Source: Acidimicrobiales bacterium
Lineage (GTDB): Bacteria > Actinomycetota > Acidimicrobiia > Acidimicrobiales > Acidimicrobilacustridaceae
Length of the DNA stretch: 64,000 nucleotides
Direction of reading: 5' to 3'
Assembly (NCBI GenBank): GCA_044339605.1
Contig: JBIIVE010000001.1
Span: forward strand, 12,582-76,581
Part shown: positions 1 to 64,000 of the stretch, in pieces
How the letters are laid out: every line of letters starts with the position of its first letter
How positions within the stretch are numbered: the stretch's first letter is position 1
Made by a program: the position numbers and the translations under genes
The notes under the pieces: generated by a model
Database searches by the model: none
Told to the model about the DNA's origin: nothing
Seen by the model: the letters and a program-made list of their open reading frames with translations, nothing else

Positions 1-530
1 AGGCGGCGGTGCGCGTCAATCACATCGTTGAGGAAGCTGGAGTTACGCCTCCGGTTCTCTACTACCACTTCGGAAATCGTGACGGCCTCGTCATCGCTGC
101 TCAGGTTGAGCGCTTCTCCCGCCAAATCCGCCAAGACGTCGAGGCTATTGGAAAACGAGTTTCGCAGTGCCAGTCACGCGCGGAACTGCAAACCGCTCTC
201 GTTGACGTCTGGGAAAAGACTCTCGCCGGGCGCGAAGAAAGTCGATGGCGTCGCGTGAGCGTGGTCGGCAGCGCGTTTGCACGCCCCGAACTTGAAGCCG
301 AAGTGCTTCGTGCACAGGATGAGATTGTCGCGGGGTTAGTTGCCGTCCTCCAACCTTGCAACGAGCGAGGCTGGCTCCGCGACGGCATCGATCTCCCTAG
401 TGCAGTCGCGTGGCAACACGGATTGCTTTTGAGTCGCGTGTTCATCGAGCGCGGCGCGCAACAAGGTGAAACCGATGAGTGGGATCAACTCACACTTGAA
501 GCTTTACAACACGCGTTCTTCGGTTCCTAA
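1..530 (+). CDS. TetR/AcrR-family transcriptional regulator (5' end cut off by the window)
   Basis: HTH motif VNHIVEEAGVTPPVLYYHFGNRDGL; the frame is open to the window edge. Confidence 0.85.
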   Translation, partial: AAVRVNHIVEEAGVTPPVLYYHFGNRDGLVIAAQVERFSRQIRQDVEAIGKRVSQCQSRAELQTALVDVWEKTLAGREESRWRRVSVVGSAFARPELEAEVLRAQDEIVAGLVAVLQPCNERGWLRDGIDLPSAVAWQHGLLLSRVFIERGAQQGETDEWDQLTLEALQHAFFGS

Positions 531-570
531 CCACCTTCACGGAACGCACGAACTACTGCTGTTTCGAACC

Positions 571-604
571 AAAACGAAAAGTGCCGCCCCCGAAGGAGCG
601 GCAC
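571..604 (-). terminator. Intrinsic terminator for the 630-1163 gene
   Basis: GTGCCGC/GCGGCAC stem (581-604) with a cUUCGg loop on the minus strand, followed by UUUUCGUUUU (571-580). Confidence 0.8.
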
Positions 605-629
605 CTGACAAACCTGGAAGCTGAATCGA

Positions 630-1163
630 TCAGCCCGTGAAGGCTGGGGCCACCGGATCGGCTGCTGGTGCAGTCGTAGTGGTCGTAGTGGTCGTGGTGG
701 TCGTCGGTGTGACCTGACCGATGGTCACGGCAAGCGAACCGGCATTGGTGTAGTCGTTCGGACCGATGTCCTGCGTGTAGAGACAGGCCTGATAGTTACC
801 TGTAGTAAGGGGAATAGCTTGAGGACCATTAGGACCCATAACCGACGTTCCAACGCCGATCGTCGCAGGGGACGCAGCCATAACTGGACCACCCTCGTTG
901 ACATAGAGGTTGAAGAGATAGGAGTTCGGGTATGCATTCACCGGACACGTTGCGCCCTCTGACAGGAACAGAAGAACCACGTCAAAGCCGGTCGGTCCAG
1001 CGACAGTACCCGAGTAGGTAACGGTGATTGAACCATTTCCGTTATCGACCATAGAAGCAGTGGCAACCGCGCTAGCGGGCGAAGCGCCGAAGATCGTGAG
1101 CGCGGAAACTGCGAGAAGTCCGGCGACCGCAAGTCGCACTGAACGAGAGAAACGAGACATCAA
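630..1163 (-). CDS. Secreted protein with poly-Thr linker and C-terminal PAFTG
   Basis: Sec-type signal peptide (…ASPASA), beta-rich body, T10 linker, ends ADPVAPAFTG. Confidence 0.8.
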   Translation of the reverse strand: MMSRFSRSVRLAVAGLLAVSALTIFGASPASAVATASMVDNGNGSITVTYSGTVAGPTGFDVVLLFLSEGATCPVNAYPNSYLFNLYVNEGGPVMAASPATIGVGTSVMGPNGPQAIPLTTGNYQACLYTQDIGPNDYTNAGSLAVTIGQVTPTTTTTTTTTTTAPAADPVAPAFTG

Positions 1164-1210
1164 AACCCCTTAGGTACTTGGACCGAACCCTCCGCCCGAT
1201 CGCTCTAAGG

Positions 1211-1240
1211 ATTATAGATAATCAACTTTGAGCCGCCCAA
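1211..1240 (-). promoter_or_regulatory. Sigma-70-type promoter of the secreted protein
   Basis: Minus strand TTGGGC-18 nt-TATAAT. Confidence 0.6.
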
Positions 1241-1288
1241 TTCAGTGGGTCATTGGGGAACGACCCAACGCACAGCCGATGAGGACGT

Positions 1289-2065
1289 CTACCAGCGCCG
1301 GCCGCGGGAGTGCATGAGTCGGCGAGTCCGTAAGCGGCGCTTGCGATACCGGAGGCCAATCACCGTGGCGGTGAGGCCGGCAAGCGCAAGAACAAAAAGG
1401 GTTTCAAGAATCTGAAGGAGCTTTCCCCGTGACGAGCTGACCTTCACCATCTGCGTGTCGCTGTCAGTGAACGAGGCGTTGTAGGTCTTTGTTGAACTCC
1501 CCGCATTCACGACGAGATTCAGATCAACCATTGACGCCGGTGGCGCCTTCTCTTCAGCCTCGATCTTTGCGAGCAATCCACCGGAAGCATCACCGCCGAG
1601 CGCTGTGGCCAACTGTTGATCGCCAAACATTGCGAGGCCTGCAGTCGTGTCGATCTGTCCGGTGACGTTGACGGATGTGGAAAAGAATTCATCCGATCGA
1701 GTGATGAGCATGTCGCGATAGGGCCCGTCGGGACCGCTTAACTGCGCGAGTAAAGCGGTCCCTTCCTCAGGCGTATCGAACGACTGATGCACGCGAATCC
1801 AGGTGAGGTCACCTTCTTTGGAAGCGGCGTCTACTTCCCAGCCTGCTTGAACAAGATCATCAGCGCGCAACGCTTGCGCCGGATCACCAACACGCTTCAA
1901 GGCGGCGTCATCGAAGCCAATGCCTTGGGTAATCGTGCCTTTCCCATCAAGACCAACATCAACCTTGGTCTCAATCTCCACTCGACAACCGGCAGCAACG
2001 AAGACGACAAGCGCGAGCAATGCGAACACTCGCGGCAGTCGACGGTTCCTCAACACAGCGCGCAA
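1289..2065 (-). CDS. Putative lipoprotein with C-terminal TM helix (LppM/DUF3153-like)
   Basis: Lipobox AAGC after a hydrophobic stretch; C-terminal hydrophobic helix and Arg-rich tail. Confidence 0.7.
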   Translation of the reverse strand: MRAVLRNRRLPRVFALLALVVFVAAGCRVEIETKVDVGLDGKGTITQGIGFDDAALKRVGDPAQALRADDLVQAGWEVDAASKEGDLTWIRVHQSFDTPEEGTALLAQLSGPDGPYRDMLITRSDEFFSTSVNVTGQIDTTAGLAMFGDQQLATALGGDASGGLLAKIEAEEKAPPASMVDLNLVVNAGSSTKTYNASFTDSDTQMVKVSSSRGKLLQILETLFVLALAGLTATVIGLRYRKRRLRTRRLMHSRGRRW

Positions 2066-2105
2066 CCTACCAGCGCAAGTGCACGGCGCCGGTCGCGCTC
2101 AACGC

Positions 2106-2138
2106 GAAAGAGCCCGGGCCCTGGGCCCGGGCTCTTTC
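2106..2138. terminator. Perfect 16-bp inverted repeat after clpC
   Basis: GAAAGAGCCCGGGCCC-T-GGGCCCGGGCTCTTTC. Confidence 0.75.
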
Positions 2139-2161
2139 AACAAGTTGGTGATGCATGTTCC

Positions 2162-4681
2162 CTATTCGGGAGCACCGGCTTCTGCCAGTTCCATGGGCGG
2201 GGGCTCGAAGCCCTCGGTGGCACGGAACACGATGATGCGTTCGCCCGTTTCGGGATCGGGTTCGGCGTCGACCACGATGTTCTGGCCGGCGCGGAACTCC
2301 TTCCACAACAAACGCTCGGAAAGCGGATCTTCGACCATGCGCTGAATGGCACGACGCAGCGGACGAGCACCCAATGTGGGGTCGTAGCCCTTGTCGGCCA
2401 GCAGCAACTTGGCAGCCTCAGTGAGTTCAAGACCAATGCCCTGACCTTCAAGCTGCTTGGTGACTCGCTTGATGAGCAGATCGACGATGGTCGTGACCTC
2501 GGGCTTAGAAAGCTCGTGGAACACGATGGTGTCGTCGATGCGGTTGAGGAACTCAGGACGGAAGTGCGCCTTGAGTGCGTCATTGACCTTTTCCTTCATG
2601 CGCTCGTACGAAACGGCTTCGTCGGCCTTACCAAAACCAATGTTGGCTTTGCGAAGATCGGCGGTGCCGAGGTTTGAGGTCATGATCAGCACGGTGTTGC
2701 GGAAGTCGACCGAACGACCTTGTGAGTCGGTGAGTCGGCCTTCTTCAAGAATCTGCAAAAACGTGTTGAAGACGTCGGGATGCGCCTTTTCGATTTCGTC
2801 GAAAAGCACAACTGAGAACGGCTTGCGACGCACTGCTTCGGTGAGCTGTCCGCCTTCTTCGTAACCGACGTATCCGGGAGGCGAACCGACGAGACGACTG
2901 ACGGTGTGCTTTTCCATGTACTCAGACATGTCGAGAGAGATGAGTGAATCTTCGTCGCCAAACAAGAACTCGGCGAGCGTCTTTGCCAGTTCAGTCTTAC
3001 CAACACCCGATGGGCCGAGGAAGATGAACGAACCAGAGGGACGCTTCGGATCTTTGAGACCTGCACGAGTACGACGGATGGCCTGGCTGACTGCCTTAAT
3101 GGCATTTTCCTGACCGATGACACGCTTGTGCAGTTCGTCTTCCATGCGCAGAAGGCGAGCAGTTTCTTCTTCAGTGAGTCTGTAAACGGGAATACCGGTC
3201 CAGAGTGAAAGCACCTCGGCGATGGCTTCTTCGTCGACCTCGTCGAAGAGATCGATGCCCGAGTCCTTCATTTCCTGCTCTTTGGTTTCTTTCTGCGCAA
3301 GCAGTTCCTTTTCGCGATCGCGCAAACGACCTGCTTCTTCGAACTGCTGCGATTCGACGGCTTCCTTCTTCTCGGTCACGACCTTGGTGATTTCGTTTTC
3401 GAGTTCCTTGAAATCGGGTGGTGTTTCCATGCGCTTAATGCGCAGACGCGAACCGGCTTCGTCGATGAGGTCGATGGCTTTGTCGGGAAGGAAACGATCG
3501 GCGATGTAGCGGTCGGCAAAGTTGGCCGCAGCAACAAGGGCCTGATCGGTGATGGTGACGCGGTGATGGGTCTCGTACCGGTCGCGCAAACCTTTGAGGA
3601 TTTCAATGGTGTGGGCGACGGTGGGCTCTTCAACCTTGATCGGCTGGAACCGACGCTCGAGTGCAGCGTCTTTTTCAAGATGCTTGCGGTACTCGTCGAG
3701 TGTGGTGGCACCAATTGTTTGCAGTTCACCACGAGCAAGCATCGGCTTGAGGATGCTTGCTGCATCGATTGCGCCTTCGGCAGCACCGGCACCAACGAGG
3801 GTGTGGATCTCGTCGATGAACAGAATGATGTCGCCACGAGTCTTGATTTCCTTGAGCACCTTCTTGAGGCGCTCTTCGAAATCACCGCGGTAACGCGAGC
3901 CGGCAACAAGCGCGCCCAGATCAAGTGTGTAGAGCTGCTTGCCGTGAAGCGTTTCCGGAACCTGATCGGCAGCGATTGCTTGCGCGAGACCTTCAACGAT
4001 TGCGGTCTTGCCGACACCAGGCTCGCCGATAAGAACAGGGTTGTTCTTGGTGCGGCGGCTGAGCACCTGCATGACGCGTTCGGTTTCGCGTGCACGACCG
4101 ATAACTGGGTCGAGCTTCTTTTCGCGAGCAAGTTGTGTGAGGTTGCGACCGAACTGATCGAGAACTGCCGAACCACTCGGTGATGCTTCGCTCGAACCGC
4201 CAGTGGCGGCTCCGGCCTTTTCGCCCTGTTGCGGACCAGGACCGGAATAGCCAGAAAGCAACTGAATGACTTGCTGGCGAACGCGGGAAAGGTCGGCGCC
4301 AAGCTTGACGAGCACCTGAGCAGCGACACCTTCGCCCTCACGAATGAGACCAAGAAGAATGTGTTCGGTGCCGATGTAGTTGTGCCCAAGTTGCAGCGCT
4401 TCGCGCAACGACAGTTCGAGCACCTTCTTGGCACGAGGCGTGAACGGGATGTGGCCGCTCGGCGATGAACCGCCCTGACCGATGATTTCTTCGACCTGCG
4501 AACGCACAGCCTCGAGCGAAATGCCCAAGGACTCGAGGGCCTTGGCGGCAACGCCTTCACCCTCGTGAATCAGCCCGAGCAAGATGTGCTCGGTGCCGAT
4601 GTAGTTGTGGTTCAGGAGGCGTGCTTCTTCCTGCGCAAGCACGACGACCCTGCGGGCCCTATCGGTGAACCGTTCAAACAC
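2162..4681 (-). CDS. clpC: ATP-dependent Clp protease ATP-binding subunit ClpC
   Basis: GTG start giving [11 protein letters not shown]; two Clp-N repeats; Walker A GEPGVGKT and GPSGVGKT; UVR-like middle domain. Confidence 0.97.
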
Positions 4682-4842
4682 TTTGTGACCTGCTTCCCAG
4701 ACGGGGATACGTGGAGCGAGTGTACCCATGACGATCGCGATCACCTCGTCGGAAATGAAGGTCCGAGGTGCCTTTGTCACAGGTGGACTCGACCTTGTCC
4801 CCGGGTTGAGGTTGGAACGGGCTACGGGCCTATCGTGGCGAC

Positions 4843-5868
4843 ATGGCCGGTGCCTCACCCCTCCTCCAGCTTCCCGTTCTGCAAGGGGATCTTGCGCGGG
4901 TCGAGGACGCACTGCAGGCCTCGGTCGTTACCGAGGACCCATTCCTTACTGAGGTTGCCAGCCACCTGATTTTGGCCGGCGGCAAGCGGGTTCGCCCCGC
5001 CTTCACCGTGACCTCCGCGGCCACCTCCGATGCCGTGATGAGCGCCGCCACCCCCGACGTCATCATGGGCGCCGTCTCCGTTGAGCTCGTGCACCTCGGT
5101 TCGCTCTATCACGACGACGTCATGGACGATGCCACCACGCGTCGCACCGTTGAAAGCGTGAATGCTCGTTGGGGCAATCTCAAAGCGATCCTTGCCGGCG
5201 ACTACTTGCTGGCGAAAGCTTCCGAGATCGCGGCATCCCTCGGCACTGAAGTTGCTGGTTTGCTCGCTGCAACCATCGCCAAGTTGTGCGAAGGCCAAAT
5301 CCTTGAACTGCAACACGCGTTCAATCAGCAGCGCACCGAAGACGCGTACCTGCGTTCCATCGATGGCAAGACCGCGTCGTTGCTCGGCACTGCGTGTCGG
5401 GTCGGAGCGATTGTTGGCGGACTCCCCCGTCCGCAGATCGATGCACTCACCACGTTCGGCAACTCGTTCGGAATGGCGTTTCAAATCGTCGACGACCTTC
5501 TCGACGTCACCTCCACCGATGAAGAACTCGGTAAGCCCGCAGGTCACGACCTCGTTGAAGGCACCTACACGCTTCCCATCATCCGCACGCTTGCTGCAGG
5601 TGGCGCCGAAGCCGACGAACTTCGTTCGCTTCTGGTGAAACTCGCACCCACCGACGGTTCCATCGAACCAGTCGACGATCCCGACACACTTGCGCTGGCT
5701 CGCACACTGTTGCGTTCGTCGCCGTCGGTACGCGGTTCACTCGACACCGCCCGTGCATATGTCGAATCAGGACAACGTGCACTTGCGCCCTATGCCGGCA
5801 CCGAAGCTGTCACTGCTCTTGAAGCAGCCGCCGAGCACTTGCTCGGAACTGTCCGCGCTGCTGTCTAG
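4843..5868 (+). CDS. Long-chain polyprenyl diphosphate synthase
   Basis: GGKRVRP and two DDxxD motifs (HDDVMDD, VDDLLD). Confidence 0.93.
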
Positions 5869-5884
5869 TTGTAACCGAAAGAAC

Positions 5885-6697
5885 TCAGACGTTCTTTTCG
5901 TAAATCAACCGAAGGCCGTGAAGCGTGAGCCACGGTTCGGTGTGTTGGATGCGCTTTGAGAACGGCGTGATCGTTTCAGCAAGCCCACCGGTGGAAATCA
6001 CTGTGCAGGTGCCAAGTTCTGCTTCGATGCGATCGCATAATCCATCGACCTGCGCTGCAAATCCATACACCGCGCCTGACTGAATCGACTCAACCGTTGA
6101 CTTTCCCAGCACATTGCGGGGTTCGTTGAGTTCAACCGCACGCAGTGCAGAGGCACGGCCCACAAGAGCATCCATAGAGATTTCAATACCGGGTGCAATT
6201 GCGCCGCCGAGATACACCCCATCTTCCGAAACCGCGTCGCAAGTTGTTGCGGTGCCGAAATCAGCGATGATCGTTGGGCCGCCGTAGAGGTCGTACGCGC
6301 CAACAGCATTTGCAATGCGGTCGGCACCAACCTCTTTGGGATTGTCATAATCGATGCGAATGCCGGAGCGAATGCCGGGTCCAACCACGATTGGTTCAAA
6401 GTCGAAGTGGCGATCAGTGACCTGACGAAGCGTTGCTGTGACGCGAGGAACGCCTGATGAAATGACGATGCCATCGATGTCGCTGAAACTGTTGCGACGA
6501 AGGGCGAGGAAACCCTGCAACATGACGGCGTATTCATCGCTTGTTCGATCGGCTGCAGTCGAGATGCGCCAGTGATCGAGCAAGCCAGCTTCGGGACGAC
6601 GTCCAGCAGACGTTCCGCCATCAAGTTCGTAAAGCCCGACGACAGTTTGTGTATTTCCTGCATCAACTGCGAGAAGCATTCGTTGATCCTCCGTCAT
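5885..6697 (-). CDS. coaX: Type III pantothenate kinase
   Basis: DAGNT, GADRIAN, DFGTATT, GGAIAPG motifs. Confidence 0.95.
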   Translation of the reverse strand: MTEDQRMLLAVDAGNTQTVVGLYELDGGTSAGRRPEAGLLDHWRISTAADRTSDEYAVMLQGFLALRRNSFSDIDGIVISSGVPRVTATLRQVTDRHFDFEPIVVGPGIRSGIRIDYDNPKEVGADRIANAVGAYDLYGGPTIIADFGTATTCDAVSEDGVYLGGAIAPGIEISMDALVGRASALRAVELNEPRNVLGKSTVESIQSGAVYGFAAQVDGLCDRIEAELGTCTVISTGGLAETITPFSKRIQHTEPWLTLHGLRLIYEKNV

Positions 6698-7554
6698 GCG
6701 GGATCGATATCAAGCCCGATGTCGAGCACCGGCGCAGAGTTTGTGAGACCGCCGACCGAAATGCAGTCGACACCTGCTGCGCTGTAGGCAGCAATTGTTT
6801 CGAGCGTGATGCCACCCGATGCTTCAAGCAACGGGCGACGATGCGATGCAGACGCAACAGCAACGCATTCGCGAATCTGATCAGGGGTCATGTTGTCGAG
6901 CAGCAATGCATCGGCACCGGCGGCCAACGCTTCATTCACCTGTTCGATGGTGTCGCATTCGACGTGAACGGTGCGTGCTGGCCACATCGAACGTGAACGA
7001 GCCACGGCATCGGTAATTCCGAACAACGCGATGTGGTTGTCCTTCAACAAGATCCAGTCGGAAAGGTTGCCGCGATGGTTGCGACCACCGCCGGCGCGCA
7101 CGGCAGCTTTTTCGAGAACTCGAAGACCCGGAGTGGTCTTGCGTGTATCCCATACGTAAGCAGTTCCACCCTTTGCTGCTTCAACCACGTACTCGCTCGT
7201 GAGCGTTGCGATTCCGGAAAGGTGTCCAAGAAAATTCAGCGCCGTGCGCTCTGCGGTAAGGATCGAAGCGAGTCGACCAGTTGCGGTGGCGATCAACGTG
7301 CCGGGACCAACGCAGTCGCCATCGTCGAGCGACCACGCGAGCGACACCGTCGGATCAACCTGCACAAATGTTTCGGCGGCGCAGGCTCGGCCGGCGATGA
7401 CACCTGTCGTGCGAGCCACAAAGCGGGCGGTTGCAACGAGGTCCTGCGGAAGAAGCGCAGAGGTGAGGTCGCCGAGAGGGGTGAGATCCTCGGCGAGAGC
7501 GCGTTCAACCGCGTCGACGACAACGACTCGGGGCGGCTGGAGCAGATCGGACAT
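6694..7554 (-). CDS. nadC: Nicotinate-nucleotide diphosphorylase (QPRTase)
   Basis: ERTALNFL, DTRKTTPG, LLKDNHI, LLDN; start refined to MSDLLQPP. Confidence 0.95.
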   Translation of the reverse strand: MSDLLQPPRVVVVDAVERALAEDLTPLGDLTSALLPQDLVATARFVARTTGVIAGRACAAETFVQVDPTVSLAWSLDDGDCVGPGTLIATATGRLASILTAERTALNFLGHLSGIATLTSEYVVEAAKGGTAYVWDTRKTTPGLRVLEKAAVRAGGGRNHRGNLSDWILLKDNHIALFGITDAVARSRSMWPARTVHVECDTIEQVNEALAAGADALLLDNMTPDQIRECVAVASASHRRPLLEASGGITLETIAAYSAAGVDCISVGGLTNSAPVLDIGLDIDPA

Positions 7555-7595
7555 TCCCAAAGCCTGCCCTGCCGAGCCCGATCGGGGCGAACCGG

Positions 7596-9158
7596 TCAGC
7601 CGATCACCAATCGCAGAGCCAGATCTGGGTCGGTTTCGGGCCAATCGTCACGGGTATGCGCGCCACGGCTTTCGGTCCGGGCATCGGCCGCAACCAGCAG
7701 CGCCGAGGCAACCGCAGCGAGATTGGCCAGTTCCCACGAAGCAACCCCTGAACCATTGGCGAGGCCTCGGGCATGATCGACCTTGCGCTCGGTGGCCTCC
7801 AAGGAGGTTGCGTCGCGCACCACGCCAGCACCAACCGTCATTGCCCACTGCATGTCGTCTCGAGCGGTTGCGATCGCGTCGGCATCCCCGGGGGCTCCTG
7901 CTGAAAGCGGTGCAGGTGTCGTCCAGCCTTCGAGTCGCCGGCCGCCATCACCGTGAAGCGCACGCATCGCGCCAGTTCGATCGGGGCCTTCACTGCCGCT
8001 TTCGATTGCTTCGACGACGCGCGCACCAAAGACCATGCCTTCAAGCAAAGAGTTGGACGCCAATCGATTCGCACCGTGCACGCCCGAACACGCAACTTCG
8101 CCAGCTGCCCACAGCCCCGGAAGGCTGCTCGCGCCCTTCAGGTCGGTGACAACTCCCCCGCACAAGTAATGCGCAGCCGGCGCAATCGGCAGAAGATCGG
8201 TAGCGGGATCAAAATCAAGGCCGCTGAGCATTGCGGCAATAGTTGGAAAACGAACGTCGAACTGATCGAGGCCCGACACGTCGAGCAAACAATGATCGGT
8301 ATGGAGTTCGATCATTCGTCGAACCATCGCCCGACTGACCTGATCGCGTGGAAGCATTTCGTCAACAAATCGTTCGCCATTGATGTCACGAATCAGCGCG
8401 CCGTGGCCACGCAATGCTTCCGACAATAACGGCCGAGGCATCCGCTGATGATGCAGTGCCGTGGGATGGAACTGAACGAACTCGACATCAGCAACTGCTG
8501 CGCCAGCGCGCAATGCCATGGCGATTCCGTCGCCGGTTGCTTCGAGAGGATTCGTCGTGACCGAGAAGATCTGCCCAGCACCACCTGAAGCAAGCAACAC
8601 GTTGCGAGCACGAACAGTTTCGACTGTTCCGTCGGCGAGCGAGGCGCGTACGCCAACACAGCGACCGTTCTCGATCACAAGATCAAGCGCGAATGCGTGT
8701 TCGTGAATTTCCGTTGCTTCGCTTCGAACCGCAGCCACGAGTGCTCGTTCGATTTCGGCACCAGTTGCGACACCACCAGCATGAACAATTCGAGGAAGCG
8801 AATGTCCACCTTCACGAGCGAGTTCAAACTTTCCGTCGGCATCGCGGTCAAACCGCGCGCCAAGAGCGACAAGATCACGAACGCGAACTGGTCCTTCTTC
8901 AACCAACACACGAACGGCATCGACATCGCAAAGTCCTGCACCTGCAGCCAGGGTGTCGGCCAAATGCAGATCGGTGGAATCGGGATCACCACCGAGAACG
9001 GCGGCAACGCCACCTTGGGCCCAACGCGTGGTTGATTGTTCCAACGGGCCCTTGGTGAGCACTCCAACACGAACCCCGGGCTGGGCTGCGGCCCGCACTG
9101 CAGCCGAGAGTCCGGCCACGCCGGAACCCACCACGAGAAGATCGAGTTCGGCGGTCAC
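7596..9158 (-). CDS. nadB: L-aspartate oxidase
   Basis: GSGVAG FAD motif, AQGGVAA, REGGHS, QFHPT, HGANRLASNSL; start approximate. Confidence 0.95.
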   Translation of the reverse strand: MTAELDLLVVGSGVAGLSAAVRAAAQPGVRVGVLTKGPLEQSTTRWAQGGVAAVLGGDPDSTDLHLADTLAAGAGLCDVDAVRVLVEEGPVRVRDLVALGARFDRDADGKFELAREGGHSLPRIVHAGGVATGAEIERALVAAVRSEATEIHEHAFALDLVIENGRCVGVRASLADGTVETVRARNVLLASGGAGQIFSVTTNPLEATGDGIAMALRAGAAVADVEFVQFHPTALHHQRMPRPLLSEALRGHGALIRDINGERFVDEMLPRDQVSRAMVRRMIELHTDHCLLDVSGLDQFDVRFPTIAAMLSGLDFDPATDLLPIAPAAHYLCGGVVTDLKGASSLPGLWAAGEVACSGVHGANRLASNSLLEGMVFGARVVEAIESGSEGPDRTGAMRALHGDGGRRLEGWTTPAPLSAGAPGDADAIATARDDMQWAMTVGAGVVRDATSLEATERKVDHARGLANGSGVASWELANLAAVASALLVAADARTESRGAHTRDDWPETDPDLALRLVIG

Positions 9159-9186
9159 AGATGAGCAGTCTGACCGAAGAACGGGT

Positions 9187-9585
9187 TCAGGCCCGGAATC
9201 GAACGGGAGATTCTTCGGCAGCAATGGTCACGGCTTCGAATTCATCGATGATTCGATTCGTTCCATCAACATGCACGACTCGGGGCGTGTAGTCCTCAAG
9301 CTCTGCTTCGTCGTAGTCCGCGTAGGTGATCACGATGATCCGGTCGCCCGGCTGCACCAAGCGCGCTGCGGCCCCATTCAGACACACCGTGCCCGGACCG
9401 CCCGGGATGGCGTAGGTCTCAAACCGCGCGCCGTTGTCGATATCGACAACCTGCACCTGCTCCCATTCACGAATGTCGGCTTGCTCCATCAATTGCGTGT
9501 CGAGGGTGATGGAACCTACGTAGTGGAGGTTGGCGTCAGTAATGCGAGCGCGGTGGATCTTTGATTTCATCATTCGTCGATGCAT
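9187..9585 (-). CDS. panD: Aspartate 1-decarboxylase
   Basis: MMKSKIHRA, self-cleavage site YVG|SIT, LNGAAAR; RBS AAGGAG. Confidence 0.97.
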
Positions 9586-9638
9586 CGTCTGCTCCTTCAG
9601 CTTGGCGCCGCGTGCGGTCACCGTGCGGGTGTTACTTC

Positions 9639-10496
9639 CTACGGTACGTCGACACCGAGGTTGTCGAGTAATCGCGGTGATCCGACCTTGGCTACCATGA
9701 GTAATCGAACGTTTGTGCCACGTAGGAGTTCGGCCGGCGTAAGCAGCGAGTCGGGATCAACAACCACTGCATAGTCGAGTTCGGCGAGGGGTTCGGCTTC
9801 AATAATTGACGCCATATGCGCTTCGATCACTGCAGGATCGCTTTCGCCCGCCGAGATCATCGCCGCACCCGCCCGAAGTGCCCGGCTGATCACAGTGGCC
9901 GCTTCACGCTCCGATGACGACAAATAGATGTTGCGGCTCGACATCGCCAAACCATCGGCCTCGCGAACGATGGGGCATCCAATAACAGTGACGGGTTGGT
10001 CGAGATCGGCGGCCATGCGGCGAACGACGGCAAGTTGCTGGAAGTCCTTCTCGCCGAAATAGGCGCGGCTCGGACCAGCGATGTTGAACAACTTCGTGAC
10101 AACGGTTGTAACTCCATCGAAATGCGTTGGTCGACTCGCGCCTTCCATCCCAAGAGTCAGTTGGTCGACATGAACCGTGCTGAGGGTCGGTTCCGGGTAC
10201 ATCTCGTCGGTGCTCGGCGTGAACACGACATCGGCGCCCACTTCTTCCGCGAGTTCCAGGTCGCGGTCGAGTGGTCGCGGGTAGGCACTGAGGTCTTCGC
10301 CTGCACCGAACTGCAGTGGATTCACAAAGATCGTGAGAGCAACGACATCGCAATCAGCGGCAGCGGCGCGAAGCAATGACAAATGTCCCTCGTGCAACGC
10401 GCCCATCGTCGGTACGAGCCCGACCGTTCGCCCGAGGGCGCGAACGTTTTCGAGGTATTCGCGAAACTCAGCCTTCGTGGACAGGACCAGCATCAA
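9639..10496 (-). CDS. panC: Pantoate-beta-alanine ligase
   Basis: [30 protein letters not shown]. Confidence 0.97.
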
Positions 10497-11278
10497 GATT
10501 CCGTTCGGGGGTTCGTCGGTTGCACTGCATCGGCACCACCAGTTCGCGAGTCCACCACGCGTCGGGCCGCTTCGACCAATGCGTCGTACAACGCGAGCTC
10601 TGATGGGTCGATGGCTTCTCGATGACGAGCAACGGTCTCCCAGTCGCCCCTGGCGACAGGACCAGTGAGGGCGTCGGCAACACCCAAGTCTTCGATGTTG
10701 TCGATCGTGGCACGAACAAGTTCGAGATATGCGCCGAGCGGCACACCCGCCGAGGCGGCAACTCGTTCGGCCGACCCAAGCAACGCGACAACGTGATTCG
10801 AAGCGATCGCTGCGGCCGCGTGGTACGCAACTCGATGTTCGTCGTTCACAACGAACGAGCGACCACCAAGCGCAGTCACCACCGATTCAACGATCACCAT
10901 TGCTTCGTCGCTACTTGCATCGAGCGCAAACCACGCTCCCCGAGCGAGGCGCTCAGCACCGACTTCGGCGGTTGGCATGGACGTCAGTGGATGTAGTGCC
11001 GCTCGCAATGGATGCGTTGCCAAGACGTCAAGCCCGCGTGCTCCTGAAAGATGAGCGACCACGGTTGTCTCGATTGGCGTAATCGAAGCAGCAACTTCCT
11101 CGATCGCTGCGTCTGGCGTCGCGATCAGCAAAAGATCTACGTCTTTTGCAGCGTCGGCAAGAAGATCGCCACGGCGAACGGGTGCAAGCACCGTCCAACC
11201 AACCTTCGTCAACGCACTTGAGAGTGCGCCACCGGCCCGGCCCGGCCCGACAACCCGGACCGAGTGGTTCGAGTTCAT
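10493..11278 (-). CDS. Rossmann-like + DUF2520 protein (PanG-type ketopantoate reductase)
   Basis: GPGRAG, HLSG, YHAAA, LTGPVARGD; ATGA-coupled to folK; lies before panC. Confidence 0.85.
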   Translation of the reverse strand: MNSNHSVRVVGPGRAGGALSSALTKVGWTVLAPVRRGDLLADAAKDVDLLLIATPDAAIEEVAASITPIETTVVAHLSGARGLDVLATHPLRAALHPLTSMPTAEVGAERLARGAWFALDASSDEAMVIVESVVTALGGRSFVVNDEHRVAYHAAAAIASNHVVALLGSAERVAASAGVPLGAYLELVRATIDNIEDLGVADALTGPVARGDWETVARHREAIDPSELALYDALVEAARRVVDSRTGGADAVQPTNPRTES

Positions 11279-11739
11279 CCCGGTTCGGCGTCGAGAGGTC
11301 CGACGCGATCCACATGGCCCTCGGCGCGATCGGCCCAATCGGGACCAGTGACATCGGGGGCAAGGTCGGCCAAAGGCGCCATCACAAAGCGACGCAATCG
11401 CATGCGTGGATGCGGCACTTCCAGATCGGGTTCCGCAACGGTGACGCCATCGATCCAAATGATGTCGACATCGAGAGTGCGCGGACCCCAACGAACCGTA
11501 CGAACGCGATTGGCCGCCGATTCCAACCGATGGCACACACCCAACAGTTCGCGCGCGCTGAGATCGGTGTCGAGCTCGATGACGATATTGAGGAATGGTT
11601 CTTGATCGGGGCCGCCGACCGGTTCTGTTCGGTACACCGGCGACACGGCAACAACCGAGTCAAGCGAACTCACCGCTTCGCGAAGAAGCGACCATGATTC
11701 ACCCATGTTCGAGCCGAGGCTCAGGAACGCTCGAGACAT
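11275..11739 (-). CDS. folK: 2-amino-4-hydroxy-6-hydroxymethyldihydropteridine diphosphokinase
   Basis: LSLGSN, RWGPRTLDVDI, PHP. Confidence 0.95.
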   Translation of the reverse strand: MSRAFLSLGSNMGESWSLLREAVSSLDSVVAVSPVYRTEPVGGPDQEPFLNIVIELDTDLSARELLGVCHRLESAANRVRTVRWGPRTLDVDIIWIDGVTVAEPDLEVPHPRMRLRRFVMAPLADLAPDVTGPDWADRAEGHVDRVGPLDAEPG

Positions 11740-12105
11740 TCAGCGTCCCCGGATGATGGTCACGCCCGAAGTAGCCAGTGCCTGCGGCACCGGTGGGCGC
11801 AACTTCCGCACAGACACCGTGACACTCAGTGCACGCGGATCAGCGAGCACGGCATCGGCGATGTTCTGGGCGAGATGTTCAAGTAACTGCGGTGTTCCGG
11901 TAAGGATCACGTTTTCGACCGTTGCAGTAATAGCGCCGTAGTCGAGTGTGTCGTCGAGATTGTCCGACGCGCCCGCCGCGGAAAGATCAGCGACAACATC
12001 AAGGTCGACCTCGAGGGGCTGTGCCCGTTCGCGCTCTTCAGGAAGCGCGCCACAAATGCCAGTGACGACAAGGCGGCGGAGTTCGATTCGATCATTCGGG
12101 GCCAT
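11740..12105 (-). CDS. folB: Dihydroneopterin aldolase
   Basis: DRIEL, EERERAQ, DDTLDYG, LLEHLA, RKLRPP. Confidence 0.92.
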   Translation of the reverse strand: MAPNDRIELRRLVVTGICGALPEERERAQPLEVDLDVVADLSAAGASDNLDDTLDYGAITATVENVILTGTPQLLEHLAQNIADAVLADPRALSVTVSVRKLRPPVPQALATSGVTIIRGR

Positions 12106-12121
12106 GAGGATGCGCTCCGGG

Positions 12122-12643
12122 TCAGGAAGACGGCGGGGGGATCGTCAGTGAAATCGCAACCAGTTCCCGGCCGGTCGGGCCGAGCTGGCGCTGAGTCAGC
12201 TGTTCAATCACGGTAACAACCCGGGGAGGAGTTTCGACCAGGCCGTTCCAAAGTAGATAGCCAGCGATAAGACCACAGACTCGGTCGCTGAGTTCCTCAG
12301 CATGGATGAGAATTCGCTCACCGCGCTCGAGGAGCGTGCGGAGTTCGGCGAAGAAGGCAGTTTCGAAGATGCCGAGATCGTCTTCGGGAACTGGGCGGTG
12401 ACGCCACACCACACCGAGTTCGTCGTAATTGTGGAGATTCAGCGGTGCTGCGATCATCGAGATGACGCAGGTGAAGCCCTGTTCGCGAACCCAGATGATT
12501 TCCTCTTGGCGACGAACCTTGCGATGGTTGGCGCCATAGCCACCGGGTCGCTCACAGACGGCGAGTCGCTCAGCGATCACCCAGTGAAAATTGCGGGGGC
12601 GGATCCCCTGCGCCCACTTCCCTTTACTGGCCACGGCGCTCAT
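12122..12643 (-). CDS. Hypothetical protein with a PTP/dual-specificity-phosphatase-like fold lacking the catalytic Cys
   Basis: LAVCERPG N-terminal motif; P-loop-like ILIH-A-EELSD-R; ATGA overlap with the folP stop. Confidence 0.7.
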   Translation of the reverse strand: MSAVASKGKWAQGIRPRNFHWVIAERLAVCERPGGYGANHRKVRRQEEIIWVREQGFTCVISMIAAPLNLHNYDELGVVWRHRPVPEDDLGIFETAFFAELRTLLERGERILIHAEELSDRVCGLIAGYLLWNGLVETPPRVVTVIEQLTQRQLGPTGRELVAISLTIPPPSS

Positions 12644-13461
12644 GCTGCCACGACTTTGGCCGCTTGGATGGCGCTTCTGACGTCGTGAGCGCGAATCATG
12701 CTTGCTCCGGCGTGCATTGCCCACACCTCAGTGGCGATCGAACCGGCCAACCGATCATCGGCGGGAACGATGTCGGTAGAACCATCAGAAGTGGCAAGGA
12801 GCCGTCCCAGCATTGCCTTTCTGGACGTTCCGACCATCACTGGCCAACCCAATTCAACGATGCGATCGAGGTGTGCGAGCAGCGCCAAATTGTGGGCGTC
12901 GGTCTTCCCAAACCCAAATCCAGGATCGACCCAAATTTCTTTTACTCCGGCCTCTGAAGCAGCCGTTGCGCGCTCGCGAAGGAACGTACAAACCTCTGAC
13001 ACGACATCGTCATAGTGAGGATTGGCCTGCATCGTGCCGGGTTCGCCTTGCATGTGCATCGCGATCCAGCCGACGCCGAGTTCGGCCGCAACCGGCCAAA
13101 GAGAGGCAGAGACGTCGTTGATGAGGGTTGCACCTGCAGCCACCGCAGCGCGCGCAACCTCGGCGTGGCGGGTGTCGATGCTGAGACGACAACGACCGCT
13201 CAATCCTTCGAGAACCGGGATGACACGTACGAGTTCAGTTTCAGCATCAACAGGCGCTGCGCCTGGTCGGGTGGACTCGCCGCCAATGTCGAGAATCGAT
13301 GCGCCCTCTTCGATCAGCGAAAGTCCGTGAGCGATTGCCGAAGCCGGCTCGAGGAACTTTCCACCGTCGCTAAACGAATCGGGAGTGACATTCACGATTC
13401 CCATGACCAAGGGAACCGTTGCCGGAGTGCCAACTCCGAGTCGGGGAACGACGTCGGCCAC
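12640..13461 (-). CDS. folP: Dihydropteroate synthase
   Basis: MGIVNVTPDSFSDGG, GGESTRPG, DPGFGF, SRK, RAHDV. Confidence 0.97.
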   Translation of the reverse strand: MADVVPRLGVGTPATVPLVMGIVNVTPDSFSDGGKFLEPASAIAHGLSLIEEGASILDIGGESTRPGAAPVDAETELVRVIPVLEGLSGRCRLSIDTRHAEVARAAVAAGATLINDVSASLWPVAAELGVGWIAMHMQGEPGTMQANPHYDDVVSEVCTFLRERATAASEAGVKEIWVDPGFGFGKTDAHNLALLAHLDRIVELGWPVMVGTSRKAMLGRLLATSDGSTDIVPADDRLAGSIATEVWAMHAGASMIRAHDVRSAIQAAKVVAA

Positions 13462-13463
13462 GT

Positions 13464-14036
13464 TTAGTCGCGAGCGATGAATCGCATCGCTTCGAATCGA
13501 GTGGCGGCGCTTTCGCGGAAAAGCCCGCGCACTGCAGAGGTAACGGTGGTCGAACCTGGCTTACGAACACCACGCATCGACATGCACAGATGCTCTGCCT
13601 CGATGACAACGAGCACGCCACGAGGCTGCAGCGTTGTCTCAAGTTCGTCGGCGATCTGCGCGGTGAGGCGTTCTTGCACCTGCGGACGCTTTGCGTAGGC
13701 ATCGACCAAGCGAGCGATCTTTGAAAGACCAGTCACGCGACCATCGGTGCCGGGGATGTAGGCAACGTGCGCCTTACCCATAAACGGAACGAGATGGTGT
13801 TCGCACATTGAGGTGAGTGCGATGTCACGCACCATCACCATTTCGTCGTGGTTGGCCTCGAACATCACCTGAAGGTGACTGCGGGGGTCGTCACGAAGGC
13901 CGGCGAAGACCTCGGCATACATGCGCGCCACGCGATCGGGCGTGTCGTGCAGGCCATCACGATCGGGATCCTCGCCAATAGCGATGAGGATTTCTTTTAC
14001 AGCCGCTGAGATTCGGGGAAGATCGATGGGCTCCAT
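13464..14036 (-). CDS. folE: GTP cyclohydrolase I
   Basis: [26 protein letters not shown]; RBS AGGAG. Confidence 0.97.
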
Positions 14037-14116
14037 CACGGTCTCCTGACGAGGGGACAAGAACAAAAACGTTCAACAGGTGGGAAATCGTAGTGATTCC
14101 CCAATCGGCAAAAGAG

Positions 14117-14698
14117 TCAATGACCGCTTCCGGGCCCCACGTAGACCCGAAGGTCATCGAGGTTGCGGTAGCGCTCAGCGACATCGAGGCCGTACCCGAC
14201 CACAAACTCGTCGGGGAGACGAAAGCCTACGTAGCGAAGATCGGGTTCCACCTTCTGCATGCCTTCTTTTAGAAGAAGCGCACACACTTCGAGACTGGCT
14301 GGGTGCCGGGCTGCAAGGTTCTTGCGGAGGTAATTCAGCGTGAGTCCACTATCGACAATGTCTTCAATGATGATGACATCGCGCCCGGTGAGATCGATAT
14401 CGAGGTCCTTGACGATGCGAACGACACCGCTGGTCTTCGTTGCCGTGCCGTAGGACGACACCGCCATGAAGTCGAGTTCGACAGGCAGCGCGATCGCACG
14501 GGCGATGTCGGCCATAAACATGACTGCGCCCTTTAGGACCGCGATGAGCAGCGGAGCTCGTCCGGCATAGTCGACAGTGATCTCTTTGCCCAGTTCAGCG
14601 ATGCGTTGCTGAATGGCTTCGTGGGTGACGAGGATCTGACCGAGATGGGGATCGACATCGGGATGCGGATGTTCGTTACCGGACGCGCTTTGGGTCAC
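14117..14698 (-). CDS. hpt: Hypoxanthine phosphoribosyltransferase
   Basis: VLKGA, IIEDIVDSGLT, FVVGYGLD. Confidence 0.97.
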   Translation of the reverse strand: MTQSASGNEHPHPDVDPHLGQILVTHEAIQQRIAELGKEITVDYAGRAPLLIAVLKGAVMFMADIARAIALPVELDFMAVSSYGTATKTSGVVRIVKDLDIDLTGRDVIIIEDIVDSGLTLNYLRKNLAARHPASLEVCALLLKEGMQKVEPDLRYVGFRLPDEFVVGYGLDVAERYRNLDDLRVYVGPGSGH

Positions 14699-14719
14699 GC
14701 GGCGAATGTAGTGCAGTCC

Positions 14720-15613
14720 TCAGCCCTTGGGTGTCGTCACGATGCGAAGTTCTCCTGCGGTGCGTTCGACGCGACGGTTTCCACCCAATTCGGTCGCGAC
14801 GGCATCGCCTCGAACCACCGCCATCACGCGATCGATTGTTGCGGCGTCAGGCGGATGGCGTTCTTCGGTACCGGCTCGCAACCATTCGCGTAGTGCGACG
14901 CGCGCCACAACCTCTGGAACTTCTCGAAGCACTCGCGTATCGGTCGGATCAAGTTGGGCGGCTTCCAACTTCAGATAGTCAGCAACCAACGCAAACACAT
15001 CGGCCTGACGATCAAGAATCGGCACGAGATCACGGCCGGCGATGTCGGTCAAAAGCGGAAGCACTTCGTGACGAATGCGATTCCGCACGAACATCGGGTC
15101 GGTATTGCTGGGATCGAAAAACGGTTCAATGCCTTCGATCTCACAGACCCGTTCGGTGTCGGACCTTCGAAGATTGAGGATCGGGTGACGGAAACCGGGG
15201 CGAATAGAGGCCAAGCCATCGGGGCCCGCACCTCGCAACAAATTGACGATCATCGTCTCGGCCCGATCATCGGTCGTGTGACCAAGCGCAGCATCAGGGC
15301 CGAGCACTGCATGCCGGGCCGACCGGGCGCGGGCTTCAAGGTTCGGGCCAGTTTCGACGACCACCGTCTCGGCACGAAAAGCAGCACCAATTTGTTCAGC
15401 GACTGCTCGCACGCGATTCGATTCGGTTTCGGAGCCCGAACGCAACCCGTGATCGACATGCACCGCGGTGACGTCGCAACCTGCAGCAACGGCCAATACG
15501 ACTAACGCCATCGAGTCGGCACCGCCCGACACGCCACACACCAATGGTGTTCCCGCCGGTGGGAATGTGCATCGATTCAGGAACGCACCATGACGTTCAG
15601 CGAGCGAACTCAA
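14720..15613 (-). CDS. tilS: tRNA(Ile)-lysidine synthase
   Basis: PP-loop SGGADS, HVDHGLR, EARAR, GHTTDDRAET, DPSN; start approximate. Confidence 0.92.
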   Translation of the reverse strand: MSSLAERHGAFLNRCTFPPAGTPLVCGVSGGADSMALVVLAVAAGCDVTAVHVDHGLRSGSETESNRVRAVAEQIGAAFRAETVVVETGPNLEARARSARHAVLGPDAALGHTTDDRAETMIVNLLRGAGPDGLASIRPGFRHPILNLRRSDTERVCEIEGIEPFFDPSNTDPMFVRNRIRHEVLPLLTDIAGRDLVPILDRQADVFALVADYLKLEAAQLDPTDTRVLREVPEVVARVALREWLRAGTEERHPPDAATIDRVMAVVRGDAVATELGGNRRVERTAGELRIVTTPKG

Positions 15614-15629
15614 AGCAGGTCGACTTCGC

Positions 15630-16703
15630 TTAGCCAGCAACCGGAAGCGCTGCGCCCATGCGATCGATCCACCGCTGTGGGTCACGGATCTCGAGAATGC
15701 TCGGAAGGTTCTCGGGACCTTCCCATGCTCGTGACAGCAACTGCTGACCGCCGGCACGCTCGACATCGGTGATGAACGCTTCGCCCTGCGCATATTGGGC
15801 CAACTTTGCCTGCAGGCCGATGAGTTGCTGAAAGATGCGCGCCATCCCGCGAGCCGATTCGCGTCGTTCGCGCAACACCTTTCCGAATCGATCGGCACTG
15901 GGCACTAAATCCTGGCCAGCGCGATCCATCGTGATGTCTCCGTGCCCTTCGAGAAGGCTCATCATTCCGCTCACCTGGTCGAGTACTGCGCGCTGTTCAG
16001 GACTCGCGATGAGAGTCATCAGTCCACCGTCGGCCAATGGCTTTTGGCCCGAACGGATTGCCGTTGTCACGCGTGCAATGGTTTCGCTCATTTTTGCGGG
16101 ATCGGGATCGATCGTGTTCATCGTCTCGTGAACGAGACCAAGAAAGTGTTCGCGCAACCATGGAACACCAGTGAATTGGGCTCGATGCGTTACCTCGTGC
16201 AAGGCCAACCACATTCGAAACTCTTCAGGCGGAAACGCAAACTGTTTTTCCAGTGCAAGAACATTTGGTCCGACGTAATAGACGATGTCCTGGTCTTGCG
16301 GATTTTCTTCTTCGATCACGAGAAGGTCGTACTGCCCCAACACCCGAGCCGACATCCAGCCCAACATCACACCAAGTTCCGCGCCCGCGAGTCGTGCGGT
16401 GATCGGAGCGACACGACTCGACGACACACGATCGCCGAACTTGTCGAGCATCGGTGCCAACAATCGTTGGAACGACGCGAGGTTGGCGCGAATCCATCCG
16501 GGTCGATCGGTCACTCGGGCACGAGCCGGACCAGCAAGTGACCGAAGCCCGGTCTCTTGTGCGACAAGTTCTTCCGCAACAGCAGTCAGCCGGTCGAAGT
16601 CAGGCTGTAGCGATTGATAGTGATAACTGGCAGCGAAGGGATCCTTCTTGGCGGTACGGATCGCGACCTTTTCGGCCACACCCCAATCGACCGCCGCGGC
16701 CAC
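15630..16703 (-). CDS. Zincin-like metallopeptidase (DUF2342 family)
   Basis: ALHEVTHRAQF (HExxH), MSLLEGH, LGQYD; usual position upstream of tilS. Confidence 0.88.
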   Translation of the reverse strand: MAAAVDWGVAEKVAIRTAKKDPFAASYHYQSLQPDFDRLTAVAEELVAQETGLRSLAGPARARVTDRPGWIRANLASFQRLLAPMLDKFGDRVSSSRVAPITARLAGAELGVMLGWMSARVLGQYDLLVIEEENPQDQDIVYYVGPNVLALEKQFAFPPEEFRMWLALHEVTHRAQFTGVPWLREHFLGLVHETMNTIDPDPAKMSETIARVTTAIRSGQKPLADGGLMTLIASPEQRAVLDQVSGMMSLLEGHGDITMDRAGQDLVPSADRFGKVLRERRESARGMARIFQQLIGLQAKLAQYAQGEAFITDVERAGGQQLLSRAWEGPENLPSILEIRDPQRWIDRMGAALPVAG

Positions 16704-16708
16704 GTTGC

Positions 16709-16843
16709 TCAGCGCTTGGGATAGCGGGGAGCGACGACCTTCTTCAGGTACAGGCCAATGATGACCACCACAATAAGGATCGTCGGCAGCAGAAGCGCCG
16801 GCGCAATCCAAAACGCCCAGACCTGTGCGAACAGAAGTTCCAT
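16709..16843 (-). CDS. Small single-pass membrane protein (44 aa)
   Basis: MELLFAQVWAFWIAPALLLPTILIVVVIIGLYLKKVVAPRYPKR; TAGGAT 7 nt upstream of the ATG. Confidence 0.7.
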   Translation of the reverse strand: MELLFAQVWAFWIAPALLLPTILIVVVIIGLYLKKVVAPRYPKR

Positions 16844-16853
16844 GCCTGTGATC

Positions 16854-17186
16854 CTAGGCCTCGCGGCCAGGCTCTCCGGCATCGTCAGCCCCAATTCCGC
16901 CCGAACCTTGAATCCGGAGATAGGTCAGTTTCTCTTCAATCCGGATTCGGAGAGTCTCGGGGAACTCCCCCGAATGGGTCTTGGTGGTGATGACCATGCG
17001 AAGTTCGGCCTCGAAATCGAAGGCCTCGAAACAGGGGCTGCAGGCATCGAGGTGGCCCATGATCTCGTTGCGCTGGGCGTCACTGAGTTCCTGATCGAGG
17101 AATGTGTAGACCTCGGCCAACGCTCGTTCGCAGTCAGGTGTCCCGGCAATTGGCATGGCGGGAGTGGCGTCGTGGTCGTGGGTCAT
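16854..17186 (-). CDS. rsrA: Zinc-binding anti-sigma factor RsrA/RshA
   Basis: ZAS motif C…HLDACSPC directly downstream of a SigH/SigR-like gene. Confidence 0.9.
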   Translation of the reverse strand: MTHDHDATPAMPIAGTPDCERALAEVYTFLDQELSDAQRNEIMGHLDACSPCFEAFDFEAELRMVITTKTHSGEFPETLRIRIEEKLTYLRIQGSGGIGADDAGEPGREA

Positions 17187-17194
17187 GGCGATTC

Positions 17195-17773
17195 TCAGGG
17201 GGCCTCGGGGACGGCATCGGCCAGTCCCCTCTCGATGGCAAAATCATGTAACTGCTTTTGGAGGGCTTTTCTTCCACGGTGGAGCCGACTCATCACGGTT
17301 CCGATCGGGATATCGAGATCCTCAGCGATTTCCTTGTATGACAAACCCTCGACATCGCTAAGGAGCACGGCGAGGCGATAGGACTCGGGCAGGGCATCGA
17401 CTGCCGCCTGCACGTCGGCATCGGTGAAGTAGTCCATGAGCTCGTCTTCGGCGCTGCGGGAGGCGCGAGCGGCTTCCAGACCGCCCATGCGGCGATACAG
17501 GTAGAAGTCCTCGACGCCATCGAGCTCAGTTTCGTCGGGACGGCGCTTCTTCGACCGATAGGAGTTGATGTAGGTGTTGGTGAGGATCCGGAACATCCAA
17601 GCCCGCAGGTTGGTGCCCTGCTCGAAGCCAGCAAATCCTTTGTACGCCTTCAGGTACGTCTCTTGAACCAGATCCTCGGCGTCTGACGCGTTATGCGTCA
17701 TTCGCAGCGCGGTGGAATACAGCTGCGGCATGTAGTCCATTGCCTGTTCGGCAAATGCGTCTTGATTGGCCAT
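17195..17773 (-). CDS. sigH: ECF sigma factor SigH/SigR
   Basis: [46 protein letters not shown]; start [12 protein letters not shown]. Confidence 0.92.
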
Positions 17774-17776
17774 CAG

Positions 17777-17849
17777 AGCCCGAGAGGAGAATCGAACTCC
17801 TGACCTGCTCATTACGAGTGAGCTGCTCTGCCGTCTGAGCTACCCGGGC
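17777..17849 (-). tRNA. tRNA-Thr(CGT), CCA not encoded
   Basis: GCCCGGG/CTCGGGC acceptor stem, D arm, GCTCA-CT-CGT-AA-TGAGC anticodon arm, AGGAG-TTCGATT-CTCCT T arm; TAACCT -10 at 17861-17866. Confidence 0.95.
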
Positions 17850-17925
17850 GGGAAGCGATGAGGTTAGCCGCCTGCTCCGATCGGACCCACTCGGCGCTCG
17901 TCAGCGGCGTGATGTCGTTGGCCAA

Positions 17926-19017
17926 TCAGCGACGGGGGCGGCCCAGTTTCGAAAAGAGCGCCACTAACTGCAGGCGTTCGTTCGGATTTCGCACGAGGTT
18001 GCTGGCGAGTTCAGCAATGTCATCGATTGATGCAGCCACATCGGCGGGGCGAGCCGAAGCCGCAAGGTCGTCACGGTAACGACGAGACAATTCAGTGAGT
18101 CCGGCCCTGATCTCGTCGGTTCGATAGCGGCGGACTTCTCGCTTGTGCCGATCCTCGAACTGCTTGCGACCCGAACCACGTTCACCGCGAGCCGCCACGA
18201 GTTCAGCGAACTCGGCAACTTCTGCAGCGTGTGCGTCGGTCAGCGGTGTCATTGCATCGTCGATCATGGCCAACAAGTCGTCGGCGGTTTCGATGGCGCG
18301 CGCACCGGTGCCGTCGAGACGATCGGGAACTGCGCGCCATGCCGCGCGTCGCAACGCGAGTCGATCATCGGTTGCCAAAAGTCGCGCACGGCCAAGATCA
18401 CCAACTGCGGCAGCGGCCGCATCGGCGGCGCGTTCAGGGGCAACACCTTCAGCGATCAGTCGCTCAATGATGAGTTCGTCGGTGATCGTCGCAAGGTCGA
18501 TGCGCACGCAACGGCTCGCAATGGTGACGAGATCATTTGGAACATCATCAGCAAGAACAACAAACACGGTGCGATCGGGTGGCTCTTCGATTGTCTTGAG
18601 TAGCTTCGGCGCTGCAGTGGTGACGAGATGGAACTCGTCGAGAATCAGCACTTTCGGTCCGTTCTCGATTGACGAACGGGCTGCTGTCGCGATGATTGTG
18701 TCGGCCTGTTCGGCAGAAATTGATGCCCCCACTCGTTCGAACTCGGTGATGTCGGAGTGATTCTGCGTAAGTGCCATGCGCGCCTGGCGGACAGCGTCAT
18801 CGCCATTTCGATCGCGGCTCACGAGCGCTGCAGCAAATGCACGCGCCAACTCGCGTTTGCCGCTACCGCGTGGGCCAACCAATAAGTAGGCATGCACCGG
18901 CGCATCGACCGCGGCGCGCAATTCGCCAACAGCGTCGTCCTGGCCAACGACATTGGACCAGAGTTCGATTCCAGCAAGTTCCGCCGACAGCGGCGGGTAG
19001 TCGGTGCGTGATGTCAC
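17926..19017 (-). CDS. holB: DNA polymerase III subunit delta'
   Basis: HAYLLVGPRGSGK, KLLKTIEEPP, TIASRC; follows tmk and precedes tRNA-Thr as in other actinobacteria. Confidence 0.88.
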   Translation of the reverse strand: MTSRTDYPPLSAELAGIELWSNVVGQDDAVGELRAAVDAPVHAYLLVGPRGSGKRELARAFAAALVSRDRNGDDAVRQARMALTQNHSDITEFERVGASISAEQADTIIATAARSSIENGPKVLILDEFHLVTTAAPKLLKTIEEPPDRTVFVVLADDVPNDLVTIASRCVRIDLATITDELIIERLIAEGVAPERAADAAAAAVGDLGRARLLATDDRLALRRAAWRAVPDRLDGTGARAIETADDLLAMIDDAMTPLTDAHAAEVAEFAELVAARGERGSGRKQFEDRHKREVRRYRTDEIRAGLTELSRRYRDDLAASARPADVAASIDDIAELASNLVRNPNERLQLVALFSKLGRPRR

Positions 19018-19625
19018 AGAAGCAGTTGTAGCCGCTCAGCGACCGCGGCGGACACTGCCGCTGACACCTCATCGATCGACGGCGTGCCATCAATGACAAC
19101 CCAGCGATCGGGTTCGGCTGCGGCTTGCGCCCGGAAGCCCTCGAGAACTGCAGCATGAAACGCTGCCGGTTCTGCCTCCATACGATCTCGAGCCGCACCG
19201 AGTCGACGATCGGCTTCGGCCTCGGGAACGTCCAACAGGATGATCAGGTCGGGCCACACACCGCCGGTTGCCCACAGCGAAAGATCGCGAATCTCGTTAA
19301 CCGGCAATCCGCGGCCGTGGCCCTGGTAGGCGATTGACGACCCCGCGAACCGATCAGTGACCACGTGTCGACCTGCGGCCAAAGCAGGTTCAACCAATTC
19401 AGCGACGTGTTGTGCGCGGTCAGCGGCCATGAGCAGCGCTTCGGCACGGTCAGAGAGATCGATCGTCTGCGGATCAAGAAGTACTGCTCGCAATTGCGCG
19501 CCGATCACCGTTCCACCCGGTTCGCGCGTGAGAACGGCATCAAGTGCATCGGCCAAGCGCGCTGATTGCGTGGATTTTCCGCAGGCTTCGCCACCTTCGA
19601 AAGCAATGAACATTCCGCGAGTCAT
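19014..19625 (-). CDS. tmk: Thymidylate kinase
   Basis: FEGGEACGKST, TREPGGT, DRF. Confidence 0.96.
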   Translation of the reverse strand: MTRGMFIAFEGGEACGKSTQSARLADALDAVLTREPGGTVIGAQLRAVLLDPQTIDLSDRAEALLMAADRAQHVAELVEPALAAGRHVVTDRFAGSSIAYQGHGRGLPVNEIRDLSLWATGGVWPDLIILLDVPEAEADRRLGAARDRMEAEPAAFHAAVLEGFRAQAAAEPDRWVVIDGTPSIDEVSAAVSAAVAERLQLLL

Positions 19626-21301
19626 GACGGATCTCCAAACGGCGGCGGCGGAATGAACCTAGGGCCTTCAGATCCAACGTCATCTGGATGAGGTTCAGGG
19701 ATGGGACCAGCCGGTCGAAGATCAATCGGCGTGAAATCCAAAGCTTGAGGATCCGGAGGATTGGGCCGCGACGGATGGTCTGATTCGCCAGCGCGCTTCA
19801 CGCGTTGTCCGGCGCGCAACGAAGCGGCTGCTACGAAACCCGCGGCGATGATGATCAGTGCAGCAAGCCACAGCGCGAGTCGAACGCCTGGGAGTTCCAC
19901 CGTTATGCCAGCAACGTTGATGCGATTATTAATCAACGTTGATGCCATGCGTCCAAGAATTGCTGCAAGTAGTGGGCCAGCAACCATTGCAATCAGCACG
20001 CACATACGAACCAGCGTGTTCAGCGAACTGAACACGCGTCCACGGAGATCGTCGGCGACTTCCTGTTGCAGCATTGCGAAGCCGAGTACATACACGGGAC
20101 CGACGGCAATACCCATCAGACCAACAAAAATCACTGCAGCCCACAATGAAGAAGAAGAGGCTGCACAGAACAACGAGATGCCAGCAGCGAATAACGCAGC
20201 GGTGAAGGTGGTGGTTTGTGGCAATCGCTTTTGGAACACCGACACACCAACCACACCGATGGCAACGCCGAAACCAAGTGAAGTGGTGAACAATCCATAG
20301 CCAGCAGCGCCAGCATCGAGAACTTCAGTAGAAAACACCGCTCCGAGCGGGATGAGCATGCCGCCACCGATAAGACCGGTCGCGAGACCCAAGTTCACTG
20401 CGCGAACAGTGTGGTTCTTCCAGATTTCGTTCCAGCCCTCGCGGAGTTCTTCGAGAGTGGCTTTTATGTCGACACGACGTTCATCATCAGCCGTGGACTT
20501 CACGCGTCTTTCGCGCTTTGGCAATGCCAAGCGGCTGATCATCCACGCAGAGAACAAAAAGGTCATGGCATCGACATAAAACGCGAAGGCCATCTGATTG
20601 GTCTCGAGCCATCCCAGACCAGGAATATTTCCGATCCACACTGACAAACCAGCGAGCAATGCAAACAGCAATGCGGCGAACGGGAAGGTTCCGTAGGCGG
20701 CAGCAAGTGAAAGTGAATTCGCGGTTGTGAGATGTTCGCGAGGAACAAGGTTTGGAACTTCTGAATCCTTTGCTGGTCCCCACAACAGCGTGAGCACTTC
20801 AAGCACAAGCGACGCAAGTACAAGGCCGATGACGTCGCTCACAAACGGAAGCATCACCATCACAAGTGCGCGACCGATATCGCAAGAGACCATGACTTTC
20901 TTGCGGTCCCACCGATCGACAAGCACACCTGCAAGCGGTCCAAAGAAGAAGCCCGGCACAATGCGTGCCGCCATCACCAGCGAGATCGCACCGGCGCCCG
21001 CGCCACCGCCGATGGTCGCGGCCAAAAGGATGATCGCCGAGAAGCCGAGCCAGTCGCCGGTAGCCGATACGACCTGCACAAGCCAGAGGCGGAAGAACTC
21101 ATGGCTGCCGAAGAGCCGCACATGGAACCCCGGACGATCCGAGGGGTCCTTGGTGAAAATGGTTTCGGTGTCTTCGCCGAAAAGCGAGGCCCGTGTCCAG
21201 CCCGGGATGGTCGCGTCAGCGTCGGGGCCAAGGGCCTCGACGGGCGTTGCATCCTCGGGGGGATCGGCGTCGTCCCGAGGTCCGGGGCGAGGCACAGCCA
21301 T
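19622..21301 (-). CDS. MFS transporter (H+ antiporter/macrolide-efflux-like)
   Basis: About 12 hydrophobic segments, GVLVDRWDRKKVM motif A, RGRVFS. Confidence 0.9.
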   Translation of the reverse strand: MAVPRPGPRDDADPPEDATPVEALGPDADATIPGWTRASLFGEDTETIFTKDPSDRPGFHVRLFGSHEFFRLWLVQVVSATGDWLGFSAIILLAATIGGGAGAGAISLVMAARIVPGFFFGPLAGVLVDRWDRKKVMVSCDIGRALVMVMLPFVSDVIGLVLASLVLEVLTLLWGPAKDSEVPNLVPREHLTTANSLSLAAAYGTFPFAALLFALLAGLSVWIGNIPGLGWLETNQMAFAFYVDAMTFLFSAWMISRLALPKRERRVKSTADDERRVDIKATLEELREGWNEIWKNHTVRAVNLGLATGLIGGGMLIPLGAVFSTEVLDAGAAGYGLFTTSLGFGVAIGVVGVSVFQKRLPQTTTFTAALFAAGISLFCAASSSSLWAAVIFVGLMGIAVGPVYVLGFAMLQQEVADDLRGRVFSSLNTLVRMCVLIAMVAGPLLAAILGRMASTLINNRINVAGITVELPGVRLALWLAALIIIAAGFVAAASLRAGQRVKRAGESDHPSRPNPPDPQALDFTPIDLRPAGPIPEPHPDDVGSEGPRFIPPPPFGDPS

Positions 21302-21354
21302 GTACTAAGCCTAGGAGAGGTCCTCCTTGGCTCTGAGCACCTCCCCGAACAGGG

Positions 21355-24186
21355 TCAGCGTTCGGTATCGAGGATCTGTGAGGCGGACTTCTCGACGTTG
21401 GGCCGCTTCGCCGCCTTCTTCGCTGCCTTCGACTGCCCCGCCCCCACCGTTCGAGCGGTCATGAGATCGGGCTTCTGGGCTCGGGATTTGGCGCTCTTCT
21501 TCGCCGTGGCCTTCTTTTTCGCGGCCTTCTTCACGGTCTTCTTGGCCGCCGGCCCACCGTTTTCGGCGATGTAGACACGCCGATCCTGAAGAAGCTCTGC
21601 CCCGCGCTCAGGACTCAGTGTTTCGGGGACATCGCCGACTCGAAGCGAGGCGTTGGTTTCGCCATCGGTCACGTAGGGGCCGAACTTTCCGTCCTTGATC
21701 AACATGGGTCGGCCCGAAGCGGGGTCGATGCCCAGATCGGCCAACGGAGGCTTCGGCGATCGCTTCCCAAACTTTTTCGGTTCGACGAACATGGCGAGAG
21801 CGTCGCGAAGGCTCACCGTAAGGAGTTGTTCCTCATTGTCGAGTTGGCGAGTTTCCGGCTTGTCCAAACCGCCGACTTCCTTCGTCAGATAGGGCCCATG
21901 GGGGCCATTCCGAGCGGTGAACACTGCGCCGGATTCAGGTTCTGATCCGAGATCACGAGGCAGAGAGAGCAACTGCAGTGCCGTCTCAAGTGTCACTTCG
22001 TATGGGTCCATGTCCTTGAAAAGTGATGACGTCTTCGGCTTTACGTCTGTGTCGTCGGTCAATTCACCCAGCTGGACATAGGGACCGAACTTTCCGCTCA
22101 TCACGAAAACGGTGAGACCAGTTTCAGGATCTTCTCCAATGGGCTTGCCGCCCTTCGGCATCGCAAGCAGTTCGAGCGCAACCGCAACCGTGAGATCGGC
22201 GGGTGGCAAGTTCTCGGGTACCGACGCAGTGTCGTCGCCGCGCTGCACATAGGGCCCGAACTTTCCAGGCTTAGCGATGACGGGCATTCCATTGTGATCG
22301 TCACCCAACAAGAACGTGTTGATCGCGGCCGCATCGATTTCCGGAAGACGTTCGGTGACGAGATCACGCAGACCGTCCTTGCGTTGCCCATCAACCATCG
22401 GTCCGAAATAAAACTCGGCAAGCGTTTCAACACTGTTCGCTTCGCCGTTGGAAATTCGATCGAGAATTCCTTCAAGGTTTGCGGTGAAGTCGTAATCAAC
22501 GAGTTCAGCGAAATGCTGTTCGAGAAGCGTTGTCACTGCGAATGCATTCCAACTCGGAACGAGTGCAGAACCTTTCTTCCAGACATAGCCGCGACCCTGG
22601 ATCGTTTCCATAATCGAGGCATAGGTAGAAGGACGGCCAACGCCGAGTTCTTCCATCTTTCCGACAAGCGAGGCTTCAGTGAAACGCGCCGGCGGTTTGG
22701 TGGCGTGACCTTCCGGTGTGATCTCGGTTGCGTCGAGACCATCGCCGACCTTCAACTGCGGAAGTCGACGTTCGGTGTCGTCTTCGTTTTCCGAATCGGT
22801 GTCGTCGGTCCGCCAGTCTTCGACCTGCATCCAGCCGCGTTCAGTAATGACCGTGCCCGCCGCAGAGAACTCAGCATCGCGGCCGCTTGCAGTAAGCGAA
22901 CCGAGTCGAACAGTGACGGTCTCGCCAATGGCGTCGATCATCTGCGACGCAACAGTGCGCTGCCAAATGATTTCGTAAAGGCGAGCTTCGCCAGGCGGAA
23001 CTTCGTTGCGAACCTCTTCAGGCCGACGGAAACGATCACCAGCAGGCCGAATCGCTTCGTGTGCTTCTTGAGCGTTCGCAGCCTTCTTGCCCCACGTGCG
23101 CGGCTTGCCTTCAATCGCCGACGCGCCGTAGCGCTCCGTGATCTCGTGCTTGGCGGCGGCAATTGCTGCGGCAGAGAGATTCGATGAATCGGTTCGCATG
23201 TAAGTGATGTAGCCCTGCTGATACAGGCTCTGGGCCATCGACATGACCTGCTTAGCCGAGACCTTGAGGCGACGACCGGCAACCTGCTGCAACGTCGAGG
23301 TAGTGAACGGAGCAAACGGGCGCTTGCGATAAGGCTTGGATTCAACACTGCGAACAGAGAACGGTGACGTCTGCAGTTCGGCAGCGAGCGCACGAACTGT
23401 TTCTTCATTGAGGATGATGCGGTCGTCGCGAGTCAGCGCGCCGTCGTCATTGAAATCGTTTCCGGTTGCAACGCGCATGCCATCGAGTGCAATGAGCTTG
23501 GCCCCGAATGGAGTCGGTTCCGATGACGCAGCGAAGACACCCTTAATGTCCCACCAGTCGGCGGAAACGAACGCCATGATCTCGCGTTCGCGTTCCACAA
23601 CAAGACGCGTGGCAACGCTCTGCACTCGACCAGCGGACAATCCGCGGTTGACCTTCTTCCACAAAACCTGTGAAAGGTCGTAGCCAGCGAGGCGATCAAG
23701 AAGTCGACGCGTTTCTTGAGCATCGACAAGCAACTGATCGAGTTCACGCGGATTGGCAAACGCTTCACGGATTGCTGGCGCAGTGATCTCATGGAACACC
23801 ATGCGATACACCGGCATGTCCTTCGGCGGCTTCAAGACCTGCAACAGATGCCACGCGATGGCTTCACCTTCGCGATCCTCATCGGTTGCGAGATAGAGCG
23901 CATCAGCGTTCTTCAGTGCACGACGAAGTTCGGCAACTGTGTCCTTCTTCTTGTCGTACACCTTGTAATAGGGCTTGAAGTCGTCATCGGGATCAATGCC
24001 CAGGTACGACCACCACTCCTTCTGTTTGCCCTCGGGAAGCTCTTTCGCTTTGGAAACGAGATCTCGGATGTGGCCAACAGACGCAATAACGGTCGGCGAA
24101 GCGCCACCGGTGTCCTCGCCGCGGAGGAATTCGGTGATCTTCTTCGCCTTGGTGGGCGATTCGACAATGACGAGGGGACCGGCCAT
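21355..24186 (-). CDS. topA: DNA topoisomerase I (actinobacterial type, Lys/Ala-rich tail)
   Basis: LVIVESPTKAK, ATDEDREGEAI, SAGRVQS, GYITYMRTDS, GKFGPY repeats. Confidence 0.97.
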   Translation of the reverse strand: MAGPLVIVESPTKAKKITEFLRGEDTGGASPTVIASVGHIRDLVSKAKELPEGKQKEWWSYLGIDPDDDFKPYYKVYDKKKDTVAELRRALKNADALYLATDEDREGEAIAWHLLQVLKPPKDMPVYRMVFHEITAPAIREAFANPRELDQLLVDAQETRRLLDRLAGYDLSQVLWKKVNRGLSAGRVQSVATRLVVEREREIMAFVSADWWDIKGVFAASSEPTPFGAKLIALDGMRVATGNDFNDDGALTRDDRIILNEETVRALAAELQTSPFSVRSVESKPYRKRPFAPFTTSTLQQVAGRRLKVSAKQVMSMAQSLYQQGYITYMRTDSSNLSAAAIAAAKHEITERYGASAIEGKPRTWGKKAANAQEAHEAIRPAGDRFRRPEEVRNEVPPGEARLYEIIWQRTVASQMIDAIGETVTVRLGSLTASGRDAEFSAAGTVITERGWMQVEDWRTDDTDSENEDDTERRLPQLKVGDGLDATEITPEGHATKPPARFTEASLVGKMEELGVGRPSTYASIMETIQGRGYVWKKGSALVPSWNAFAVTTLLEQHFAELVDYDFTANLEGILDRISNGEANSVETLAEFYFGPMVDGQRKDGLRDLVTERLPEIDAAAINTFLLGDDHNGMPVIAKPGKFGPYVQRGDDTASVPENLPPADLTVAVALELLAMPKGGKPIGEDPETGLTVFVMSGKFGPYVQLGELTDDTDVKPKTSSLFKDMDPYEVTLETALQLLSLPRDLGSEPESGAVFTARNGPHGPYLTKEVGGLDKPETRQLDNEEQLLTVSLRDALAMFVEPKKFGKRSPKPPLADLGIDPASGRPMLIKDGKFGPYVTDGETNASLRVGDVPETLSPERGAELLQDRRVYIAENGGPAAKKTVKKAAKKKATAKKSAKSRAQKPDLMTARTVGAGQSKAAKKAAKRPNVEKSASQILDTER

Positions 24187-24194
24187 GGAGGGAC

Positions 24195-24224
24195 ACAATG
24201 AGACCCGTTTGGCGGCTCTGTCAA
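24195..24224 (-). promoter_or_regulatory. topA promoter (near-leaderless)
   Basis: TTGACA-18 nt-CATTGT-8 nt-ATG. Confidence 0.65.
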
Positions 24225-24248
24225 TCACAGACTTTGGAACCATGGTCC

Positions 24249-24279
24249 CGGGGACCCCCTTAGGGGGTCCCCGATTTTT
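24249..24279. repeat. 11-bp perfect inverted repeat in the topA/cupin divergent spacer
   Basis: CGGGGACCCCC-TTA-GGGGGTCCCCG followed by ATTTTT. Confidence 0.7.
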
Positions 24280-24335
24280 CTTATCCACACCCCCATTTCT
24301 CAGTCCTGAGCGGGCATTTCGGCCATACTCAGCCC

Positions 24336-24746
24336 GTGACACCTACCGCGGAAAACCCCCCTTCGAACGACGACACCCTTCGCCCCCTCGGCGAGGCCGG
24401 AACCGGCGAGCGTCGCCCCTGGGGTGAGTTCGTGATCCTCGACGACGGACCGGCCGCCAAGGTCAAGCGCATCACTGTTGAGCCTGGCCAACGTCTGTCG
24501 TACCAATCACACGACAAGCGGTCTGAACACTGGATCGTTGTCGAAGGCACTGCCATCGTCACCCTCAACGATGTCGATCACACCGTGCCCGCGGGCCGCA
24601 CAATCGAAATCCCCGTTCACACCAAACACCGAGTTCGCAACGACAGCACTACGCCAGTCGTTTTCATCGAGGTACAGACCGGCACCTACTTCGGCGAAGA
24701 CGACATCGTCCGCTACGAAGACGACTACGGAAGAGCAGGTTCCTGA
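24336..24746 (+). CDS. Cupin, type II phosphomannose isomerase C-terminal-like
   Basis: [37 protein letters not shown]. Confidence 0.9.
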
Positions 24747-25978
24747 TGGACTTCGCACTCAGCCCGCGCGCGGCAGATCTGCAACAACGTCTGCTCGCAT
24801 TCATGGAAGAAGTTGTCATCCCTGCCGAGCCAGTGTTTGCCGAGGAAATGCGCGCATCAGGCGATCCGCACTTCCACCCGCACGTCATGGAAGAACTCAA
24901 AGCCGAGGCGAAGAAGCGTGGCCTCTGGAATCTGTTCATGCCGCACGTGACCGAATGGACACCTGAACCGGTCTCGAACGTTGACTATGCGCCACTTGCC
25001 GAGATCACTGGTCGCAGTCCGCTCGGGCCCGAATCAGTGAACTCTGCTGCGCCCGATACCGGCAACATGGAAATCCTTGCGCTGTTCGGAACACCCGAAC
25101 AAAAAGATCGTTGGCTGGTCCCGCTGCTTGAAGGCGAAATTCGTTCGTGTTTCGCCATGACCGAACCCGATGTTGCATCGAGCGACGCGCGCAACATCAG
25201 TCTGAGCATCGTTCGAGAAGGCGACGAATACGTCCTAAACGGCAGTAAATGGTGGATTTCTGGGGCTGCGAACCCTCGCTGTCGCGTTGCCATCGTGATG
25301 GGGAAGACCGATCCATCGGCTCCCACCTACACGCAACAATCCATGGTGCTTGTTCCCATGGATACGCCAGGCCTCACCATTGTTCGCGATCTCATGGTGT
25401 TTGGTTACAACGACCGTGAAGGCCATTGCGAGCTTCGTTTCGACAACGTTCGCGTCCCCGTTTCAAATCTTCTTGGCGAAGAGGGAAGCGGCTTCGCACT
25501 CGCCCAAGCTCGACTTGGGCCCGGTCGCATTCATCACTGCATGCGCTGCATCGGCATTGCCGAACGCGCCCTTGAACTTATGTGTCGTCGCGTCACTGAT
25601 CGCGTCGCGTTCGGAAAGCCGCTAGCGCAACAGGGTGTGATTCAGGAGTGGATCGCCGATTCACGTATTGAAATCGAACAAGCACGTTTGCTCACGATGA
25701 AGGCAGCGTGGCTCATGGACACTGTTGGCAACAAGGGTGCACGCACAGAAATTTCTGCCATCAAGGTCGTCGCACCCAATGTTGCGCTCGCCGTTGTCGA
25801 TCGCGCCATACAGGCGCACGGTGGTGGCGGCGTATCGCAGGATTTCCCATTGGCAGGAATGTGGGCCGGTCTCCGCACACTTCGATTCGCCGATGGTCCC
25901 GACGAGGTTCATCGCATGCAACTCGCACGCCGAGAACTCGGTCGCTACATCGAAACTGGCGATTCCAAGCCCACCTGA
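24746..25978 (+). CDS. Acyl-CoA dehydrogenase (ACAD10/11-like)
   Basis: [14 protein letters not shown]…[22 protein letters not shown]. Confidence 0.95.
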
Positions 25979-26016
25979 GACAGTTTCCGCGACGCTTGTT
26001 ACCCCACTGTTTCGGG

Positions 26017-27450
26017 CTATTTCGGACTTTTCGGGAGCAGAGTTGAATCAGGAATCACATCGAAGAGTTCCGCGTTCTCCGCAGCCTCGATCGCGAGCTC
26101 TGCAGCACTGGATCGCTTCGCCGCAAGACTCAGCACGAACGCCGCCAGAATGCCTGCCACCACTGAGGCAACCAAGACTCCGACTTTCGCCTCCTCGGTG
26201 AAAAGCGGATCGGTAAACGCAAGCTCGGTCACAAAGAGCGAAACGGTAAAGCCAATTCCTGCAGCCATTGCGATCCCGAACAAATGAAGATTGGTGGCGC
26301 CACGAGGTCGACGAGCAATTCCGAATGCAATCGCAATCGTTGCTGCCCCGAAGACACCCACTGTTTTTCCAACAACGAGACCGAGTGCAACTCCCCATGT
26401 CACCGCAGAGCCCGCTGCAGTTCGGATCGATTCTGACGTCAACAAAATACCGGCATTGCAAAGCGCAAAGATTGGGATGATGACGTAACTCGTCCACGGG
26501 AGCATGCGGTCAACCAGACGTTCACCAACTGGTACCGACTCTTTAATTAAGAACGAAGCTGCGGCGACATCGGCTGCGCTCAACTCCGATTGATTTTCGA
26601 GTCGATCGGCGATTGCCTCTGAATCGAGATCAGGCCTCAACGCATCTGTGGGAGTGAGGAAGCCCATCGCGACTCCGGCCACCGTTGCATGCACACCAGA
26701 TTTCAACATGCAGTACCAAACCACCACGCCGATTGCGAGGTACAACGGGCCGTACCAAATACGGCGACGGCGCATCAGCCAAACAAGAACGAGTAACGCA
26801 ATGGCTGCACCTAACCAAACAAAACTCATTGACTTGCTGTAGAAGATCGCAATAACTGCGATAGCTCCAAGATCATCGGCGACAGCAAGAGAGAGCAAAA
26901 AGAGTTTCAATGCAACCGGAACTCGATTCCCCAACAACGCAACTACCCCGACGGCAAAAGCAATATCCGTTGCCATCGGAATTCCCCATCCTTGGGACGC
27001 GTCTGTTCCTACATTGAAAGCGAAATAGATCAATGCTGGAACGATCATTCCGCCAAGCGCAGCAACGATCGGTAATGCTGCGGCCTTACGGTCACGAAGT
27101 TCACCCTTTACCAACTCACGCTTGATCTCGAGCCCGACCACAAAGAAGAAGAACGCCATCAATGCGTCATTGACAAATTCGTGCAGCGTGAGTTGAAACC
27201 CAACGGGTCCTGCATCGAAAATGATCTCTGCATTCAGAAATGACGCGTAGGAGTCCTTCCATGGCGAGTTGGCCCAGATCAGCGCAATCACCGTGGCGGC
27301 AAGAAGCAAGATCCCGCTAGCGGCTTCAATCGCGAGGAATCGAGCCGCGGGACGGGCCAGTCGACGAGCCACAAAACGATCTGTCCCAAGCCAGGTATGG
27401 CTCCACGGATGGTTCTCGGTTAGTTCTTTGTCGGTCACTCGCACTCCCAT
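26017..27450 (-). CDS. nhaA: Na+/H+ antiporter NhaA
   Basis: NDALMAFFFFVVGLEIKRE, ATDIAFA, LAVADDLGAI, GIGFTVSLF. Confidence 0.95.
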   Translation of the reverse strand: MGVRVTDKELTENHPWSHTWLGTDRFVARRLARPAARFLAIEAASGILLLAATVIALIWANSPWKDSYASFLNAEIIFDAGPVGFQLTLHEFVNDALMAFFFFVVGLEIKRELVKGELRDRKAAALPIVAALGGMIVPALIYFAFNVGTDASQGWGIPMATDIAFAVGVVALLGNRVPVALKLFLLSLAVADDLGAIAVIAIFYSKSMSFVWLGAAIALLVLVWLMRRRRIWYGPLYLAIGVVVWYCMLKSGVHATVAGVAMGFLTPTDALRPDLDSEAIADRLENQSELSAADVAAASFLIKESVPVGERLVDRMLPWTSYVIIPIFALCNAGILLTSESIRTAAGSAVTWGVALGLVVGKTVGVFGAATIAIAFGIARRPRGATNLHLFGIAMAAGIGFTVSLFVTELAFTDPLFTEEAKVGVLVASVVAGILAAFVLSLAAKRSSAAELAIEAAENAELFDVIPDSTLLPKSPK

Positions 27451-27523
27451 ACCCCCTGTCTATTCCGGCGACATCATCAACCGGTTTCTCAAATGTGACG
27501 TGCGTATTACATCTCGATCGTCA

Positions 27524-27883
27524 TTAGGCGATGGACTGAATTGCCTCGGGGACTGATTCGAACACCGGAAGGATCTCAATCACTCTGGTGAGTTCCATGT
27601 CTTGGAGCACAGAGGCTTCGGCTCGGGCCAACGCCAAGTCTCCGCCTCGGGATCGAGTGCGCTTCACGCCATCGAAGATGACGCCGAGCCCGGTCGGATC
27701 CAGCAGATCGACCCCAGCGAGGTCAAGAACGACTCGTGGCGTGTCGGTCGCAGACGTAACACGGATGAGTTCCTCTCGAAGCCGCGGTGCTGTCGACATA
27801 TCGAGTTCGCCGACGATCGAAATGACCACAACTCCGTCGACCGGGGCGGCTACAGCGAGATCAAAAATCACCCGAGAATCCAT
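27524..27883 (-). CDS. STAS anti-sigma-factor antagonist (BldG-like)
   Basis: GELDMSTAPRLRE, VVLDLAGVDLLDPTGLGV; divergent from a DEAH helicase, as bldG is. Confidence 0.85.
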   Translation of the reverse strand: MDSRVIFDLAVAAPVDGVVVISIVGELDMSTAPRLREELIRVTSATDTPRVVLDLAGVDLLDPTGLGVIFDGVKRTRSRGGDLALARAEASVLQDMELTRVIEILPVFESVPEAIQSIA

Positions 27884-27960
27884 TTCGGTGAGCGACCGAC
27901 GCTCATGCGCCGAGAAACGCAAGACTACCGGCCAAACCATGAGGAATCAGGCCGAAGCGA

Positions 27961-30294
27961 GTGGACAGAGGAGTGGCAGAGTCAGACACCGGTCATACGA
28001 TCAGCGCAATGGCTCGGCGCACTCCCCCAACTCTCGATGCATTCGTGACCGCGCTCGGCACCGATCCAAGAGTCGTGCATATCGAACGCTCCCCCGAACG
28101 CAGTGCGCGGTTCGCAACACTTTCCGAGCCACTTCCTGAAATCATCAGAGATCTCATCCCCCAACAAGGGTTGTGGTCGCATCAGGCAGAGGCAATCGAT
28201 CACGCGAGGGCAGGACGCTCAGTGGCAATCGCCACCGGCACAGCGTCTGGGAAGTCACTGTGCTTTCAACTTCCGATTGCTGAAGCCATAGCCGCAGGTC
28301 CGCTTCCAGCCACAGCACTTCTGCTCTTCCCCACAAAAGCGCTCGCCCAGGATCAACTCCGATCGCTCACCGCACTCAATGTTCCGGGCCTCATTGCGGC
28401 AACCCATGACGGTGATTCCTCGCCCGAAGAGCGCAAGTGGACACGTGCGCATGCAAACGTTCTGCTCACCAATCCGGAAATGCTGCACATGAGCATGCTG
28501 CCAGTACACGCCAATTGGGGCACCTACTTCAAGCGTCTTCGGTACGTCGTCATCGACGAACTGCATATGTTGCGCGGAATGTTCGGCAGCAACGTCGCCC
28601 AAGTGCTCCGGCGCCTGCGACGCATCTGCGCGCACTACGGCTCTGACCCCGTATTCATCTTCACCTCTGCGACCATTGGCGATCCATCGGCACTCGCGTC
28701 GACGCTCTGCGGTCTTCCCGTCGAAGCAGTCATCGAAGATGGTTCTCCCCGCGGTGAGCGTTTGTTCGTACTTTGGGATCCTGACGGCATCAACGACGGA
28801 TCCGAGGAGGAGCCGAAATCCGTTTCCTCATCGCGAGACACTGCGGAACTCATGAGCGCTCTCATCAAAGACGATCACCGAACGATTGCGTTCTGCCGCA
28901 GCCGCAAAGGAACCGAACTTGTCACGGCCGACGTTCAACGGCGACTCACAAAGCGTCTTTCGCCCACTGTGCGTTCGTACCGAGGCGGCTATCTCACGTC
29001 AGAACGTCGAGAGATTGAAAAAGAACTCTTCGATGGAACGCTCCGCGGCGTTGTCGCGACCACTGCGCTTGAACTCGGCATCGACGTTGGTGGCCTCGAT
29101 GCGTGCATTCTCAACGGCTTCCCCGGAACGATTGCCTCCATGTGGCAACAGGCCGGCCGCGCAGGGCGCGAGTCGCAGCAGTCCCTCGCCGTGCTGGTTG
29201 CAGGAGATGACCAACTCGATCAGTGGTTCGTGCACAACCCCACCGAGCTTTTTCAACGCTCTCCCGAACCCGCAGTTGTCAATACGAACAATCCCTATGT
29301 TCTCCATCCGCACTTGGCGTGCGCGGCGTTCGAACTTCCGCTCACTGAGGCCGACGAAGCGTGGTGGCCCGAGGTTCTCGACGACGCGATTCGCGAACTC
29401 GTGCAGGACGATCTGCTCAAGATTCGCACGCCCACTGCGCGCGCTGGGCTCGGCGCCGTATGGAGTGGGCGCGGACGACCAGCGAACGGCATTGGGCTGC
29501 GCAGCGCAAATGCCAATGAATTTCGCATCGCCACCGCCGATGGTTCATTGATCGGCACTGTCGACGGTGCACGCGCATTTCGCCTCGTCCACCCCGGTTC
29601 AATTTATTTGCATCAAGGGACAGCCTGGCGAGTCACCGAACTCGACCTCACTGATCATGTCGCAATCGTTGAGCCACACGACGGCGGCGAATACACCCAG
29701 CCACGAGCCGTCACCGACATCCGCATTCTCGAAACTGACCAGGAACGCGAGATCGGCAATGCCACTGTGTGCCTTGGCACCGTCGAAGTAGAAACCACCG
29801 TGATCGGTTACCGCCGGTTCGACACATTCACCCGTGAACAGCTTGGAATGCACGAGCTGGACTTACCGTCATCAAAGCTGGTGACGCGCGCGTTTTGGTA
29901 CATCATCGAGGACCACATCGCGAGTGCCGCAGGTGTAGGGCATGACCAACTACCCGGCGCGCTTCACGCAGCCGAACATGCAGGGATCGGCATCCTGCCC
30001 TTGTTTGCGATCTGTGATCGTTGGGACGTCGGGGGTGTCTCCACTCCATATCTCACCGAAACCGGCGCAGCAACAATCGTGATTCACGATGCGTATCCCG
30101 GTGGGGCCGGCATGGCGGAACTTGGCTTCGCTGCTGCAGACCGACACCTCAATGCAACGCTCGAGGTCATTGAGTCCTGTGAATGCGATTCCGGTTGCCC
30201 TTCGTGCATCCAGTCCCCCAAATGCGGCAATGGCAACGAACCCCTCGATAAGGCCGCTGCGATCGAGTTGTTACGAGCGATGCTTTCTGTCTGA
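27961..30294 (+). CDS. DEAH-box helicase with DUF1998 zinc domain (MrfA/SftH/Hrq1 family)
   Basis: GTASGKS, DELH, SAT, LELGIDVG, QQAGRAGR, CECDSGCPSC. Confidence 0.95.
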   Translation: MDRGVAESDTGHTISAMARRTPPTLDAFVTALGTDPRVVHIERSPERSARFATLSEPLPEIIRDLIPQQGLWSHQAEAIDHARAGRSVAIATGTASGKSLCFQLPIAEAIAAGPLPATALLLFPTKALAQDQLRSLTALNVPGLIAATHDGDSSPEERKWTRAHANVLLTNPEMLHMSMLPVHANWGTYFKRLRYVVIDELHMLRGMFGSNVAQVLRRLRRICAHYGSDPVFIFTSATIGDPSALASTLCGLPVEAVIEDGSPRGERLFVLWDPDGINDGSEEEPKSVSSSRDTAELMSALIKDDHRTIAFCRSRKGTELVTADVQRRLTKRLSPTVRSYRGGYLTSERREIEKELFDGTLRGVVATTALELGIDVGGLDACILNGFPGTIASMWQQAGRAGRESQQSLAVLVAGDDQLDQWFVHNPTELFQRSPEPAVVNTNNPYVLHPHLACAAFELPLTEADEAWWPEVLDDAIRELVQDDLLKIRTPTARAGLGAVWSGRGRPANGIGLRSANANEFRIATADGSLIGTVDGARAFRLVHPGSIYLHQGTAWRVTELDLTDHVAIVEPHDGGEYTQPRAVTDIRILETDQEREIGNATVCLGTVEVETTVIGYRRFDTFTREQLGMHELDLPSSKLVTRAFWYIIEDHIASAAGVGHDQLPGALHAAEHAGIGILPLFAICDRWDVGGVSTPYLTETGAATIVIHDAYPGGAGMAELGFAAADRHLNATLEVIESCECDSGCPSCIQSPKCGNGNEPLDKAAAIELLRAMLSV

Positions 30295-30672
30295 CTCCAC
30301 TCGCATCACCACCGTGGATTCAAGATCGATATCGGGAACAAGCGAGCCGATGATCGGGATGCCAGTGATACTGCGATACGAAATCAGCACTCGAACTGAT
30401 GCGTCCCCGTCGACCATCGTGGTGGTGGCCGAAACGCGTTCGGCGGCAAGGTTTCCCGCCTGCCGTGCGGCCATAGTCGCAGCGCCTAACCGATCGCTAT
30501 CGCTCACGGAAGCAGCACGTGCTGCTTCACGCGCCGCATGCGAAACAAGAAGTTGATCGCGCACAACCAGTCCCGCTTGCACAATGAACAGCACCACCAG
30601 GACAACGAGGGGGAGGACCAATGCAAACTCCACGGTGGATTGTCCTTGATCCCCCCGCCTCGTCGACATCAC
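30271..30672 (-). CDS. TadE-like pseudopilin
   Basis: G|QSTVEFALVLP, AAREAAR. Confidence 0.88.
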   Translation of the reverse strand: MMSTRRGDQGQSTVEFALVLPLVVLVVLFIVQAGLVVRDQLLVSHAAREAARAASVSDSDRLGAATMAARQAGNLAAERVSATTTMVDGDASVRVLISYRSITGIPIIGSLVPDIDLESTVVMRVESDRKHRS

Positions 30673-30917
30673 TTCACCTTGTCCACAACGCCACCGAGCA
30701 CCGCATCGAACAGCGTGCCGATTGCTCCCGATTGGGTGGCCCAGCCAAGAAGCAACAGCGCAATTCCTGCAGCACCTAGCAAAACAAGCGCGTACTCCGC
30801 AGTGGTCTGGCCGCGGTCGGTGCGCAATCGTTCGCTACTTGATGCGGCGATCGGTTCGGGGCTGTTGTCAGCAAGGTCATTGATGGCAAGTGGTAAACGA
30901 CTGATGAAACTGTTCAT
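30669..30917 (-). CDS. Flp-type pilin (DUF4244-like)
   Basis: G|QTTAEYAL plus a hydrophobic helix. Confidence 0.85.
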   Translation of the reverse strand: MNSFISRLPLAINDLADNSPEPIAASSSERLRTDRGQTTAEYALVLLGAAGIALLLLGWATQSGAIGTLFDAVLGGVVDKVK

Positions 30918-30962
30918 AGAAAACTCCTTCGGTGTCGTGAAGTGGAAGGGGGAAGTCAGGCG

Positions 30963-31502
30963 CTACCAGCGAAGAGAGCTGAGCGAGGTCATCACCAAAG
31001 GGACGATCGCCAACAGCCCAAACGCTGGGAGAATGCAGAGCACAAGGGGAAAGAGAAGTTGCACCGGAAGTTTTCGGGCGTTGATTTCGGCCCACCGCCG
31101 GCGTTGCAAGCGGGCGTCGGCTGCCACTCGTTCAAGTGCTGGCCCCAGTGCCACCCCATCGAACGCCGCCGCACGCAATGAGGCCACAAGCGGACGTACC
31201 GGTTCTCCCAATTCGTCGAATGCATCAAGCGCGTCGCCGAACCGTTGACCAAGGGCGACCCGGCGACGAACTTCGGCCAGCGTTGAGGCGAAGACCTCGG
31301 GGGCATGCGGTTCGACAACGTCGACGACCTGATGCACGGAAAGGTCCGCACCCACAGCGAGCCGGAAGAGATCGACCAACTCAGGAACACTTTGGCGACG
31401 CGCGCTCTGGATCGATAACTGTTGCGAACGATGACGCGCGACGGGAACAAGGAATGCCCCGATTGCGAGAGCGGAACCGACAACGGGGCCAACTCCGATC
31501 AT
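30963..31502 (-). CDS. tadC: TadC / T2SS-F family protein
   Basis: DLFRLAVGA, AFDG…L, KLPVQLLFPLVLCILPAF. Confidence 0.8.
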   Translation of the reverse strand: MIGVGPVVGSALAIGAFLVPVARHRSQQLSIQSARRQSVPELVDLFRLAVGADLSVHQVVDVVEPHAPEVFASTLAEVRRRVALGQRFGDALDAFDELGEPVRPLVASLRAAAFDGVALGPALERVAADARLQRRRWAEINARKLPVQLLFPLVLCILPAFGLLAIVPLVMTSLSSLRW

Positions 31503-32260
31503 CGATGCCGTCCGATAAGCCGAGACATCCAGACCGCACCAAGCGCATCGAGACCGAGGCCCACTCCGAGGCAGGCCCAGCCAATTGGTTGACCTACAAG
31601 AAGGTCGAGGATGCGGCGATCGACCATCGACGCCACTGCAGCAAAGACCACGGGGGCAACCACGAGCACGATCGCCGAGGCCCGAGCTTGTGAAGAAAGC
31701 GCTGCGACCTCGCGTTCCAATGCCACCCGCTCGCGCAGTGACGCAGCAACGCCATCGAGCACCCGTGCCGAAGCGCCACCGGTACGAGATGCCAGATCGA
31801 GCGCAGTTGCCGTCAGTTGTCGATTCGGCAACTCGTCTTCCTGGCGCCAGTCTTCGACCGTGTCGCTCAGTGAACGCCCTTGACCCAACTCTGCTGAGAT
31901 ACGGGCAAAGACTGGATCATCTTGGCCAACGCTGCGCAGCGCCAATGGAAGGGTCGCGCCAGAACGAAGTTGTCGAACAACACGATCGAGTGCACCCGGT
32001 ATGCGCAGATCGAGCCGACGGCGATTCCGTCGCTCGATCAGTCGGTGAGCCGGACGTAGTGGGCGAGCCGACATCAACTGGGCCACAGCAGCGCGAGCTC
32101 CTCGAAGAATGAGCGAGTCGCGCGCTGCGAAAGATTCCGCAGCAAACCGCTGATGCACTCGACGAGCCGCCATCATTTCTGGAGTTGTCGTAATCGCAGC
32201 TACCGATGCAGTGACGGTGAGAATTGTCAGCACAATGACGGGAAATAGTTTGAGATTCAT
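31499..32260 (-). CDS. tadB: TadB / T2SS-F family protein
   Basis: LRSGA, RTGG…LDGVA, LSSQARASA. Confidence 0.8.
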   Translation of the reverse strand: MNLKLFPVIVLTILTVTASVAAITTTPEMMAARRVHQRFAAESFAARDSLILRGARAAVAQLMSARPLRPAHRLIERRNRRRLDLRIPGALDRVVRQLRSGATLPLALRSVGQDDPVFARISAELGQGRSLSDTVEDWRQEDELPNRQLTATALDLASRTGGASARVLDGVAASLRERVALEREVAALSSQARASAIVLVVAPVVFAAVASMVDRRILDLLVGQPIGWACLGVGLGLDALGAVWMSRLIGRHR

Positions 32261-33435
32261 ACTTCGATCCAGTTCTCGGAGGGAGCGCTGACATGAACTG
32301 CACGCTGAGGCCGTCTGGGCAACCCGACAAGCCGACCTTCTGGGCTGGTTAATTCATTCACTCGAACAGTCGCAGTTTCAGTTTCAACCATGGGCTCGGC
32401 GACCGCCACGACGCGCCGCGATCCATCGGGCATTCGGGCCACATGAACAATGAGATCGATTGCTGCTCGTAACTGTTCACGAACCGCAACAAGCGGCAAC
32501 GCGACATCGCCCATAAGTACAAGGGTTTCGAGTCGGCGAATTGCGTCGACCGGAGAATTCGCATGACAGGTCGACAACGACCCATCGTGACCAGTGTTCA
32601 TCGCCTGCAACATGTCGATGGCTTCGCCCGAACGGACCTCGCCAACCACGATTCGATCAGGACGCATTCGCAACGCATTCCGAACAAGTTCACGAATGGC
32701 TACCTCGCCGGCACCTTCGGCGTTCGCGGGTCGGGACTCGAGTCGTAAGACATGTCGACCCGGTAGGCGGAGTTCTGCCGCATCTTCGATTGTGACGACG
32801 CGCTCGTCCGGGGGGATGAATCCGGCAATGGCATTGAGCAGTGTGGTCTTGCCTGCGCCGGCACCGCCGCTGACCATGATGTTGCAGCGAGCGTGCACCG
32901 CCCACTCGAGCAAACGGGCAACACCAGGCGTGCAGGCCTCGGAAAGATGCACACGCCGGGCACCAAAGCGACGAATCGTGAGCAAGGGCCCATCGACAGC
33001 AAGCGGTGGCACCACACCATTGACTCGAGACCCATCGGCAAGGCGCGCATCGACCCATGGCGATGTGCGATCGATTCGTAGACCAAGCGGAGCAACGATT
33101 CGTTCGAGCAGGGCATAGGTGGAGGTGCTGTCAATAATCACGCCGGTGCATTCGAGGTGGCCGTGGCGTTCAACCCAAAGGTCGCCGGCACCGTTGATCA
33201 TGACTTCATCGACCGTGGAATCTGCGAGAAACGGATCGAGAATTCCGAGGCCACCCACACGCGAATGAACTCGACTCACGACATCGGCAATCGATTGATC
33301 GTCGAGCAGTGGACTGTGATTGAGAACGAGTTGTGCAACTGATGACGCATCGTGATGACCGCCATTGAGCAGCTGTTGATGCACGGTCTCGACTAAGGGA
33401 GTGAGCACTTCGTTGGGACTGGGGTCAGGCGACAT
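32257..33435 (-). CDS. cpaF: CpaF/TadA pilus assembly ATPase
   Basis: GGAGAGKTT, TIEDAAEL, LRMRPDRIVVGEVR, MNTGHDG. Confidence 0.95.
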   Translation of the reverse strand: MSPDPSPNEVLTPLVETVHQQLLNGGHHDASSVAQLVLNHSPLLDDQSIADVVSRVHSRVGGLGILDPFLADSTVDEVMINGAGDLWVERHGHLECTGVIIDSTSTYALLERIVAPLGLRIDRTSPWVDARLADGSRVNGVVPPLAVDGPLLTIRRFGARRVHLSEACTPGVARLLEWAVHARCNIMVSGGAGAGKTTLLNAIAGFIPPDERVVTIEDAAELRLPGRHVLRLESRPANAEGAGEVAIRELVRNALRMRPDRIVVGEVRSGEAIDMLQAMNTGHDGSLSTCHANSPVDAIRRLETLVLMGDVALPLVAVREQLRAAIDLIVHVARMPDGSRRVVAVAEPMVETETATVRVNELTSPEGRLVGLPRRPQRAVHVSAPSENWIEV

Positions 33436-34093
33436 CACGAAGCGCCTTCCCCAACGGCGAAGGGAGGCGCGCTGCAAGGAGCCCAGAATCAACCGCGCGA
33501 GCAACCGCTGGTTCGACAGCGACCGCTGCGACAACGGGAACTCCAAGGACGTCTTCGACATCGCTTCGACGAAGGGCGCGACCGTCTTCTTCGACGAGCA
33601 CGACTCCCGTTGGCCGAAACGGGAGAGCCGATGCTCGGCGCAGCGAGATGAAACAGGGCCGGGTCACAAGCAGCGACGTTGTTGCCGCCTCAATGAACTG
33701 CCGACGCACACGATCTTCAACATCGCCCGCGCCAGACACGCGCCCAACATCGACCACGATCGGTCGCTCGTCATCGACAAGTTTCTCGAGACACAGTGCC
33801 GCTCGGTCCTCGCTCAGAAGCGACCGGCGCCCTCGGGGAATCAGGCGAACGCCACTCGCCACCGAGTGTTCGAGACGCTCGATCGCCGACACTCCGACTG
33901 ATGGCGACGCAGCCAACCAATCGGAAAGTCCTGGTCCCCCAGGTTCGGGAACACCCAACACCGTCGGCCCGTCGCCATCGAGATCCACCAGGACTGAACC
34001 GAAATCACCATCACGGCCGAGCAACACCGCCAGTGCGACTGCAACCACGGTTGTGCCCGATCCGCCTTTTGCAGACCAACACGAAAACATCAT
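33425..34093 (-). CDS. Ssd/CpaE-like MinD-fold protein
   Basis: Degenerate P-loop KGGSGTT, LVDLD, DSGLL…RLP; first gene of the tad operon. Confidence 0.75.
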   Translation of the reverse strand: MMFSCWSAKGGSGTTVVAVALAVLLGRDGDFGSVLVDLDGDGPTVLGVPEPGGPGLSDWLAASPSVGVSAIERLEHSVASGVRLIPRGRRSLLSEDRAALCLEKLVDDERPIVVDVGRVSGAGDVEDRVRRQFIEAATTSLLVTRPCFISLRRASALPFRPTGVVLVEEDGRALRRSDVEDVLGVPVVAAVAVEPAVARAVDSGLLAARLPSPLGKALRDVA

Positions 34094-34233
34094 TCGCCCT
34101 CCTGAGAACAGCAGCACAGAGAAGGGAAGTTGGTGTCACCGTACGAAGTCGCCGCAACGCCGTCAAGGGTCATCGGTGCCAACTTAATTTCAGGCGGCTC
34201 AAGTTTCGCCAGACCCACCCGTATGCTCAAGAT

Positions 34234-35034
34234 GTGGAAGCAGCGTTTTTCGATCTCGATAAAACCGTCATTGCGCGCGCGTCGATGATCGCGTTCGGAA
34301 AATCCTTCCGCCAAGCCGGAATGATCAATCGTCGGGTCATGGCTCGCGCTGCGTGGAATGGTCTCGTCTTTCACACCCTCGGTGCCGACGAGGAACGCAT
34401 GCGGAAGTTTCGCGAATCCGCACTTCGCATCACACGGGGATGGGATCACGCCGCAGTCGGCTCCCTAGTTCGCGACACCCTCACCGATGTCATCGACCCC
34501 ATCGTCTACGACGAAGCCCTCGAACTTATTCAGGAACATCGTGACGCAGGTCGCCTCGTCTTCATCGTTTCCGCATCACCCGAAGAAATTGTGATTCCAC
34601 TTGCGTCGTATCTCGGTGCCGATGGCGCCATTGCCAGCCGGGCGCGAATCGATCACGACGGCAACTACACCGGCGAAGTCGATGTCTATGCCTACGGCCC
34701 TTACAAAGCTGAAGCCATCGCCAATGTCGCAGCGACACGAAACATTGATCTCGAAAAGAGTTGGGCCTATTCCGACTCAGCGACCGACGAACCCATGTTG
34801 CGAGCTGTTGGTCACCCGGTCGCGGTGAATCCCGATCGAGAACTCACTCGCATTGCAACGGCCGAAGGATGGCCGATTCTTTCGTTCACTCGACGCGTCC
34901 CCTTGCGAGATCGCGTCACACTGCCGCCACCTGGTCGCATTGCGACAGGCGCGGTGATCGCCACCGGGGTGTCTGCCGGACTTTTCCTCGGATGGTGGTT
35001 ACTGACCCGGCGAGCAACGCCGAGGTCGGCCTGA
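34234..35034 (+). CDS. HAD-IB family hydrolase (Rv3661-like)
   Basis: FFDLDKT, VSAS, AYSDSATD, AVNPD; TATGCT-6 nt-GTG. Confidence 0.92.
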   Translation: MEAAFFDLDKTVIARASMIAFGKSFRQAGMINRRVMARAAWNGLVFHTLGADEERMRKFRESALRITRGWDHAAVGSLVRDTLTDVIDPIVYDEALELIQEHRDAGRLVFIVSASPEEIVIPLASYLGADGAIASRARIDHDGNYTGEVDVYAYGPYKAEAIANVAATRNIDLEKSWAYSDSATDEPMLRAVGHPVAVNPDRELTRIATAEGWPILSFTRRVPLRDRVTLPPPGRIATGAVIATGVSAGLFLGWWLLTRRATPRSA

Positions 35035-35035
35035 T

Positions 35036-35110
35036 TCAGGCGTCTTGCAGTTTCTTCACCGCGAATGCGGCGAGGGCGACAACGACGATGAGTACGAGAA
35101 GCTTCTTCAT
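35036..35110 (-). CDS. 24-aa hydrophobic peptide (below the ORF-track cutoff)
   Basis: MKKLLVLIVVVALAAFAVKKLQDA; TAGAGT 7 nt upstream; codons rich in G/C at third positions. Confidence 0.65.
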   Translation of the reverse strand: MKKLLVLIVVVALAAFAVKKLQDA

Positions 35111-35164
35111 GGGGGTCACTCTAGAACGGAGCCTGCTCTCGGTTCCATCGCGACCGGGGTGCGC

Positions 35165-35785
35165 TCAGGAAGGCGGGGCTGTCCCGGCGGGCCAACGGTT
35201 CACCGCAACCACCCGACAGGCATATGCGCCTTGTTTCGGACGTGGAGCGCTGGCGGACCAATTGGTGGTCGCGTGCTCGGGTACGGCCTTCACGGTGATG
35301 GTGCTCGCAGCGAATTCCTCGCCTGTGCTGCCAGAACCGGTCGAACGGAACGACACGTCGATCTCGTAGTCGACGCTCTCGCTGGTCCAGTTGGTGAGGG
35401 TCCCGGCGGCCTTCACGCCATCGGCGCCATCGCTTTCGCAGACTCCAAGGTGGATATCGCGCTGGGGCGGGTGGACAGCATCGCTGCTGGAACTGGAGAT
35501 TCCGGTTTCGGCGTAGACCTCTTGAAGAATTTTCGCGTTCGCGCTTTCGTCGGATTCTCCGAAGATCCGGAGGCCGATGACGACCAACACGATGGCGAGT
35601 ACCAGCGCGATGATCGCCAGGACTGCACCGACAATGAGCACGGCGACACAACCACGTTGCTCGGCGGCGGCGTCAACTGCCGATGCCGGCGGCGGCGGGT
35701 TTGGTCCGGGAGTCACCGAAGGTGCCGGTGGAACACCGGTTGTTGAAACCTCGGCATCGATGTCGTCGTCGAACTGATCAGTCAT
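35165..35785 (-). CDS. Membrane-anchored protein with an extracellular FxLYD-like beta domain
   Basis: Pro-rich N-terminus, TM helix, GTLTNWTSESVDYEIDVSF. Confidence 0.7.
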   Translation of the reverse strand: MTDQFDDDIDAEVSTTGVPPAPSVTPGPNPPPPASAVDAAAEQRGCVAVLIVGAVLAIIALVLAIVLVVIGLRIFGESDESANAKILQEVYAETGISSSSSDAVHPPQRDIHLGVCESDGADGVKAAGTLTNWTSESVDYEIDVSFRSTGSGSTGEEFAASTITVKAVPEHATTNWSASAPRPKQGAYACRVVAVNRWPAGTAPPS

Positions 35786-35809
35786 GGCCGCGGCAACTCC
35801 GCGAAACGA

Positions 35810-36745
35810 TCAGACGGCGAGCAGGTCGCGTGCGCCGGTATCTGACGACGGATGACGAAGCTTCGACATTGCACGGGCTTCGATCTGACGAATGCGCTCA
35901 CGAGTGAGGTTGAAGTGTTCGCCAACCTCTTCGAGGGTGCGAGGTTCGCCACGGTCGAGACCGAAACGAAGCTTGAGGATCTCGCGCTCGCGTTCGTCGA
36001 GTGGTGAAAGCAGTCGGCTGATTTCCTCGGGAAGCAACGCAGTGGCAGCAACCTCGAACGGAGATTCAGCAGAGCGATCTTCAACAACGTCGCCAAGTTC
36101 GGCATCGCCGTCTTCACGAAGAGGCTCGGAAAGCGAAAGGGGTTCGGCAGCGAAACGAAGAGCTTCGGTGACTTTGTCTTCCGGCATTTCAACCTCGGCC
36201 GAAAGTTCGGCGAGAGTTGCGGGACGTCCAAGCTTCAGTTCAAGACGCGCACGCGCTTTCTGCAAACGAGCAAGCGTGTCGCCAGCGTGAACTGGGAGCC
36301 GGATGGTTCGACCGGTGTTAGCGATACCGCGAGTGATGGCCTGACGGATCCACCAGGTTGCGTAGGTGGAGAACTTGAAACCCTTGCGCCAGTCGAACTT
36401 CTCGACGGCATGCATGAGGCCAAGGTTCCCTTCTTGAATGAGGTCGAGAAGCGGAAGGCCAGAGGCTTGGTACTTCTTCGCGATTGAGACAACGAGACGG
36501 AGGTTGGACTGCACGAAGGTGCGCTCGGCGTCGTCACCCTGTTTGATCGAACGCTTCAGTTCGCGCTTGCGAGCAACAGTGAGGGTCTTGGCTGCATCCA
36601 TTTCGGCGCGAGCGGCAACGCCACCCTCGATGGCCTGCGCCAGACGAACTTCGTCGTCCTTCGTGAGCAGGGGGTACTGGCCAATGTCAGTGAGGTAGAG
36701 ACGAACGAGATCCTCTTCGTCGCGTTCAACACGTTCCTTTGCCAC
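35810..36745 (-). CDS. Group 1/2 sigma-70 factor (RpoD/SigB-like, no region 1.1)
   Basis: DLVRLYLTDIG, NLRLVVSIAKKY, FSTYATWWIRQAI, TRERIRQIE. Confidence 0.93.
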   Translation of the reverse strand: MAKERVERDEEDLVRLYLTDIGQYPLLTKDDEVRLAQAIEGGVAARAEMDAAKTLTVARKRELKRSIKQGDDAERTFVQSNLRLVVSIAKKYQASGLPLLDLIQEGNLGLMHAVEKFDWRKGFKFSTYATWWIRQAITRGIANTGRTIRLPVHAGDTLARLQKARARLELKLGRPATLAELSAEVEMPEDKVTEALRFAAEPLSLSEPLREDGDAELGDVVEDRSAESPFEVAATALLPEEISRLLSPLDEREREILKLRFGLDRGEPRTLEEVGEHFNLTRERIRQIEARAMSKLRHPSSDTGARDLLAV

Positions 36746-36865
36746 TGCCACACCTCTGGACTTCGGCCCGGAGAATCGGCCATGGGGGCCGCCGGGGTGT
36801 GACAACGATACCGGGCCGGTCAAGCCCCCCAACCAAGCGGGTCACGAATCTCTGAGAAAGAGTCG

Positions 36866-37414
36866 TCAGACCCCGAAAATGTGGGTGATTCGGGCGTTGG
36901 CGCCGGCCAGTTCCGCCCCGACTCGTTCGGCTGCGGCCCGCTCTTCGGCCGTGGTCATCACGAGTTCCATCGGACCGATTCCCTCGGCCACATCATTTGA
37001 GACATCGGTGAGAGAGATGTTGAGCAATCGCCGTATCGGGGCGTCGGCAACGGTCGTGGTGCGCTCCAGATGAGCCGCCATCGCAGTTCGGAGACCGGGA
37101 AGGAGCTCTCCATAGGCCACCACCATGCGGGCGCCTTGCGACTCGCCGACAAGCTCGGCGATGAGATCAAAGGCTTCACGCTCAACCGTGGTGAGCGTCA
37201 GCAACGCGTCAGGTCCAGGCGGTGCCGTTGGCAGCATCTCGAACCAACGCTTTGCTCGCCAGGCGCTGTGATCGGCTGCTGAGACAAGTGCGAGTTTCGC
37301 CACGGGCAGTTCGACCTCAGTTGCCCATTGGCCGAACAGGCCGAAAAGTAACTGCTCAACGCGGCAATAAGAGGCCATGCGCTCTACGGATTCGCCTGCG
37401 GTGAGAAACGCCAT
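36866..37414 (-). CDS. Hypothetical helical (ferritin-like?) protein
   Basis: Clean ORF with a TAACCT-6 nt-ATG start; helical pattern. The fold call is tentative. Confidence 0.6.
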   Translation of the reverse strand: MAFLTAGESVERMASYCRVEQLLFGLFGQWATEVELPVAKLALVSAADHSAWRAKRWFEMLPTAPPGPDALLTLTTVEREAFDLIAELVGESQGARMVVAYGELLPGLRTAMAAHLERTTTVADAPIRRLLNISLTDVSNDVAEGIGPMELVMTTAEERAAAERVGAELAGANARITHIFGV

Positions 37415-37444
37415 GGGTGCAGGTTAGGGGAATCCTCGCAACGG

Positions 37445-39151
37445 CTAACGGCGATATCGGTTGACGATGGGGAGGCGACGGTCTTTGCCGAACGCTTTCG
37501 AGGTCACTCGCGGTCCCGGTGGCGATTGGCGCCGTTTGTATTCCGCTAAATCAACCAGGCCAACGATTCGCTGTACGACCGCAGGATCGTGACCCGCGGC
37601 GATGATTTCCTCGATCGAGTGATCCCCTTCGACATACATCGCCAAAATCGGATCGAGCTCCTCGTATGGCGGGAGGCTTTGGTCGTCTCGCTGATCAGGA
37701 CGTAATTCCGCTGATGGCGGTTTCACCAGCACAGTTTCTGGGATCACTTCACGACCTGCGAGCTCGTTGCGATAACGGCAAAGTCGGTACACCAACAACT
37801 TCGAGACGTCCTTAATGACGGCGTAGCCGCCCGCGGAATCGCCATACAGCGTTGAATAACCAACCGAAGATTCGCTCTTATTGCCGGTGTTGAGAAGCAA
37901 CCAACCAAACGCGTTCGACAAACCCATCAGCGTTACTGCTCGGAGCCGGCTCTGAAGATTCTCTTCAGCAAGTCCAATCGACTGACCGTCGTAGGACGAC
38001 GAAAGCATTTCCATCAACGCGGAATGTCCAGGTTCAATTGCAATTGTTCGATACTCAACACCCAAGTTTTCGGCAAGAGCAACTGCATCGGAAATCGAAT
38101 GATCACTAGAATACCGCGATGGCATCAGTACGCCGTGCACATGTTCGGGGCCAATGGCATCGGCAGCAATTGCCGCAACGAGTGCTGAATCAACGCCGCC
38201 CGACAAACCAATCACAACGTCAGAGAATCGATTCTTGATGACGAAGTCACGGGTAGCGAGAACAAGTGCGTTCCAGACTTCGGCTTCTTCGGTGAGCGTT
38301 TCAGCAATGCCTGTCTGGTCGATAGGTGGTCGTTCGGCGGCGAGGTTTGCGTCATTGAGATCAACATCAATGATGCAGAGGTCTTCAACAAACCGCGATG
38401 CGCGGGCCAGCAGAACGCCGTTGGCCGACATCACCATTGAGTCGCCATCAAAGACGAGTTCGTCTTGGCCGCCGACTTGGTTGACATAAGCAATCGGCGC
38501 AGCCGCTTCACGAGCGCGTTCGGCAATGACCGCAGCCCGCTCTTGCGACTTTCCAACATTGAACGGAGACGCGTTGATGTTTACAACCAACTGCACCGAG
38601 CGTGAACCAAGTTCGGCAATCGGTCCACCCTCGATCCAAGCATCTTCACAAATGGACACCCCGAAACGAACACCCTGCACTTCAAAGACCGGAACAGGGC
38701 CCTCGCCTGCAACGAAATAGCGCGCTTCGTCGAACACCGAATAGTTCGGCAATTCGCGCTTGCGGTACACGCCATCCAATGAGCCGTTCGACAGCACCGC
38801 CGCAGCATTGAACAAAACTGGTCGTTCAACTGCTCGAGAAGTTTTGGTGACCTCGCCAGGATCGGCAGATTCACGCGAGGCCAAACCTTGTTCGACGAAT
38901 CCCACAACCGTTGTGCACGAACTCGAAGCAGCAATGATTCGGTCGAGCGCTGCTCGTACGTCATCGACAAAGCCCGAACGCAGCAGAAGGTCCTCGGGTG
39001 GATATCCGGTGATCGCCAGTTCGGGAAACGCAACGATGTCGCAACCGGCCGCGTTGGCTTGGTTCATCAGCTCGATGATGCGTGACGCGTTGCCATCGAT
39101 ATCGCCGACGACCGTATTGAGTTGAGCGAGACCAATGCGCAGGCTGGGCAC
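37445..39151 (-). CDS. nadE: Glutamine-dependent NAD+ synthetase
   Basis: Nitrilase triad (FPEL, YRK, ICED) plus SGGVDS, ENLQSR, TGNKSE, PPSAEL. Confidence 0.97.
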   Translation of the reverse strand: MPSLRIGLAQLNTVVGDIDGNASRIIELMNQANAAGCDIVAFPELAITGYPPEDLLLRSGFVDDVRAALDRIIAASSSCTTVVGFVEQGLASRESADPGEVTKTSRAVERPVLFNAAAVLSNGSLDGVYRKRELPNYSVFDEARYFVAGEGPVPVFEVQGVRFGVSICEDAWIEGGPIAELGSRSVQLVVNINASPFNVGKSQERAAVIAERAREAAAPIAYVNQVGGQDELVFDGDSMVMSANGVLLARASRFVEDLCIIDVDLNDANLAAERPPIDQTGIAETLTEEAEVWNALVLATRDFVIKNRFSDVVIGLSGGVDSALVAAIAADAIGPEHVHGVLMPSRYSSDHSISDAVALAENLGVEYRTIAIEPGHSALMEMLSSSYDGQSIGLAEENLQSRLRAVTLMGLSNAFGWLLLNTGNKSESSVGYSTLYGDSAGGYAVIKDVSKLLVYRLCRYRNELAGREVIPETVLVKPPSAELRPDQRDDQSLPPYEELDPILAMYVEGDHSIEEIIAAGHDPAVVQRIVGLVDLAEYKRRQSPPGPRVTSKAFGKDRRLPIVNRYRR

Positions 39152-39195
39152 CCCCGCAGACTACGGGCCTTCACGCGACGCAATAGCCTCAAGTC

Positions 39196-41922
39196 GTGGC
39201 AACCCCGGGCGATGCGACCCCACTTCCAACTGAACTGCTCAACCTCGCCGACCGCAGCGCCGCTCCCGCCGCAGTCCGAGTGGCCCTCACCCGCCTGAGC
39301 GAAGCTGCTCCTGGCGCACTCGAAGCAGCCGCCGCCGATGCTGCGCTGGCCCATTCGCTCGTCTCCGTACTTGCTGCGAGTCGATCTCTCACCCGCCTGC
39401 TCGAAGCCCGCCCCACGGACTCTCTTGCCGTGCTCGCCGCCAACGACAATCGGCTCGAGCCAAATGCCGCCTCGCCCGAGGACCTCGTTTCTTGGCGCAA
39501 TCTGGAATTCCTTCGCATTGCCGCCCGTGACCTCACCGGCCTCGACACCCTCGATGAGGTCGGTGCCAACCTGGCTGCACTGGGTCGTGATGTCCTGCAG
39601 GCGTCGTTGCAACTGACCGAGGACGACAACACAACCATCGCCATCATCGGCATGGGCAAGTTGGGTGGTAACGAACTCAACTACTCAAGCGATATCGATG
39701 TGTTGTTCGTTGGCCAAGGTCCACTCCAAGAACTTGATCGCAGAGCACGCGCCATCATGGACATCGCCCGGCGATGTTTTCGCGTTGATGCAAATCTTCG
39801 ACCCGAAGGTCGCGACGGTCCTCTCGTGCGAACTGTGGAGTCGTATGAGGCGTACTGGGATCGCTGGGCCGAACCTTGGGAGTTCCAAGCTCTTCTGAAA
39901 GCGCGTCCCGTCGCCGGTGACATCGCGCTTGGCGAACAGTGGCTCGGTGCCGCACAACAGTGGTTGTGGGCACGGCCATTCGATGCCGAAGCGCTGCGAT
40001 CACTTCGGGCGATGAAAGCTCGGACCGAAGCAGAAGTTGCGCGAAAAGGTCTGGGGAATCGAGAACTCAAACGTGGGCCCGGCGGTATTCGTGACATCGA
40101 ATTCACCGTGCAGCTTTTACAACTTGTGCATGGACATCTTGATCCGGACCTTCGCGGCGCCACCACGCTGACAATGCTCGACGAAATGGCAAGTGCTGGA
40201 TACATCGACGAAAACGACGCAGAGAAGATGGCATCGTCCTATCGCGAATTGCGAACGGTCGAGCATCGATTGCAGCTCGTCGATGAACAGCAAGTTCACA
40301 CGCTCCCCACGGACGACGCTTCACTCGATCGTCTCGCACGGGTGATGGGTCGGCGCGACGAACCCCGCGGTACTGCAGCCGAACAACTCGAGCGCGAGCT
40401 GATCCACATCCAGACCACAGTTCGCGGAATTCACGAACGCGTCTATTTCCGCCCGTTACTTGAAGCATTTGCCGCAACATCGCGCGATGCGTCTTCGATC
40501 AGTGCAGAGGCAACGGAAGTCCGACTCGCAGCATTCGGTTTCATCGATGCTCGGCGGACAGCTGCGGCGCTCGGCGAACTCACTCGGGGACTCAACCGAT
40601 CGAGTCGATTAATGCAACAAATGCTGCCTTTGTTGCTTGATTGGCTTTCGCTTTCCCCCGATCCCGACCTTGGCCTTCTCCTCATCCGCAATCTTCTGAC
40701 CGGTCCACGTCAGTCACGACAAATCGCTGAGACATTTCGTGACTCTCCTGCAGCGGCACAGTCGCTGTGCACCATCGCAGGAACAAGCCGACTGCTCGGC
40801 GACATCATCGCGGCGAACCCCGATCTCGTTGCTCGACTCCCGTTACCCGAACAGCTCGCCACAAAAGATCTCGACGGGCTCATCGCCACCGCAACCGCAT
40901 CGATGGAGATGCGCGAGGGCAACACCGAGCAACAAGCCTCGCTGCGCCGATGGCAACAACGGAACCTTCTCGGCATCGCGGCGCGTGATCTGTTTGACCA
41001 TGCCGATGTTGAGCGCGTGGGCCGCGATCTGACAACGCTGGCAGAAGCCACAATCGGTTCGGCGCTGCAAAGCCTCGACCCGCAAATACCTTTTGCTGTC
41101 CTTGGACTTGGGAGATTCGGAGCCTCAGAGCTCGCCTATGCCAGCGATCTCGACGTGATATTCGTGCATCAAGGATCAAGCGCAGCCGACATCGATGAAG
41201 CTCGACGTCTCTCGCAATCGCTCATTCGAATGATCGCCGGGTCGACTCCGGCCGCTCGTCTTTATGACGTCGATTGCGATCTGCGGCCCGAAGGGAAAAA
41301 CGGTCCGCTCTCCCGAGGCGTCGATTCCTATGTCATCTACTGGCGCGAGCACGCGCTCACCTGGGAGCGACAGGCGATGACCCGCGCTCGCGTCGTCGCT
41401 GGCGATGCGGCGCTCGGCGATGAACTCCTTGACGAAATTGCACCGTGGGTGTGGGGACCAGGACTTTCCGCAGAAGGAATCCGCGACATCCGGCGAATGA
41501 AGGCCCGCATCGAGGCCGAACGCATTCCTATGGGAGAGGACCCCGACTTCCATCTCAAACTCGGTCGCGGCTCGCTTTCCGATATTGAGTTCACCGCGCA
41601 GATGCTGCAGTTGCAGTACGACGTTAAGGCCACCGGGACAATCGACGGACTCCGGGCACTGGCTCAAGGTGATGTTCTCGACCCCGAAGACGCAGCCATC
41701 CTCACCGAGGCCTACGAGTTCTGTGAACGCGTGCGTAATCGCTGGTTCTTGGTGAACAGCGCACCGAGCGACTCAATGCCGACACAGCCTGAGTCAGCAT
41801 TGTGGTTGGCCCGTTCACTCGACACTGAGCCAGGTGCACTGCGCGAGCACTACCGCCGAGTCACTCGTCGATCACGATCAGTTGTTGAGCGCGTCTTCTA
41901 CGGTCTGCCGGCCAAACACTGA
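39196..41922 (+). CDS. glnE: Glutamine synthetase adenylyltransferase/deadenylylase
   Basis: Two NT domains (MGKLGGNELNYSSDID; LGRFGASELAYASDLD), LRPEG twice. Confidence 0.95.
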   Translation: MATPGDATPLPTELLNLADRSAAPAAVRVALTRLSEAAPGALEAAAADAALAHSLVSVLAASRSLTRLLEARPTDSLAVLAANDNRLEPNAASPEDLVSWRNLEFLRIAARDLTGLDTLDEVGANLAALGRDVLQASLQLTEDDNTTIAIIGMGKLGGNELNYSSDIDVLFVGQGPLQELDRRARAIMDIARRCFRVDANLRPEGRDGPLVRTVESYEAYWDRWAEPWEFQALLKARPVAGDIALGEQWLGAAQQWLWARPFDAEALRSLRAMKARTEAEVARKGLGNRELKRGPGGIRDIEFTVQLLQLVHGHLDPDLRGATTLTMLDEMASAGYIDENDAEKMASSYRELRTVEHRLQLVDEQQVHTLPTDDASLDRLARVMGRRDEPRGTAAEQLERELIHIQTTVRGIHERVYFRPLLEAFAATSRDASSISAEATEVRLAAFGFIDARRTAAALGELTRGLNRSSRLMQQMLPLLLDWLSLSPDPDLGLLLIRNLLTGPRQSRQIAETFRDSPAAAQSLCTIAGTSRLLGDIIAANPDLVARLPLPEQLATKDLDGLIATATASMEMREGNTEQQASLRRWQQRNLLGIAARDLFDHADVERVGRDLTTLAEATIGSALQSLDPQIPFAVLGLGRFGASELAYASDLDVIFVHQGSSAADIDEARRLSQSLIRMIAGSTPAARLYDVDCDLRPEGKNGPLSRGVDSYVIYWREHALTWERQAMTRARVVAGDAALGDELLDEIAPWVWGPGLSAEGIRDIRRMKARIEAERIPMGEDPDFHLKLGRGSLSDIEFTAQMLQLQYDVKATGTIDGLRALAQGDVLDPEDAAILTEAYEFCERVRNRWFLVNSAPSDSMPTQPESALWLARSLDTEPGALREHYRRVTRRSRSVVERVFYGLPAKH

Positions 41923-41972
41923 GACGAACGGGGTTTGCGCCATGATGGGTCGACATCTCAGGAGGTCGTCTC

Positions 41973-43397
41973 ATGGACGCAGCCGCAATTCGTGAAGAAC
42001 TCGATCATCCCGTCATTGATGCGGATGGACACATCATCGAGTTCATCCCTGCCATTCGAGATCTCATAGCCGCAGACGCCGGCACTGCACTCGCTGACAC
42101 ATTTCAGGCGATGAGCACCGCCGCAGCAACGACACGACGCGGTCTCACCGATGACCAACGGCGAACCAACGGAATGTCGCGCACCGGGTGGTGGGGTGTT
42201 CCCACGCGCAACACCCTCGATCGAGCAACAGCAATGCTCCCTCGTTTGCTCTACAACCGGCTCGATGAAATCGGTATCGATGTCGCGCTCCTCTACCCCA
42301 CTGTTGGCCTCACCGTCATGGCCGTCGATAACACCGAACTCCGTCGAGCTCTTGCGCGCGCTTGCAACCGTTACTACGCCGAGGCCTACGAGAAGTACTC
42401 CGATCGGCTTCTTCCTGTTGGAGTTATTCCCACCTACGACCCCGATGAAGCAATTGCTGAACTCGAATACGCCACGAAGGAACTTGGACTACGCGGTTTT
42501 CTCTTTGGTGGTCTTGTACTGCGCTACGCACCTGGCCACGAAGGCGACCGAGCGGCGCGATGGGTCGACGGTCTCGGTCTCGACAGCATGCATGACTACG
42601 ACCCCCTTTGGCAGAAGTGTGCCGAGCTCAATGTTTCCCCGACGTTCCACTCAACCGGCATCGGTTTTGGCAGTCGCGTTTCTCCCACCAACTACGTCGC
42701 CAATCACATCGGCAACTTTGCGGCGGGTACCGAAGCCGTATTGCGTTCACTGTTCTTTGGCGGAGTGATGTCACGCTTCCCCGAACTTCGCTTTGCGTTT
42801 CTCGAAGGCGGCGTTGCGTGGGGATGCAATCTTTTGTCCGACATCTGCGGGCATTTCGAGAAGCGCAATGTCGATGACATCCATCATTACGACCCCGCCA
42901 ACCTTGACCGCGCGCTCCTGGAATCACTACTCGCCGACTACGGCGACCCGATGTTCACCGATCGCGCTGATCGACTTTCTGAAACTCTCAGTTTTCTTTC
43001 TGATCCAAACGAAGAAGTTGACACGATCGACGAATGGAAACTCAGTGGCATCAACTCAAAGGCTGACATCGTCAAGATCTTCACTGAACAGTGTTTCTTT
43101 GGGTGTGAAGCCGATGACCCCATGAATGCCATTGCCTTCAACGAGGACATCAACCCCGATGGCTCTCGACTGCGCGCAATGTTTGCATCTGATATCGGCC
43201 ACTGGGATGTTCCAGACTTCACTGGCGTACTTCCCGAAGCATGGGAACTCATCGAAGACGAACTCGTCACTCGCGATCAGTTCAGCGATTTCATGTTCGG
43301 CAACGTCGCTCGACTGTTCACGGGCACGAACCCCGACTTCTTCAACGGCACTGCTGTTGAATCACAGGTGCGTCAGTTACTCGCGAACGAGGCGTAA
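41973..43397 (+). CDS. Amidohydrolase-2 family metal-dependent hydrolase
   Basis: IDADGH, TFH, FAFLEGG, FASDIGHWD; RBS AGGAGG. Confidence 0.88.
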   Translation: MDAAAIREELDHPVIDADGHIIEFIPAIRDLIAADAGTALADTFQAMSTAAATTRRGLTDDQRRTNGMSRTGWWGVPTRNTLDRATAMLPRLLYNRLDEIGIDVALLYPTVGLTVMAVDNTELRRALARACNRYYAEAYEKYSDRLLPVGVIPTYDPDEAIAELEYATKELGLRGFLFGGLVLRYAPGHEGDRAARWVDGLGLDSMHDYDPLWQKCAELNVSPTFHSTGIGFGSRVSPTNYVANHIGNFAAGTEAVLRSLFFGGVMSRFPELRFAFLEGGVAWGCNLLSDICGHFEKRNVDDIHHYDPANLDRALLESLLADYGDPMFTDRADRLSETLSFLSDPNEEVDTIDEWKLSGINSKADIVKIFTEQCFFGCEADDPMNAIAFNEDINPDGSRLRAMFASDIGHWDVPDFTGVLPEAWELIEDELVTRDQFSDFMFGNVARLFTGTNPDFFNGTAVESQVRQLLANEA

Positions 43398-44042
43398 CTA
43401 CCAGCGGTTCCAACGAATGGTGTCGGCCGATGCTTCTCGCGCACCAGGCTTGAAGTCAGTTCCAACCGTGTACGCAACAGGGAATAGCCCCACTTGAGTG
43501 ACTTGGTCGATGGGAATTCCAAGCAGATCGGCCATCGCCTGCTCGCGCTCAAGGTGCACGGTCGTCCAGCAACTCCCCATTGCCCGACTGCGCAACGCCA
43601 ACATGAAACTCCACACTGCCGGAAGCACTGATCCCCACATCGTTGACTGCGCAAACATCGATGCGCCTTCCGGACGTCCGTCGACCGTGGCAACTACCAA
43701 AACTGGTACCTCGTGCAGGTGTTCATTCAGCCATGACACCGACTCCATGATCTGGGGCTGACGCTCGGCCGGGGGCCGCGCTGGGACAGACGTTGCAGCC
43801 GCAGCGGCTCCAAGATCAGCGGCGCCGCCTCGCCAAATCTCTGCCATGGCCACACGGGTCTCGGCATCATCGACAACCACCCAGTTCCACGTCTGGCGAT
43901 TGGAGCCATTCGGAGCCTGCAGTGCGATCTGCAAGCACTCTTCAACAACTGATCGCTCAACCGATCGGAAAAGATCAAGGCGCTTGCGAACTGCTCGTGT
44001 TGTGGTCAGCAGTTCCTCAGCAGTGAGTTCAAGTCGCTCCAT
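43398..44042 (-). CDS. Nitroreductase family protein
   Basis: TTRAVRKRL, QAPNGSNRQTW, LRSRAMGSCWT. Confidence 0.9.
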   Translation of the reverse strand: MERLELTAEELLTTTRAVRKRLDLFRSVERSVVEECLQIALQAPNGSNRQTWNWVVVDDAETRVAMAEIWRGGAADLGAAAAATSVPARPPAERQPQIMESVSWLNEHLHEVPVLVVATVDGRPEGASMFAQSTMWGSVLPAVWSFMLALRSRAMGSCWTTVHLEREQAMADLLGIPIDQVTQVGLFPVAYTVGTDFKPGAREASADTIRWNRW

Positions 44043-44087
44043 GCCGCGAACCCTACTGATGAGGACAACGCCATGCGCAGCCACTCC

Positions 44088-45095
44088 TCACTCACATGCA
44101 ACGCCGTCTTTATCTCCATCGAGCGCGGTGCGATAACCCGGCTGCCCCGAGTAGATCGGTGCTGCACCTGCCGCGCGAGCTGCGGTGCAGTTGGCGTAAT
44201 ACACATCGCCGCCCGGAGCGGGAGCAACGGGAGGTGCGGGTGCTGGAGTGGGCACCGCTCCAGATGCAGACCCAGACGGTGGTGGCCCTTGAGGACTCGC
44301 CATCGATGTTCCACCTAACGGCCACACGGGGCCGGCAATCCCGCACGTATCAAGCATTTGTCCAAGCGCGTCGCGTTCAGCAGTGGTGACGGTGAGTCCC
44401 CATGAGCTCTTCACCTTCACCCAACCGTCGGCATATGCGCACCAAGAGTCACGATTTGGTGGTCGCCATTGCTCAGGTGTGTCCGCGCCTTTTGATCGAT
44501 TCGAAGACGCTGATGCAACAACCAGTTCGCCAGGATTATTTGCAAACGCTCGTCGACGCTCTGTGCTCCACGACCAACCACCAGAGTCAAAAGCGTTCGC
44601 TAGTGGAACGAGATGGTCGACATCAAAATCACCGGAATTATTTGAGGCCTTCAAGTCATAGGGAGACACCCATGAGCCGGCGACGACCTTGCATGTTCCC
44701 GCACGATTCACTGTTGCCGGAACAATTGACCACGCAATGAGAGCATCCTGACGCGCATCGCAGCCATTGCCATCCACATCGGCCCAATGCGGCCACTCCT
44801 CCCGGCGATAGTCGCCCTGAGGCGATGGCCGGTCGTCGACTGAAAGCACGGCGAGTCGATCGCGAGTCGACGCCGAATTCGCCACGGCGGTTGTCGGTGC
44901 CACCGAACTCGCAGTAACGGCAACTGTGGACGAAGTTGTTGAACTCGACGACGTAGAACTTTCGTTGGATGACGCAGTGGCAGTCTTCGCAGAACCATTC
45001 GTCGACGAGCTCCCGCAGCCAACGATAAGGAGGGTGAGGGCAAGAAGGCTTGCGCCAATGAACGGGCCGATCCGCCGATCGGAAAGTGTGGACAT
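44088..45095 (-). CDS. Lipoprotein: Ser/Thr linker, DUF1524-type HNH nuclease and Excalibur domain
   Basis: Lipobox IVGC; DVDHLVPL…NRSKG; YANCTAARAAGAAPIYSGQPGYRTALDGDKDGVACE. Confidence 0.88.
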   Translation of the reverse strand: MSTLSDRRIGPFIGASLLALTLLIVGCGSSSTNGSAKTATASSNESSTSSSSTTSSTVAVTASSVAPTTAVANSASTRDRLAVLSVDDRPSPQGDYRREEWPHWADVDGNGCDARQDALIAWSIVPATVNRAGTCKVVAGSWVSPYDLKASNNSGDFDVDHLVPLANAFDSGGWSWSTERRRAFANNPGELVVASASSNRSKGADTPEQWRPPNRDSWCAYADGWVKVKSSWGLTVTTAERDALGQMLDTCGIAGPVWPLGGTSMASPQGPPPSGSASGAVPTPAPAPPVAPAPGGDVYYANCTAARAAGAAPIYSGQPGYRTALDGDKDGVACE

Positions 45096-45195
45096 CGATC
45101 TCCACCGTACCCAACTGATCCACCTACGTTGCATCGCACGCGAAGAGGACCGGCCCAATGGACCGATCCTCGTTCGATTCATGCAATGAAACTTT

Positions 45196-45234
45196 GGGTC
45201 AGATGTCGTACCCGACTGAGGGTCAGATGTCGTA
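45196..45234. repeat. 15-bp direct repeat duplicating the glnA1 3' end
   Basis: GGGTCAGATGTCGTA at 45196-45210 and 45220-45234. Confidence 0.9.
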
Positions 45235-46647
45235 GTACATCGTGAACTCGTAGGGGTGCGGACGAAGTCGAATCGCGTCGACCTCGTTCTTGCGCTTGTA
45301 CGCAATCCACGTTTCGATGAGATCGTCGGTGAAGACGCCACCAGCCTTGAGGAACGCGTTGTCCTGCTCGAGTGCGTCGAGGGCCTGTTCGAGACTTGCC
45401 GGAACCTGAGGAACAAGTGCAAGTTCCTCGGGCGGAAGGTCGTAGAGGTCCTTGTCGACCGGTGCTGGTGGCTCAATGCGGTTCTGGATGCCGTCGAGGC
45501 CAGCCATCAACATCGCAGCGAATCCGAGGTACGGATTGCTCGTTGAATCGGGGCAACGGAACTCAATGCGCTTCGACTTCGGGCTTTGCCCAGCAAGCGG
45601 GATGCGAATCGAAGCAGAACGGTTGCGCTGGCTGTAAACGAGGTTCACCGGAGCTTCGTAACCCGGCACCAAACGCTTGAACGAGTTCGTGGTGGGGTTG
45701 GTGAATGCGATGACTGCAGCGGCGTGATGCAAGATGCCGCCGATGTACCAGCGAGCAATGTCGGAAAGACCGCCGTACCCGGTCTCGCTGTAGAACAGCG
45801 GCTCACCGGAATTCCAGAGCGACATATGACAGTGCATTCCCGAACCGTTGTCCTGGAAGATCGGCTTCGGCATGAAGGTCAGTGACTTACCGGCCTGCCA
45901 AGCGACGTTCTTGAGGACGTACTTAAACGTCATGAGCTGATCGGCCATCGCCAACAGCGTGTTGAACCTGATGCCAATCTCGTTCTGACCGCCCGAGGCG
46001 ACCTCGTGGTGATGGAGTTCGACGGGGATGCCAACACCTTCGAGCGCGAGCGCCATATCGCTACGCATGTCTTGGTAGTGATCCATCGGCGGAACTGGGA
46101 AGTACCCCTGCTTGGTGCGGGGCTTGTAGCCAAGGTTCGGGCCCTCGTCGGTGCCGGAGTTCCATTCACCTTCGACGGAGTCGACCATGTAGAACGAACC
46201 ATTGGGCTGCGTGTCGAAACGAACATCGTCGAACACGAAGAACTCAGCTTCAGGACCAAAGAATGCGGTGTCGGCAATGCCAGTGGTCTTGAGGTAGGCC
46301 TCGGCCTTGGTTGCGACATAACGCGGATCACGCGAGTAGCTCTCGTGCGTCACCGGGTCGGCCACGTAGCAGTGGATGACGGCGGTCTTGTGCTTCATGA
46401 ACGGATCCATGTACACGGTGTTGGGATCAGCGATCAGCACCATGTCTGATTCCTGGATCTGCTGGAATCCTCGGACCGAAGAGCCATCGAATCCATGACC
46501 CTCGGTGAAATGACTCTCGCCCAAAACACTGGCGGGGATCGTCACGTGCTGCATGATGCCGGGCAGGTCCGAGAAGCGGAAATCAACGAATTCGCAGCCT
46601 TCGTCCTTTACCAGCTTCAGTACTTCTTCGGGGGTGCGTTCCTGCAC
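45223..46647 (-). CDS. glnA: Glutamine synthetase type I-beta
   Basis: FDGSS, HHEVA, MPKP…[16 protein letters not shown], adenylylation site DLYDLP. Confidence 0.98.
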
Positions 46648-46863
46648 GGTTCCTCCTGAGGGGGCGCTCTCTAGGCCGTCCCAGAGTGCTGATTCGGTTG
46701 GGACACTACCCCTAAGGCCGATGTGGCTGGCGAGGAGTGCTGAGTAGATCGTGCCAGCCTTCTTTTTCCCGGCTGTTGCTCAATTGTGAACGGAACGTGA
46801 ACTCGGACCGGAAGCCAAAGAACGGCCTTGGGACCAGAGGGCCGGGCGTGGGACACTTGACCC

Positions 46864-48198
46864 ATGGAACGTCAGCAGGATTACGTGCTCAGGACCGTCG
46901 AAGAGCGTGGGGTTCGCCTCATCCGCTTGTGGTTCACCGACGTGCTGGGCCAGCTCAAGTCCGTGGCTATCTCACCGGCCGAACTCGAGAACGCCTTTGA
47001 AGAGGGTCTCCACTTCGACGGTTCGGTAATCGACGGGTTCAGCCGGGTACAGGAATCGGACGTGCTCGCGAAGCCCGACCCCAACACCTTCGAGATTCTC
47101 CCGTGGGGAAAGGGCTCGGAAATCTCCGGCCGCATGTTCTGCGACATCCTCAACCACGACGACACCCCGTTCGAGGGTGACCCTCGCCAGGTACTTAAAC
47201 GCAACCTCGATAAGGCTCACGATCGCGGCTTCTCATTCATGACCGCCCCCGAGATGGAGTTCTTCTACTTCGCCGAGGGCGATCCTTCGAAGCCGCTCGT
47301 TCCGCTCGACTCCGGTTCGTACTTCGATCTCACCACTGCCGACGTTGCGAGTGACCTTCGCACGCGCACGTTGCTTGTTCTTGAAGCAATGGGTATTCCT
47401 GTTGAGTACTCGTTTCACGAAGATGCACCGAGTCAGCACGAAATCGATCTGCGTTACACCGACGCACTCACGATGGCCGACAACATCATGACGTTCCGTC
47501 TCATCGTGAAAGAGATCGCAATGGAGCAGGGCGTGTTTGCATCGTTCATGCCCAAGCCGCTTGCTGGCGTGCAAGGTTCGGGTATGCACACGCACATGTC
47601 GCTGTTTGAAGGTGATGAGAACGCATTCCATGAACCTGGCGATCCTGTCGGGTTGTCAAAGGTTGGACGCGGGTTCATCGCTGGCTTGTTGCACCATGCA
47701 CCCGAGATCACCGCCGTCACCAATCAGCTCGTCAACTCCTACAAGCGTTTGGTGTCTGGTTACGAAGCACCGGTGTACATCACGTGGGCCCGCAACAATC
47801 AGTCATCTCTTGTTCGGGTTCCGGTTACCAAGCGAGGCAAGCAGTCATCGACTCGCATCGAATACCGCGCACCCGATCCAGCGTGTAACCCGTACCTCGC
47901 GTATTCAGTCATGCTTGCCGCTGGCCTTAAGGGAATCGAAGGCGGCTACGAACTGCCACCCGAAGCGGCAGCGAACGTGTTCGAACTGACTCCCGAGCAG
48001 CGCGCTGCCGAAGGCATCCGGCCTCTTCCGCAGTCACTTTCGGAATCACTCGATGTCATGGAGAGCTCCGAACTCGTTGCCGAAGCACTTGGTGAACATA
48101 TTTTCGAATGGTTCTTACGAAATAAGCGTGCGGAATGGACCGATTACAAGGCTCAGGTCACGCAGTTCGAACTCGATCGTTACCTTCCGGCTTGGTAG
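46864..48198 (+). CDS. glnA2: Glutamine synthetase-family protein (GlnA2-like)
   Basis: FDGS, QESD, HEDAPSQHE, GSGMHTH, GYEAP, RIEYRAPD; no adenylylation Tyr. Confidence 0.9.
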   Translation: MERQQDYVLRTVEERGVRLIRLWFTDVLGQLKSVAISPAELENAFEEGLHFDGSVIDGFSRVQESDVLAKPDPNTFEILPWGKGSEISGRMFCDILNHDDTPFEGDPRQVLKRNLDKAHDRGFSFMTAPEMEFFYFAEGDPSKPLVPLDSGSYFDLTTADVASDLRTRTLLVLEAMGIPVEYSFHEDAPSQHEIDLRYTDALTMADNIMTFRLIVKEIAMEQGVFASFMPKPLAGVQGSGMHTHMSLFEGDENAFHEPGDPVGLSKVGRGFIAGLLHHAPEITAVTNQLVNSYKRLVSGYEAPVYITWARNNQSSLVRVPVTKRGKQSSTRIEYRAPDPACNPYLAYSVMLAAGLKGIEGGYELPPEAAANVFELTPEQRAAEGIRPLPQSLSESLDVMESSELVAEALGEHIFEWFLRNKRAEWTDYKAQVTQFELDRYLPAW

Positions 48199-48203
48199 CC
48201 ACC

Positions 48204-48884
48204 ATGGAGCCAATCCTCATCTTCCCCGATCCTCCGCCCCCGGAACTCGCACAAGCACTCGACTTGTCCGGGTATCCGTGGAAGGCCGCAAGCGACGAAC
48301 TCGCCGCGTCTCGTATCGAACCCGAAAGCGGTTGGGGTGGCGCAATCATCTGTGCCTATCTCGACCCTGAGCGCGCGTTTGCTCTCTGCCGCGCATTGCG
48401 CAAGCGCGATGTTCCACTCGAACCTCTCTTGCTCTTAGTAAGCGGAACGCAATTAGGCGATCTCGAACTGCGCGACGACCTCTACGACGATTTCTGTTTG
48501 GCGCCGTTCCACCCGCGCGAACTCGAAGCCCGTCTCAAGCATTTGTATTGGAACACCGGAGCAGGTGTCCGACCCGAACTCGTTGAGTACGGCGAACTCG
48601 TGCTCAACCTTGAGACCTATCAAGCCGCGATCGGTGGCGCACCGCTCGATCTCACCTACATGGAATACGAACTACTGAAGTTCCTTTCCTCGAACCCAGG
48701 CAAAGTATTCACGCGTGAAACTCTGCTTAGCCGGGTGTGGGGCTACGAGTACTACGGCGGCGCACGCACAGTCGATGTTCACATCCGACGTTTGCGCGCC
48801 AAGCTCGGCGAACATCACGCCAACCTGATCCAAACCGTTCGTAGCGTTGGCTATCGATTCGGCCAATCGCGCTGGGGCGCTTAA
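48204..48884 (+). CDS. glnR: Nitrogen regulator GlnR (atypical OmpR family)
   Basis: LDLTYMEYELL, VWGYEYYGGARTVDVHIRRLRAKLG…IQTVRSVGYRF; degenerate receiver; next to gln genes. Confidence 0.85.
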   Translation: MEPILIFPDPPPPELAQALDLSGYPWKAASDELAASRIEPESGWGGAIICAYLDPERAFALCRALRKRDVPLEPLLLLVSGTQLGDLELRDDLYDDFCLAPFHPRELEARLKHLYWNTGAGVRPELVEYGELVLNLETYQAAIGGAPLDLTYMEYELLKFLSSNPGKVFTRETLLSRVWGYEYYGGARTVDVHIRRLRAKLGEHHANLIQTVRSVGYRFGQSRWGA

Positions 48885-48945
48885 GCACACTTCGTTACCC
48901 ATCGCGTTCACAACCCGCCGCAAAACGAAACACTCTGCAAAAACG

Positions 48946-48975
48946 AAACACGCCGCCCCGAAGGGCGGCGTGTTT
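48946..48975. terminator. Bidirectional terminator between glnR and csp
   Basis: AAACACGCCGCCC-CGAA-GGGCGGCGTGTTT (cUUCGg on the minus strand). Confidence 0.85.
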
Positions 48976-48992
48976 ACGAAATGAGTGTGGTC

Positions 48993-49193
48993 TCAGACCG
49001 GACGAACGTCCTGTGCCTGATCGCCCTTCGGGCCACTGGTGACCTCGAATTCGACAGCTTGACCTTCTTCAAGTGAGCGGTAACCCGAGCCGCTGATCGC
49101 GCTGTAATGCACGAATACGTCTGGGCCTCCTTCACGTGAAATGAAGCCGAAGCCTTTTTCTGCGTTGAACCACTTGACGGTACCGGCAGCCAT
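48993..49193 (-). CDS. cspA: Cold-shock protein
   Basis: [24 protein letters not shown]. Confidence 0.97.
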
Positions 49194-49257
49194 TCCGGAA
49201 CCCCTTTCTGTCCTGCGGGGTCGGAACACCTTCCCAGCACCTTCTTAACGAATCGGC

Positions 49258-49286
49258 ACGCTACCGCTCTCGCCGGTCCGTGTCGA
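49258..49286 (-). promoter_or_regulatory. csp promoter
   Basis: TCGACA-17 nt-TAGCGT, giving a 5' UTR of roughly 58 nt. Confidence 0.6.
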
Positions 49287-49344
49287 CGAAAAGTTGTGGG
49301 GACGCGAAAAGTTCATCTCGAGCCAGCGAGCGAACGAGATCGGA

Positions 49345-49512
49345 TCAGGATTCGGGATGGGCCAGGGCGAAGTCTTCAGTCCCGGCATAGTTGACGTCGA
49401 CCTCGTCTCCGACGCTCCAGCCCAACACGCCCGCCACGATCGACATGGTCATGAGAAACCCGACAGGGATTGCGATCAGGAGCACGAGGATGATGATGAC
49501 GACACCAGGCAT
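49345..49512 (-). CDS. Small membrane protein (55 aa)
   Basis: MPGVVIIILVLLIAIPVGFLMTMSIVAGVLGW…; TAAGGT-7 nt-ATG. Confidence 0.65.
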   Translation of the reverse strand: MPGVVIIILVLLIAIPVGFLMTMSIVAGVLGWSVGDEVDVNYAGTEDFALAHPES

Positions 49513-49522
49513 GGGCGAAACC

Positions 49523-49879
49523 TTACTTCTCGGCGGGCGACCAGGCCCACGCTTCAATCTCGACCAAGGCCACACGAGGCAGCTCGACCACTGCGAAGGC
49601 GCTGCGTGCCGGCCGATGATCACCAAATGCCGCCATGTAGGCCTCGTTCATGAGGTCGAAATCGCGCATATGGCGAAGAAAGACGGTGGTCTTCACGACG
49701 TCGGCAAGCGAGGCGCCTTCGCTTTCAAGGAGCGCCGCCATGTTCGTCAGAGCCTGCGTGGTCTCGTGCGTCACGCCACCCACGATCATTTCTCCGTTGA
49801 CCAATCCGAGTTGACCGGAGATCACGAGGAAGTCGCCGGCACGAACGATGGGTGTGTACGGACCAATAGGAGTGCTCAT
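49523..49879 (-). CDS. RidA/YjgF family protein
   Basis: PIGPYT, SGQLG, VKTTVFL, PARS, VEIEA. Confidence 0.93.
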   Translation of the reverse strand: MSTPIGPYTPIVRAGDFLVISGQLGLVNGEMIVGGVTHETTQALTNMAALLESEGASLADVVKTTVFLRHMRDFDLMNEAYMAAFGDHRPARSAFAVVELPRVALVEIEAWAWSPAEK

Positions 49880-49883
49880 GAAC

Positions 49884-51527
49884 TCACTGTGTCACACGTT
49901 CGTCGCCGAGAACACTGCGACCGGTCGGCCAATCGGTCGGCCAACCTTGAGCCGACCACACCGCTGCTGCTGCTGCGGCAAAGACCGCATCAGAGCCATT
50001 GACCGGTTCGCTGTCTTCCTCGTGCAACGTCACCTCAACATGCGGCATGTCAGTGGAACGAAGGACGCCAAAGGAACGAATCGTCAGATCGCTAATCGTT
50101 CCGTCCTCGGCAACCGACAGACCCTCGCTTGTTACCCAACCGAGTGCCATATGAACCGCACCGATTGCATAAGAGCGAAGAACGATCGCGTCGAGCAAAC
50201 GACCGCAGCGAAGATCAACACGAATGCCACCATCGAGACCAATCGCAACGGTGGCGACTGCACCCTCTGCACTTGTCACTGATGCGACATGCGCTTCGCC
50301 ATCGATGGCTTGTGCATTCTTCTTTGCATCAAGCGCAGCAAGAAGAAGCTGCGCTTCGACAACGCCGGCGCCGCGGATATCGACCGAGGTTGGTGGTCCA
50401 ACGACATCGACTTCCTCAACAACCAATCGCGGGGCGACGCGCGCGATTACTTCTGCAATCCCGTCGGTGCGGACAACCCGAATCACGCCTGAACCATCAG
50501 GGCGAATACCAGCAGCAATCGGCGGACGCTTTGGTCCAGTTCGCACAACGTCCTCGCGAGACAACACCACACGAACCGCTTGTCGATGTTCATACGCAAG
50601 TTCACGAGCAACGCGACCGACATCGGTCGTCAACTTGCCTCCGAATGCACCGCCGTTCGCGAGCGACGTAAACGGCTCGCCACCAGGTTCACACCACGAC
50701 GCGTCGGTCTCGAGATAGGCCGGCTCGACCCAACCAGTTCGCAGCGTCAGTTCCCAATCGCCTTCAGGGAGCTCAAGCGGCGGCTCTGGCGATGTCGTTC
50801 CGTGTCGCCCTTGCACCTTGCCCGCCAACGCGCGGGCTTCAGGCAATGAACCAGCGACAACCCATCCACCTTCACCATTGGGAATGGCAACGAGTGCATC
50901 GGACGGCGCAGTGTCTTCGGAGAACCCACCACGACCAAGCACAACCTCTGCAGAAACCTGCTGTGTTGATCGACCTTCGATAGTTGCCCGGCGAGACGCA
51001 GCGTCGAAATTCCGATTTCCACCTCGTGCATGTTCCACGGCAGACGAACCGCTCACGACCATCGACCATGCTTCGCGAATCGTTTGCCAGCCGGTGCATC
51101 GACACAGATGCGCAGCCAAGGCGCGATCGACTGCATCGAGATCGTCGGCCGCAGTGTTTTTCGAACGTAAGCCTTCAAGTCGACACACAATGCCTGGGGT
51201 GCAGAAACCACACTGACTTCCGCCCGTTGCCAACAGCGCATCGGACCAGCGCTCGCGGTCTTCTTCGGCCAATCCATCAACGGTCGTGATCACACGGCCA
51301 GCGATACGGCGAACTGGCGTGACACATGCGACTCGCGGTGCGCCATCGACCAACACGGTGCAGCAACCACACTGACCCTGCGGACTGCATCCCGCTTTTG
51401 GCGCCCGATTTCCGAGCCGACCGCGCAATGCCGCCAACAACGACACGCCGTTGTCGGGAACGCTCACCTGTTCGCCATCGACGGCGAACGTGATCTGCGC
51501 TGGTTCCGCTGGAGAGGAATCGGTCAT
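49884..51527 (-). CDS. Fused 2x[2Fe-2S] + shortened molybdopterin-binding protein (xanthine/aldehyde oxidoreductase superfamily)
   Basis: GCSPQGQCGCC…C, QCGFCTPG…CRCTG; GGAFGGK; IRGAG; only 547 aa. Confidence 0.8.
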   Translation of the reverse strand: MTDSSPAEPAQITFAVDGEQVSVPDNGVSLLAALRGRLGNRAPKAGCSPQGQCGCCTVLVDGAPRVACVTPVRRIAGRVITTVDGLAEEDRERWSDALLATGGSQCGFCTPGIVCRLEGLRSKNTAADDLDAVDRALAAHLCRCTGWQTIREAWSMVVSGSSAVEHARGGNRNFDAASRRATIEGRSTQQVSAEVVLGRGGFSEDTAPSDALVAIPNGEGGWVVAGSLPEARALAGKVQGRHGTTSPEPPLELPEGDWELTLRTGWVEPAYLETDASWCEPGGEPFTSLANGGAFGGKLTTDVGRVARELAYEHRQAVRVVLSREDVVRTGPKRPPIAAGIRPDGSGVIRVVRTDGIAEVIARVAPRLVVEEVDVVGPPTSVDIRGAGVVEAQLLLAALDAKKNAQAIDGEAHVASVTSAEGAVATVAIGLDGGIRVDLRCGRLLDAIVLRSYAIGAVHMALGWVTSEGLSVAEDGTISDLTIRSFGVLRSTDMPHVEVTLHEEDSEPVNGSDAVFAAAAAAVWSAQGWPTDWPTGRSVLGDERVTQ

Positions 51528-51568
51528 GCCACCACGGTCAGGTCGAGAAAGAAGAGGGCGCTACGCGA

Positions 51569-51594
51569 CGACGACCGCCCGAAGGCGGTCGTCG
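51569..51594 (-). terminator. Hairpin after erpA
   Basis: CGACGACCGCC-CGAA-GGCGGTCGTCG. Confidence 0.7.
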
Positions 51595-51614
51595 ATCAGA
51601 AAGTGAAGGAAAGA

Positions 51615-51935
51615 TCAGCTGAACGAGTTACCGCAACCGCAGGTCTTCTGCGCGTTGGGGTTGTCGATCGCGAAGCCCGCACCCTGAAGGCCATCCTTGT
51701 AATCAAGGGTGGCGCCAGTGAGGAGCTGAGCGCTTGAAGGATCGACCACGACCGGAACACCGAACTCGGTGTTCACGACGTCTTCTGAATCCTTTTCAGA
51801 GTCAAAGAACATTTCGTAGGAGAAGCCACTGCAGCCGCCGGGGCGCACTGCAACGCGGAGCATGAGATCTCCCTGGCCCTCTTGGGCGATGAGTTCGGCG
51901 ACCTTTGAAGATGCGGTTTCGGTGAGCGTGATCAC
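51615..51935 (-). CDS. erpA: A-type Fe-S carrier (IscA/ErpA/HesB)
   Basis: GGCSGFSY, LDY, NPNAQKTCGCGNSF; RBS GGAGGA. Confidence 0.93.
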   Translation of the reverse strand: MITLTETASSKVAELIAQEGQGDLMLRVAVRPGGCSGFSYEMFFDSEKDSEDVVNTEFGVPVVVDPSSAQLLTGATLDYKDGLQGAGFAIDNPNAQKTCGCGNSFS

Positions 51936-52042
51936 TGTTGTCCTCCGTGATTCAGCGGTGTATCGCAAAAGGGTAGCGGAATCATCGCCAAGATCACACG
52001 TTTGGGCGGGGAGAGCTCCCTCCTCGCCGGTAGATTTCCCGT

Positions 52043-53215
52043 ATGGAAGCCCTTCCCACCAGCGACGAGATCCTCGCTGCACTCCGAGGTGTGGTCGATC
52101 CCGAGCTCGGGGCCGACATCGTGGAACTGGGAATGGCCCGCTCCGCAACCGTTTCCGAAGCCGGCGCTGCGGTCGTCGTGGTGGCTCTGACCACCGCTGG
52201 CTGCCCGCTGAAGGCCCAACTGAAGCGAGAGATCCTCACCCGCATCGAGGGCCTCCCCGGCGTGACCTCGGCCTCCATCGATTGGGTCGAGATGGATGCC
52301 GAGCAAAAAGCCGCGGCCATGGACGTCGCTCGCAAGCACGCCCAATCCACCGCCGGCCCCAACCGAGTTCCACCGGGTGCCCGAGTGCTCGCCATTGCCT
52401 CAGGCAAGGGGGGCGTCGGAAAGTCCTCAGTTACCGCCAACCTTGCGGCAGCCCTGGCCAATCGCGGTTTCGCCGTTGGTGTCATCGACGCCGACATCTG
52501 GGGTTTCTCGATTCCGCGCATGCTCGGCATTGAAGGCCGACTTGAAGCAACAACTGGCCCGAACGAAGAACGCACGATCATCCCGAAGTCGATTCCCATC
52601 GGCACCGGCCGACTCGATGTCGTGTCCATGGGATTACTCGTCGATGACGAAACCGATGCACTCATGTGGCGCGGACTCATTTTGAATCGCGCCGTGCAGC
52701 ACTTCCTCGAAGACGTCTCGTGGGCGAACGATCTCGATTACATCGTCATCGACCTTCCACCCGGCACCGGCGATGTCCAAATGGGCCTTGCGCGCATGCT
52801 TCCGCAAGCGGAAATGATTGTGGTCACGACACCCGCAGTTGGCGCGCAACGTGTCGCGACTCGTGCAGTCACCATGGCCCGAAAGAGTCACCTCCATGTT
52901 CTCGGCGTCATCGAAAACATGAGCGCATTCACCTGCGAACACGGTCATACGCACGCCGTGTTCGGTGAGGGCGGCGGTGCAACGCTTGCTGCCGATGAAG
53001 GTTTGCCATTGCTGGGATGCATTCCACTTGAACCAGCTGTTTCTCACGGCGGCGACACCGGTGCACCAATCGTGCTCAGCGAAGGCGAAGCATCCTCCGC
53101 ACTTCGAGCAATTACCGAACTGCTTGTGACTGAACTCGCTCCGCCCATTTCAATGAGTGGTTGTTCCGCACGCATGCTCGACGCCGCCTTAGCTGCGCTC
53201 GACGCAGCTGACTAA
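52043..53215 (+). CDS. mrp: Mrp/NBP35 Fe-S carrier ATPase with N-terminal DUF59
   Basis: DPELG, SGKGGVGKS, DLPPGTGD, ENMS…C. Confidence 0.93.
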   Translation: MEALPTSDEILAALRGVVDPELGADIVELGMARSATVSEAGAAVVVVALTTAGCPLKAQLKREILTRIEGLPGVTSASIDWVEMDAEQKAAAMDVARKHAQSTAGPNRVPPGARVLAIASGKGGVGKSSVTANLAAALANRGFAVGVIDADIWGFSIPRMLGIEGRLEATTGPNEERTIIPKSIPIGTGRLDVVSMGLLVDDETDALMWRGLILNRAVQHFLEDVSWANDLDYIVIDLPPGTGDVQMGLARMLPQAEMIVVTTPAVGAQRVATRAVTMARKSHLHVLGVIENMSAFTCEHGHTHAVFGEGGGATLAADEGLPLLGCIPLEPAVSHGGDTGAPIVLSEGEASSALRAITELLVTELAPPISMSGCSARMLDAALAALDAAD

Positions 53216-53231
53216 CTCGCAGTGCGACGAC

Positions 53232-54077
53232 TCACCCGCGAGGTGTCACCCGCGCGGTGACGTATACCGATTCCCCATCGGTTGACCACAACGCAATATT
53301 GAGAACACCATCAGTCGCTCGATACGCGATCGTCAATGGCATCGATGCAACAACAACCTCGTAATCAATCGCATCGCGAAATTCCACTTCAGCGCGCAAC
53401 GAACCCGACGGATCAAGTTCAAGAAGTTCACGCGCACGCACCCGCTCGAGGGTTTGCTCAACGACTTCCCATGCCACTGCGTTGTTCACATGATTCAGCA
53501 CATCGAGATCGGTGACACGCGGCCACCACGGCATCGTGTGTACGTCGTCATCGCCCGGAACAACTGGTTCGTGCACTTGGCGGGCAGTGACCTCGCGCCC
53601 ACCCGAAGGTTCGGTGTAGGTCGCAACGAACTCTGCGGGCAATGTCTTCGGCCGACCGGTTACTGGGTCGAGGTGCACCCACAACGTCACGGCTTCTACC
53701 GAGCCGCCACCCGCTCCAGCCATCGACACGCGCCGTTCGGCCCAGCGATTGCCCATCCCCGAACAGAACGTGGCCAGCGAAAGGTCTTCGCTGTTGCGCG
53801 GGGCCTGATGCTGTTCGATCAACGTGCGACGAACCACCCAGGCCCGGGCCTCGAGGCTCCCGAGATCATCGGAATCATCAGTGGCGACGTCTTGCAGATA
53901 GCGGGCCACGGCATCGAGGCGAAGGCGGCCGGTGGCGTCGACATCGCCCAAACGCACCCGGCGCTCGCGTCGGAAAACTCGACCCAAACTCGGAATGGGC
54001 AGCACCCGACTTGCGCCGTTTTCACGCTCGACTCGCCGGGTCGAACCCTTTGCCGCCCCCGAATCCGCGTCTCCCAT
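53232..54077 (-). CDS. Acyl-ACP thioesterase (double hotdog)
   Basis: DVDATGRLRL, WVVRR, DLDVLNHVNNAVAW. Confidence 0.85.
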   Translation of the reverse strand: MGDADSGAAKGSTRRVERENGASRVLPIPSLGRVFRRERRVRLGDVDATGRLRLDAVARYLQDVATDDSDDLGSLEARAWVVRRTLIEQHQAPRNSEDLSLATFCSGMGNRWAERRVSMAGAGGGSVEAVTLWVHLDPVTGRPKTLPAEFVATYTEPSGGREVTARQVHEPVVPGDDDVHTMPWWPRVTDLDVLNHVNNAVAWEVVEQTLERVRARELLELDPSGSLRAEVEFRDAIDYEVVVASMPLTIAYRATDGVLNIALWSTDGESVYVTARVTPRG

Positions 54078-54132
54078 GACCAGCGACGCTAGCCCCCGAT
54101 CCCTTGGCAGGAACGGGAACAGACCAATCTCC

Positions 54133-54172
54133 AATAATTCAGTTGACGGGGCCACCACATGCATGGTTCGGT
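54133..54172 (+). promoter_or_regulatory. Putative WhiB7-activated promoter
   Basis: AT-rich AATAATT ends 3 nt before TTGACG; weak -10 (TTCGGT) 18 nt later, 7 nt before the uORF ATG. Confidence 0.5.
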
Positions 54173-54179
54173 GGAGTTC

Positions 54180-54344
54180 ATGTTCACGACCGCCTCCGCA
54201 CCGCGCAATTCGGCCATTCCGGCCTCTGTCGCGCCTGTGGCATCGCGCGCCAACGTGACCATTTCCGCCACTTGGTATGCCACCGGGATCAACGCTTTTA
54301 CGACCTTCGGTCATAAGCACCCGTCCCGGCGATCTCTGAGCTGA
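54180..54344 (+). CDS. whiB7 leader peptide (uORF, 54 aa)
   Basis: MFTTASAPRN…RRSLS; its stop lies 27 nt before the terminator. Confidence 0.7.
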   Translation: MFTTASAPRNSAIPASVAPVASRANVTISATWYATGINAFTTFGHKHPSRRSLS

Positions 54345-54371
54345 CGCAGTAACCACTGCGTACATGCACTG

Positions 54372-54402
54372 AGGCCGCCGGGTTCCCCCGGCGGCCTTTC
54401 TT
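54372..54402 (+). terminator. Attenuator terminator in the whiB7 leader
   Basis: AGGCCGCCGGG-TTCC-CCCGGCGGCCT-TTCTT. Confidence 0.85.
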
Positions 54403-54518
54403 CATGTGCGGCCACGCCCCCATCCACCTACACCTGTCCACCAACGCCTGTCCCTCAACCCCCACCACCCATTTTCAGCTCATCTGCACTCCGGTGCACC
54501 CACGAAAGGAAAGAACCG

Positions 54519-54863
54519 ATGCTCGCCGAGACGCTCGACGACATCTCACCGGCCGTCAGGGCCGACGCCGCATGCAACGACCTCAACGCAACGTTGACCG
54601 GCGTCTACTTCTCTGAAGAGCTCCAGGACATCGCCATGGCCAAGTCGATCTGTTCGACCTGTCCGGTGATCGTCGAATGTCTCGAAGGGGCCATTGAGCG
54701 CCACGAGCCATGGGGCGTGTGGGGTGGACAAATGTTCATCAACGGAAAGATCCTCGCCACCAAGCGTCGCCGCGGCCGCCCGCCGAAGCTCGCTCGAGTC
54801 GAGGATGAGCTGCCCGACATCCCCGTGCCGGTGCACCTTCAGTCCTGGTTGCGCTCCGCCTAG
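54519..54863 (+). CDS. whiB7: WhiB7/WblC transcription factor
   Basis: Four Cys (C…CSTC…C), EPWGVWGG, AT-hook KRRRGRPPK. Confidence 0.92.
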   Translation: MLAETLDDISPAVRADAACNDLNATLTGVYFSEELQDIAMAKSICSTCPVIVECLEGAIERHEPWGVWGGQMFINGKILATKRRRGRPPKLARVEDELPDIPVPVHLQSWLRSA

Positions 54864-54876
54864 CAACCACCTGCCC

Positions 54877-54921
54877 GCAGCCGGGTGGGATCGCCGCCCC
54901 CGAGCCGATCCCACCTGCTGC
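54877..54921 (+). terminator. Hairpin after whiB7
   Basis: GGTGGGATCG/CGATCCCACC plus outer GCAGC/GCTGC, with a C-rich loop; no U-tract. Confidence 0.5.
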
Positions 54922-55028
54922 CTCGGACAGTCGGACCTGTCACCGAACCGGCCTCTAGCCGAGAGGTGATTGGGAGTGGTGCGGGGGTCCAAGTACGGTC
55001 GGAACTGCCTCTCGCAGTCGGATCTCAT

Positions 55029-55643
55029 ATGGACCCCGCACCGCTTCCTCCCCAACCCCGATCGGCCGTGCGCCGTTATCTCCCGCTGACTGTGGCGGGA
55101 CTGATTGTCGTGGGTTTCGCAATTGCGCTCATCATCTCGATCTCGGGCAGTTCATCGACAACATCGTCCGATGTCACCAAGCTCGACCCCAATGCCACGC
55201 AACCGCCTGAGCTCGTCATCACGAACGACGTGGCCGGCACCAGGTTGCCGAACATCTCCTACGTCGCCTTCGATGGTTCAACCAAAGAACTCGCACCGAA
55301 TGACAAACCACTGCTCATCAATGTGTGGTCCTCGACCTGCGTACCTTGCATAACGGAAATGCCAGCGCTCGAAAAGGTGTGGCAAGCCAACCGCAACGAC
55401 ATCGATGTTCTTGGTCTTGATTATCTGGAACCTCCCGAACTCGGACAAGCAATGGCAGATCGCACAGGTGTTACCTATCTGCTTGGTCGCGATGTCAAAG
55501 GTTCGATTCTGCGCTCACTCGGTGGAATCGGACTTCCCTACACCGTCCTCGTGGCGTCAAACGGAACCATTCTCGCTACACACTCTGGCGCGCTCACCGA
55601 AGCACAGTTCACCGCACTTGTGAAGACCGCAACCGGTAACTGA
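55029..55643 (+). CDS. TlpA/ResA-like membrane thioredoxin
   Basis: TM anchor, WSSTCVPC, EMPAL, GLPYT. Confidence 0.88.
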   Translation: MDPAPLPPQPRSAVRRYLPLTVAGLIVVGFAIALIISISGSSSTTSSDVTKLDPNATQPPELVITNDVAGTRLPNISYVAFDGSTKELAPNDKPLLINVWSSTCVPCITEMPALEKVWQANRNDIDVLGLDYLEPPELGQAMADRTGVTYLLGRDVKGSILRSLGGIGLPYTVLVASNGTILATHSGALTEAQFTALVKTATGN

Positions 55644-55644
55644 T

Positions 55645-56505
55645 ATGAACTCGGCAATTGTTTACGCGTTTGGTGTTGGCATGGTCGCAACGTTCAACCC
55701 GTGTGGCTTCGCGATGTTGCCGGCGTACTTGTCGTATTTCTTAGGGCTTGAGAACGCGAGGGAAACCGACAACCGAGCCGACGCCACGGTTTTGCGTGCA
55801 CTCGCAGTTGGTGCCGCAATGACGGCTGGCTTTGTTGTTGTCTTCGGCGTTCTCGGACTCGTTCTTGATCCGATTCTTTCTTCCATTATCGACAAGTTGC
55901 CGTGGCTCACCATCGTGCTGGGCATTGTCTTGGTGATCCTCGGTATTCGCTTACTCATGGGTCGAGAAATCACTGTGGGTTTGCCGAAGATTTCAAAGAG
56001 TCCCGAAGGGCGAGAGCTCGGATCGGTTTTCGTGTTCGGCATTTCCTATGCGCTCGTATCGCTGAGCTGCACGTTGTCGTTGTTCATCGCTGCGATCTCG
56101 ACCGTCATCGACCAACAGAACTTCTTCGTAGGCCTCGGCGCATTCATTGCCTATGCGCTTGGCATGGGGCTCGTATTGATCGTGCTCACACTTGCCATCG
56201 CACTCGCACGCCAAGGCATCGTGAAGAAGATGCGCGGTGTCCTGCCGCACATCAATCGCATTTCGGGCGTACTTCTCGTGCTTGCCGGTCTCTACGTGGC
56301 CTATTACGGCTGGTACGAACTGCGCGTGTTGAACGGCAACACCTCAGGCGGCGGCATCGCCGGTTGGATGTTCGATCTCAACGGCCACATCACCCAATGG
56401 ATCAACGATGTTGGCCCAACCCGCATCGGGCTCATCCTTGGACTCGTCATCGCGATCATCGTGTTCATTGCGTTGCTCAGTAAGGCACGGACCGACGACA
56501 AGTAG
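55645..56505 (+). CDS. ccdA: CcdA/DsbD-TM cytochrome c biogenesis protein
   Basis: NPCGFAMLPAY, LSCT, YALGM. Confidence 0.88.
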   Translation: MNSAIVYAFGVGMVATFNPCGFAMLPAYLSYFLGLENARETDNRADATVLRALAVGAAMTAGFVVVFGVLGLVLDPILSSIIDKLPWLTIVLGIVLVILGIRLLMGREITVGLPKISKSPEGRELGSVFVFGISYALVSLSCTLSLFIAAISTVIDQQNFFVGLGAFIAYALGMGLVLIVLTLAIALARQGIVKKMRGVLPHINRISGVLLVLAGLYVAYYGWYELRVLNGNTSGGGIAGWMFDLNGHITQWINDVGPTRIGLILGLVIAIIVFIALLSKARTDDK

Positions 56506-56514
56506 CCTCGGGGT

Positions 56515-57447
56515 ATGGAACTCCGAATCTTTGTTGAACCCCAGCAGGGCGCTTCGTATCGCCAACAACTCGCCGTCGCGCAACTCGCCGAACAACTCGG
56601 TTTCGACGCCTTCTTCCGTTCCGATCATTACCTGCGCATGGGAGCCGGGGATCCACTTCCTGGCCCCACCGATTCCTGGGTCACCCTCGGTGCCATCGCA
56701 CGCGAGACCAGCACGATTCGTCTTGGCACACTCGTCGCTTCGGCAACATTCCGTTTGCCGGGACAGCTCGCGGTGGCGGTTGCACAAATCGACGACATGA
56801 GTGACGGGCGCATCGAACTTGGTCTCGGCGCTGGTTGGTTCGATGCCGAACACACCGCCTACGGCATTCCGTTCCCCACTCTTGGTCAGCGCTTCGACAT
56901 TCTCGAAGAGCAGCTCGAAATCATCACAGGTATGTGGAACACACCGATCGATTCTCAGTACTCGTTCGAAGGGCAACACCACACCATCGTTGGTTCGCCT
57001 GCGATTCCTAAGCCGGTTCAGGCTGGTGGCCCGCCGATCATCATGGGCGGCTACGGCCCCAAGCGCACACCTGCATTGGCTGCGAAATACGCCAGCGAAT
57101 TCAACCTTCCGTTCCCGCCAGTCGAGATTTATCGCGCGTCATGCGACAACGTGCGCGCCGCGTGCGAAGCGCGTGGTCGTGATCCGGAGTCGATGATCTA
57201 TTCGGTCGCGCAGGTGCTGTGCGTAGGCACGAACGACGCTGAGGTCGCTCGTCGTGCCCAGAACATCGGCCGTGAGGTTGATGAACTCATCCTTAATGGT
57301 GCCGCTGGTTCACCCGCGCAGGTGCTCGACAAGATCGCGTCGTTCGCTGAAGCCGGTGCAACGCGCATGTATCTTCAGGTGCTCGACATGGACGACCTCG
57401 ACCACATTCATTTGTTGGCCGAAGAAGTGATGAAGGTTCTTCCCTAA
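56515..57447 (+). CDS. LLM-class, probably F420-dependent, oxidoreductase
   Basis: FFRSDHY, GRIELGLGAGW, luciferase-like fold. Confidence 0.9.
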   Translation: MELRIFVEPQQGASYRQQLAVAQLAEQLGFDAFFRSDHYLRMGAGDPLPGPTDSWVTLGAIARETSTIRLGTLVASATFRLPGQLAVAVAQIDDMSDGRIELGLGAGWFDAEHTAYGIPFPTLGQRFDILEEQLEIITGMWNTPIDSQYSFEGQHHTIVGSPAIPKPVQAGGPPIIMGGYGPKRTPALAAKYASEFNLPFPPVEIYRASCDNVRAACEARGRDPESMIYSVAQVLCVGTNDAEVARRAQNIGREVDELILNGAAGSPAQVLDKIASFAEAGATRMYLQVLDMDDLDHIHLLAEEVMKVLP

Positions 57448-57458
57448 CAGTTACACCT

Positions 57459-58112
57459 TTAGGGATTCAGCCGTTCGATGCTCCAACCAGTCGGCTGCGA
57501 GGCGTCGGCGGTGTAGCGGAATCGATCGTGCAATCGTGACTGTCGGCCTTGCCAGAACTCAATCTCGCTCGGCAGCACACGAAATCCACCCCAATGGGGA
57601 GGACGAGGAACGTCCACGCCCTCGAAACGCTCGTCAGTTTCCGCCCAGCGCGATTCAAGTACCGAACGGTTGGCCATCACGTCACTTTGCTGTGAGGCCC
57701 ACGCACCGATCTGACTGCCGCGCGGTCGGGTACTGAAGTACTCATCACTTTCCGCCTCGGTGACTTTCTCAACAGCGCCAATCACTCGAACCTGGCGAGA
57801 AAGAATGTTCCAAGGGAAACAGATTGACGCCTGGGGATGATCGGTCAGTTCACGACCCTTCTGACTCGTGTAGTTCGTGAAGAACACAAAGCCGTGATCC
57901 AAACCTTTCAGCAGCACATGGCGGGACGACGGCATTCCGTCAGCACCAACGCTCGAAAGCACCATGGCATGAGGCTCATGAGTGTTCACGCTCTTGGCGA
58001 ACTCAAACCATGCATCGAACTGCGCAAAGGGATCGTCAAGTAACTCGGCACGGCGCAAGCCCTTTTCCTGGAGTTCCGCACGTAGGAGATCAAGTTCCGG
58101 GGCTGCGCTCAT
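57459..58112 (-). CDS. pdxH: Pyridoxamine 5'-phosphate oxidase
   Basis: RHVLLK, FFTNYTSQKG, RQVR, EFWQGRQSRLHDR. Confidence 0.95.
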   Translation of the reverse strand: MSAAPELDLLRAELQEKGLRRAELLDDPFAQFDAWFEFAKSVNTHEPHAMVLSSVGADGMPSSRHVLLKGLDHGFVFFTNYTSQKGRELTDHPQASICFPWNILSRQVRVIGAVEKVTEAESDEYFSTRPRGSQIGAWASQQSDVMANRSVLESRWAETDERFEGVDVPRPPHWGGFRVLPSEIEFWQGRQSRLHDRFRYTADASQPTGWSIERLNP

Positions 58113-58155
58113 AGATCCAGTTCACTCCACACTGGCGATGAACGCCAAGCGCAGC

Positions 58156-58527
58156 TCACCACGAACGACCGATAGCGATTCCCACAGCGGCGGCAACTCC
58201 GCCACCGATCACCATTGCCGCCGTCCACTGCAGCAACATCCGTTGATTGCGATCATTCAGCAAGCCGGCAAGTTCGGCCGCAAACGTCGAGAACGTGGTG
58301 AATGCACCACAGAACCCGGCAGCAACACCGAGCCGGAGGTTTTCGTCAATCGTTCGCGTTGCGGCAACTCCGACAACGATTCCGAGAACAAATGAACCGA
58401 GAAGGTTCACAAAGAGAATGCCGATTGACGGACCCTTAGGGAACCAACGCCTTAGGCCAATGTCCACCGCGTGGCGGCTCGTTGCCCCGAATGCACCTGC
58501 GAGTCCAACGATGAGCCAGCCGCTCAT
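58156..58527 (-). CDS. crcB: Fluoride channel FluC (copy 2)
   Basis: VNLLGSF, GFCGAFTTFSTF. Confidence 0.92.
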   Translation of the reverse strand: MSGWLIVGLAGAFGATSRHAVDIGLRRWFPKGPSIGILFVNLLGSFVLGIVVGVAATRTIDENLRLGVAAGFCGAFTTFSTFAAELAGLLNDRNQRMLLQWTAAMVIGGGVAAAVGIAIGRSW

Positions 58528-58925
58528 GACCCGACCTCGAGGTGCACGACCCGGCGAGTGAGGCGCATCGACGTCATGGCCACAAACACTCCACCAACAA
58601 CAGAAACGATCACATACGCGAGTGCGGTAACCGGTTTCGATTGCCGAAGCAGCTCTGCGCTCTCAACCGTGAAGGTCGAGAACGTAGTGAACGCGCCGAG
58701 AATGCCGGTGCCAAGGAACGAATGTGTGAGCAGTCGCGGCGGCTGTCGATCAAGAAAAAGCACCAGCACAACACCGATCAGCGCGGATCCAACAAGATTG
58801 ATCGCAAGTGTCGTTGTTGGGAATGTTCCTGATGCAACGGGAAACCACACGGATAATCGCCAACGCATCCACGATCCAAGAACGCCGCCGACCGCGATGA
58901 CAGCGAATCGACGAAGAAGAATCAC
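58524..58925 (-). CDS. crcB: Fluoride channel FluC (copy 1)
   Basis: GGVLGSWMRW, INLVGS, GILGAFTTFSTF; GTG start just after serS. Confidence 0.92.
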   Translation of the reverse strand: MILLRRFAVIAVGGVLGSWMRWRLSVWFPVASGTFPTTTLAINLVGSALIGVVLVLFLDRQPPRLLTHSFLGTGILGAFTTFSTFTVESAELLRQSKPVTALAYVIVSVVGGVFVAMTSMRLTRRVVHLEVGS

Positions 58926-58932
58926 GTGAGGA

Positions 58933-60225
58933 TCAGCCGATTGAGGTTGCGCCGCGCATGTACGGCTGCAGAACCTCGGGAATACGCACGGTGCCATCGG
59001 GCTGGCGATGAGTTTCAACAACCGCGGCCCAAACACGGGGAACGGCAAGCGCAGAACCATTCAACGTGTGGGCGACCTCGTTGCCCTTCGCACCCTCAAC
59101 CTTGTAACGAATGTTGGCGCGACGAGCCTGATAATCGGTAAACCACGACACCGACGAAACTTCAAGCCACTGGTCGACACCCGGCGCATAGACCTCGATG
59201 TCGAAGGTGCGGGCGGAGGAGTTACCGATGTCGCCGGTGCAAAGGTCGAGTACTCGGTAGGTAAGTCCGAGTGCACCAATAAGCCCTTCAGCGCGGGCAA
59301 GTAGTTCTTCGTGGAGTGCAGGCGCTTGTTCGGGCGTCGAGTACGCAAGGATCTCGACCTTGTCGAACTCGTGCACGCGCAACAAGCCACGGGTGTCGCG
59401 TCCGGCCGAACCAGCTTCACGACGGAAGCATGCGGTTTGCGCCATAAGGCGCATCGGGAGATCGGCACCGCGCAGAATTTCATCACGCGCTAACGACGTG
59501 AGCGGAACTTCGGCAGTGGGGATGGCCCAAAGGTCGTCGCGTTCGAGGTGGTACGCGTCGTCGATGAACTTCGGAAGATGACCAGTGCTGATCATTGTTT
59601 CGGTCAGTACCACGGTGGGTGGGCGAACCTCTTCGAACGCATCGGCATTGCGATCGAGCGCAGCCTGACACAGGGCACGAGACAACGTGGCGCCCTGGCC
59701 GCGGAACATCGTGAACATCGCGCCCGACATCTTCACTGCTCGTTCCAAATCGAGAATGCCAAGTTCGGTACCGATGTCCCAGTGTGGAACACGTTGGTGT
59801 TCGGCCCACGCAGCCGGATCGTCGCCAACACCGACGCGCTTCACTTCGACGTTGTCGGCTTCGCCTTTACCATCGGGGCAATCGGGTGATGGAAGATTCG
59901 GGATGTGCAGCAGAAGTTCGCGCATCTGACCAGCGACCTCGTCGGCCACGGCGGTCACTTCACGCTCGCGCTCGCCGAGGGCGCGGCTTTGTTCCTGTAA
60001 CGCTTCGGCGCCGGCCGCATCACCATCGCGGCGCAACTGACCGACCTCTTTGGACAATCCGTTGACCTGTGCTCGTAGATCGTCACGTTCGGCGGCGATC
60101 TGACGACTCTTTTCATCGAGTTCGGCCACCTGAGCGAGGTCGCGCAGGGCCCCTTCGTCGCCACGTCGGGCAAGCGAGGCTCGAACAGCGTCGTACTCGG
60201 AACGGATTCGGCGAACGTCGATCAC
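58933..60225 (-). CDS. serS: Serine-tRNA ligase
   Basis: MIDVRRIR, IPTAEVPL, FRREAG, RVHEFDKVE, EVSSVS, HTLNGS. Confidence 0.97.
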   Translation of the reverse strand: MIDVRRIRSEYDAVRASLARRGDEGALRDLAQVAELDEKSRQIAAERDDLRAQVNGLSKEVGQLRRDGDAAGAEALQEQSRALGEREREVTAVADEVAGQMRELLLHIPNLPSPDCPDGKGEADNVEVKRVGVGDDPAAWAEHQRVPHWDIGTELGILDLERAVKMSGAMFTMFRGQGATLSRALCQAALDRNADAFEEVRPPTVVLTETMISTGHLPKFIDDAYHLERDDLWAIPTAEVPLTSLARDEILRGADLPMRLMAQTACFRREAGSAGRDTRGLLRVHEFDKVEILAYSTPEQAPALHEELLARAEGLIGALGLTYRVLDLCTGDIGNSSARTFDIEVYAPGVDQWLEVSSVSWFTDYQARRANIRYKVEGAKGNEVAHTLNGSALAVPRVWAAVVETHRQPDGTVRIPEVLQPYMRGATSIG

Positions 60226-60264
60226 GGTTCTGAACCGTAGTCGTCGGCCCGGTAGCGTCAGATC

Positions 60265-61236
60265 GTGGTTTCTTCTGCTTCTCAACCTGCGATCGAGGTC
60301 ACCGACCTCACCGTTCGCTACGGCGATCGAGTTGCCGTCAATGGACTGTCCTTTCAGGCCATGCCCGGGCAGATCACCGCACTCCTTGGTCCCAATGGCG
60401 CGGGCAAAACCTCAACCGTCGAAACCCTCGAGGGCTATCGACGCCCCACCGCCGGTTCGGTTCGGGTTCTGGGACTCGACCCTGTGGCCGAACATCGTCA
60501 GCTCGTCGCCCGCATCGGCGTGATGTTGCAGTCCGGCGGCGTTGCGACCGGCATGCGGCCAGCCGAAGCGCTGCATCTGTCTGCTTCGTACTACGACAAC
60601 CCCATCGACCCCGATGAACTGCTTGATCTCGTCGGGTTGGCTGATCATCGCTCCTCGACCTGGCGTTCCATGTCTGGCGGCGAACAGCAGCGGCTCTCAC
60701 TCGCACTCGCATTAGTCGGGCGACCCGATGTCGCGTTCCTCGATGAGCCCACCGCCGGCATCGACCCTTCTGGCCGCCAACTGATTCGACGGATCATCTC
60801 CAAACTTCGCGATCGCGGCGTCGCAGTGCTGCTTACGACCCACGATCTTGAAGAAGCCGAAAAGCTCGCCGACCACGTGGTCATCATCGATCACGGCGTT
60901 GTGCTCGCCGATGGAACACCCACTGAACTTATGCGCGCGTCGCAAGGTGACGATGTTCGATTCGGCGCGCCTTCGGGCCTCGACGTTTCTTCGCTTGGCG
61001 ATCACATCGGCGCTGTGGTTACCGAAGCCTCACCAGGCGAATACGTCGTTGCTTCCGCGGCAACACCAGCGATGGTTGCCGCTATCACTGCATGGCTGGC
61101 TGAGATGGATCTCCCCTTGGCCGATTTGCGCGCCGGGCGGCAGCGTCTTGAAGACGTGTTCTTGCGCCTCACCGCTGACGCCGCAGAGCCTGCGACAGAA
61201 CCCGCAGCCACCCGTCGACGGAGGTCGCGTCGATGA
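60265..61236 (+). CDS. ABC-2 transporter ATP-binding subunit
   Basis: GPNGAGKT, MSGGEQQR, LDEPT, TTH. Confidence 0.95.
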   Translation: MVSSASQPAIEVTDLTVRYGDRVAVNGLSFQAMPGQITALLGPNGAGKTSTVETLEGYRRPTAGSVRVLGLDPVAEHRQLVARIGVMLQSGGVATGMRPAEALHLSASYYDNPIDPDELLDLVGLADHRSSTWRSMSGGEQQRLSLALALVGRPDVAFLDEPTAGIDPSGRQLIRRIISKLRDRGVAVLLTTHDLEEAEKLADHVVIIDHGVVLADGTPTELMRASQGDDVRFGAPSGLDVSSLGDHIGAVVTEASPGEYVVASAATPAMVAAITAWLAEMDLPLADLRAGRQRLEDVFLRLTADAAEPATEPAATRRRRSRR

Positions 61237-61961
61237 AAGCGCTACTGGCACAGACGCGTTCTGAATTGATGCTCAGTCTGCGCAATGGTGAACAGTTGCT
61301 CGTCAACGTCGCGATTCCACTTTTACTGCTGGTGTTCTTCTCTGCGGTGAAGGTTCTGCCGATTCCGGCAGGCGTCGACAAGCGCGTTGATTTTCTTGCT
61401 CCCGGCATCATTGCGCTTGCAGTGATGTCGAATGCCATGGTTGCACTCGCCATTGGAACCGGTTTCGAACGGCATTACAAAGTGCTCAAGCGCCTTGGCT
61501 CAACGCCACTTGGTCGCGGGCGTTGGGTGCTGGCCAAGATCGGAATGGTGAAGATTCTTCTCATTCTGCAGATCGCTCTCATCGTGATCGCCGCATTTCT
61601 TCTCGGCTGGAACCCAGGCGGTACGCCGTTGCTAGCTCTTCCCGCTGTCGTGCTCGGTGCGTTTGCGTTCGGTGGAATCGGCCTACTGATGGCCGGCACG
61701 TTGCGGGGCACGGTGACCCTTGCACTGGCAAACGGTCTCTATCTGGTGCTTCTTCTGCTGGGCGGAATGATCATTCCGTTCAGTGAAATGCCGGGTTTCT
61801 TTGGCACCATCGGCAAGGTGCTGCCATCGGGAGCCCTCAGCGAGGTGCTGCAATCGTGTCTGCGGAGTGGCGCTGAACCTGCAGGCTCGGCCTGGATCGT
61901 GCTTGCCGTATGGGCTGTTCTTGCGCCGCTCGCAGCAGTGAAATTCTTTCGCTGGGAGTAA
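61233..61961 (+). CDS. ABC-2 transporter permease
   Basis: Six TM segments, ER…LKRLGSTPL. Confidence 0.9.
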   Translation: MKALLAQTRSELMLSLRNGEQLLVNVAIPLLLLVFFSAVKVLPIPAGVDKRVDFLAPGIIALAVMSNAMVALAIGTGFERHYKVLKRLGSTPLGRGRWVLAKIGMVKILLILQIALIVIAAFLLGWNPGGTPLLALPAVVLGAFAFGGIGLLMAGTLRGTVTLALANGLYLVLLLLGGMIIPFSEMPGFFGTIGKVLPSGALSEVLQSCLRSGAEPAGSAWIVLAVWAVLAPLAAVKFFRWE

Positions 61962-62861
61962 TTACGTCGGTGACGTCTTGCGGGGAGTACCGGACGGCAA
62001 CGAATCAAGGCCTCCGCGTTCGCCTTCTTCCCATTCGAGAATCTGGCGTTCAGTGAGATAGAGACCCTCTTGATCGGCGTTGTGGTGTCGCGCCGCCCAA
62101 CGGAAGAACAGCACACCGATAATTCCCCAAAGGTACGCAGCTTCAATCACTTTCATAATGAGGCCAGCAGCTTCTTGATCGCTCTTCGCCGAGATCCCCC
62201 ACAAGCGAATGGGCTGGTCGTACGCGTCGTACACCACCGTGTGCGAGAGCCACAGCCACGCTGCCGGAAGTGTCGGAAGAAGTGATTGGGCAAACAGATA
62301 CACCATCTGACCTGGTATCGAAAGCCGCAACTGCGGCCAAGGTCCGCATACCGGTAGCCACATGATGAGCGCGGTAACGACGAAGAGGACATGTGCAGTG
62401 AAATGGAATGGGCCGCTCGATGTCGAGGTATTCACGAACTGCGGCATATGGCTGAGCATGTTGAACGAGTTGAACAACGCAAACGCCAAAATCGGTGTTG
62501 CGAGTACTTGGATAACTCGCCATAACCGTCCACCTGACGCCACAAAAAGTTCAGCTAGCCACGTTGGACACGAAAGGAGAAAGAGCGGCGGGACAACCAT
62601 TGTCAGCACAAGGTGCTGAAACATGTGTCCTGAATACAGCCGTTGCTCAGCGATGTCATGAAGCGGCCACACCGACACCGCCGTCATAAACGCAACAGCC
62701 AACCAAAATGAAACGGCCTGACGTCTCGACACAACCTGAGTGCCCGGCTCGACAACTTTCGGACCAATCACTTTCGCTACGAAGAGACCGCCGGCCACTA
62801 TCGCCAGCAACAATCCCCAGACTTCCCAATGGGCTGCGAATGAGGGCATCGCTGAGAACAT
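61962..62861 (-). CDS. ctaG: Cytochrome c oxidase assembly factor (caa3 CtaG)
   Basis: HMFQHL, DQEAAGLIMK; follows oxidase subunits. Confidence 0.85.
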   Translation of the reverse strand: MFSAMPSFAAHWEVWGLLLAIVAGGLFVAKVIGPKVVEPGTQVVSRRQAVSFWLAVAFMTAVSVWPLHDIAEQRLYSGHMFQHLVLTMVVPPLFLLSCPTWLAELFVASGGRLWRVIQVLATPILAFALFNSFNMLSHMPQFVNTSTSSGPFHFTAHVLFVVTALIMWLPVCGPWPQLRLSIPGQMVYLFAQSLLPTLPAAWLWLSHTVVYDAYDQPIRLWGISAKSDQEAAGLIMKVIEAAYLWGIIGVLFFRWAARHHNADQEGLYLTERQILEWEEGERGGLDSLPSGTPRKTSPT

Positions 62862-62927
62862 GGTCTCAGTCTTGTGCGTGTGAGTGCACCTGACCAGTCA
62901 GGGACAACTTTCGCTCTGGCGGTACTT

Positions 62928-63269
62928 CTAGAACCAAAAACGGAAGGTCGTCAACATCGCGATGTACACAAGCACCGCAAGGACCAAGCCCGAATAGAAG
63001 ATGCGAGTCAGGATCGGCTTGTCGAACTTCAGATGCATGAAGATGTAGAGGATCGTGAAGAGCTTCACGGCCATCAGGATCATGAGCACCGGGATAAGGA
63101 GTTCCTCGGCCCACAGCGGAAAATCCGGCGCGGTATAGGTGAAGACTTCGATGATGGTGAGAACTGCGAGGAAGATCGCGGTCAGGACATAGACCTTGTC
63201 GCGCGAATAGTCCTTGACTGCACCATCGAGAACAGTGGTGGGGACGTCGTCATGTGAGGTAATGGTCAT
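62928..63269 (-). CDS. Cytochrome c oxidase subunit IV (caa3-type)
   Basis: LTIIEV, VKLFTILYIFMHLKFD. Confidence 0.85.
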   Translation of the reverse strand: MTITSHDDVPTTVLDGAVKDYSRDKVYVLTAIFLAVLTIIEVFTYTAPDFPLWAEELLIPVLMILMAVKLFTILYIFMHLKFDKPILTRIFYSGLVLAVLVYIAMLTTFRFWF

Positions 63270-63283
63270 GTGATGCTCCTCGA

Positions 63284-63919
63284 TCAGGTTGGGATGAGGT
63301 ACACGACGGCGAAGATGACGACCCAAACGACATCAACGAAGTGCCAGTACAGGCCGACGATTTCGACGGTCTCAGCCTTATGTTCCGGAATCTTGCCTCG
63401 CAGCGACAGCAGCACAACCGAGACAAGCATGATGATGCCGACCGTGACGTGGATGCCATGGAAGCCAGTGAGTGTGTAGAACGCTGAACTGAATCGGCTG
63501 GTGGTAAACCCGAGACCTTCGCGAACGAACACAGTGAATTCGTAGATCTGACCCGCCAAGAACGTTGCGCCAAGAACAGCAGTTGCTCCGAGCCAGACGC
63601 GCATGCGCTGATGCTCTCCGCGCTCGATGGCCGAAACAGCCAACACCATGGTGAGTGACGACATGAGAAGAACGAACGACGAGGTTGACGTAAACGGAAT
63701 ATCGAAAATTTCGTCTGGGGTCGGACCTTGAAGCGGACGCCTGTACAGCAGATAGGTGGTGATCAAACCGCCGAACAACAAGCACTCTGACGCCAGGAAC
63801 AGCCACATGCCCAACTTCGTGTTGGAAATGCCGGTGTTGGTGTCGGCATCGATATGCGCGTGCGCCTGATGCGCGTCGGCGTCAGCCAATGTCGGACGGG
63901 AGGTGAGAGTTTCAGCCAA
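63284..63919 (-). CDS. ctaE: Cytochrome c oxidase subunit III
   Basis: GMWLFLASE, FYTLTGFHGIHV, GLYWHFVDVVW. Confidence 0.95.
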   Translation of the reverse strand: MAETLTSRPTLADADAHQAHAHIDADTNTGISNTKLGMWLFLASECLLFGGLITTYLLYRRPLQGPTPDEIFDIPFTSTSSFVLLMSSLTMVLAVSAIERGEHQRMRVWLGATAVLGATFLAGQIYEFTVFVREGLGFTTSRFSSAFYTLTGFHGIHVTVGIIMLVSVVLLSLRGKIPEHKAETVEIVGLYWHFVDVVWVVIFAVVYLIPT

Positions 63920-64000
63920 CGGTCTCGACCTCCTTCACTGCGTCTGCGGAGTCGGGAACCGCGGCGTCGCCGCCATCGGAAGCATGAGCATCGGGGCCAT
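63912..64000 (-). CDS. C-terminal tail of the upstream gene (probably oxidase subunit I), partial
   Basis: Frame …GPDAHASDGGDAAVPDSADAVKEVETVG* overlaps the ctaE TTG start; identity comes only from operon order. Confidence 0.45.
   Translation of the reverse strand, partial: GPDAHASDGGDAAVPDSADAVKEVETVG

Follow-up and report, generated by a model that had tools for sequence, protein, structure and literature searches.

The tRNA punctuation model, reportedly put forward by Ojala, Montoya and Attardi in 1981 and cited in PMC4633059 and PMC5474008, describes animal mitochondria, where excision of a tRNA from a polycistronic transcript sets the 5' end of the next mRNA and that mRNA carries little or no leader and no Shine-Dalgarno sequence. 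Bacteria also have tRNA–mRNA operons. In thrU-tyrU-glyT-thrT-tufB of Escherichia coli, a tRNA-Thr shares its transcript with a protein gene further downstream, and processing parts the two; the spacer before tufB is about 100 nt long and has its own Shine-Dalgarno sequence, and translation does not take its signal from the processed 5' end. Leaderless mRNAs are usually attributed to the way transcription starts, and the use of tRNA excision to set mRNA ends is usually regarded as particular to organelles.

In actinobacteria, promoter-made leaderless mRNAs arise by initiation at the A or G of the start codon (+1), which leaves a triphosphate (PMC3898074, PMC4633059, PMC4681348, PMC3848588). Leaderless mRNAs can also be made post-transcriptionally by an endonuclease: as PMC3848588 relates the work of Vesper et al. 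(2011), the stress-induced toxin MazF of E. coli makes them and leaves a 5'-OH, a proposal that is debated. The thiol-stress sigma factors SigR of Streptomyces coelicolor (with the anti-sigma factor RsrA) and SigH of mycobacteria and corynebacteria (with RshA) are transcribed as leadered mRNAs from constitutive and autoregulated GGAAT-N18-GTT promoters. The sigR gene has a GTC start codon and is repressed by IF3, with control at translation initiation (PMC5472188, PMC3489674, PMC4803200).

Here we analyse a window of 64,000 nt of Acidimicrobiales DNA that carries the same sigma/anti-sigma pair in the same gene order, with a tRNA-Thr(CGT) directly in front of it. We consider it probable that tRNA-Thr(CGT), sigH and rsrA form one unit, and that the cut at the 3' end of the tRNA makes the leaderless end of the sigH-rsrA mRNA. 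The likeness to mitochondrial punctuation has clear bounds: only one junction is involved, the bacterium is free-living and uses ordinary promoters at other genes, the CCA positions are taken by a 3-nt spacer, and the arrangement appears to be of recent origin, by loss of a leaderless promoter. The mode of translation proposed for sigH is that of the promoter-made leaderless mRNAs, whereas its 5' end would come from cleavage and bear a monophosphate and possibly 1–3 extra nucleotides. Compared with MazF as described in the account cited above, the cut in the sigH case would belong to constitutive, housekeeping tRNA maturation. All of the ingredients are known (tRNA–mRNA co-transcripts, mitochondrial punctuation, actinobacterial leaderless translation and SigH–RsrA), and the literature searched did not yield a report of a bacterial leaderless mRNA generated by processing at a tRNA 3' end, or of a tRNA–sigH fusion. 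Here, in a conserved bacterial arrangement that evolved twice, a leaderless end appears to come from a housekeeping RNA-processing cut where a promoter would otherwise supply it, and the gene concerned encodes a master stress regulator.

The tRNA-Thr(CGT), sigH and rsrA locus

All genes of the locus lie on the minus strand. In order of transcription they are topA (24342-21355), an MFS transporter gene, tmk (19625-19014), holB (17926..19017), tRNA-Thr(CGT) (17777..17849), sigH (17195..17773) and rsrA (16854..17186). Past rsrA come a 44-aa hydrophobic ORF, a DUF2342/zincin gene, tilS, hpt, folE and folP. The 5' neighbour of the tRNA, holB, encodes DNA polymerase III delta' (NCBIfam PRK07940 / TIGR00678). 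The best match of the 192-aa SigH by far is TIGR02947 (4e-69), which it hits with 232.1 bits against a curated cut-off of 251.55, and its homologues carry PF04542, PF08281 and PF04545. RsrA begins 8 nt past the sigH stop and exceeds the cut-off of TIGR03988 (70.8 bits against 62.5); its translation contains the HxxxCxxC motif as H-LDA-C-SP-C. The ECF sigma factor is SigH/SigR-like, and a zinc anti-sigma factor adjoins it as in the SigH/SigR–RsrA thiol-stress module.

The tRNA is 73 nt long and was found by ARAGORN (anticodon cgt) and by Rfam, where it matches the full RF00005 model with 64.8 bits (E 8e-13; gathering score 29). At a permissive E-value Rfam returned one extra match, a chance antisense plastid hit, which we set aside. 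All seven pairs of the acceptor stem, from G1-C72 to G7-C66, are standard or G-U. The discriminator is a U at 17777, and it is followed by C17776, U17775 and G17774 and then by the ATG at 17773-17771. The spacer CUG (17774..17776, minus strand) thus takes up tRNA positions 74-76, and the predicted cut falls at 17777|17776. ARAGORN, Rfam and our reading of the sequence agree with the initial annotation, which had placed the end of the tRNA 3 nt before the sigH ATG and whose coordinates were accurate throughout. It had also stated that no CCA is encoded and that there is no room for a Shine-Dalgarno sequence before ATG 17773. Both points hold: the sequence at 17776-17774, after the discriminator, does not encode CCA, and we found no Shine-Dalgarno sequence before the sigH ATG.

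The start codon can be judged from the SigH family. About 240 homologues start with M/V-A-D/N-Q-x-x-F-A-x-x-A-M, and a diverse SigH alignment shows no variation at A2, F7 or M12. Within the clade of loci that share the junction (described below), codons 2, 7 and 11 of sigH show synonymous changes only (GCA/GCC/GCT; TTT/TTC; GCA/GCG). Codons that vary in this way are translated, which indicates that ATG 17773, and not M12 or M15, is the true start of sigH. Both sigH and rsrA are under purifying selection.

A longer protein is annotated by several gene callers, which start a 205-aa SigH at ATG 17812, in the anticodon stem of the tRNA. The initial annotation had noted that the frame is open back to this ATG, as indeed it is, and had raised the possibility of a longer isoform; that part does not stand, since the added residues are a translation of tRNA sequence. 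The extension is present in database entries P0001, P0017 and P0047, but it follows the tRNA, with the same residues wherever the tRNA sequence is the same, and homologues that lack the tRNA begin M/V-A-D-Q. Moreover, ATG 17812 has no Shine-Dalgarno sequence and lies in a stem of the tRNA, which is cut out of the transcript. We regard initiation there as extremely improbable, and these comparisons mark the 205-aa SigH as an annotation artefact in which the 3' half of the tRNA is read as codons. The extension of sigH gene models through the tRNA is a recurrent annotation error that we flag here.

The sequence upstream of sigH contains a single TANNNT, the one that the initial annotation had called the only clear -10. 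This -10 box, TAACCT (17861..17866, minus strand, read from 17866 to 17861; context GGCTAACCT), is the putative promoter of the tRNA–sigH unit. A -35-like TGGGTC (17884..17889, minus strand) can be read 17 nt upstream of it and may serve as its partner. In all twenty-six loci of the clade a TANNNT stands 10-11 nt before the 5' end of the tRNA, within flanks that have diverged. The hexamer itself varies (TAACCT, TAATCT, TACAGT, TACGAT, TACCAT, TAAATT, TACGCT); GGC-TANNNT is kept throughout, and most members have TGGGT(C/G) 17 nt further up. This pattern indicates that a conserved promoter lies 5' of the tRNA.

An autoregulated promoter of the kind known from sigR and sigH was not found upstream of this gene. 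The SigH-type motif GGAAY-N16-19-GTT has no match between holB and sigH, and its 18 matches in the window compare with about 12 expected. The sole match upstream of sigH, at -1199, lies inside holB and is not kept in the clade. Some relatives have a GGAAY-type motif at the 3' end of holB, but there it consists of the codons for R-N-P-N-E-R, and it is absent in the window. A generic promoter and terminator scan of 16700-19800 returned nothing relevant; it is uninformative because its TTGACA/TATAAT model is ill-suited to this organism.

The initial annotation had named a promoter inside the tRNA as an observation that would count against its reading. Such a promoter would start sigH within or just past the acceptor stem, independently of any processing. 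The candidate for it is GATTCT in the T-loop, which lies 15-20 nt before the ATG and has the key -10 bases A2 and T6, and whose conservation cannot be used to judge it, as the T-loop is constrained by the tRNA. A true TANNNT, however, is absent from all three tRNA sequence variants, and in an unrelated locus with the same junction (L051, below) the equivalent is GATTCC, in which the T is missing. The predicted leader of about 8 nt, again with no Shine-Dalgarno sequence, would also be worse for translation than the processed end. We consider a start of this kind unlikely.

Conservation, ancestry and recurrence of the 3-nt spacing

The loci compared came from genomes (80), close metagenomes (31) and an exact-protein look-up (12). 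Among them is a clade of freshwater Acidimicrobiia in which the tRNA stands in place of the sigH promoter in 26 of 26 loci. The clade is monophyletic in a neighbour-joining tree of SigH and is nested among loci with leaderless promoters. Exactly 3 nt separate the tRNA from the sigH ATG in every one of the twenty-six, across SigH identities of 77-100% and holB identities down to 63%. The spacer reads CTG, CTC or CCG, and because its bases vary the site is not mutationally frozen. In these same loci the distance from the holB stop to the tRNA ranges from 58 to 97 nt, and that from the sigH stop to the rsrA start from -4 to +29 nt. As the 3-nt spacing is repeated in 26 independently assembled loci, it is neither chance nor an assembly artefact.

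Outside the clade the picture is different. The order tmk-holB-tRNA-Thr-sigH-rsrA-DUF2342 is widespread and tRNA-Thr(CGT) is often found near sigH, but the distance between them runs from 48 to >600 nt and the tRNA may lie on either strand. Constancy of the spacing across Acidimicrobiia, which the initial annotation had proposed as a check, therefore holds for the clade and fails beyond it. The relatives with variable spacing have their own sigH promoter, so that the variability explains the arrangement rather than refuting the tRNA-processing reading. Of 72 Acidimicrobiia sigH loci at which no tRNA abuts the gene, 55 have a TANNNT (typically TAGGGT, TAGGTT or TACGGT) 5-10 nt, mostly 6-8 nt, before the conserved M/V-A-D-Q start. 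A hexamer at this position is recognizable as the signature of an actinobacterial leaderless promoter. Syntenic tmk-holB-tRNA-Thr-sigH loci that bear such a promoter include L026 and the pair L151 and L152, and the SigH-type autoregulatory motif GGAAY-N16-19-GTT is rare, with 4 of the 72 loci carrying it. Judged from these relatives, sigH was leaderless in the ancestors, before the tRNA came to abut it.

The same junction is found once more, in L051, an unrelated MAG whose SigH is 59% identical. Here a 3-nt spacer, CGG, is followed by a GTG start, and the sequence of the tRNA-Thr differs from that of the clade. In the SigH tree L051 falls far from the clade, and the loci around it have spacers of 49-99 nt or divergent tRNAs. 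Its nearest database relatives, L151 and L152 (83%), show no abutment: in both, a repeat-rich stretch of 115-155 nt separates the tRNA from sigH, and a TACCGT box lies close to the ATG. The phylogenetic placement indicates that the abutment of tRNA and sigH arose at least two times, each time with 3 nt.

Two evolutionary events (n=2, the clade as one and L051 as the other) underlie the 3-nt rule, and with so few the junction could be the product of neutral streamlining, in which sigH rides on read-through transcripts and the spacing is inherited rather than selected. The clade does represent a single deletion event, the L051 locus is very compact (its -10 box lies 7 nt past the holB stop), and the shared 3 nt could be a coincidence with a chance of about 1 in 5 if 1-5 nt were tolerated. 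What this account leaves unexplained is the fixed length of the spacer, as opposed to the origin of the fusion. Repeated indels have changed the neighbouring distances and never the spacer, though its bases changed. Purifying selection on sigH and rsrA also means that a working route to their translation must exist, which we take to be the tRNA-processing route proposed below. Neutral streamlining thus seems to us an improbable full explanation.

The spacer positions can also be viewed from the tRNA. The base after the discriminator U73 is C in all 53 tRNA-Thr(CGT) genes of the fetched loci, and the triplets found there are CCA (10 genes), CTG, CTC, CCG, CGG, CAA, CGA and others. The 3-nt spacer thus fills the CCA positions 74-76. 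The shared base suggests that C74 is under general constraint in tRNA-Thr(CGT) genes.

RNA contigs across the junction

The RNA data are assembled contigs from public metatranscriptomes, strandless and with a depth of 2-7. Contigs cross the tRNA/sigH junction in five runs: X1 (17502-17874), X2 (17395-17805), X6 (17712-17862), X28 (17703-17860) and X29 (17642-17857). With no -10 box between the tRNA and sigH or inside the tRNA, these contigs are consistent with tRNA and sigH on one transcript, at a low depth where DNA carry-over is possible. The 3' end of holB is uncovered in several of the bridging runs, which argues against plain DNA carry-over without excluding DNA at these depths. Other contigs link the holB 3' end to the tRNA (X5, 17830-18054; X6, 17835-18147; X24, 17828-17900). 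In runs X14-X22 and X27 the junction had no coverage.

Two contigs end at the predicted cut, each a single observation. One in X9 (17547-17776) ends one base past the discriminator, and one in X24 (17777-17857) ends on the discriminator; X24 had no contig running on into sigH. A branch in the k-mer (de Bruijn) graph caused by the shared tRNA would be expected about 30 nt inside the tRNA, and was seen at 17805 in X2 and X13. The ends in X9 and X24 are not at this site and are more likely genuine coverage ends. Their position at the 17777|17776 bond fits a cut at the tRNA 3' end; it is suggestive and not proof. A promoter inside the tRNA would account neither for the X9 end at 17776 nor for the invariant 3-nt spacing. 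A further cluster of contig ends, at 17857-17862, might be read as a transcription start. At least the end at 17857 in X24 reflects a branch between strains in the k-mer graph, where contigs 8 and 9 of this run overlap that end by exactly 30 nt, and we therefore make no claim of a transcription start from the cluster. The initial annotation's proposal of a shared transcript, a tRNA 3' cut and a near-leaderless sigH-rsrA mRNA thus holds up as far as the sequence and the public RNA contigs reach.

A proposed route from tRNA processing to sigH translation

We propose that sigH once had a leaderless promoter of its own, 6-8 nt before the start codon, and that a deletion put a tRNA processing site in its place. 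Transcription would begin at the sigma-A-type promoter 5' of the tRNA (-10 TAACCT), with some read-through from holB, and RNase P together with a 3' endonuclease would excise the tRNA. The 3' cut would fall at or within the spacer, most likely between U73 (17777) and C74 (17776), and would leave a 5'-monophosphate sigH-rsrA mRNA with a leader of 0-3 nt. AUG 17773 would then be read by the leaderless, 5'-end-dependent pathway, as in the ancestors. The outcome would be a bacterial, one-junction version of tRNA punctuation. This is the best explanation of the anatomy of the locus, its conservation and recurrence, the ancestral leaderlessness, the lack of other start signals and the compatible RNA contigs.

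The nuclease is a predicted element of this route, as are any further trimming of the new end and the translation of the processed RNA. Two enzymes are plausible at the 3' end: RNase Z, the candidate of the initial annotation, or an actinobacterial RNase E cutting 5' of C. The lack of an encoded CCA and the predicted position of the cut would suit RNase Z. In mycobacteria, RNase E places its cut directly on the 5' side of cytidines (PMC10641625). In S. coelicolor and Propionibacterium acnes, tRNA precursors are cut between the Cs of an encoded CCA, or a few nucleotides past tRNAs without CCA (PMC4681348, PMC3848588). P. acnes has no obvious RNase Z (PMC4681348, PMC3848588), and some actinobacteria are without it (PMC3848588). 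Given the invariant C74 and the preference of RNase E for C, RNase E fits at least as well as RNase Z. With either enzyme the new 5' end would carry a monophosphate and read CUGAUG... or be slightly shorter.

How well such an end is translated depends on its leader. In Caulobacter, each nucleotide added at the 5' end costs leaderless translation about 2-fold, and a short leader does not abolish it (PMC8459731); in mycobacteria, a start codon at +1 is reported to be necessary for leaderless initiation (PMC4633059). Because of this penalty, a 3-nt leader would be poorly translated unless it were trimmed or the cut fell closer to the AUG. The sigH mRNA may therefore be trimmed, or its translation may be modest, something that a sigma factor and anti-sigma factor produced at a constant ratio could perhaps tolerate. 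An RNA end with a 5'-monophosphate is a good substrate for decay, and this counts against the mechanism.

With no autoregulatory promoter, control of sigH would rest on the redox chemistry of RsrA and on RNA processing and decay. A tie between the thiol-stress regulon and tRNA maturation, as drawn in the initial annotation, is speculation. A stronger form of the proposal is that tRNA punctuation here is a selected expression mechanism, evolved at least two times, in which the tRNA 3' cut is the sole route to a translatable, leaderless sigH-rsrA mRNA and the synthesis of SigH and RsrA is set by how active the tRNA promoter is and by the flux through the processing nuclease, in place of an autoregulated promoter. 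We put this forward as tentative and somewhat doubtful. If true, leaderless genes in streamlined Actinomycetota might quite generally outlast the loss of their promoter in this way. The locus also offers a natural test of three subjects: the translation of processed RNAs (5'-monophosphate, 0-3 nt leader) by the leaderless pathway in Actinobacteria; tRNA 3' maturation in this phylum, including RNase Z versus a C-specific RNase E and the role of C74; and regulatory rewiring in streamlined genomes.

Cleavage might instead be incidental, with the uncut precursor translated directly. The folded tRNA would then present the AUG, either for internal initiation independent of a Shine-Dalgarno sequence or for 70S scanning. 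The bridging contigs point to a precursor, and folding predicts the first 19 coding nucleotides to be unpaired. Otherwise the folding results were of little use: the minimum-free-energy fold of the precursor did not recover the cloverleaf (z = -1.5) and is little informative, and shuffled sequences are as structured as the first 60 nt of the mRNAs. Translation of the precursor is, in our judgement, not likely. It has neither a Shine-Dalgarno sequence nor an A-rich standby site, and the tRNA cannot work unless the junction is cut, 3' maturation being an essential step that is normally fast. Both the ancestry of sigH and the usage of starts across the genome point instead to 5'-end-dependent initiation, the mode that our processing model would retain. 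In the window a TANNNT stands exactly 6-8 nt before 17 candidate gene starts, compared with 0-1 at other distances in the range of 0-29 nt, which suggests that this organism relies heavily on leaderless starts.

Leaderless-type starts and SigH-type promoters

In the window, seventeen sites have a TANNNT -10 box exactly 6-8 nt 5' of a long-ORF candidate start codon; every other spacing, from 0 to 29 nt from the start, has zero or one site each. Examples of these leaderless-type starts are found at 2056 (-), 4843 (+), 21301 (-), 28009 (+), 44042 (-) and 52043 (+), and in two divergent pairs, 39151 (-)/39196 (+) and 60225 (-)/60265 (+). By this signature, roughly one gene in four in the window looks leaderless.

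Two matches to the SigH/SigR-type promoter were also identified. The first (GGAATCACTACGATTTCCCACCTGTT, 14075-14100, - strand) is just 5' of folE (GTP cyclohydrolase I, 14036-13464), and the second (GGAATCATCGCCAAGATCACACGTT, 51978-52002, + strand) is 5' of a gene for an Mrp/ApbC Fe-S carrier (52043-53215), which has a leaderless-type TAGATT box as well. Both genes are possible members of the SigH regulon.

Start sites and promoters of sigH in relatives

In two of the fetched relatives' loci, L011 and L015, sigH has a TATGAT box 9 nt 5' of its ATG and also, at 65 nt upstream, a canonical GGAAT-N18-GTT promoter of the SigH type. This two-promoter layout resembles p1/p2 of Streptomyces sigR and is rare (4/72 sampled Acidimicrobiia loci without an abutting tRNA). 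In another relative (L010, about 2975-3001), sigH probably begins 18 nt before the aligned position, at a GTG (VATPAPTAVQALF). Because TAGCGT lies 6 nt before this upstream GTG, the start is probably leaderless and would add a 6-aa N-terminal extension.

The tRNA and the sigH 5' region

The base at position 74, directly 3' of the discriminator, is C in all tRNA-Thr(CGT) genes among L002-L155 (53/53), both with and without an encoded CCA. Its presence regardless of CCA suggests that the 3'-processing enzyme of Acidimicrobiia uses C74 as a determinant, or retains it.

Public sigH gene calls are lengthened by thirteen codons through the tRNA in the database proteins P0001, P0002, P0017, P0019, P0022, P0025, P0026, P0033 and P0047, and a 46-aa ORF is called across the tRNA in L153 (1368-1508). 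These calls are an annotation artefact that the abutment produces systematically.

L051 is a second, independent abutment. In its nearest relatives (L151, 1350-1500; L152, 1420-1530), short GTGGACCGTGGACTGTGGAC-type tandem repeats fill the tRNA-sigH spacer. Repeats of this type could favour the deletion behind the tRNA-sigH fusion of L051. Elsewhere, the first ~45 nt of sigH (ATGGCTGACCAAGCCAAATTCGCCGACCAAGCCATGGAGACCACAAGCC) are tandemly duplicated 5' of the gene (L049, 2911-3045), and GCTCGATGAACGCC repeats occur 5' of sigH in L012 (about 2925-2975). In view of these last two loci, the 5' region of sigH appears to be easily rearranged.

A small ORF after rsrA

Between rsrA and the DUF2342/zincin gene is a conserved hydrophobic ORF of 44-45 aa (MELLFAQVWAFWIAPALLLPTILIVVVIIGLYLKKVVAPRYPKR, 16709-16843, - strand). 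It had no match in Pfam, and was also found in L145 (2910-3044), L148 (3005-3139) and L153 (2431-2568).
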